Below are positions 1 through 33,931 of a stretch of DNA of 33,931 nt, one piece after another. Positions within the stretch are counted from its first letter, which is position 1; each line of letters opens with the position of its first letter. Location: the sequence record DRR723986_4705. One strand, 5' to 3'. The translations under genes were made by a program, and so were the position numbers. The notes below the pieces were generated by a model. That model was not told where the DNA came from, made no database searches, and saw only the letters and a program-made list of their open reading frames with translations.

Positions 1-27
1 AGGGTTCGAATCCCTCGCTCTCCGCCA
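1..27 (+). tRNA. tRNA-Ser, 3' part only (truncated by window edge; anticodon not visible)
   Basis: AGGG-TTCGAAT-CCCTC T-arm, acceptor 3' strand GCTCTCC, discriminator G, CCA end. The implied G1-C72/G2-C71/A3-U70 pairs and G73 are tRNA-Ser identity elements. Confidence 0.88.
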
Positions 28-68
28 TAAATGAATAGGGCCCCAGCAGGGGCCCTATTCATTTATGG
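25..68. terminator. Long hairpin after tRNA-Ser (terminator-like)
   Basis: Perfect 20-bp inverted repeat CCATAAATGAATAGGGCCCC (25-44) / GGGGCCCTATTCATTTATGG (49-68) with loop AGCA. Confidence 0.7.
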
Positions 69-213
69 TGAAGTGTGAGGACTTGGTTCGAACCCTCCGG
101 TTCGACAAAACGCGACCAAAGGAGCGTTTTGGACGAGGAGCCGAAGGCGACGAAGCCCGCGAAGCGGGTCACAACGGCCCAAAGGCCGGTGTGATCAATC
201 CCTCGCTCTCCGC

Positions 214-260
214 CATAAACAGAAAAGGGCTGCCCGTAGGGCGGCCCTTTTTTGTTTATG
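214..260. terminator. Bidirectional rho-independent terminator-like hairpin
   Basis: 22-bp stem with two G-T pairs and a GTA loop. The GC core GGGCTGCCC/GGGCGGCCC is flanked by an A-tract and a T-tract. Confidence 0.75.
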
Positions 261-446
261 CAGGTGAGTGGGATCTGGATGAGAACCCCGTTCGACAAAC
301 TCTCCCCAGGGGAGAGTTTGGACGAGGAGCGCAGCGACTAAGCCCCGCAGGGGTCAGAACAGCCCCTGGGCTGATCTGATCAATCCCTCGCCCGGAGTGT
401 CGAGATTAATCCGAGCGCTCGCTCAGAGCAGGGCATTCGTGCTACC

Positions 447-466
447 TCGAAGCCCTCACTCTCCGC
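447..466 (+). repeat. Degenerate additional copy of the tRNA-Ser 3' end
   Basis: TCGAAGCCCTCACTCTCCGC matches tRNA 6-25 TCGAATCCCTCGCTCTCCGC at 18/20 positions. Confidence 0.7.
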
Positions 467-501
467 TGCTGCGCAATGCTCGCAGAAAGCCCGTGTATAT
501 C

Positions 502-2208
502 TCAGCGCGCCGGAGCGACAAACTCGCCCGGCATATCGCCGGTGGGTGCGCCCTCAGTAAACGTTGTCACACCATTCACCATCGTCAGGCGCATGGGCGC
601 GGGGTCGCGGGTCCAGCGCCAGGTGGTGCCACCCTTGCCATCCGGCACATCAAAGATTTTGTATTTCTCCCGGCGCTCAATTTCATCCAGATTGAATACC
701 GTAATATCGGCGCGCTTACCCACACCGATAACGCCGCGATCGCCAAAACCGAAGTGATCCGCCAGCTTGCCGGTCTGGCAGTGAACTGCCTCTTCAACAG
801 TCAGCTTGCCGGTACGCACATAGTCCGTATATAGCAACAAGTTGTCACCGCTGCCGCAGAACAGCTGCCCGTGAGCACCGCTGTCATTGATATTGCCGAC
901 GGCTTTGGCATCTCGGGTCAGGCTGACCACCATGTCGTCGTCCAGATTCCAGGGTGGCATGGTCACGGTCGATGATAGCCCGTTATTAATGAACCACTCG
1001 GCAAGGGCGTCTGAGGCATGCACGCCAAGCTCGGCCGCATAGTCGCCAAGGGTGATGCCCTGGGGACCGACATCCTTCTCCGGGTTGTCCAGCAAGATGG
1101 GTTCGGGGTTACGGAAAAAAGAGGTTTCCAGCGACTCATTGTCCCAGGAGTGACGCGCTCGTTCACGCCAGTCGGGATCCGCCAGCAGCGCCAGCTTGGC
1201 CTCATCGGTCTCGGCCGTGACAACCTCATGCCAAACATACTCATTGGACTGGGCAAACAGCAGCGACTGGCGGATGCTCGCGGTCACAGTGATCGGCACG
1301 TGGGCATAGCCGGTCCAGAAGTCGCGCCCTTCTTTTGCAAATCTCTCGTGCAGCGCCACATAGGGTTCCTGCAGACCATAGTCCTTTTGCCACTGCAGGG
1401 TCGGTACACCCGCCCACTGCACGCGCACATCCAGCCCTTCGGTCAGTCGCGCGATGCGCTCCATTGTCTGGTCACCGGTAAAGCGCATCAGGGTATCGAT
1501 AATCACCTGCACCGTCGCGCCGGGGTAACGGGTCATTACTTCGAACAGGGCAATGAGTTCCGCATCGTCAGCGAGCATGGACGGGATGGGGCGATCTTCC
1601 CCGTCGTGATCCAGGAAATTGGTAGACAGGCCCAGGGCACCCGCTGCCAGTGCGTCATCCAGCAGCGCGGCTATCTGCTCGGTCTCTTCCGGCGTCGCGG
1701 CACGCTCCCATGCTTCCATACCCATCACTGCCAATCTCAGGGCGATATGGCCGACGAAGCTGCCATAATTCGCCGGCAGGCGGCACTGACTGGTCATGGA
1801 CTGCTTGTACTCCGACCAGGTACGCCAATCCCAGGGCAGGCTGCTGAAAAACGGGGGCTCCGGAATATCCTCGAAGAAGGAAAAGATCTTGACCACCTCG
1901 GCCCGCACTTCCGGATCTTCATGCACCGGCGCGAGGGCGAAACCGCAGTTGCCCATTACTACCGTGGTTACACCGCATCCAGGCAGGGGATCGAGGTCCG
2001 GCTGCCACCACATAATGCCGTCGAAGTGGGTGTGGCTTTCGATCAGTCCCGGCGTCACATAGCAGCCGTCGGCATGGAACACCTCTTCTCCGGGAGCAGC
2101 CTGTAATCCGGCACCGATCTCCGCGATCAGCCCGTCCGCGACGCGCACATCGCCCGCATAGGGCGCGGCGCCCGTGCCATCGACTACTGTTCCGCCCTTG
2201 ATCAACAT
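502..2208 (-). CDS. N-acyl-D-amino-acid deacylase family amidohydrolase
   Basis: 568 aa; N-terminus LIKGGTVVDGTG, PGLIESHTHFD metal motif, GNCG, C-terminal RGVIGVGKRADITVF; GGAG RBS upstream. Confidence 0.85.
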   Translation of the reverse strand: MLIKGGTVVDGTGAAPYAGDVRVADGLIAEIGAGLQAAPGEEVFHADGCYVTPGLIESHTHFDGIMWWQPDLDPLPGCGVTTVVMGNCGFALAPVHEDPEVRAEVVKIFSFFEDIPEPPFFSSLPWDWRTWSEYKQSMTSQCRLPANYGSFVGHIALRLAVMGMEAWERAATPEETEQIAALLDDALAAGALGLSTNFLDHDGEDRPIPSMLADDAELIALFEVMTRYPGATVQVIIDTLMRFTGDQTMERIARLTEGLDVRVQWAGVPTLQWQKDYGLQEPYVALHERFAKEGRDFWTGYAHVPITVTASIRQSLLFAQSNEYVWHEVVTAETDEAKLALLADPDWRERARHSWDNESLETSFFRNPEPILLDNPEKDVGPQGITLGDYAAELGVHASDALAEWFINNGLSSTVTMPPWNLDDDMVVSLTRDAKAVGNINDSGAHGQLFCGSGDNLLLYTDYVRTGKLTVEEAVHCQTGKLADHFGFGDRGVIGVGKRADITVFNLDEIERREKYKIFDVPDGKGGTTWRWTRDPAPMRLTMVNGVTTFTEGAPTGDMPGEFVAPAR

Positions 2209-2516
2209 ACCCTGTACTCCCAGCGATTCATTAGAGTCTGTAGTTTTCCAGATAGGGAAACGTTTTTTAGCTCAGGCCAAAGATGCTCACGGCTGAGTCG
2301 CCTGGGATCAAGTTGCGAGGTCTCAATCGAGCAATTGTCAGACCCGATTAGACCAGACAGTATCCGTTATTGAACCACGCTATAGGGCGCGCCATCCCCG
2401 GGCACCGGTCGTTCCTGTGGCTATCGTGGCCAATGAGCCGGTAAGTCTGTCTGCAGGGTATGATCGTGGCGCGTGGAATGGGCCTTCACCAAACGGCGCC
2501 AGGAGACTGGCCCAGA

Positions 2517-3683
2517 TTAGCGACAGCGAACAAAGGATAGAGTGCCCTCCCAGCCGGGTCCCCCGCTGGCACGGAGAATGCCGCCAGCGAGGGCTACCCC
2601 GTGCGAGCTCATTCCTCGTGCTGATTTGGGTACCAGCAGACGCTGTGTCAGATCTGGACCCAGCAGGACAAAATCATTGTGATCGGGGCCCTGTTCCCCT
2701 TTGGATCTGCGAAGAACCATGACGTCCTCGCTGGCTGAGCTGGCAAAATCGCCAACGACCATTGCCACCGCAATCCCGTCATCGCGGGGCTTGATACGAA
2801 TTTTCGATGCCCTGCGAAAACGGCAGGATGTGGGTGAGCAGGAAACCGTGAGGCGTTCCAGCGCGCTTTCGCCCAGCAGTAAAATGGACAGTGTGCCGTC
2901 CTGGCTATGAGGGTCTGCGTGGAAAAACTGGAGATCCTGCACCCAGTCGTCAGTTATGGTGTGTTTCTCAAACGATCCCCCATCGCGCTATAGCCAGAGC
3001 TCAGCGCCTTCTTCTTCTCCGCATAACGCGAAATCATCAAAACCATCGTCATTGACATCGGCGATGGCGACACAGCGTCCACCCGCCCTGTGGGGCAGGA
3101 TCTGCTCAATACGAAATTCAGAATCAGTAAGCCTGCCCACGAATGACTCGTTGAATCCGTCATCGTTTCGTTTGCCCCAGACGGTTATCAGGAGGCGGGC
3201 ATCAGTTGCGCTGCCCGGTTCCAGTGTTCTTATGAGTCGGCTCCTTAGAGTGGGTAATTTTGCGGTCTCGGGAATGTCAGCCAGGCGGAAATCCTGCCCG
3301 TCTTTTCGCTCGTAGAGCCTGTTGGGGTCGCCGCCTGCCTGACCCTGCTTGCCGCCGGCGATGCAGAACGGGCGCTCGGTGCCGGGTTCGTCTTTGCCAA
3401 GGATCGTACAGCTATGACGATCCCTGGCGTAGGGCAATACCGTGCTGCCAGTGGTCCAGATCCCGTTATGTAACATGACCGACCTATCGGCTTTTCCGCC
3501 GCCAGTATGCCCGAGGGGAAGCGCCTCTGAGCGCTTACCAGGGACATCCTGCAAAACAATCAGGTCGGTGAGTCGCCTGTCAGCCAGGGGTAGCTCTTCA
3601 ACGGAACAGGCCCCGACACTGGAATCGGAGTCACAGCTGGCAAGGGCTGACAGGAGTAACGCGGTCGCCAAACGCGATTTCAT
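2517..3683 (-). pseudogene. Lipoprotein with FG-GAP/VCBS-like repeat, interrupted by one in-frame TAG (2988-2990)
   Basis: ORFs 2988..3683 and 2517..2942 share a frame; read-through gives ...ELWL*RDGGSFEKHTITDDWVQDL... Lipobox LASC; Ca-binding-like motif IADVNDDGFDD. Confidence 0.7.
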
Positions 3684-3964
3684 CTACTTGTAACCGACCC
3701 CAGCATAAAAATGGAAAGATACACCTGATCAGGCTCGGGAGCTACGGTAGCCGCTTTATGGGAGCCAGAGCGCCTGGAAGACGACTTGCGCAACGTTGCT
3801 GCATTAGCTGGTCCAGGCCTCGCAGGTGCGACGGCAGGGCAAATCCATTCCTGCGATAACAGAGTCAACGCAACTCGGCCGGAGACACAATGTCTTGGGC
3901 GGTAAGTTTGTTATCTTAATATGACATCGATAGAATTGGCCGTCAGTTCGCACTACATTTCGCT

Positions 3965-5620
3965 ATGAACGAATCAAATCCAGCAGATCATCTTCTGATC
4001 CGCCAGTTGCGCGCGGAGTTGTCTGAACTTAAAGAGAAGCTGCAAGCGTATGAGGCGCCGGGCACCGATACACCATCTGGTGGCCATCTAGACCCAGCCA
4101 CCTCATACGAGCTCATTCTTGAGCTGAGTTCGCGGATCGCAGGACTGGGTTATGCCATCTGGGATCACGGCCTCGACCGAGATATCTATGTATCCGATGA
4201 ACTCGCCAGTATTTACGGCATGGGTGCTGCCGAGTACATGGAAAGAATCTCCAGCCTTGATGCCTACATCAGCCTTGTTCATCCTGAGGACAGGGATGGG
4301 TACGCTGAATACGAAAAAAACCTTGGCAAGTATCGAGGAGAAGCGCCGTTCTCGCACGATTACCGCATTATCAGGTATGAGAATGATGTCCGCTATGTGA
4401 GAGAGTCAGCGGTTTTCTTCCCGGACGAATCGGGGCTTCGCTCTCGAACGCTCGTTGTCATTCAGGATTTGACCGAGGCGAAGAGTCGAGAAATCAAGGC
4501 CATCGAAAATCAAGCGGCCCTTGCAAAAGTGCAGACGCTGTTACTCCAGGCCACTGATCTGGCGGGATTGGGGTATTGCGTATTCGATGATGATAGCAAG
4601 ACCTACGTCGAGGTTTCGGACGGCTTTGCGGGCATCTTTGGTTATACAGCGGAAGAGTTTTTGAAAGACATCAATACGCTGGAAGAGAACCTCAAACTCA
4701 TTCACCCGGCAGACCGGAAAAAGTTTGAGGATTTTTTTCTGGGTCAGACCATTGGTACTGATGCGCAAGAGTATCGCGTAGTCAGGCGTGACGGACAGAC
4801 CAGGTATATCCTGGAAACGCTGTCTCCCGTGCCGGGAAGAAACTACTTGCTAGTCTCGGCTCAGGATATAACAGCAAGAAGGCTGGCTGAGGCACAGCTC
4901 ATCCAGTCATCCAAACTTGCTTCTCTCGGAGAGATGGCTGCCAGCATTGCGCATGAGATTAACCAGCCCCTGCATGTGATAGCCCTGGCGGCGGAAAATA
5001 TAAGGGCGGCCCTTAATCAAGGCGCAGTGCAACAGCCTTGGATCGAAGCAAAACTGGAACGCATTTATGCCCAGACCCAGCGGGCATCAAAGATTATCGA
5101 TCACTTGAGGACTTTTGCCCGCGATACGTCCGCGGAGGAAGAATTATTTGATCCTTGCGATGCAGTGATCGAATCAATAGACCTGATGCGCGAGCAACTG
5201 CGGCTGGCGGGAATAGGTATCAAGGAAAGCTTTGGTGCGCGGGAGTATCAAGTTAAAGGCAGTAAGATCCGATTGGAGCAGGTGATCGTCAACTTGCTGT
5301 CCAACGCACAGTATGCAATTAAACAACATGACGATGAGCGCAAGGACATTGAGATAGCTGTAGACAAAGACCCGGGTGGCTTTATCTCTATCTCATGTGC
5401 TGATACCGGAGGCGGCGTTGCCAGTGAGCTGATACCCAATATTTTCGAGCCCTTCGTGACAGGAAAGCCGGTCTCTGAGGGCGCAGGGCTAGGTTTGTCT
5501 GTGAGCTACGGCATAATCAAGGAAATGGGCGGCACCATCGAAGCCGAAAACAGCAACGATGGGCTGATAGTCAAAATATTGCTCCCGGAGGCAAGTGCTG
5601 AGACCGATCTCTCGCTCTAG
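3965..5620 (+). CDS. Cytoplasmic PAS-PAS sensor histidine kinase (NtrB/DctB-like HisKA + HATPase)
   Basis: H-box AHEINQPL, N-box EQVIVNLLSNA, G1 DTGGG, F-box IFEPF, G2 GAGLGLS. Two PAS repeats (VHPEDR, IHPADR); no TM helix evident. Confidence 0.92.
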   Translation: MNESNPADHLLIRQLRAELSELKEKLQAYEAPGTDTPSGGHLDPATSYELILELSSRIAGLGYAIWDHGLDRDIYVSDELASIYGMGAAEYMERISSLDAYISLVHPEDRDGYAEYEKNLGKYRGEAPFSHDYRIIRYENDVRYVRESAVFFPDESGLRSRTLVVIQDLTEAKSREIKAIENQAALAKVQTLLLQATDLAGLGYCVFDDDSKTYVEVSDGFAGIFGYTAEEFLKDINTLEENLKLIHPADRKKFEDFFLGQTIGTDAQEYRVVRRDGQTRYILETLSPVPGRNYLLVSAQDITARRLAEAQLIQSSKLASLGEMAASIAHEINQPLHVIALAAENIRAALNQGAVQQPWIEAKLERIYAQTQRASKIIDHLRTFARDTSAEEELFDPCDAVIESIDLMREQLRLAGIGIKESFGAREYQVKGSKIRLEQVIVNLLSNAQYAIKQHDDERKDIEIAVDKDPGGFISISCADTGGGVASELIPNIFEPFVTGKPVSEGAGLGLSVSYGIIKEMGGTIEAENSNDGLIVKILLPEASAETDLSL

Positions 5621-6045
5621 TCCTTGCAGTTCATGTACACCGCCAACAGGCTCGCAGGCTCCGTGCCTGCGTTGTAGCCATGGTGGGTAACGTGCATAGC
5701 CTCCATCATGGCTTCGCCTGCCTTATACACATTGCTTACCCCGGTAGCGTAATCGACGCTGACAGCACCCGAGAGGATATAGGCATAGAGCGGAGTCAGG
5801 TGCTGGTGTGGTTTGCCGGTTTCTCCGGGAGCCATGGTAATCACCTCTGACAGAATCACCGGCGTGCAATCAGGGTAGGACAGGGGCCTGCCCAGGACAT
5901 CTGTGCTCGTTTCCAGGAGCAGTTGTGCAGGGTAACCGCCGGGAACGGCTTTTGATGACGGCTCCGCAGTTAAAGTGCTACTGAGCAGTGTCAGTGCCAG
6001 CCCGACGACTCTCGCAGCGCTGCCCGGTGTCAGCGAAATATTCAT
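5617..6045 (-). CDS. Exported cupin domain protein
   Basis: Cupin motifs HQH..PLYAYILSG and E....HHGYN; hydrophobic signal-like N-terminus. ATG 6045 has an AAGGGG RBS (alternative start 6066). Confidence 0.8.
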   Translation of the reverse strand: MNISLTPGSAARVVGLALTLLSSTLTAEPSSKAVPGGYPAQLLLETSTDVLGRPLSYPDCTPVILSEVITMAPGETGKPHQHLTPLYAYILSGAVSVDYATGVSNVYKAGEAMMEAMHVTHHGYNAGTEPASLLAVYMNCKD

Positions 6046-6105
6046 CAATACCCCTTCGTGAGTCATAGTAAGTACTTGATTAGGATCGTGTGAGGTGGTT
6101 AAAAG

Positions 6106-7230
6106 TCAGGAAGAGCCGGAGCTATTCAGGGCGTCTTCCCATACTGTGTGCCAGTAAGCCAGGAGGCATTCGTTACTGCCAAAGGTCAGCTGTTTGCCGG
6201 GCTTTAGTCCGCGCTGGGTCTGCTCGGCCATGGGTAGGTCCTCGCCGAAAAAGACCTCGCCGCCAAAGTTATAGGCGTCGACAGCGCTCTGGTGAGGTAT
6301 ATGTTGCCATCTCAGGCCGCTGTAGATCACGCGTGACCGGCCCGCATCCGAGCAAGGTTCGCACCTGATCATCTGGGCTCCGGAGGCATTGACGATAATC
6401 ATTACGCCCGGGAACAGCGTGTAGGTCCGCGAGCCCTGCAGCTCATCGGGCCACTGCGATTCGGGGAGCTCCTGCAGCTCGGTAATGGTTCTTAACGGGA
6501 AGGCCCAGCGTGTGTGGTGGCCCAAAAAGTCGAAAATCGGTTTGTCCAGGAGCAGGGCGGCTACCGAATCCCGGTGCAGCACGTTGAAGTGGTAGCTCTC
6601 CAGGCTTAGCTCGGTGATCAGCTTCCAGTTTGCCGATACCAGCGTCTCGCGTCTGCCCAGGGCTACGCCTGATGAGAGTTCGAGCGCCATCAGCTCGTCT
6701 GCGAGCGGCCCGAGAAAGGCGTTTACTGAGTCAGGCGTGTCGCTTCCCCCCGGTATGAGCAGGATCAAGCCTGCCATTTCGACGACATCAACCGGGTATA
6801 AGTCGGTATCGTCGCCATCGGCGAAACAGTCGGCGGCGGGCCTGCCTCTCAGTTCACCGGATAGGGCGTAGGTCCAGCCGTGGAACGGGCAGCTGATGGT
6901 CCTGGCCTGGCCAGCGCTCTCGACCAGCACGGTACCGCGGTGCCTGCAGCTGTTGAAAAAGCCGTGCAGCTCGCCGTCCCCATCCCGGGTAAGGATCAGC
7001 AGATCATCCAGGACCTCTACCGGCAGGTAGCTGTTGGGTTCTGGCAACTCCGCCGAGAATGCAATGACCTGTGGACTCTGTAAAAAGAGCTGCTTGCGCT
7101 CCTGCGCGTTGCGCGCGCTGTCCAGATAGCTATCCGTGTATACCTGCGTGGCATTTCCAGGCGAAGGCTGGCCAGATTTATCCAGGACGGCCTGTAACAG
7201 CCGTTTGTTCATTTCCCGCACGATGTTCAT
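6106..7230 (-). CDS. Rieske non-heme iron aromatic ring-hydroxylating oxygenase, alpha subunit
   Basis: Rieske motif CRHRG...CPFHGW, NWK motif, mononuclear Fe motif ESYHFNVLH, C-terminal ED. Confidence 0.92.
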   Translation of the reverse strand: MNIVREMNKRLLQAVLDKSGQPSPGNATQVYTDSYLDSARNAQERKQLFLQSPQVIAFSAELPEPNSYLPVEVLDDLLILTRDGDGELHGFFNSCRHRGTVLVESAGQARTISCPFHGWTYALSGELRGRPAADCFADGDDTDLYPVDVVEMAGLILLIPGGSDTPDSVNAFLGPLADELMALELSSGVALGRRETLVSANWKLITELSLESYHFNVLHRDSVAALLLDKPIFDFLGHHTRWAFPLRTITELQELPESQWPDELQGSRTYTLFPGVMIIVNASGAQMIRCEPCSDAGRSRVIYSGLRWQHIPHQSAVDAYNFGGEVFFGEDLPMAEQTQRGLKPGKQLTFGSNECLLAYWHTVWEDALNSSGSS

Positions 7231-7301
7231 TGTTCAGTAAGCTGTTTGTATGAAAGGCAGTTGCCGCCGCGCCAGAATAGTCATCCCGCGACGCTCCCCG
7301 C

Positions 7302-8444
7302 TCACGCGCTTATTGTCAGCGCAGCATAGCCGCGCGCCCAGTGTGACAGACGCCAGCGCGCTTCCGTTATTTGGTAGTTCGGGTATTTCTGTAAAAGCCG
7401 TGGAAAGTAGGCTTTGGCCTCAGCGCGGGCCAGGTGTTGCCCGATACATTTGTGCAGCCCGAAGCCCAGAGCCAACTGGTCGATGTTAGGGCGTTCGATA
7501 TCGAAGGTTTCCGGGTCTGGGTAGTGATCCGGATCGTGATTGGCCGCGGCAAACATCAGGCTGATTTCAGACCCTTTCGGGATGGTAATGCCGTGCAGCT
7601 CGAGATCCGCTGTCAGGCGTCTCGGCAGGCCCTGGGCAGGCGACTCCATTCGCAGCATTTCTTCCACGGCACCATCAAGGAGTTCGGGTTTGTCGATCAG
7701 GCGTTGGCGCTGTTCGGGAAACCGTGCCAGTAGTCCGGTGCCGTTGCCCAGCAGGTTAATGGTGGTATCGACGCCGGCAAAGCCCAGGCAGTTGGCAAAA
7801 ATAGTGACTTCCTCTGTCGTCATCTCGCCGCTGGCCTCGCGGGCGATCAGCCAGCTGAGATGGTCGTCACCCGGCTTGCGTCGCTTCTCCTCCAGAACCT
7901 GCTGAATCAGGGCGGCAAAATCATCGAGCACTTTGAGGGCAATGAGCGGTCCGGCCTCGTTTTCAGTGGCTGGATCGACGCCCATCAGGATCTCGCCGAT
8001 GTCATACCAGTGATCTGCCTCCGATTCCGGGAAACCGAGGAAACGGGTCATGAACAACTGTGGCAGAGGCCTGATGACCGCGTTATAGAGATCGATCTCC
8101 CCGCCAGCGGGTAACGCTTGAAATAACTCGTCAAGAATCGATTCGACGGTGGGCCGTAACGTGTCTACTACCCCGCGGGAAAATTCCGGCAGGATGGATT
8201 TACGTATCGAGCGGTGTAATTCACCGTCGGTGGTTGCCAGTGACGGGATGTAACTGTGGCCGGTGTCCCCGTTGAGTGTGCCCTCGGGGTGGCGCAGGAG
8301 CCGTCGGACGTCTTCGTAGCGGGTTATCATCCAGATGTTGCGACTTTCGTCAAAATAAACCGGGTGCTGCTGCCTGAGCGACGCGTATCGGTTGTAGATA
8401 TCGTTGTGATAATCCGCAGACAGTACGTCAACAATCTGGGTCAT
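7302..8444 (-). CDS. Cytochrome P450
   Basis: I-helix AGVDTT, ExxR (EMLR), heme-binding GFGLHKCIG. Start moved to ATG 8444, which has GGAGG 8 nt upstream. Confidence 0.93.
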   Translation of the reverse strand: MTQIVDVLSADYHNDIYNRYASLRQQHPVYFDESRNIWMITRYEDVRRLLRHPEGTLNGDTGHSYIPSLATTDGELHRSIRKSILPEFSRGVVDTLRPTVESILDELFQALPAGGEIDLYNAVIRPLPQLFMTRFLGFPESEADHWYDIGEILMGVDPATENEAGPLIALKVLDDFAALIQQVLEEKRRKPGDDHLSWLIAREASGEMTTEEVTIFANCLGFAGVDTTINLLGNGTGLLARFPEQRQRLIDKPELLDGAVEEMLRMESPAQGLPRRLTADLELHGITIPKGSEISLMFAAANHDPDHYPDPETFDIERPNIDQLALGFGLHKCIGQHLARAEAKAYFPRLLQKYPNYQITEARWRLSHWARGYAALTISA

Positions 8445-8508
8445 TTGGACGTCCTCCGGCACAGAGCGAGTAGCTACAATATCGCGAAGCAAGGCGATTG
8501 CCTACTGC

Positions 8509-8886
8509 TCAGCCTCGCCTGACTACCATCACCTCGTATTGTCCACGGGGGCCGATGAATTGTGCGCAAAGGCCGCTGACAACACTCACGATGATGGCTC
8601 CGAAGACGGCACTCCAGAAGCCAACCACCTCAAACCCGTCCACAAACCAGCCGGCCAGGTTCAGCATGGCCGCGTTCAGTAGCAGCAGGAATACGCCGAG
8701 CGTCAGAATGGTAAGCGGGAGCGTCAACAACACAAGCACGGGTCGCACGATAGCGTTGATCAGGCCAAGGGCAATCGCCGCCCAGATCAGGGCGCTGGTC
8801 GAACTCGCACTGACACCCGGTACGAGGTAGGCGGCGAGCCAGATCCCGAGCCCGGTGACGACAGTTCGTAAGATGATTCCCAGCAT
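8509..8886 (-). CDS. Phage holin superfamily IV / YvlD (DUF360) membrane protein
   Basis: Four hydrophobic helices; family signature NAIVRPVLVLLTLPLTILTLGVF. Confidence 0.85.
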   Translation of the reverse strand: MLGIILRTVVTGLGIWLAAYLVPGVSASSTSALIWAAIALGLINAIVRPVLVLLTLPLTILTLGVFLLLLNAAMLNLAGWFVDGFEVVGFWSAVFGAIIVSVVSGLCAQFIGPRGQYEVMVVRRG

Positions 8887-8968
8887 CAGGTCACTCTATC
8901 ACCGGGGCTTGGAAGGTGCCAGATATCCTGGTCGTCTGTCCGGCCCGCCTGCTGTTCCCGTACATCAA

Positions 8969-10039
8969 CTAAAGCCCGGTGGCGCGCAATACGATCTCGT
9001 CGGAGCCGGCCGGGAGGGAGAAGGCCGTCCCGTCCTCACCAATGGTGTAGTTCGGGAAGATCGATTCAGCGCCGTTGAGGTACAGGCTTTTCTGTCCCGG
9101 AATCACCAGGGGCGGCACGATGTGGTAGTACAGCAGGTGTCCCACGCCGGCATCCCTGGCAGTCTCTGCCGCTTCCACCGGGCTGGCATGGTAGTCGAGA
9201 ATGTCCTCGGTAATTTTGTCCATGATCGCGTTGCCGTTCTTGCGCGCGGCAGCGTTCATCATATTCACCAGGTTTGGCGCCAGCGCTTCGTGTACCAGTA
9301 GGTCTACGCCCTTGGCAAAGTTCTCGATGTTGGCCTGTTTGATGGTATCGCCGGTGATCAGCAGCGAGCGCCCCTTGTAGGTAAACCGGTAGCCGACCGC
9401 CGGCTCCACCGGCGAATGGTCGACGGCAAGCGCCTCGACGGTGAGCCCATCGGCCTCAAAAACGGTATGCAGTTGCCCAACTGGTGGCTTGGCGAATGGC
9501 AGCGCTGTCATCCCGGCGCCACTGATCGGGGCTACGCTGTCGCCGTGGTGCGCGTTGCGATAGACAACGTCCTGAGCGTAGGCGGTATTGAAGCCAGCCA
9601 CCACCTGCTCGACGCCGGTCGGTCCGTACACTGGCAGCGGGCTGGCATTATCGCCGCTCGCCCAACGAAGCGTTGCCAGCTCGCCAAGGCCATCAATGTG
9701 ATCGGAGTGAAAATGGGTCAGTAATACCGCCTGTAGCTTACCCACCGCGTAGCCCATGCGGCCCAGGTTGCGAACCCCGTCGGTGCCGGCATCGACCACG
9801 AACAGCGTTTTCCCGGCAACGACTGCCACGCAGGGCCCTGACGCATTCGGGGCGGGCAGGGGGCCGCCCGCGCCGCACAGGGCCAGGTGCAGACCGTCAT
9901 CGAGTTCTGCCACGATATCTGCACCCATGCGCGCTTCGAGGCCGCGCGCCAACAGGGCGCCAGCAATCTTTGCACGCTGCGTATAGCCGGCGGCTAACAG
10001 GGTGGCGACGATCATGGCCAGTACCGCGATTTTTTTCAT
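8969..10039 (-). CDS. MBL-fold metallo-hydrolase, RNase Z/AtsA-like, with N-terminal signal or anchor
   Basis: THFHSDH motif, VDAG, VDHSP, TGDT, LVHEA. ATG 10039 (MKKIAVLAM...) has an AGGA RBS. Confidence 0.85.
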   Translation of the reverse strand: MKKIAVLAMIVATLLAAGYTQRAKIAGALLARGLEARMGADIVAELDDGLHLALCGAGGPLPAPNASGPCVAVVAGKTLFVVDAGTDGVRNLGRMGYAVGKLQAVLLTHFHSDHIDGLGELATLRWASGDNASPLPVYGPTGVEQVVAGFNTAYAQDVVYRNAHHGDSVAPISGAGMTALPFAKPPVGQLHTVFEADGLTVEALAVDHSPVEPAVGYRFTYKGRSLLITGDTIKQANIENFAKGVDLLVHEALAPNLVNMMNAAARKNGNAIMDKITEDILDYHASPVEAAETARDAGVGHLLYYHIVPPLVIPGQKSLYLNGAESIFPNYTIGEDGTAFSLPAGSDEIVLRATGL

Positions 10040-10185
10040 TGTCTGTTCCTGACGCAAAGACGTGGTTTCTAAGGTGACGCCACAGTGTACTGAGTGGCCT
10101 ATACTCTGTCACTGCAAGCCAAACACCCACCCCAGGTCATCGTCTGACTGGCTCGTCGATGCACCGCTGAACAGGAATTTATGAC

Positions 10186-10860
10186 GTGCAGTACGCCCTC
10201 AATAACAATATCGCTACCCTGACTTTTGATGACGGCAAGGCCAATGTCGTGGGACAACCATTCCTGGATGATATCAACGCGGGTCTCGATCGGGCTCTGG
10301 AAGAGCGGGTCGGCGCAGTGATTCTCAAGGGCAGGGAGGGCATGTTTTCAGGAGGGTTTGACCTTAACGAATTCAAGAAGGGGCCGGAACAGGGGCTGGC
10401 CATGGTTAGCCGGGGGTTTGAGCTGCTCGTGCGCCTGTACAGCTATCCCCTGCCGCTGGTCGCGGCCTGCACCGGTCACGGCATCGCCATGGGGGCCTTT
10501 ATCATCATGGCCTGTGACAGCCGGGTCGCTGTGCGCGGAGCCTACAAGATGAGCTTACCCGAAACCGCTATCGGTATGGACCTGCCGCCTCTCCTTGTGA
10601 GCTTAACCCGTGCGCGGATTAATAGCGCCTACCTCACCCGGGTGGCGCTGCAGTCAGAGGTGTTTGATCCTGAAGCTGCGGTAGGTGCGGGGTTTATCGA
10701 TGAAACCGTTGATCCCGGCGAACTGGATAGCAGGGCCATGGCCATCGCGGAAAAGCTCGCATTACTGCCCCAGGCACAGTACGCCACGAACAAGCTTGCG
10801 ATCCGCGCTGGCACTCTGGAAGCCATGCGCTCGAGCCTCGAGCAGTTGGCAAAATCATAG
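10186..10860 (+). CDS. Crotonase / enoyl-CoA hydratase family protein
   Basis: DDGKAN, FSGGFDL, CTGHGIAMGA and LPETAIG motifs; GTG start with AGGA upstream. Confidence 0.88.
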   Translation: MQYALNNNIATLTFDDGKANVVGQPFLDDINAGLDRALEERVGAVILKGREGMFSGGFDLNEFKKGPEQGLAMVSRGFELLVRLYSYPLPLVAACTGHGIAMGAFIIMACDSRVAVRGAYKMSLPETAIGMDLPPLLVSLTRARINSAYLTRVALQSEVFDPEAAVGAGFIDETVDPGELDSRAMAIAEKLALLPQAQYATNKLAIRAGTLEAMRSSLEQLAKS

Positions 10861-10905
10861 CGACGCGGCAACCGATTGTGGCGGGTGAGTCCGCCGGAGA
10901 AAACC

Positions 10906-11949
10906 ATGGCCTCACCCGAAAGAATTCAACTGCTTGGCGCAACGGCATCGCCCTATACCCAGAAGATGGTCGCCCTGTTGCGTTACCGGCATATCCCCTA
11001 CGCCATCAGCTGGGGAGATGCCGCTGCCTTTCTCGATGCCCGGGGTATTGAGAAACCCCGGCCCCTGTTAATGCCCACCTTTCTGTTCGAGGAGGAGGGT
11101 GAACTTCGGCCGGTCTGTGACTCCACGCCGATTATTCGCCGCCTCGAAAGCAGTGTCCCGGGCCGCTCGGTTATACCGCCCGATCCGGCGCTGGCCTTTA
11201 TCGATTATCTCATCGAGGACTTCGGGGATGAGTGGTGTACCAAGTACATGTTCCACTACCGTTGGTACCCCGAGGCAGATGCTGACAACGCCGGCACACT
11301 GCTACCCCTGGCGATTGATGTCAGTATGCCGCCCGCGCAGCTGCAGCAGGCCAAGGCCTATTTCTCCGAGCGCCAGATCGGTCGCCTTTACGTGGTGGGT
11401 TCCAGCGATACGACAGCGCCGGTCATCGACGCGAGCTACCGTCGCTTTCTCCTTGCGATGGAAAATCATCTCGCCAAGCATCACTTCATGCTCGGTAACC
11501 GGCCGGGCGCGGGTGATTTTGCCCTGTACGGGCAGCTAACCCAGCTGGTTGGCTTCGATCCAACGCCGCGAGCTATTGCGCACGACCTCTCACCGCGGAC
11601 TGTGGCCTGGGTGGGGCAGGTCGCCGATCTGAGTGGCGTGGACGTCGGGGCCGATGACTGGATTGATCCGGACGCTGCGCCAAACAGCCTGCGCGACCTG
11701 CTTACCGAGGTCGGTCGCGTTTACGCACCGGCCCTGCTGGCCAATGCTGCGGCAGTGCGGCAGGGCGCCAAGTCATGGGTGGCGGAAATCGACGGCGCCA
11801 CCTGGCAGCAGCAGACATTTCCCTACCAGGCCAAGTGCCTGAAGTGGATCAACGAACAGTACCAGGCACTGGACGATCAGAACCGCTCCCGGGTCGACAA
11901 GCTGCTGGAGGGTACTGGCTGCGAAACGCTCCTGATCGGCGGCGCGTAA
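10906..11949 (+). CDS. Glutathione S-transferase family protein (long form)
   Basis: N-terminal SPYTQK, MP..., DSTPII, DEW....MFHYRW, FMLGNRPGAGDFALYG. ATG 10906 has a GGAG RBS. Confidence 0.82.
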   Translation: MASPERIQLLGATASPYTQKMVALLRYRHIPYAISWGDAAAFLDARGIEKPRPLLMPTFLFEEEGELRPVCDSTPIIRRLESSVPGRSVIPPDPALAFIDYLIEDFGDEWCTKYMFHYRWYPEADADNAGTLLPLAIDVSMPPAQLQQAKAYFSERQIGRLYVVGSSDTTAPVIDASYRRFLLAMENHLAKHHFMLGNRPGAGDFALYGQLTQLVGFDPTPRAIAHDLSPRTVAWVGQVADLSGVDVGADDWIDPDAAPNSLRDLLTEVGRVYAPALLANAAAVRQGAKSWVAEIDGATWQQQTFPYQAKCLKWINEQYQALDDQNRSRVDKLLEGTGCETLLIGGA

Positions 11950-11977
11950 TCAGCTTGTCAGGTGACGGCCGCAAGAT

Positions 11978-13441
11978 TCAGGTCAGGAACGTCTCGCGGG
12001 TAAAGCTGCCGTGAAAGCCGAAGGGCACGTGGTGGTCCAGCATGATTGCAGCCAGTTCGTTTTCCGGATTGGCTGCCTCCAGTACGACGACTTCGGAGCG
12101 ATGCGCGCCAGCATCGTACACCACCGCAAGCAAATACCCGTCATCCGTCGCTGTCGCCCCCTCGCGAGGCACGAACAGTGCTTCCGACGTATAACGGTTC
12201 TCGCCAACGTCCGCCGTCTTCACCGCACCGGTGACGGTATCCAGCTTCACCACGCTGTTGAAGAACCCGGTCTGGCGCTGGTCCGCGTGAGCCACAAAAA
12301 AGCAGTGCCGGGTGTCAGTACCTGATCGGCTGTTATCCCAGGCGGGAAATTCGCCGATCGGGGCGCTGTCGTAGCACGCCTGCGCAGTCCGGCCGGTTTT
12401 CACGTTGATCCGCAGGCGGTTCAGTGATGCGCCGGCGACCCGTTCAACCGCAAAGACATCGCCGAGCCAGGAGAAGCCCTCGGTGTCGGTCGTATGGAAG
12501 AAATCGGTGACGATCTCATCGCCCACTTCAAAGGAATTGGCGAAGTGGATAACGATGCCGGGAGGCAGCTCGAAGCGCTGGGCGACGCTCATGCTGCGCA
12601 GGTCGACCACGATCCCGGCCATGGGCATTTGCTCGTCATAGTGCAGTGAATCGCTCAGGGTTGAGGTTCCGAGCAATGGGCCGCCAAGGCCGAAGCTGAT
12701 CGAGCTGACAATGAAAACGGCATAGTTTTCGGTGAGGCCGAAATCATGCAGGAATGGAAACCCTGGCAGTGGAATTCGGCAGCTGGAGCGGACCTGGCCT
12801 GTCGTGTCGATATCAAAAACGTCCAGGGCGCATTTTATTCCGCCCAGACCGAGGCCGGCGAGGTTGACCCCGAAGTTGATCTGGTGGCCATTGGCCGGAT
12901 GAACCTTGCCATGCGCACTGATTGTGGTACGCGCGTTCAGGGCGTCGCCGTAGTACTCCGGCCCCTCGGTTTCGAGTGTTTGCGGATCGAGGCGGTAGGG
13001 CTGGCCGCCCTCGTAGAACGCACAGAGCTTGCCGCCATGCCAGAAGACGTTGGTATTGGCGGGGTTGGAGATGGGGCGCAGCAGGTTGCGCAGCAGACCA
13101 CCTTCGATCTGGGTGCCGAAACCACGGCAGCTGATTTTGCCGTTGCCACTGTCTTTCAGGTACTTGGGTGTCCTGACGTAGCGGTTCTTGAAGTGCGCTT
13201 TACCTTCGGCGAAGGTCACGGCGCTGACCATGCCGGGCCCGTCGAACCAGTGGCCGTAAGGGCTTTCGCCGATCGCCATGCTGCCCGGCCCGTTGCGAAA
13301 CAGGGTGCCTGTGAGGTCGGGCGGTAGCTTGCCGCGGACAGTGTCAATCCAGCCGCTGTGTTCATCCTGCAAGGGCAGGAATCCGCGGTGAAAATCGCCT
13401 TCGCGATCGGCGATCGCCTGCATGCTGGTTAAGCTGGTCAT
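11978..13441 (-). CDS. Carotenoid cleavage oxygenase family (RPE65/ACO-like)
   Basis: GTLFRNGPG, HWFDGPGM, NPANTNV; four Fe-ligand His contexts SAHGK, FLHDF, IHFAN, GFHGSF; EFP and SEALFVPR...DDGYL. Confidence 0.92.
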   Translation of the reverse strand: MTSLTSMQAIADREGDFHRGFLPLQDEHSGWIDTVRGKLPPDLTGTLFRNGPGSMAIGESPYGHWFDGPGMVSAVTFAEGKAHFKNRYVRTPKYLKDSGNGKISCRGFGTQIEGGLLRNLLRPISNPANTNVFWHGGKLCAFYEGGQPYRLDPQTLETEGPEYYGDALNARTTISAHGKVHPANGHQINFGVNLAGLGLGGIKCALDVFDIDTTGQVRSSCRIPLPGFPFLHDFGLTENYAVFIVSSISFGLGGPLLGTSTLSDSLHYDEQMPMAGIVVDLRSMSVAQRFELPPGIVIHFANSFEVGDEIVTDFFHTTDTEGFSWLGDVFAVERVAGASLNRLRINVKTGRTAQACYDSAPIGEFPAWDNSRSGTDTRHCFFVAHADQRQTGFFNSVVKLDTVTGAVKTADVGENRYTSEALFVPREGATATDDGYLLAVVYDAGAHRSEVVVLEAANPENELAAIMLDHHVPFGFHGSFTRETFLT

Positions 13442-14196
13442 GTCGTTTCCTTGTGACTATTGGCTGTCGCCGGGCTTCCGCCGGCTATGTTGGGCTGCTG
13501 TGTACCGTCTTCCGGCAGGAGGATGTCGACGCTGGCAATGAGCAGCGCGTCTACCAGCGCATCCACATCGATATCGAGTTTCTCGAGCATGCGGTGGTTG
13601 TAGAGGTCGATCAGGCCGTGGGTGTTGGTGAGCAAGGTGATGACTCTTACCCAGATCGCATTGGCGCCAAAATCCTCCGCGCCGGGTCCTTCCAGACCGG
13701 GCAGGGACTGGTCGTCTGTTGGCGGGGTCATGGTAATCCCGTACTGGCCGAGAATTTCCGCGAACACGCCCATCATGCGCATTACCGTCTGCTGCCTCAG
13801 GTCGCCGTCAAGGGCCCGGTATTCGCCGTCGCTGTTCTCGCGCAGGCTGATGGGGGGGTGGAGCATGAGTTCCCAGTACCCGGTCCAGTCGCGGGAAAAG
13901 CGCACGGCGGACTGCAGCATCGATACCAGTTTCTGGCGCGGGGCGTCCGCGCTGTCCAGACCCTCGCGGGTGTAGCTGTCCAGCAGGGCGAAACCGCGCT
14001 GCGTGGTCTCCACGAACAGTTGCTGCTTGCTGGGGAAGTAGTTGTAGAGGTTTGCCGCGGTCATACCCGTGCTTGCCGCCAGGGCGCGCATCGATAGCTT
14101 GTCGACCCCGGCCACCGCCAGCACCTGAGACGCCTCATCCATGATGCGCTCTTTCTGTGCCGTGATTTCCGCGTCAGAGTAGGCTTTCTTCGGCAT
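13438..14196 (-). CDS. TetR/AcrR family transcriptional regulator
   Basis: N-terminal HTH LSMRALA...GMTAANLYNYFPSKQQL; 4-nt ATGA overlap with the oxygenase gene. Confidence 0.92.
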   Translation of the reverse strand: MPKKAYSDAEITAQKERIMDEASQVLAVAGVDKLSMRALAASTGMTAANLYNYFPSKQQLFVETTQRGFALLDSYTREGLDSADAPRQKLVSMLQSAVRFSRDWTGYWELMLHPPISLRENSDGEYRALDGDLRQQTVMRMMGVFAEILGQYGITMTPPTDDQSLPGLEGPGAEDFGANAIWVRVITLLTNTHGLIDLYNHRMLEKLDIDVDALVDALLIASVDILLPEDGTQQPNIAGGSPATANSHKETT

Positions 14197-14258
14197 AACA
14201 GTGTCCGGCTGGCGGACGGTCCCCCTATCGCCGTCCCGGGTGGCGGCTGATGGGTTGA

Positions 14259-14294
14259 AGATTAATAAACAACCGTTAAATTAACAAGTGTTCA
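14259..14294 (-). promoter_or_regulatory. Putative sigma70 promoter of tetR-oxygenase, overlapped by tandem palindromic operators
   Basis: Minus strand TTGTTA (14287-14282), 17 nt, TAATCT (14264-14259). AAC-N4-GTT boxes at 14266-14279 and 14281-14294. Confidence 0.5.
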
Positions 14295-14362
14295 GTGAAT
14301 ATCGCAGGCCAAATATGTCGCTTATCACGACCTGTCGCCATGATGGGTAAAGCCTGATTGGT

Positions 14363-16789
14363 TTAGTTGCTAAGCCTTACTGTGATGCCGTAGGTGGCCT
14401 GCGGCGCGACAACACCTGCGTAACCCCCGATGGTGGGTATGTCGAGGCCGAACACGTAATACTCCTCATCCAGCAGGTTGCGGCCCCAGAGAATAAGCTC
14501 CCAGTCGCGGGCGCTGTTGCTGAGAGTCAGCCGCAGGTTAACGAGGTTGACCGCGTCGTTTTCCAGATGAGGATCGAGGTCCTCTTCGAGAAAAAAACTG
14601 TCGATGAAGCTGTGTTCCAGGCGTCCGAGCAGCACCAGATCGTCGCCCAGAGACCACTCGTAATCAAGGTAGCTGCTGAGCGTCCACTCCGGTGCATTGG
14701 CCAGGGGCTTGCCCGCCAGGTCCTGGCTGCAGCTGCTGTTGGTGCCCGGCGAGCCGCCCTGGGCGCCCTCCTCGATGTAGTATTGGGTGAAGGTCTGCTC
14801 CACCGTGCACTGGGCGTTGTCGAAGGAATCATACTCGGCCTTGTTGAAGCCCAGGGCCATGCCCAGGGTCATATCGGCTACCGGGACGAACATGGCTTCC
14901 AGTTCGACCCCGTAGCTCTCCAGGTTGCCCGCGTTGGTCACCCTGACCGAGGAACCGTCGAAAGTCTGGGACTGGAAATCTTCGTAGTCGACAAAAAAGA
15001 GGGTGCCGTTGAACTGCAGGCGCCGGTTGTTCCAGGTGGTCTTCCAGCCCATTTCGTAGTTGGTGGCTATCTCTTCATCGAATTCGCCGTCGGAGCTGGA
15101 TATCTCGCGGCGCTGGTTATAACCACCGGACTTGAATCCCCGGCTCACCGAACCGTAGACCATGGTGTCCGCGTCGAAGAAGTAACGCAGGTTGATTGCC
15201 GGGGAGATGGCGGAGTCGCTGCGACTGCTGTCGTAGTAAATGTCGGGGCCTGCAACGGGTGGCAAGTCGATAGGAAAGCTCGGCGAGGTCAGTTGCGAGC
15301 CTTCCCGCTGCTTCTTTTCATAGGTATAGCGCAGGCCAAAGGTCGCACTGAGATCATCATTGATATTCCAGCTGGCCTGGCCGAAAGCGGCGTAGCTGGT
15401 GGTGGTGTAGTCATTGGTATCGACGTTGGTGGAGCCCTCGGGGAAGAAGGTGCCCAGGGTAAGACCACCGCCCACACTGATGTTGTCAACCAGGGTCTCT
15501 TGCTGGGTGAAGGTGCCAACCGAGTCGAAGGTCGAATAGTACGCGTACAGCCCGCCCTGGTAGTCGATGACCTCGCCCCCGGGAGAGGTGAAGCGAAGCT
15601 CCGATGAATACTGGTCAAGCTCGACTTCGGTCTGGGTGCTCACCGCAGCGTAGGCGGTGAAATCGCCATCGAACTGGCTGTCAGAGCTGTAATGCCGCCA
15701 GGCATTGAGAAAGGTCAGCGCGCTGCCATCGGCAAGGTCCCTGTTCCACTCCACTGCGGCCCCGCCGACCTCGACCTCGTTGCGCAGGGGATCATCGAAC
15801 CAGTAATCGTCGCCGAATGGATTGGCGCGCGGCGGCGAAAAGCCTTCGGCATCTTCCAGCGCGCTGTACTGGAGGATTGGGTTGCCAAGGGCATTCAATC
15901 CCAGCTCCGCCTGCAGTTCAGCCGAGGGGTGATTGGTGGTGGGCGAATTCAACACCGACAGCCCGTTGTAATCAATCACCGCAAAGGCACAGCAGTCGGT
16001 GTCTTCCCTGGTGTAATCAAGGGTGACGATCAGTTCACCAAAGTCCGCTCCGGATTGCTCACCGTCAAGATCCAGCAGCAGGCGTGACCTTGCGCCGTAT
16101 TTGCTGGCATTGTTTACACCCTTGCCGGTAACCGTGTTGGTGTACAGGTGGTCGCCATCGATACCGAAACCTGTCAGGCGCAGTGCATGGGCTGAGTCAC
16201 CCAGCGGCAGGTTGATCATGCCGCGCAGTTCGAGACGGTCGTTGCTGTCATAGCTGGCCTCGACCATCGACTCGAAATCCGCGCTTGGCCTGTTGGTAAA
16301 CACACTGATCGCACCGGCGGAGGTATTCTTGCCGTAGAGCGTGCCCTGCGGGCCGCGTAACACCTCTACCCGCTGTACGTCTACGAGGTCACCGATGCTC
16401 ATGCCGGTGCGACCCTGGTAGACGCCATCAATAAACAGGCCGACGCTGGGATCCACGCCGGAGTTACTGCCCACCGAGCCAATGCCGCGTATGCGGATCG
16501 CGGTTGAACGGGTGTCGGTTCCCTCGCTGATCCGCAGGTTGGGTGTGTACTGGTCCAGTTCGGCAATCTCGGTGACTCCCGAGTCGCGAAAGAAATCCTC
16601 GGAGAAGGCGGAGACCGACATGGGGACATCCTGGAGGTTCTCCAGGCGTCGGGTCGCTGTTACCAGCACTTCTTCCAGCGCCAGGCTTTTCTTTGCCGGT
16701 TTCTCAGTGGTGTTTTGCTGGGCCATGGCGGGCATGGCAATCGTGCTCATGCTGGCGAGCAAGGCAACAAGAAATCTCGAACCTGTCAT
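14363..16789 (-). CDS. TonB-dependent receptor
   Basis: Signal peptide, TonB box LEEVLVTA, plug motifs IRIRGIG and VEVLRGPQGTLYGKN, barrel motifs SRGFKSGG and GRNLLDEEY. Confidence 0.95.
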   Translation of the reverse strand: MTGSRFLVALLASMSTIAMPAMAQQNTTEKPAKKSLALEEVLVTATRRLENLQDVPMSVSAFSEDFFRDSGVTEIAELDQYTPNLRISEGTDTRSTAIRIRGIGSVGSNSGVDPSVGLFIDGVYQGRTGMSIGDLVDVQRVEVLRGPQGTLYGKNTSAGAISVFTNRPSADFESMVEASYDSNDRLELRGMINLPLGDSAHALRLTGFGIDGDHLYTNTVTGKGVNNASKYGARSRLLLDLDGEQSGADFGELIVTLDYTREDTDCCAFAVIDYNGLSVLNSPTTNHPSAELQAELGLNALGNPILQYSALEDAEGFSPPRANPFGDDYWFDDPLRNEVEVGGAAVEWNRDLADGSALTFLNAWRHYSSDSQFDGDFTAYAAVSTQTEVELDQYSSELRFTSPGGEVIDYQGGLYAYYSTFDSVGTFTQQETLVDNISVGGGLTLGTFFPEGSTNVDTNDYTTTSYAAFGQASWNINDDLSATFGLRYTYEKKQREGSQLTSPSFPIDLPPVAGPDIYYDSSRSDSAISPAINLRYFFDADTMVYGSVSRGFKSGGYNQRREISSSDGEFDEEIATNYEMGWKTTWNNRRLQFNGTLFFVDYEDFQSQTFDGSSVRVTNAGNLESYGVELEAMFVPVADMTLGMALGFNKAEYDSFDNAQCTVEQTFTQYYIEEGAQGGSPGTNSSCSQDLAGKPLANAPEWTLSSYLDYEWSLGDDLVLLGRLEHSFIDSFFLEEDLDPHLENDAVNLVNLRLTLSNSARDWELILWGRNLLDEEYYVFGLDIPTIGGYAGVVAPQATYGITVRLSN

Positions 16790-16810
16790 GTGATGAACCC
16801 CTGCAATTGA

Positions 16811-16823
16811 ATTTTTATTGTTA
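16811..16823 (-). promoter_or_regulatory. AAN-repeat (Hfq/Crc-type) motif in the TBDR leader
   Basis: Minus strand TAACAATAAAAAT about 22 nt upstream of the ATG, in a GC-rich background. Confidence 0.4.
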
Positions 16824-17071
16824 TGACAAGGCCGGTCACGGGGTTGTCAGCGGCCGTCCTGCTTGATTCTAGCTCATGGCGCCGGTCTGTGTATCCGGTG
16901 TCACGAACAGGCTGATAAATAGGGTTCCTGCCGGCACTGGAGCAGGCCGCTGCCAGCGGATAGCCTGCAGCTTACAAGGTGCGTCAGCAGAGGCTGGGCG
17001 CTGGAGAATGTATTGCAGTCTGGAGGCATGCCGGTAGACTGACTGCTGCTCACGCTCACGGGGAATGTTCG

Positions 17072-18079
17072 ATGCTGCCTGACGATTCGGGTTTGCTGCA
17101 GTCTGTTATCTGGCTGGTCGGCTCAGTCACCCTGCTGGTTCTGCTGCTGGCGGCGCTGGGCAAGGTCTGGTCGATGCTGTGTCATCGGCCGTTGCTGGAT
17201 ATCAGCGGTCGCTGGGTCGTGGTGACCGGCTGTGATTCCGGCATCGGGCGTGGCGTGCTTGCCGGCCTGGTCGGGCGAGGAGCAAAAGTGATTGCCCTGT
17301 GCTACACCGAGGCTGGCTCGGCCGCGGCCCTGGCGGAGGGCGCTGCGCTGGCACCGCGGGTCGACCTGTGCGATCAACAGCAGGTGCTCGATACGGTGCA
17401 ACAGGTGCAGGCGCAGACCGGCGGTGAACTGTGGGGTTTGGTTCACGCCGCCGGTTCGGTATTACCGGGCTTCGTCGATTACCAACCCATCGCTTTTTAC
17501 CGGGATGTGATGGAGGTGAATTTCTTCGCGCCGGTATTGCTCACCCAGAAACTGCTGCCCATGTTACGTAAGGCGCGCGGGCGGGTTGTGATTGTCAGCA
17601 GCGTTGACGGCCTGGTCAGCCTGCCCGGTAACGCCCCCTACGACGCCTCCAAGTTTGCCGTGGAAGCCTACGCCGATGCGCTGCGCGCCGAGTTGTCCTT
17701 CTGGGATGTGGGCGTTAGCGTGGTTAACCCGTCGACCATGCGCACACCCATGTCGGAGGGGTTCTTTGCGGGCCATCGCAAGGCCTGGGAGGAGACCGAG
17801 CGGCTCGATCCTGACGGCGACTGGAAGCAGGCCTGGCCTGCGGACTGGCTCGATGCCTATGTCGATCTCAATACCCGCCAGCTGGACCGTATTTCCCAGG
17901 ATCCTGCCGCCGCCATTGACGATATCGTGCATGCGGTAGCGGCGGTGCGCCCCCGACTACGCTACCTCAGCGGCACCCTGGCCAAGACACTGTTCTACCT
18001 GCTCTGGATCGGGCCTGAGGCCTGGGCTCTGCGCTTCAAGCGGGTCATGATCCAGCCACCACCACCGGTGAACTCCTGA
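17072..18079 (+). CDS. SDR oxidoreductase, retinol dehydrogenase / 17beta-HSD2-like, with N-terminal TM anchor
   Basis: TGCDSGIG cofactor motif, LWGLV, GRVVIVSS, catalytic YDASK; hydrophobic N-terminal segment. Start placed at ATG 17072 (track start 16979). Confidence 0.88.
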   Translation: MLPDDSGLLQSVIWLVGSVTLLVLLLAALGKVWSMLCHRPLLDISGRWVVVTGCDSGIGRGVLAGLVGRGAKVIALCYTEAGSAAALAEGAALAPRVDLCDQQQVLDTVQQVQAQTGGELWGLVHAAGSVLPGFVDYQPIAFYRDVMEVNFFAPVLLTQKLLPMLRKARGRVVIVSSVDGLVSLPGNAPYDASKFAVEAYADALRAELSFWDVGVSVVNPSTMRTPMSEGFFAGHRKAWEETERLDPDGDWKQAWPADWLDAYVDLNTRQLDRISQDPAAAIDDIVHAVAAVRPRLRYLSGTLAKTLFYLLWIGPEAWALRFKRVMIQPPPPVNS

Positions 18080-18558
18080 TGAATATTACTGGCCTGCTGC
18101 ACATCAATATCAATTGTCGTGATTTTGAGCGCTCCAAACGCTTCTACGAAATGCTCGGCTTCAAGGTGATCATGCCGGTGGCGCCTTCCGGCAGTGGCGA
18201 TGTCGCCGCGGCGGTCGGAATGGAATCCTATGTCATCCGCGGCGCTTTGATGAAACACCGCAGTGGTACCGTCATCGATCTGCTGGAGTGGCAGGAACCC
18301 CGCGATGACAGCGCACCCTACGCCGAGATGAATCACCCCGGTATTGCGCGGATTGCCTTCACCAGCGTCAATATCGATGCAGATATGCGTACCCTCCAGG
18401 ACGCCGGCGTCGCGTTCCTGTCCGCCGTACCCGCTTCTGTGCCGGGTCCGAAAGGTACGCCGGTCCGGTTTATCTGCTTCAAAGACCCGGACGGGACAGT
18501 GCTCGAACTGGTTGATATGGGTGAGACTACTGATTCCAGCGCGGATCCCGGCCTGTGA
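18079..18558 (+). CDS. VOC (glyoxalase-like) family protein
   Basis: HININCRDFERSKRFY..LGF and FKDPDGTVLEL; TGATG coupling to the SDR stop. Confidence 0.88.
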   Translation: MNITGLLHININCRDFERSKRFYEMLGFKVIMPVAPSGSGDVAAAVGMESYVIRGALMKHRSGTVIDLLEWQEPRDDSAPYAEMNHPGIARIAFTSVNIDADMRTLQDAGVAFLSAVPASVPGPKGTPVRFICFKDPDGTVLELVDMGETTDSSADPGL

Positions 18559-18603
18559 GCCGCCGCGATTTTAAGAACTCACAATTTATGAGGACAGCCG
18601 ATC

Positions 18604-19773
18604 ATGCCTGATTCGCGGGAACTGGATATTGTCATCTACGGGGCCACGGGCTTCACCGGCAAACTGGTGGCCGAGTACATGGCGGAACACGCCGGCCTGG
18701 GACTGCGCTGGGCGATGGCGGGGAGGAACCTGGAGAAGCTGGTAGCAGTGCGCGACGAAATCGGTGCCCCCGCGGATACCCCACTGCTCGCCGTGGATGC
18801 CAGCGACCAGGACGCCCTGCGTGACATGGTCGGCAAAGCCAAATGTATCTGCACGCTTGTTGGCCCCTACCAGAGGTTTGGCACGCCCCTGGTCCAGGCC
18901 TGCGCCGAACTGGGTACGGATTATGTCGACCTGTCCGGCGAACCTGTCTGGATGTACCAGATGATTCGCGACTACCAGCAGACCGCCTCAGACAGTGGTG
19001 CGCGCATCGTTCACAGCTGTGGCTTCGACTCCATCCCCTTTGACCTGGGCGTTCTCTATTTGCAGCAGGCAGCTCGCGAGCGCTTTGGCGTACCCTGCCA
19101 GCGAATCCATGCCCGGGTCAGGGCGATGAAGGGCGCGTTTTCCGGTGGGACAGCCGCCTCATTGAATGCCACGGTCGATGCGATAGATCGCGAACCGGCA
19201 CTCGGCAGCATCATGAATGACCCTTTCTGCCTGGCGGAGGGTTTCAGTGGTCCGCAACAACCCGCTGATGACCAGGTTTATGAGGATCCGAACATCGGCC
19301 AGTGGGTGAGCCCGTTCATCATGGCTATTATCAATACCAAGAATATCCATCGCTCCAATGCCTTGCTCGGCCATCCCTATGGCACCGATTTTGAATACGA
19401 CGAGATGATGGTGGCCGGCCCGGGTGAGAAGGGCAGGGCGGTGGCACAGATGATTGCCAGCCACAACCCGCTGGTAGGTGAGGGTGCGCCCAAGCCCGGA
19501 GAAGGGCCGTCGAAAGAGATCCGTGAATCCGGCTTCTTCGATGTGCTGCTGATCGGTGAAACCAGCGATGGTCGGGAACTGCGCGCGGTGGTCACCGGTG
19601 ATCGCGACCCCGGTTACGGCTCCACATCACGGATGATCGCCGAAAGCGCGGCCTGCCTCGTTGAGGATTGCTCCGGCCTGGCTGGCGGTATTTACACCAG
19701 CGCGCCGGCCATGGGTGAGAAGCTGATCCAGCGGCTGCAGGCTCGGGCCGGGCTGACTTTTTCCCTGGAGTAA
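18604..19773 (+). CDS. Saccharopine dehydrogenase-like / trans-acting enoyl reductase family
   Basis: YGATGFTG, AGRN, VGPY...G, YVDLSGE, CGFDSIPFDLG, SGGT, DPGYGSTS. Confidence 0.88.
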   Translation: MPDSRELDIVIYGATGFTGKLVAEYMAEHAGLGLRWAMAGRNLEKLVAVRDEIGAPADTPLLAVDASDQDALRDMVGKAKCICTLVGPYQRFGTPLVQACAELGTDYVDLSGEPVWMYQMIRDYQQTASDSGARIVHSCGFDSIPFDLGVLYLQQAARERFGVPCQRIHARVRAMKGAFSGGTAASLNATVDAIDREPALGSIMNDPFCLAEGFSGPQQPADDQVYEDPNIGQWVSPFIMAIINTKNIHRSNALLGHPYGTDFEYDEMMVAGPGEKGRAVAQMIASHNPLVGEGAPKPGEGPSKEIRESGFFDVLLIGETSDGRELRAVVTGDRDPGYGSTSRMIAESAACLVEDCSGLAGGIYTSAPAMGEKLIQRLQARAGLTFSLE

Positions 19774-19803
19774 ACACACGACGAGCGTTGCTCAGGATTT
19801 GCT

Positions 19804-20910
19804 ATGGACGGTGATACGGTGGCGCCCCTGGTGCTGCATGGTTCGAATATTTCCTACTTCACCGGCAAGCTGGAGAACTACCTCAGGCTGAAGGGTATTC
19901 CCTACACCTTGAAGAGTGTGGATTTGCCCGGTGATGCGCGTCGCTTCAGACGCGAAATAGGCGTATTCCAGGTGCCAGTCGTCGAGTTGGCAGATGGGCG
20001 TTTGCTCAGCGACACCACGGCGATCATCCAGTGGTTCGAGGCGGCAAATGACGCCTGGCCGATCCTGCCGCCGGATCCTTTGCAGGCCTTTGTCTGCCGA
20101 CTGTTGGAAGACTATGCCGATGAGTGGTTGTGGCGACCTGCCATGCATTACCGCTGGCATTACGCAGAAGGCGCCCACCTGCAAAGCCGCCACCTGGTGG
20201 ATGAGCTTATGTCCGGGATGCCGCTCCCGATCCCACTGAAACGCTGGTTTATGCGCAACCGGCAGCGCCAGGGCTATACAAGCGGGGACGGGATTACCAG
20301 TGAGAATGTTGCCGGTGTCGAGGCGATCTACCTGCGGACCCTGGACCAGCTACAGGTCATCTTCGATCGCCGGCCGTTTATTTTCGGTGATCGGCCGAGC
20401 CTCGCGGATGTCGGTTTTTCCGGTCCTTTCTTCCGCCATTTTGCCCTTGATCCCGTACCGCTGGAGATCCTGCGTAACCGGGCACCGGCGGTGTTGCAGT
20501 GGGTGGCGCAGCTCTGGAATACGCGCCTCGATGCAATCACTGGTGACTGGCTCACCGGGGTGCCCGATGATCTCGGCCCGATACTCGACGAGATTGGCAG
20601 CAACTACTTGCCCTATCTGTGTGCCAACGCGGATGCCGTTGCCGCCGGGAACAAGCGCTTTGACGTCGAGCTTGCCGGGGTGGCCTACCGCGGTGCGCGT
20701 TATTCACGCTACCGGGTCTGGTGTCTGCAGCAATTGCGTTCGCAGTTTGAGAGCCTCGACGATCAGGCTGGAGCCGCAGCGCGGGTGCTTCTGGAAACCC
20801 ATGGCTGCTGGGAACCGCTGTGGCGCCAAGAAACCTTACCCCTGTTACCTGGCCAGGAGCAGGGCCTGCCATTTCGGGCTTCCACCAAGATGATCGGCGT
20901 TAACGAATAG
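19804..20910 (+). CDS. Glutathione S-transferase family protein (long form)
   Basis: SYFTGKLENYLR, QVPVV, DTTAII, DEWLWRPAMHYRW, FIFGDRPSLADVG. Confidence 0.82.
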   Translation: MDGDTVAPLVLHGSNISYFTGKLENYLRLKGIPYTLKSVDLPGDARRFRREIGVFQVPVVELADGRLLSDTTAIIQWFEAANDAWPILPPDPLQAFVCRLLEDYADEWLWRPAMHYRWHYAEGAHLQSRHLVDELMSGMPLPIPLKRWFMRNRQRQGYTSGDGITSENVAGVEAIYLRTLDQLQVIFDRRPFIFGDRPSLADVGFSGPFFRHFALDPVPLEILRNRAPAVLQWVAQLWNTRLDAITGDWLTGVPDDLGPILDEIGSNYLPYLCANADAVAAGNKRFDVELAGVAYRGARYSRYRVWCLQQLRSQFESLDDQAGAAARVLLETHGCWEPLWRQETLPLLPGQEQGLPFRASTKMIGVNE

Positions 20911-20921
20911 GAATTAAGCCA

Positions 20922-22010
20922 ATGAGAATACTGCTGGTCCTGATTTTTGCAGTTGTGGCCCTGGCGGCAACTTCCAGTTTCCTGCTGTCGCGACCTGTTG
21001 TTGAAGGTCGCCTTGATCAGGCGGCATTTGAGTCGATGTCGCTGGCACCCGTGGATCGCGCGCTGACCCTCGCCAGGAACCGCGCGGGCAGGACCCTGCT
21101 GGTGACGGCGGTCGGTCTGCATGGTATCGAGGCACTGGATGTGCAGGCGGCTTCGGGTAGCAGCATTACTGACGCCCTCGATGCTTACCGGCAGCTGGGC
21201 ACGCAAGGTTTGCGCGCCTTGTACGGGACATCGCCAGCGCTTAGCTATAAATGGGAAGAACTGGCCATGCCGGTTGCAGCAGGCTATCCGCATGTGGCGG
21301 CCGGCACCAATTACCGTGAGCATGCGGATGAGGTGGGGCACGAGGGCGATCCGTTCCTGTTCCCGAAGCTGTCGCATGCGACGGCCTGGGACAGCCCGGT
21401 ACAGGCCGGCACTCGGCTCGATTACGAAGTTGAGCTGTGCGCTGTACTGCTGACCGACCACCAGCCTGCTGCTGCCGCGGAGCTTGGCTATGTCTTGTGT
21501 GGCGACTATACCGACCGTTGGCTGCTGGTCAGGGATATCGATCTCGACGGCGATATGGGCTATACCGGGTTTCCGCTTGGCAAGGGTGGCGACAGTCGGC
21601 TTCCCATAGGACCCCTGTTGCTATTGCCCCTGGAACAGGACTTCTACCGGGAGCTGGAAATCAGCCTGTATGCGAATGACGTGCTGCGGCAGAAGACCCT
21701 GGCCGGGGAAATGATCTGGCCACCATTAAAGCTGCTTGACGAGACCCTGGCCCAGTGCCGCTCGGCTTATCACCTGGAGCAGGAAATCATCAATATTGCG
21801 CCATGCGACCATGTTCCGGCGGGCTCATTGCTGATGACAGGAACCCCGGGCGGGGTTCTTTTTAATCCGGCGACGCTGTGGAATCCCTGGCTATACCTGC
21901 GCAAGGGGGATGTGGTGACCAGCTTTGGTGCCTACCTCGGCTGGATGCGCAACGAAATCATCGCTCCCCAGGTCGCCCTGTCAGCCGGCGAGTCCCCGGT
22001 TCCTGAGTAA
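20922..22010 (+). CDS. Fumarylacetoacetate hydrolase family protein with N-terminal signal or anchor
   Basis: GTNYREHA, PFLFPK, LDYEVEL, K.....PIGP, TGTPGGV. Confidence 0.82.
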   Translation: MRILLVLIFAVVALAATSSFLLSRPVVEGRLDQAAFESMSLAPVDRALTLARNRAGRTLLVTAVGLHGIEALDVQAASGSSITDALDAYRQLGTQGLRALYGTSPALSYKWEELAMPVAAGYPHVAAGTNYREHADEVGHEGDPFLFPKLSHATAWDSPVQAGTRLDYEVELCAVLLTDHQPAAAAELGYVLCGDYTDRWLLVRDIDLDGDMGYTGFPLGKGGDSRLPIGPLLLLPLEQDFYRELEISLYANDVLRQKTLAGEMIWPPLKLLDETLAQCRSAYHLEQEIINIAPCDHVPAGSLLMTGTPGGVLFNPATLWNPWLYLRKGDVVTSFGAYLGWMRNEIIAPQVALSAGESPVPE

Positions 22011-24002
22011 GGGCGTTACCTCCGCGTCACGGCCCCGGAACCGCCGGTACAGCTCCATCGGGTCCGCACTGCCGCCACGCTCCAGTACGTTCTCCCGAAA
22101 CGCCAGCGCGGTATCGCGGTCGAACAGGCCGTTCTCCAGGAAAGCCTCGAAACCATCCGCATCCAGCACCGCAGCCCAGATATACACGTAGTAGCCGGCG
22201 GAATAGTAGTTATCGGAGAAGATATGCTGGAAGTAGGATGACTTGTAGCGTGGATCAACCGACTCGATGAGATCAATGTTGCGCATGGCCTGCCGCTCAA
22301 AGGCGTCGACGTCCTCGGGGATATCACCTTCCAGCTGGTGCCAGGCGAAGTCGAGATAGCAGGCGGCGAGGTATTCGGTGGTGGCGAAGCCCTGGTTAAA
22401 TGTTTCGGCGTTGCGGATCTTCTCGATCAGTTCGTCGGGAATGGTCTCGCCAGTCTCGACATGTTTTGCGTAGGACTTCATTACCTCGGGCTGCACCGCC
22501 CAGTGTTCCATAATTTGAGATGGGAGCTCGACAAAGTCCTGCTTGACCCGCGTTCCGGCCTGGCTTTCGTAGCGTACCTGGGACAGCAGACCGTGCAGGC
22601 CGTGGCCGAACTCGTGGAACAGGGTGCGAACCTCGTCCATCCCGAGCAGGCAGTGCTTGCCCTTGGGGAAATTGCAGCAGTTGACGATAATGGGACGCAC
22701 TTCTTCATCGAGCCCTGATTGGGCGCGAAACTCACTCATCCAGGCACCACTGCGCTTTGTGGAACGCATGTAGAAGTCGGTGATAAAGATGCCGACCAGC
22801 GAGCCGTCCTCGTTTCTCACTTCGTAAGTGGTGGTCTCCGGGTTGTACCTGGGAGCATCCGCAAGCTGGTGAAAGGTTAGGCCGTACAATTTCTTCGCCA
22901 CGGCAAAGACACCTTCCAGGACGTACTCCAGGAGGAAGTAGGCTTTGACTTCTTCTTCGTCCAGGCCGAAACGCTCCTCGCGTAGTTTTTCGGCGTAGAA
23001 CGCCCAATCCCAGGGCGCCAGTGTGAAGCTGTTGCCCTCAGCGTTGATCATCGCCTGGAGGTCGGTGGCTTCCTCGCGCACCCTGGCGTGGGCCGGAGCC
23101 CAGATTCTGTCCAGTAGTTCTTTTGCTCTGGCCGGTGTGCCTGCCATGCGGTCATCCAGCATGTAGTCTGCGTGGTTGGAGTAGCCCAGCAGCTTGGCGC
23201 GCTCAGCGCGCAGTGCGACAATGTTTCGCAACACCTGCTGGTTGTCGTAGCTATTACCGTTGCTGCCGTTATGCGTATAAGCCCGGTAGATCGCTTCCCG
23301 AAGATCACGCCGCTCGGAGAACTGGAGAAACGGCGTGATGGATGACCGGCTGGTGGTGATCACATACTGTCCTGCTTTGCCGCGCTGCTCGCCCTCCGCG
23401 AGGGCAGCTTCACGCACAAAGTCGGGTAAGCCGGCAAGGTCCGCCTCGGTGCTCAGCACCAGTTCATACTGGTTGCTGTCGTTAAGTACGTTCTGCCCGA
23501 ACTGGGTTTGCAGTGTGGCCAGTTGTTCGTCGATCTCAGCCATACGGGCCCGTGGTGCCTCGGCAAGCTGCGCTCCGTGGCGCAAGAATCGATTATGCAC
23601 CTCCTCCAACAGGCGGCTCTGGTCCGTCTCGCGCTCTTCGTCACTGTCGTAGACAGTGTTTACTCGCTGGAAAAGTGCCTGGTTGGTGTAGATAGCACTT
23701 TCATGCTCCGCCATGCGCGGCATGATCTGCATTTCCAATGCCTGTAGCGCATCGTTGGTATCGGTGCTCGCAAGGTTATGGAAAACCGCGTCGACTTTAC
23801 GCAGCAGCGCGCCGGCGCGCTCCATGGCAACAACCGTATTTTCGAAGTTTGCAGACTCCTCCTGCTCACAAATACTGGCAATTTCCTGTTTGTGCACACT
23901 GAAGCCGCGTTCAAAGGCTTCTGCCAGGTGCGCCGTTGTGACGCTTTCGAAGGGTGGTATGCCGAACGGGGTATTCCAGCTTTCGAAGAAGGGATTAGTC
24001 AT
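21981..24002 (-). CDS. dcp: M3 family metallopeptidase (peptidyl-dipeptidase Dcp-like)
   Basis: NPF....PFGIPPF N-terminus, KRSGAWM, zinc motif LFHEFGHGLH, DFVELPSQ, YSAGYY; ATG 24002. Confidence 0.9.
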   Translation of the reverse strand: MTNPFFESWNTPFGIPPFESVTTAHLAEAFERGFSVHKQEIASICEQEESANFENTVVAMERAGALLRKVDAVFHNLASTDTNDALQALEMQIMPRMAEHESAIYTNQALFQRVNTVYDSDEERETDQSRLLEEVHNRFLRHGAQLAEAPRARMAEIDEQLATLQTQFGQNVLNDSNQYELVLSTEADLAGLPDFVREAALAEGEQRGKAGQYVITTSRSSITPFLQFSERRDLREAIYRAYTHNGSNGNSYDNQQVLRNIVALRAERAKLLGYSNHADYMLDDRMAGTPARAKELLDRIWAPAHARVREEATDLQAMINAEGNSFTLAPWDWAFYAEKLREERFGLDEEEVKAYFLLEYVLEGVFAVAKKLYGLTFHQLADAPRYNPETTTYEVRNEDGSLVGIFITDFYMRSTKRSGAWMSEFRAQSGLDEEVRPIIVNCCNFPKGKHCLLGMDEVRTLFHEFGHGLHGLLSQVRYESQAGTRVKQDFVELPSQIMEHWAVQPEVMKSYAKHVETGETIPDELIEKIRNAETFNQGFATTEYLAACYLDFAWHQLEGDIPEDVDAFERQAMRNIDLIESVDPRYKSSYFQHIFSDNYYSAGYYVYIWAAVLDADGFEAFLENGLFDRDTALAFRENVLERGGSADPMELYRRFRGRDAEVTPLLRNRGLAG

Positions 24003-24108
24003 AGGGTCGGTTGTCGGGGGTTGGGCCCGCAAACATACCCCAGACCGTGTCTGACTGCCAGAGTGGGTGCTGGACCAGCCGCGCCAATGGCCGAGTTACC
24101 GGGTGTTA

Positions 24109-25323
24109 TTACGGTAATTCGAATGCCGAGAGGTCCGGCTTGACCGCTCGTTCCCGTTCCAATTCAAGCTCGTAGATCGCTCGGCCCAGTTCGCGCAGGA
24201 AGGGGAAACCGATACTGTCGTACTCATAATCGTCGTCATTGAAGATGCCGTTGGCATTGCTGTAAACCGTGGCGGCCAGGATGAATTCCACACCCCGCTC
24301 AAGGTCGACGATATAGGCGGCGTCGCTCAGGAAGCCGTAGGCCTGTCCCGATTTGTTGAAGATGCGAATATTGGCGGGGATGGTCGGCGCGTCACCGCCG
24401 TACAGGAGAAACTTCACATAGCCATCAGGATACTGTTCTCGATCTGCGTATTCCGAGATACCGCTGCTGGCGGGAGTGGCTGACATAGCCCGGTAAATCA
24501 GCTGGTAGTCCTCGTCGGTCAGGTTCAGCCGCCGTTGAGGTGCAACGGCGCCGGGGAACAACAAGGTCAGCAGCAGGTCGTGCTGCGCCTGCAGGGGGTA
24601 GGCATTCTTGCCGGCGAAGTCCTTGGGTCCGTTGATGAGTTCTCCGGCGGACATCTCCCCCCTGCCGAGCAGAATGGGGTTGGCGGCGCGCAGGCTCGTC
24701 GCACTGCCTTGCGCGGGTTGCCTGTAAATCGTCTGCCCATTGTCGAGGAAGCGGATTTCGGCGGTTTGCCGGTTCTCCTGCTCGCTGAGTGCCCTTTCCA
24801 GACGGTGGACAATTCGCGTATCGGCGAGCTCGTGATCGCGCAGAGCGGCATTGAGCTTGTCATAGCCGAGGAATTCATAGAGCCGGTTATAGGCCTCGTT
24901 ATCGCTAACGAGCAAGATTTTCCGCACGTCGTCGGCGATGCTCGGGCAGTCACTGGCTGGGACTGGATCGATACACATGGGTGTATCGCGAGTCACGCCG
25001 TCGATAGCGAGTGCATTAAGCCGCTGCAGGGCAAAGAGTGCCGTTGGCAGTTTGACCGTGCTGGCGGGATAAAAGTACTCGGCCCCATTGGCCCGGTAGG
25101 TATAGCTGGTAAAGCTGGGGCTGTTATCGGCAGCCCGTTCGATGCGGGTGTAGATGACCTGGAGGCGGTGGCGCTGGGGGTGTTGCACCGCCGGGCCAAA
25201 CCGGGCCGACTGGCCCAGCAGAAAGTCGGCCAGTGAGCCATCAAATGCCGGTCGTTCTGCCTTAGCGGTCATGGCAAGCAGGATCAGGGTACTCAGTATT
25301 GCCCGTTGGGATAAATGCAGCAT
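24109..25323 (-). CDS. Serine hydrolase, class A beta-lactamase-like fold, exported
   Basis: SxxK (PASTVK), SDN and KSG motifs; signal peptide ending AKA. Start uncertain (ATG 25323 versus GTG 25371). Confidence 0.82.
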   Translation of the reverse strand: MLHLSQRAILSTLILLAMTAKAERPAFDGSLADFLLGQSARFGPAVQHPQRHRLQVIYTRIERAADNSPSFTSYTYRANGAEYFYPASTVKLPTALFALQRLNALAIDGVTRDTPMCIDPVPASDCPSIADDVRKILLVSDNEAYNRLYEFLGYDKLNAALRDHELADTRIVHRLERALSEQENRQTAEIRFLDNGQTIYRQPAQGSATSLRAANPILLGRGEMSAGELINGPKDFAGKNAYPLQAQHDLLLTLLFPGAVAPQRRLNLTDEDYQLIYRAMSATPASSGISEYADREQYPDGYVKFLLYGGDAPTIPANIRIFNKSGQAYGFLSDAAYIVDLERGVEFILAATVYSNANGIFNDDDYEYDSIGFPFLRELGRAIYELELERERAVKPDLSAFELP

Positions 25324-25495
25324 GGACACAGTATCTATCGCGTTCTGCGCTGCCGCAATGCTCTCCGCCACGGCTGGGGTGGTCCGCGAAACAGGTTTCC
25401 CATGACAATCCCGCGACAGGCATTTCTAAGCGTGACAAGGCCCGGTAGTATGGCGTCCTCGGGTCATTGAACCGACATGGTAGGAGATAGCTCTT

Positions 25496-25942
25496 ATGTA
25501 CCTGAAACAAGCCTCCCAGTTTGGATGTTGCCTGGCACTGCTGCTGGCTCTGCCTGCCGCCGCCTGGAATGATTACGTGGTTGCCGCCTGCAGCGGGGAA
25601 TCGGCCGATGCCGATAACAGCCGCGCAGCTTGCCACGCCTATATCGAAGGTTTTCTCGATGGGGCGCTGGTGACCGATACGGCGATCGTGCAGAGCGTGG
25701 AAGATGATGACGCGGTGGTGTCAGACTTCTTTGAGCGCGCTTACAAAACCCGGGTAAACCGGGAGCGGCGTCAGTTGCCGGCCACCGCGCTGGCGCACTT
25801 CTGTATCGAGGAGGAGACAGACCGGGCGCTGGTGGTGGAAACCATCGCCGCCGCCCTGATCGAAAGTCGCGACTCCTCCCTGGCCATCTCCGACCGCCTC
25901 TACGTCATCCTGCAGCAGAAATACCCCTGCCCGGAAGACTGA
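25496..25942 (+). CDS. Exported Rap1a/Tai-like cysteine-containing protein
   Basis: Signal peptide; pattern C...CHAYIEGFLDG...FC...L...YPC; GGAG RBS. Confidence 0.6.
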   Translation: MYLKQASQFGCCLALLLALPAAAWNDYVVAACSGESADADNSRAACHAYIEGFLDGALVTDTAIVQSVEDDDAVVSDFFERAYKTRVNRERRQLPATALAHFCIEEETDRALVVETIAAALIESRDSSLAISDRLYVILQQKYPCPED

Positions 25943-25965
25943 TTCCGCGCCGGGCGGCGTGAGCG

Positions 25966-26376
25966 TCAGCGTGTACCTTGGGGCGTGAGGTCGAGGCGCA
26001 AAGCGGCGAGGCTTGCCTCGGACCACTCGGCGCTCTCCTCAAGGTTGCCCCAGACCGGGCGTGGCCAGCAGGCATCCCCGGGCTTGCGCCCAACGAGGTG
26101 TAAGTGCAGCTGGGGCACCAGGTTGCCCAGTGCTGCTGTATTGACTTTCTCAACTGCAAATTGCCGGCGGATGTAGTCCGCGATGCTCGCCGCATCCTGC
26201 ATCAGTCGGGCGAGTTGCTCAGGTGGCAGCCGGAGCAATTCCTGCTCGTCCGTGTCAGGCACCAGAATGAACCAGGGTAGTATCGCGTTGCGGTGTAGCA
26301 GCAGGGTGCTAGAGGCCCGCTCGCCGAGCAGGTGGCAGTCGGCCAGCAGCTGAGGGTGGATGATTCTGTCTGTCAA
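25966..26376 (-). CDS. HIT domain protein
   Basis: PWFILVP, KVN..ALGNLVPQLHLHLVGR..GD..WPRPVW. Confidence 0.88.
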   Translation of the reverse strand: MTDRIIHPQLLADCHLLGERASSTLLLHRNAILPWFILVPDTDEQELLRLPPEQLARLMQDAASIADYIRRQFAVEKVNTAALGNLVPQLHLHLVGRKPGDACWPRPVWGNLEESAEWSEASLAALRLDLTPQGTR

Positions 26377-26531
26377 AATTTTTGCTCCGGTCGCAATATA
26401 GGGTTATGTCGGAAACGATGGTGCATAAACAGTTTTTGCTGATATGGAAGCAAGGCGTGATTTTTCATTTTCTAAAATCGGTGAATGCGTTATCGTTTGT
26501 GATCAAAGTATATCCAATCTGGTTTTAGCCG

Positions 26532-28055
26532 ATGAATTCAATTTTCGAAGATTCCCGTCCGAATTTTCTTTTGCTTTTCATATTTTTATTATTGTTTGTC
26601 GCATTGTGGTTTGCCTACCCGCATCACCTGATTATGAGTGACCCTTGGGCTTATTCTCAGCTCGGCTATAAAATTTCAACGGGTTCGTTTCTAGCCGAAG
26701 ATCCGGGCAACATATTCGTTCATCGGTTAGGGCCAACACTTGGAGCTGCGCTATTTTATAGCATCCTTGGCGTTAGTATCGTCTCTACAAATTTGTTTCC
26801 TTTGGTGTCGGCGATTATCGTTCTGACTGTTATCTGGTTTGCCCTGCCATCAACGTTTTCAAGAGTTTTTGGACTTCTGCTGTGCGCCTTGAACATCCAG
26901 TTTTTTCAGATGTCGGTGAACCTCTACCCGGACATCATTACTACCGCTTTTGTTGCGTTGTCTCTGCTGATATTAGCTAAAAGGGAGTGCATAGTTGAGT
27001 TAAAGTATGCCCCTGTAGTCTCGGTTATTGCCATGTTGGCGCTTTTCTACGCCTTTCTTGCCAAACTTTCTGCCTACTGGGTATTGCCCGTTTGGGTTGG
27101 TGTATTCTTTTTGGATCTGCGCAATAAGAAAATCTCAATAGCAAAGCGATTTTATCTGCCGTGCATTTTGACTGCTTTGGTTATCGGGTCGACTTACCTT
27201 TTATACAATTTTTGGGCGTGGGGTGACGCCCTTGTCAGATTTACCAATGTCAGCGCTGTTGTTGAGGCGGGCCTTTGGTCTATCAGTGGCGCGGAGTCTC
27301 GCGTTGTTCTCGTTGAAAGGCTTACTAGTGGAGTGTTTTATTTTCTGCTAGAGAATTATGGAATTATCTTAGTCCCGGCTGTGCTTCTTGCGAATTTTGT
27401 TCCCCGCGGTGTTGGTGTTTGGCTCTCTTATGCAATTCTTTCAACCGCTCTGTTCTGGTTTGGAACAACGAGTTTTACGTCATATCAACCGATGCCGCTC
27501 GTGCCGCGCATGATTCTGCCTAGCCTGCCTGCTTGGTGCATCGTGCTGGCCTACTGTTTGTCGAGAATTCGACTGCCTCTTGTCGAGAGTAGTCGTACTC
27601 CTGCAGCGATTCTTGCAGTTGGCTTGGTTGCTTACTCTGGATATTCGTTTTCTGGATATACAAGCAGTTGGCAAAGTTTGAGGGTCTATGAGAAAGAGGC
27701 GATCTCCATTGTCCGCGAGGACGCTCGCGCTAACCCAGAAGCTAAAATTTTGGTTATTTCTCTGGAATCCAGAAGCCCCGACTCGCTTAAGTTTTACTTC
27801 GGTTATGAATATCCGGATAACCTGCGCTTTGTTGCCGCAGCTGATATAGCTGAAAATCCCAGGCGTCTAAATCTCGATGGCGTGAGCAAGGTTTATATTT
27901 ATCAGAACATGGGTATGGCTTCATTTCTTAATCGGGCATATGGTCAGCCAGTTTATGACCTAAAGCCAGCTATTGGTGACGGTCAGCGCCTTTACGATGA
28001 CGGTGGTATTACTTTGGATGTCCGAGCTCCAAATCAGGCAGTAGTTCAGCAGTAG
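26532..28055 (+). CDS. Polytopic membrane glycosyltransferase (GT-C, ArnT/GT39-like)
   Basis: Many TM helices, D in the first loop (SDPWAY), YPD, LAK and PRMILP motifs, soluble C-terminal tail; AT-rich. Confidence 0.65.
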   Translation: MNSIFEDSRPNFLLLFIFLLLFVALWFAYPHHLIMSDPWAYSQLGYKISTGSFLAEDPGNIFVHRLGPTLGAALFYSILGVSIVSTNLFPLVSAIIVLTVIWFALPSTFSRVFGLLLCALNIQFFQMSVNLYPDIITTAFVALSLLILAKRECIVELKYAPVVSVIAMLALFYAFLAKLSAYWVLPVWVGVFFLDLRNKKISIAKRFYLPCILTALVIGSTYLLYNFWAWGDALVRFTNVSAVVEAGLWSISGAESRVVLVERLTSGVFYFLLENYGIILVPAVLLANFVPRGVGVWLSYAILSTALFWFGTTSFTSYQPMPLVPRMILPSLPAWCIVLAYCLSRIRLPLVESSRTPAAILAVGLVAYSGYSFSGYTSSWQSLRVYEKEAISIVREDARANPEAKILVISLESRSPDSLKFYFGYEYPDNLRFVAAADIAENPRRLNLDGVSKVYIYQNMGMASFLNRAYGQPVYDLKPAIGDGQRLYDDGGITLDVRAPNQAVVQQ

Positions 28056-28070
28056 CGCTCTGTGCAAGAA

Positions 28071-28922
28071 CTAGCGGATTCTTTCGGTGCGTCCCGGCCG
28101 CGCCGGTGCGCGGGTCGCCGGGAAAAAATCTCGCCAGTGACGCAGCTGGTAGGCGCGGCGGACGAAGGAGCGCCGTCGTTGTTTTAAGCGGTAAGCCAGG
28201 TCCTGGCGGCGGCTCATGCCGGTGGCTGCGCGGGTATTCTTCATCTTGGGAATGCTGGTCGCACCGGCCTGCTCGTAGATCAGGTGGGGCTCAACAGCGA
28301 AGCTGTGCAGGTCCCATTCCCAGAAATGGTCGAAGACCTTGTCGATTGGCTTATGGACGCGACTGGCGTAACGCAGGAATTTTTCCATCGCCTGGCGGTT
28401 GATCAGGTAGCCCTGGGTGCCACAGAGTCCCTTGATTGGGCGGATCAGGGAATGGCGCTCATCTAGTGGCTGGCAGACCTTACGCCGATGGCGTTTCAGC
28501 CCCATGAGGCGGACGTATTCAACCTGTCCCCCCAGTCGGGCCAGGCGCTCCACCGTCTTGCGGAAGCCTGGTTCCAGCCTGACATCGTCTTCCAGCACAC
28601 ACAGCCATTCCACCTCGGTCGCCAGCGTCTCTCGTACCACCCTGAGGTGTGACAGGTAGCAGCCGATTTCACTGTTGGTCAACGGTTGCGGCCTGTAGGC
28701 CTTCATGGCCTTTAAATCCAGTCGTTCCTCGCCGATGAGCGGGGGGCTCCCGCTGCGACCGTCCACCGCGTCGAAGATTTCGGCATTGATGCCTTCGGCC
28801 GTCAGGTCACCAATTAGTCCAGAGCACCGCGACGAACTGGCATCGAGAGATATCACCCGGTAGCGAATGTTCGGGGCGTCCTGTGGGCGAAGTTGTCCGC
28901 TGGTATTGGATTTGGTTTGCAT
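28071..28922 (-). CDS. Glycosyltransferase family 25 (LPS/LOS biosynthesis)
   Basis: VISL, FDAVDG, EIGCYLSH, VLEDD, GTQGYLI, PID. Start uncertain (28922 versus 28952). Confidence 0.9.
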   Translation of the reverse strand: MQTKSNTSGQLRPQDAPNIRYRVISLDASSSRCSGLIGDLTAEGINAEIFDAVDGRSGSPPLIGEERLDLKAMKAYRPQPLTNSEIGCYLSHLRVVRETLATEVEWLCVLEDDVRLEPGFRKTVERLARLGGQVEYVRLMGLKRHRRKVCQPLDERHSLIRPIKGLCGTQGYLINRQAMEKFLRYASRVHKPIDKVFDHFWEWDLHSFAVEPHLIYEQAGATSIPKMKNTRAATGMSRRQDLAYRLKQRRRSFVRRAYQLRHWRDFFPATRAPARPGRTERIR

Positions 28923-29045
28923 GGAATCCCGACAGTTTGACAGTTGAATCATGCGCCGGCGTTCAGCAGGCCGAGATGTCCCGGGGAGCGATTTGCCGGC
29001 GCAGGTGTTATAACACAGTCACTAGCCCACTGTGGAGCAAGGCTG

Positions 29046-29846
29046 ATGCCGAGGAAGCAAAAGCAAACCGCGTTGATCACGGGCGCATCATCGGGAATCG
29101 GAGAGGCGCTGGCCCATATTTTTGCCCGTGAAGGCTTTGATCTGGTGCTGGTAGCATGCAGCGGCGACAAGCTGCGGGCGCTTGCACGCAAGCTTGAGGC
29201 GGATTCGGATGCCGATGTGCAGGTCGTCACCGCCGATCTGGCGCGCAAGGGCGCAGCGGCCAGGCTACTGGCATGGATTCGCGAGACAGACACACGGATT
29301 GATGTGCTGGTCAATAATGCCGGGGTGCTTGAACACGGCGCGTTTGCTGAGCTTTCGCCGGCGGCACACCAGCGCATCATCCAGCTGAACGTGGCGGGCC
29401 TGACGGACGTGTTGGCCCACTTTGTCCCGCTGATGATCGAGCAGGGCGGCGGGCGTATCTGTAATGTGGCGTCTATCGCCGGGTTTATGCCGGTACCCAG
29501 CCTGGCATCGTATGCAGCGACCAAGGCCTATGTGCTGTCGCTGTCAGAAGCGCTGGGTGAAGAGCTGCGACAACACGGTATCACGGTCACTGCCCTGTGC
29601 CCCGGTATCACTGCTACCAATATGATCGCACGCGTGCAGAGCAGCAATGCCACGGTGGCGAAACTGCCGGATATGATGGTCAGTGACGTCGAGGAGGTGG
29701 CCTCGGAGGCGTTTCGCGCCTGTATGAAGGGCGTCCCGATCCTCGTGCCCGGGAAGCTGAATCTCGCGACCACCCTTGCGGCACGCTCCACGCCCAAGTG
29801 GCTGGTGCGGCGCTTGTCAGGCCTGCTGGGCCGATCGACGATCTAA
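29046..29846 (+). CDS. Classical SDR oxidoreductase
   Basis: TGASSGIG, NNAG, NVAS, YAATK, LCPG. ATG 29046 has a GGAG RBS. Confidence 0.92.
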   Translation: MPRKQKQTALITGASSGIGEALAHIFAREGFDLVLVACSGDKLRALARKLEADSDADVQVVTADLARKGAAARLLAWIRETDTRIDVLVNNAGVLEHGAFAELSPAAHQRIIQLNVAGLTDVLAHFVPLMIEQGGGRICNVASIAGFMPVPSLASYAATKAYVLSLSEALGEELRQHGITVTALCPGITATNMIARVQSSNATVAKLPDMMVSDVEEVASEAFRACMKGVPILVPGKLNLATTLAARSTPKWLVRRLSGLLGRSTI

Positions 29847-29861
29847 GCGGGCGCGAAGCAC

Positions 29862-30551
29862 TCAGTTGCGCGTGGCCTCGGCTGATTCGCGCGCCACGTC
29901 CTGCTCCCAGGTATCGTCAGCGCTGCCGCTATCGCGGAACATGTTCGGGTAGTACCTGTGGAAAACGCTCATCATCTCCTCGAAAGGGATGTCGAGGTGT
30001 TCGCCCCGGTCGTTGACGTATTCCATGTGTCGATTGCCCAGTTCGTCGAAGGGGTGGTACAGGCTGTCTGCGCGGCCGTCGAATTCCAGCGGTTTCAGGC
30101 GAAATTTTTCGCACAGGCTCAGGTTGAATGCGGGTGTGGCCTTCACCCACTGACCCTCCAGGTGCAGTGAGGTGTAGCCGTGGAAGTAGAACAGGTCGGT
30201 GCCCATGGACTCGCGCAGGCGCTGGGTAGAAAGGTGGTTGCGTACGTCCGCAAAACCGAGTCGCGCCGGAATACCAATACTGCGGCACAGCGCCGCCAAC
30301 AGCACCGCCTTGGAGACGCACCATCCTTGTCCGGCCGCCAGCGTTTGGCTTGCTCTCTGGTCTTCCCTGCGCTCACCGAGTGAATAGGGGTTGTAACGTA
30401 TCTCGTCGCGGACCCAGTAATACAGGGCCACCGCGTTATCGAGCTCAGTCCTGGTGCTGTTTGCCAGCTGCTTCGCCAGCGCGATAATGTCTGGGTGGTC
30501 GCTGTCCACACAGGCGCTGGGCTGCAGGTAGGGTGTAAGATCGTCAGTCAT
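29862..30551 (-). CDS. Transglutaminase-like family protein
   Basis: VRDEIRY, catalytic GWCVSKA, GIPARL, FHGY, WVKATPAF. Confidence 0.88.
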   Translation of the reverse strand: MTDDLTPYLQPSACVDSDHPDIIALAKQLANSTRTELDNAVALYYWVRDEIRYNPYSLGERREDQRASQTLAAGQGWCVSKAVLLAALCRSIGIPARLGFADVRNHLSTQRLRESMGTDLFYFHGYTSLHLEGQWVKATPAFNLSLCEKFRLKPLEFDGRADSLYHPFDELGNRHMEYVNDRGEHLDIPFEEMMSVFHRYYPNMFRDSGSADDTWEQDVARESAEATRN

Positions 30552-30633
30552 AGCCAGGGCAGGGTTCCGTTACGTGCAGTTGGTAGTGGTTCCCGCGTTA
30601 CCCCCAGCCTGGGCGGCGAGGGGAAGAGGCGGT

Positions 30634-31563
30634 CTACATCATGGCGCGCAGGTGGGTTTCCACGCTACGGGCCAGTGCCTCGATATTATACCCGCCCTCC
30701 AGGGCAGACACGATCCGGCCCCCGGCGCTGGCCTCTGCCTGCTCCACCAGAACCTCGGTTACCCACTGGTAATCTGCCTCCACCAGGTTCATGCCCGCCA
30801 TCTTGTCGTCCCGGTGCGCGTCGAAACCCGCGGAGATAATCATAAGCTCTGGCCTGAACGCCGCCAGCCGCGGCAGCCAGTATTGCTCAACTGCCGCGCG
30901 AAACGCCTCGCCAGCCGCGCCCTCCGGCAAGGGGACGTTGACGATATTGTCGGCAGTGCTGTCCGCACCGGAATTGGGATAGAACGGGTGCTGGAAGGTG
31001 GAGCAGAACAGAATGCGCTGGTCGCCACTGACGATCTGCTCGGTGCCATTGCCATGATGCACGTCGAAATCCACGATAGCGATGCGCTCCAGCCCGTGGT
31101 GTTGCAGGGCGTGATAGGCGGCGATGGCCACATTGTCGAAAAAGCAGAAGCCCATGGCGCGGTGGCGCTCGGCATGATGCCCGGGTGGCCGTACCGCACA
31201 GAAGGCGCGCAGCTTGTCGTTCGCCATGACCAGGTCCACGCCCAGGCAGGCGGCGCCGGCAGCGAGTTTAGCTGCCCGCACGGTATGGCGATTCATCGCC
31301 GTGTCCCCGTCCAGCCAGGCCAGACCATCCCCCGGCTGCTGGCCGAAGACGTGGTCTATATGATCCGCGTTGTGGGCGAGCTCGAGCTGCTCCCGTGTCG
31401 CCTCCGGCGCTGTATGCGGCTGTAGCTCAGCCTTAAGACCGCTGGACGTCAATTGTTCTTCGATAGCGGCCAGGCGAGCGGGTCGCTCCGGGTGGCGCGT
31501 GCCCATCTCATGCTTCAGGCAATCGGGGTGGGAGATATAGGCGATCATGGTTCTGTCGGCCAT
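30634..31563 (-). CDS. Histone deacetylase family (Zn-dependent amidohydrolase)
   Basis: HPERPARL, RPPGHHA, GFC, DFDVHHGNGT, SAGFD, LEGGY. Confidence 0.93.
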   Translation of the reverse strand: MADRTMIAYISHPDCLKHEMGTRHPERPARLAAIEEQLTSSGLKAELQPHTAPEATREQLELAHNADHIDHVFGQQPGDGLAWLDGDTAMNRHTVRAAKLAAGAACLGVDLVMANDKLRAFCAVRPPGHHAERHRAMGFCFFDNVAIAAYHALQHHGLERIAIVDFDVHHGNGTEQIVSGDQRILFCSTFQHPFYPNSGADSTADNIVNVPLPEGAAGEAFRAAVEQYWLPRLAAFRPELMIISAGFDAHRDDKMAGMNLVEADYQWVTEVLVEQAEASAGGRIVSALEGGYNIEALARSVETHLRAMM

Positions 31564-31823
31564 GCTGATTCCTCAATGGTCCCTGTGGGCGTACCGGGTT
31601 TACCCGCGTCAGCTTAGACCGGGTAGCGCGATGATGCTATTGCAGCGACCCAGGCCATAGTCCCGCCCTCGTCAGGTGGCGGGGGTTGTTATCGCCGGGC
31701 CGGGGGTATTCCCGAGAGGTTCCGTGCCGCCGTTGTGGCGAGACAACCGGAGCTCGCTGCTGTCGGTTAATCTGGCTACTCCCCGGAGGCGTACCAACAG
31801 CAAATTCCCCAGCCGTTAACACC

Positions 31824-32402
31824 ATGAAAGTTGCAAACCCACAGGGCAAGGGCCTGGTGCCTATGCTTGAGCACTGGCACGCGCTGCGGCCGGCACCGGC
31901 GGCCGCGAAGGATCCGGGCCGCCTGCTTGCAGATTACTGCCTGTCCTCGCTGATCCTGTCCTCGCGCTTCAGTTTCAAGCCGGTGGTTGGTCAAACCTAT
32001 TACCTGTACTGGTGCCAGAGCGAGTGGCGACTGTCGCTGGTGTCTCCCGAAGAGTGGGGCGCTCGCCACCCGGGATCCTATGCCGGCGCCTGTCAGTTGC
32101 AGACAGACCTCACCTGGCAGTTACTGGCCCCGGGTGATGTCGGGCATGATCAGGAACTTGCCGGCGCCCTCGGGGCGTTTCTGGAGGCCTTTGTCGATTC
32201 GATCGAGCAGGCTGATGACATCGAGAGTGCGCTGCCGAACTACCTGGCGCACCTGCCTTACTATCAACGGATGCTGGCGACAGGGCTGGCTACCTCGCTG
32301 AAATTCTCGGCGCGCAGGGCAGGGCTTGCCGGCCAGTCTGGCATGAAGCTGCTCGCCGCGGCCGGCCCGCTGGCACTTCCGGGCTTCGCCGGCCCGCGCT
32401 AA
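31824..32402 (+). CDS. DUF2452-like protein
   Basis: FKPVVGQTYYLY......LSLVSPEEW motif. Start placed at ATG 31824; the track's 31686 extension looks non-coding. Confidence 0.65.
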   Translation: MKVANPQGKGLVPMLEHWHALRPAPAAAKDPGRLLADYCLSSLILSSRFSFKPVVGQTYYLYWCQSEWRLSLVSPEEWGARHPGSYAGACQLQTDLTWQLLAPGDVGHDQELAGALGAFLEAFVDSIEQADDIESALPNYLAHLPYYQRMLATGLATSLKFSARRAGLAGQSGMKLLAAAGPLALPGFAGPR

Positions 32403-32497
32403 TCGCCGGCGGGCTACTCTCACGGCGTCCGTGCTTGCCTCGGGCCTGACCCGGCCGGTAAGCTGGCGCACTTTTTCACCGCCCTGGAGCCAGAGCC

Positions 32498-33271
32498 CTG
32501 GATAGCCTCGCCGCCTGGCAGTACATCGCCATTGCCCTGCTTTTCGTCTGGAGCGGTTTTGTGCGCTCTGGTCTGGGCTTCGGTGGCGCTGTCCTGACTC
32601 TGCCATTCCTGCTGATGGTGTATAACGCGCCGCTGTTCTTTCTGCCGATTATCTCGGTACACCTGCTGTTTTTCTCCGGGATGACGGTTGCACGGGCACA
32701 CCTGCGTACGCGCGCCAATGCGCAGCAGGAAGAGGGCACTGTGAACTGGATTTTCCTCAAGTTCGCGCTGCCGATCATGATAATCCCCAAGCTGATTGGC
32801 GTAGCGGGGGTGATTACCCTGCCTGCAGACATCGTGAGTGGCTTTATTTTCTTCATGGTGTCGATTTATGCGGTCAGCTATATCCTCGCCCGACCGTTCA
32901 AGAGCAAGAGCAAGACGGTTGATGTGCTGTTCCTGCTGGTTGGCGGTTATATCAGCGGGACCTCTCTAATAGCGGCGCCCCTGGTTGTCCCGGTGGCCGC
33001 GAGTCGCATGCCCCGTGAGCAGTTGCGTGACACGCTGTTTGTGCTGTGGTTTGTGCTGGTGGGGGTCAAACTCATTGCCTTCGTGCTGTCCGGCGTTGAT
33101 CTGCAGTGGCAGCACCACCTCTGGCTGCTGCCCTGTGCGGCGGTTGGCCACGTGCTGGGGCTGCGGTTCCACACCTACACTTTGCGTGCCGATACCGCGG
33201 TGTTTTTCCGTGTGCTGGGTGTCGGCTTGCTGCTGGTGAGTGTGGCGGGGCTGGCAAAGGTGCTGCTGTAG
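32498..33271 (+). CDS. TauE/SafE (TSUP) family membrane protein, probable CTG start
   Basis: SGFVRSGLGFGG first-helix motif, multiple TM helices, GGYISG. The frame is open from TAA 32459; GGAG lies 8 nt before CTG 32498. Confidence 0.8.
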   Translation: MDSLAAWQYIAIALLFVWSGFVRSGLGFGGAVLTLPFLLMVYNAPLFFLPIISVHLLFFSGMTVARAHLRTRANAQQEEGTVNWIFLKFALPIMIIPKLIGVAGVITLPADIVSGFIFFMVSIYAVSYILARPFKSKSKTVDVLFLLVGGYISGTSLIAAPLVVPVAASRMPREQLRDTLFVLWFVLVGVKLIAFVLSGVDLQWQHHLWLLPCAAVGHVLGLRFHTYTLRADTAVFFRVLGVGLLLVSVAGLAKVLL

Positions 33272-33327
33272 AGCAAGCCGCGAAAATTTCGGCTAATATT
33301 CCAGTAAGTCCAATCGAACAAGGCAGA

Positions 33328-33741
33328 ATGCTCATGCGTCACTTTTTATCCGGCGTTGCCGCAATCCTAGTGCTAATCACGTGCAATGCCGCGCTGGCGC
33401 AGGAAAAGGCCGGTATGGAAACGGACTGGCTGGAGTTCGTTAAAGGCTACAAGGGCGGTGTTCTTGGTGCCGAGGTCCGAGAGGCGCAACCTGGGAGTGC
33501 CGGCAAGGGTTCCACCTTGATGATTGCCATACCCAAGACGGCCATGGCGGACCCCTCGCAAATCGAAGAAGTGCGGGTCGTCGGCCAGGCGCCGCAGGAA
33601 ATCGACCTCCTGCCTGAATTCGAGTACGAGTGGGTGGAGGACTACGACAATGATTTCTATGGCCTGTTGATCCGCTTCCGGGAAGATTCCCAGATGCCGA
33701 TCCGGCTGTATCTGCACTCCGATACCGGCTTCCTCCGCTGA
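33328..33741 (+). CDS. Exported hypothetical protein
   Basis: Signal peptide ending ALA-Q and an acidic globular region; ATG at 33328 or 33334. Confidence 0.7.
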   Translation: MLMRHFLSGVAAILVLITCNAALAQEKAGMETDWLEFVKGYKGGVLGAEVREAQPGSAGKGSTLMIAIPKTAMADPSQIEEVRVVGQAPQEIDLLPEFEYEWVEDYDNDFYGLLIRFREDSQMPIRLYLHSDTGFLR

Positions 33742-33804
33742 GGCTCTGAGCCGAGTCAGGGCCGTCTTTATTGGCTCTGGCCGCAGGGCACTAATAAGGA
33801 ATTA

Positions 33805-33817
33805 AATCAAGCGCTTA
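33805..33817 (+). promoter_or_regulatory. IHF-consensus site upstream of the tRNA promoter
   Basis: AATCAAGCGCTTA matches WATCAANNNNTTR, with an AT-rich 5' flank. Confidence 0.4.
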
Positions 33818-33855
33818 GCAGCGCGGAGGATCCGCCTGGCGCCTCCCGGACAGAC

Positions 33856-33884
33856 TTGACTTGCCCCAGTGACATCCCTATAGT
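33856..33884 (+). promoter_or_regulatory. Sigma70 promoter of tRNA-Arg
   Basis: TTGACT, 17 bp, TATAGT, followed by GC-rich discriminator ACGCCCC, 13 nt before the tRNA. Confidence 0.85.
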
Positions 33885-33897
33885 ACGCCCCCTCAAC

Positions 33898-33931
33898 GCG
33901 CCTGTAGCTCAGCTGGATAGAGTACCTGGCT
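33898..33931 (+). tRNA. tRNA-Arg, 5' part (probably ACG; truncated just before the anticodon)
   Basis: GCGCCTG-TA-GCTC-AGCTGGATA-GAGT-A-CCTGG-CT. The D-loop A20 and TAGCTCAGCTGGATAGAGTAC are typical of tRNA-Arg(ACG). Confidence 0.85.

Follow-up and report, generated by a model that had tools for sequence, protein, structure and literature searches.

Two structured units behind a serine tRNA gene

The window analysed here, i.e., the whole DNA stretch of 33,931 nucleotides (sequence record DRR723986_4705), opens on the plus strand with the 3' end of a tRNA-Ser(GCT) gene, whose last 27 nt, read directly at positions 1-27, comprise the 3' part of the T-arm, the acceptor 3' strand GCTCTCC, the discriminator G and the encoded CCA. 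No tRNA was called by ARAGORN anywhere in the window, since the tRNA gene is cut by the window edge and only its last 27 nt lie inside; the tRNA-Ser(gct) genes called by the program in the loci L016, L021 and L026 possess ends identical to the last 22 of these 27 nt, 22 nt being the stretch that was compared. [quoted passage not shown] The original prediction that this end recurs at 9, 197 and 382 holds, in that a 23-nt string, AATCCCTCGCTCTCCGCCATAAA, which spans T-loop A58 through CCA plus TAAA, occurs exactly (100% identity) at both 9-31 and 197-219, and a third, partial copy, AATCCCTCGC, which keeps 10-11 nt of the string, is found at 382-392. The repeat periods are 188 and 185 bp, with 165-188 bp of non-coding structured DNA between the tRNA ends. 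The two units align over 193 columns with a mean column identity of 81%, and Tandem Repeats Finder gives no rows for the array because the units are too divergent.

Two covariance models were used to describe the cores: R1, the core model, made of 24 sequences with 28 pairs over ~97 positions, and R2, a broader model built from 108 R1 matches and devoid of any E. coli row. Unit 1 begins with hairpin 1 (24-69, plus strand), a 21-bp stem with a GC-rich top, preceded by an A-rich and followed by a U-rich stretch (RNAfold -39.1 kcal/mol, z -9.8), which is terminator-like and probably leaky. In the 5' arm of unit 1 (63-96, plus strand) the tRNA 3' end, T-arm included, reappears as a reverse complement in degenerate form (inverted repeats I1 and I3), and owing to this complementarity the stretch 1-100 of the window folds as one single long hairpin of ~46 bp (-71.8 kcal/mol, z -12.4). 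An alternative pairing occurs in the minimum free energy fold of 66-215, where the arm closes the unit with the copied tRNA end at 201-215. The core of unit 1 (97-201, plus strand; R1 90.3 bits, E 7e-20; R2 84.1 bits) runs from GGTTCGAC through hairpin A, GGACGAGGAGC, hairpin B, GACGAAG, hairpin C and hairpin D to ATCAATCC, and leads into the exact copy of the tRNA 3' end (197-219, plus strand). Unit 2 begins with hairpin 2 (212-262, plus strand), a GC-rich stem succeeded by TTTTTTGTTT in the shape of an intrinsic terminator (RNAfold -36.7 kcal/mol, z -8.5), with a textbook T-run. A simple promoter and terminator scan of the window from 1 to 700 returned nothing, neither hairpin 1 nor hairpin 2 being flagged. 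The 5' arm of unit 2 (256-286, plus strand) repeats this pattern as a degenerate inverted copy of the same tRNA end (I2), followed by the GATGAGAAC motif, and introduces the core of unit 2 (287-386, plus strand; R1 94.7 bits, E 6e-21; R2 91.2 bits), which leads into the truncated copy of the tRNA 3' end at 382-392 (plus strand) and then into the flank CCGGAG.... This flank is common to the loci L009 and L021, and shares 76% identity with L009 over 80 nt.

Both units exhibit the same order of elements, as had been proposed, and every landmark named at that time was located in unit 1 and in unit 2: a long hairpin, GAACCC, GTTCGA, hairpin A (106-131 and 296-320, respectively), GACGAGGA, hairpin B, GACNAAG, hairpin C and hairpin D (169-194 and 354-379, respectively). 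The changes reported within the stem of hairpin D, where C172-G191 of unit 1 is replaced by G357-C376 in unit 2 and G176-C187 by A361-T372, had been read correctly and keep the pairing, and the A.purine mismatch described at one shared position corresponds to A.G (174.189) in unit 1 and A.A (359.374) in unit 2. In the broader family, tandem G.A/A.G pairs often occupy this same position at the base of hairpin D. The fold of unit 1 reaches -71.5 kcal/mol (z -4.9), which is equalled by none of 200 shuffles, and that of unit 2 reaches -61.5 kcal/mol (z -2.4), which is equalled by 4 of 200; the minus strand folds about as well as the plus strand (z -3.8).

R2 run with its filters off finds no third unit in the window. 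At 450-472, 58 nt past the truncated copy at 382-392, the string AAGCCCTCACTCTCCGCTG resembles the full 3' end of tRNA-Ser (about 16 of 19 nt), and strings resembling the start of a core occur at 510-529, within the 3' end of an amidohydrolase ORF on the opposite strand. From their resemblance these two stretches may be the relic of a third unit; a decayed unit at ~450-600 nevertheless received no support, R2 with filters off giving 6.1 bits at best, on the other strand. On the minus strand at 403-494, a hairpin GAGCG-AG-CGCTC beside GGATTAATC resembles the 3' end of an inverted unit (R2 6.1 bits). The genes located at 502-16789 encode an amidohydrolase, a PAS histidine kinase, a Rieske oxygenase, a P450, a protein of the metallo-beta-lactamase fold, an enoyl-CoA hydratase, a GST, a carotenoid oxygenase-like RPE65 protein, a TetR protein and a TonB-dependent receptor, i.e., an ordinary context of catabolism and regulation with no mobile-element genes.

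Homologues and conservation of the core

The search of relatives with a covariance model, as originally suggested, recovered homologues whose helices covary. A pattern scan of species-representative genomes yielded 30 loci, nearly all from Porticoccaceae, Halieaceae, Spongiibacteraceae and other Cellvibrionales-type records, one of them (L023) being rejected as a chance match. At E <= 0.01, R1 matches 30 of the 151 genomes of an even sample of the class, with a same-strand tRNA upstream at 22 of the 29 best-hit loci of this class sample, and at E <= 0.001 R2 matches 28 of the 151 genomes of a phylum sample. Depending on the genome, the copy number by R1 amounts to 2, 3, 4, 5 or 24 matches in the five genomes considered, the 24 belonging to L029, which like L011 and L005 stems from a cultured strain, and an array of five units occurs behind a tRNA-Met in one R1-searched genome. 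The divergent subfamily represented by the window is common in marine Cellvibrionales-type Gammaproteobacteria, and the host of the window is itself marine and Cellvibrionales-like. The core of unit 1 is 94% identical to a unit of L016 and that of unit 2 is 84% identical to L009, whereas the two cores of the window are only 72% identical to each other, which agrees with the view that the array is not a simple recent duplication.

Metagenomes were also searched. The sequencing runs recovered comprised 12 DNA metagenomes and no RNA run; none of the 12 contained half of the window's sampled words, and the contigs obtained from 4 of these runs were fragmented, with many loose ends from other copies of the family and none bridging the array. 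At 48 metagenome loci with an amidohydrolase neighbour (54-84% identity) R2 found no match, and a scan of 31 of these loci with ARAGORN gave no tRNA call; the neighbouring amidohydrolase gene occurs in none of the family loci collected earlier.

The claim that selection acts on structure is supported by covariation of the helices across 24 and across 107 distinct homologues. In the R1 alignment of 24 sequences, 96.1% of the cells are paired and 15 of the 28 pairs have changed on both sides, a level of pairing attained by none of 500 shuffles and by far exceeding the 30-43% of slid controls. In the 107 distinct matches, pairing holds in 93.2% of the cells and 27 of 28 pairs show double-sided change, these figures being inflated since the alignment was fitted to the model. 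Across the 24 sequences, conservation falls in the linkers and not in codons. With respect to the strand, G.U pairs outnumber A.C pairs by 38 to 14 (p 0.0012) in helices A-D, helix 1 and one loop-closing pair having been excluded post hoc, whereas over all 28 modelled pairs both are equally frequent (52 and 50, respectively). The bias within helices A-D favours a sense-strand RNA, for which it provides limited support.

The termini of the core correspond to the two halves of a T-loop, GGTTCGA at the start (5' half) and AATCC at the end (3' half), after which each unit repeats the T-stem and the acceptor 3' strand of the neighbouring tRNA. A same-strand tRNA occurs upstream of 80 of the 108 units in the fetched loci, several of the other 28 being located at contig or locus edges, and the linked tRNAs represent 15 anticodon types. 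The proposal of a family of small structured elements, tandemly arranged behind tRNA genes, thus agrees with its multi-copy occurrence behind these 15 types. The distance from the tRNA to the first core is 34-104 nt, and further cores recur every ~180-200 nt. Over the 16 nt that follow AAT, the end of the cognate tRNA is matched at 10.9 positions versus 7.1 for non-cognate tRNAs, the match being perfect in 22 of the 80 units and comprising an exact run of at least 5 nt in 56 of them. Similarly, the 5' arm matches the reverse complement of the cognate tRNA at 10.4 positions versus 7.2 for other tRNAs. The 5 nt preceding TTCGA were considered as a further copy of the cognate T-stem and discarded, since their match (2.80 versus 2.60 of 5) is not tRNA-specific. 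In 46 of the 80 units the 3' copy has diverged or is truncated. Among these, the arm has its better fit with the tRNA end in 26 cases and with the end of the unit itself in 9, the remaining 11 being ties (p 0.006), so that it is the complement of the tRNA end which is maintained, and not necessarily a stem closing the unit.

Some loci depart from the common architecture. In L013 a second core (6417-6501, minus strand) is inverted at the contig end and faces the first unit behind a tRNA-Ser(GCT), which is the sole head-to-head pair seen. Hairpin-like insertions of 20-30 nt, located between hairpins B and C or within hairpin D, occur in L006 (5435-5557), L030 (1355-1457) and L016 (1427-1545). 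L028 contains, at 29-190, a decaying copy of tRNA-Val(GAC) whose anticodon arm and T-stem are nearly identical to those of the real gene at 213-289, and in which the 5' flank of the core is a direct tRNA copy instead of an inverted arm.

Relationship to the tRNA-linked repeats of Escherichia coli

The original prediction did not assign this architecture to any named family, a view that has to be abandoned: the array belongs to the family of tRNA-linked repeats (TLRs) of E. coli, including the rtT repeats of tyrT, which the prediction had itself mentioned, and R2, the model of the family, finds the E. coli TLRs. The array is a divergent member of the TLR/RtT family. In E. coli K-12, where the narrower R1 gives no match, R2 matches at seven places. 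The elements located just after the 5S rRNA in rrnD, rrnA and rrnB score 46 bits (E 2e-6). Behind serX, two units reach 32.4 bits each and a third one reaches 28.4 bits in a local search; the matches at 781.7 kb and 2521.4 kb are weak (19.4 bits, E 1.4). With the filters off, R2 also recovers the tyrT locus, where the three repeats and the spacer between tyrT and tyrV score 15.3-19.5 bits. The positions of the rrn, serX and tyrT units were checked against the annotation of the record.

The match in the rrnB T1-T2 segment (L098, 331-416) is the best R2 match in E. coli. Many cloning vectors include this segment as a terminator cassette, and such plasmids would consequently carry a TLR core.

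[quoted passage not shown] The window agrees in several respects. Its array lies directly downstream of a stable RNA gene on the same strand, comprises two units by both R1 and R2, displays dual terminators, and contains a core homologous in sequence and structure to the E. coli units, as demonstrated through R2; with regard to the repeated 3' end, unit 1 has 19 identical nt within the 23-nt repeat and unit 2 keeps 10-11 nt. It differs from the E. coli TLRs in its linkers GGACGAGGAGC and GCGACGAAG, which are distinct and conserved, in the longer hairpin D of the window type with its CCYUWAGG top, and in the marine Cellvibrionales-like host, with up to 24 matches per genome in the family.

With respect to Rfam, no hit was obtained in the window at gathering thresholds. 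The Rfam scan proposed to reveal a described family had a mixed outcome: the units of the window, scanned in E-value mode, remain below the threshold of RtT (15.0 bits versus 45), whereas a relative, the element of L073, exceeds it (52.3 bits, threshold 45; R1 34.1 bits), being the only one of 20 class-level loci scanned to pass. At 15 bits versus a threshold of 45, the unit of the window is not a member of RtT as Rfam now draws RF00391. It nevertheless aligns to this model over the full length on the same strand (window 54-215 versus model 1-130), sharing the 5' arm, the GAUGAGAAC and GGUUCGA motifs, hairpin C, and AAUCC followed by the tRNA end, and it differs from the tyrT rtT/rttR elements in ending as tRNA-Ser instead of tRNA-Tyr. 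RrA, RrB and RrF, located between T1 and T2 of rrnA, rrnB and rrnD and giving, with 46 bits, the best R2 matches in E. coli, resemble the window in presenting hairpins A-D in the same order and in ending with a copy of the 3' end of the upstream RNA, but they are linked to 5S rRNA whereas the window units are linked to a tRNA. Another Rfam family, RF02902 (AaHKsRNA22, Aggregatibacter sRNA 22), shows a weak full-length match to window 95-209 with hairpins A, C and D in order (21.7 bits, E 0.027), below its threshold of 39.8.

As to function, TLRs are described in PMC8144298 as having 'no known function', although they have been known since 1978, and an earlier claim involving rtT in amino-acid starvation is stated there to have been withdrawn. 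The same account reports that RrA, RrB and RrF are made by read-through of T1 and subsequently processed, with Hfq and CsrA binding in vitro, this binding being shown for RrB alone, and mentions the proposal that the repeated 3' end is an RNase E signal. In what bioRxiv 10.1101/2024.07.17.603846 presents of rttR, the latter figures as a stress-responsive locus only. In RrB the GGA motifs lie in two loops, those of hairpins A and D, whereas in the window they are found in hairpin A and in the following linker. Since GGA is not enriched in the cores (2.20 per core versus 2.24 in dinucleotide shuffles), a partner of the CsrA type is without independent support, and the idea of a CsrA sponge was dropped.

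A proposed processed passenger RNA and other readings

The preferred reading, to which a probability of about 0.65 is assigned, considers the array as a two-unit TLR locus of the family comprising the rtT repeats of tyrT and the rrA/rrB/rrF elements behind 5S rRNA, belonging to a divergent subfamily and composed of units that would be co-transcribed with the tRNA and processed as a passenger RNA. By analogy with RrB and rtT of E. coli, the units would be transcribed together with the tRNA by read-through of the leaky hairpin 1 and, as each unit carries the tRNA end, would be excised by the enzymes that mature tRNA 3' ends. The product might be a stable structured RNA of ~150 nt, in which the conserved core and linkers could bind a partner. 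The number of units may shift by unequal recombination between the repeated tRNA ends, and either selection in favour of the long hairpin or copying templated by the palindrome could keep the arm matched to the tRNA. An 'acceptor-like' closing stem, however, is not what many units maintain, 46 of 80 having a diverged or truncated 3' copy, which weighs against this reading. Also on the negative side are the equal counts of G.U and A.C over all modelled pairs, the comparable fold of the minus strand, the lack of GGA enrichment, the RtT scores of the window units below the Rfam threshold and the two hairpins left unflagged by the simple terminator scan.

Rather less plausible is the idea that the core is a selfish, non-autonomous mobile DNA that targets tRNA genes, entering them at one set position of the T-loop or at their 3' end, and whose hairpins would be read on the DNA by a recombinase acting in trans, the RNA being incidental. 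The 24 matches in one genome, the arrays of five and the occurrence of the core behind 15 tRNA types would suit such an element, and so would the window cores, which resemble cores of other genomes (94% and 84% identity) more than they resemble each other (72%), and the nearest neighbour of a core, which stands behind a different tRNA in 15 cases and behind the same one in 4 (one of the two tRNAs being unknown in 28 cases). The equality of G.U and A.C over all pairs points in the same direction, as does the tRNA-Val pseudo-copy of L028, in which the core sits exactly between GGTTCGA and ATCC of the T-loop, but the strand bias in the well-supported helices favours an RNA. In this respect, the recombinase or HUH nuclease expected to co-occur with the units did not appear: no integrase, transposase or HUH protein is found among the 20 largest ORFs of the window, and the Y1 transposase shows no association with the element, being present in 21 of the 30 genomes that carry it versus 72 of the 121 that do not (p 0.40; this tally includes G044 and G146, marked unpublished), while G001, with 4 copies, has no Y1_Tnp match. 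Moreover, neither a target-site duplication nor terminal inverted repeats of its own were seen, and no gain or loss between close relatives was observed in the metagenome contigs of 4 runs or at the amidohydrolase-neighbour loci. Mobility, as expressed by the term 'acquired' in the original prediction, is suggested but not demonstrated.

Two other explanations fare much worse. Integration by tyrosine integrases leaves direct repeats of the tRNA 3' end, and the 23-nt exact direct repeat would fit an att-site scar of a decayed island or phage; such an origin is very improbable, as a single conserved core with covarying helices occurs behind 15 tRNA types and, in E. coli, behind 5S rRNA, as the units measure only ~185 bp with 165-188 bp of structured DNA and no island between the repeats, and as the 20 largest ORFs of the window include no integrase. 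A plain local tandem duplication under neutral drift, or a gene for a small protein (ORF 65-379 or a tpr-like peptide), would account for the tandem layout with periods of 188 and 185 bp and for the 104-aa ORF that spans the units. It deserves hardly any credence, since the cores are 72% alike while reaching 94% and 84% identity with cores in other genomes, the stem changes are compensatory, the gaps between units are not multiples of three and, across the 24 sequences, linkers and not codons are conserved.

A bolder extension, which is put forward as a speculation with the odds clearly against it, regards the four-hairpin core of ~97 positions as a widespread autonomous module, present in about one-fifth of the sampled Gammaproteobacteria/Pseudomonadota genomes, that would colonise the T-loop or 3' end of any copy of a stable RNA gene and gain the end of that gene on both sides, the direct copy by conversion and the inverted copy by palindrome-templated synthesis across the terminator. 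If true, it would represent an RNA gene of a new kind, mobile or self-propagating without an enzyme, that rides on tRNA promoters and processing.

Read as a TLR locus, the array places the TLRs of E. coli at the edge of a much larger, structure-conserved family, whose core can be modelled, follows no fewer than 15 types of tRNA and has ends that fit the respective host tRNA. This family accounts for a recurrent class of 'tRNA 3'-end repeats' which might otherwise pass for scars of integration, and the covariance model, together with the cultured carriers, allows its function, processing and spread to be tested.
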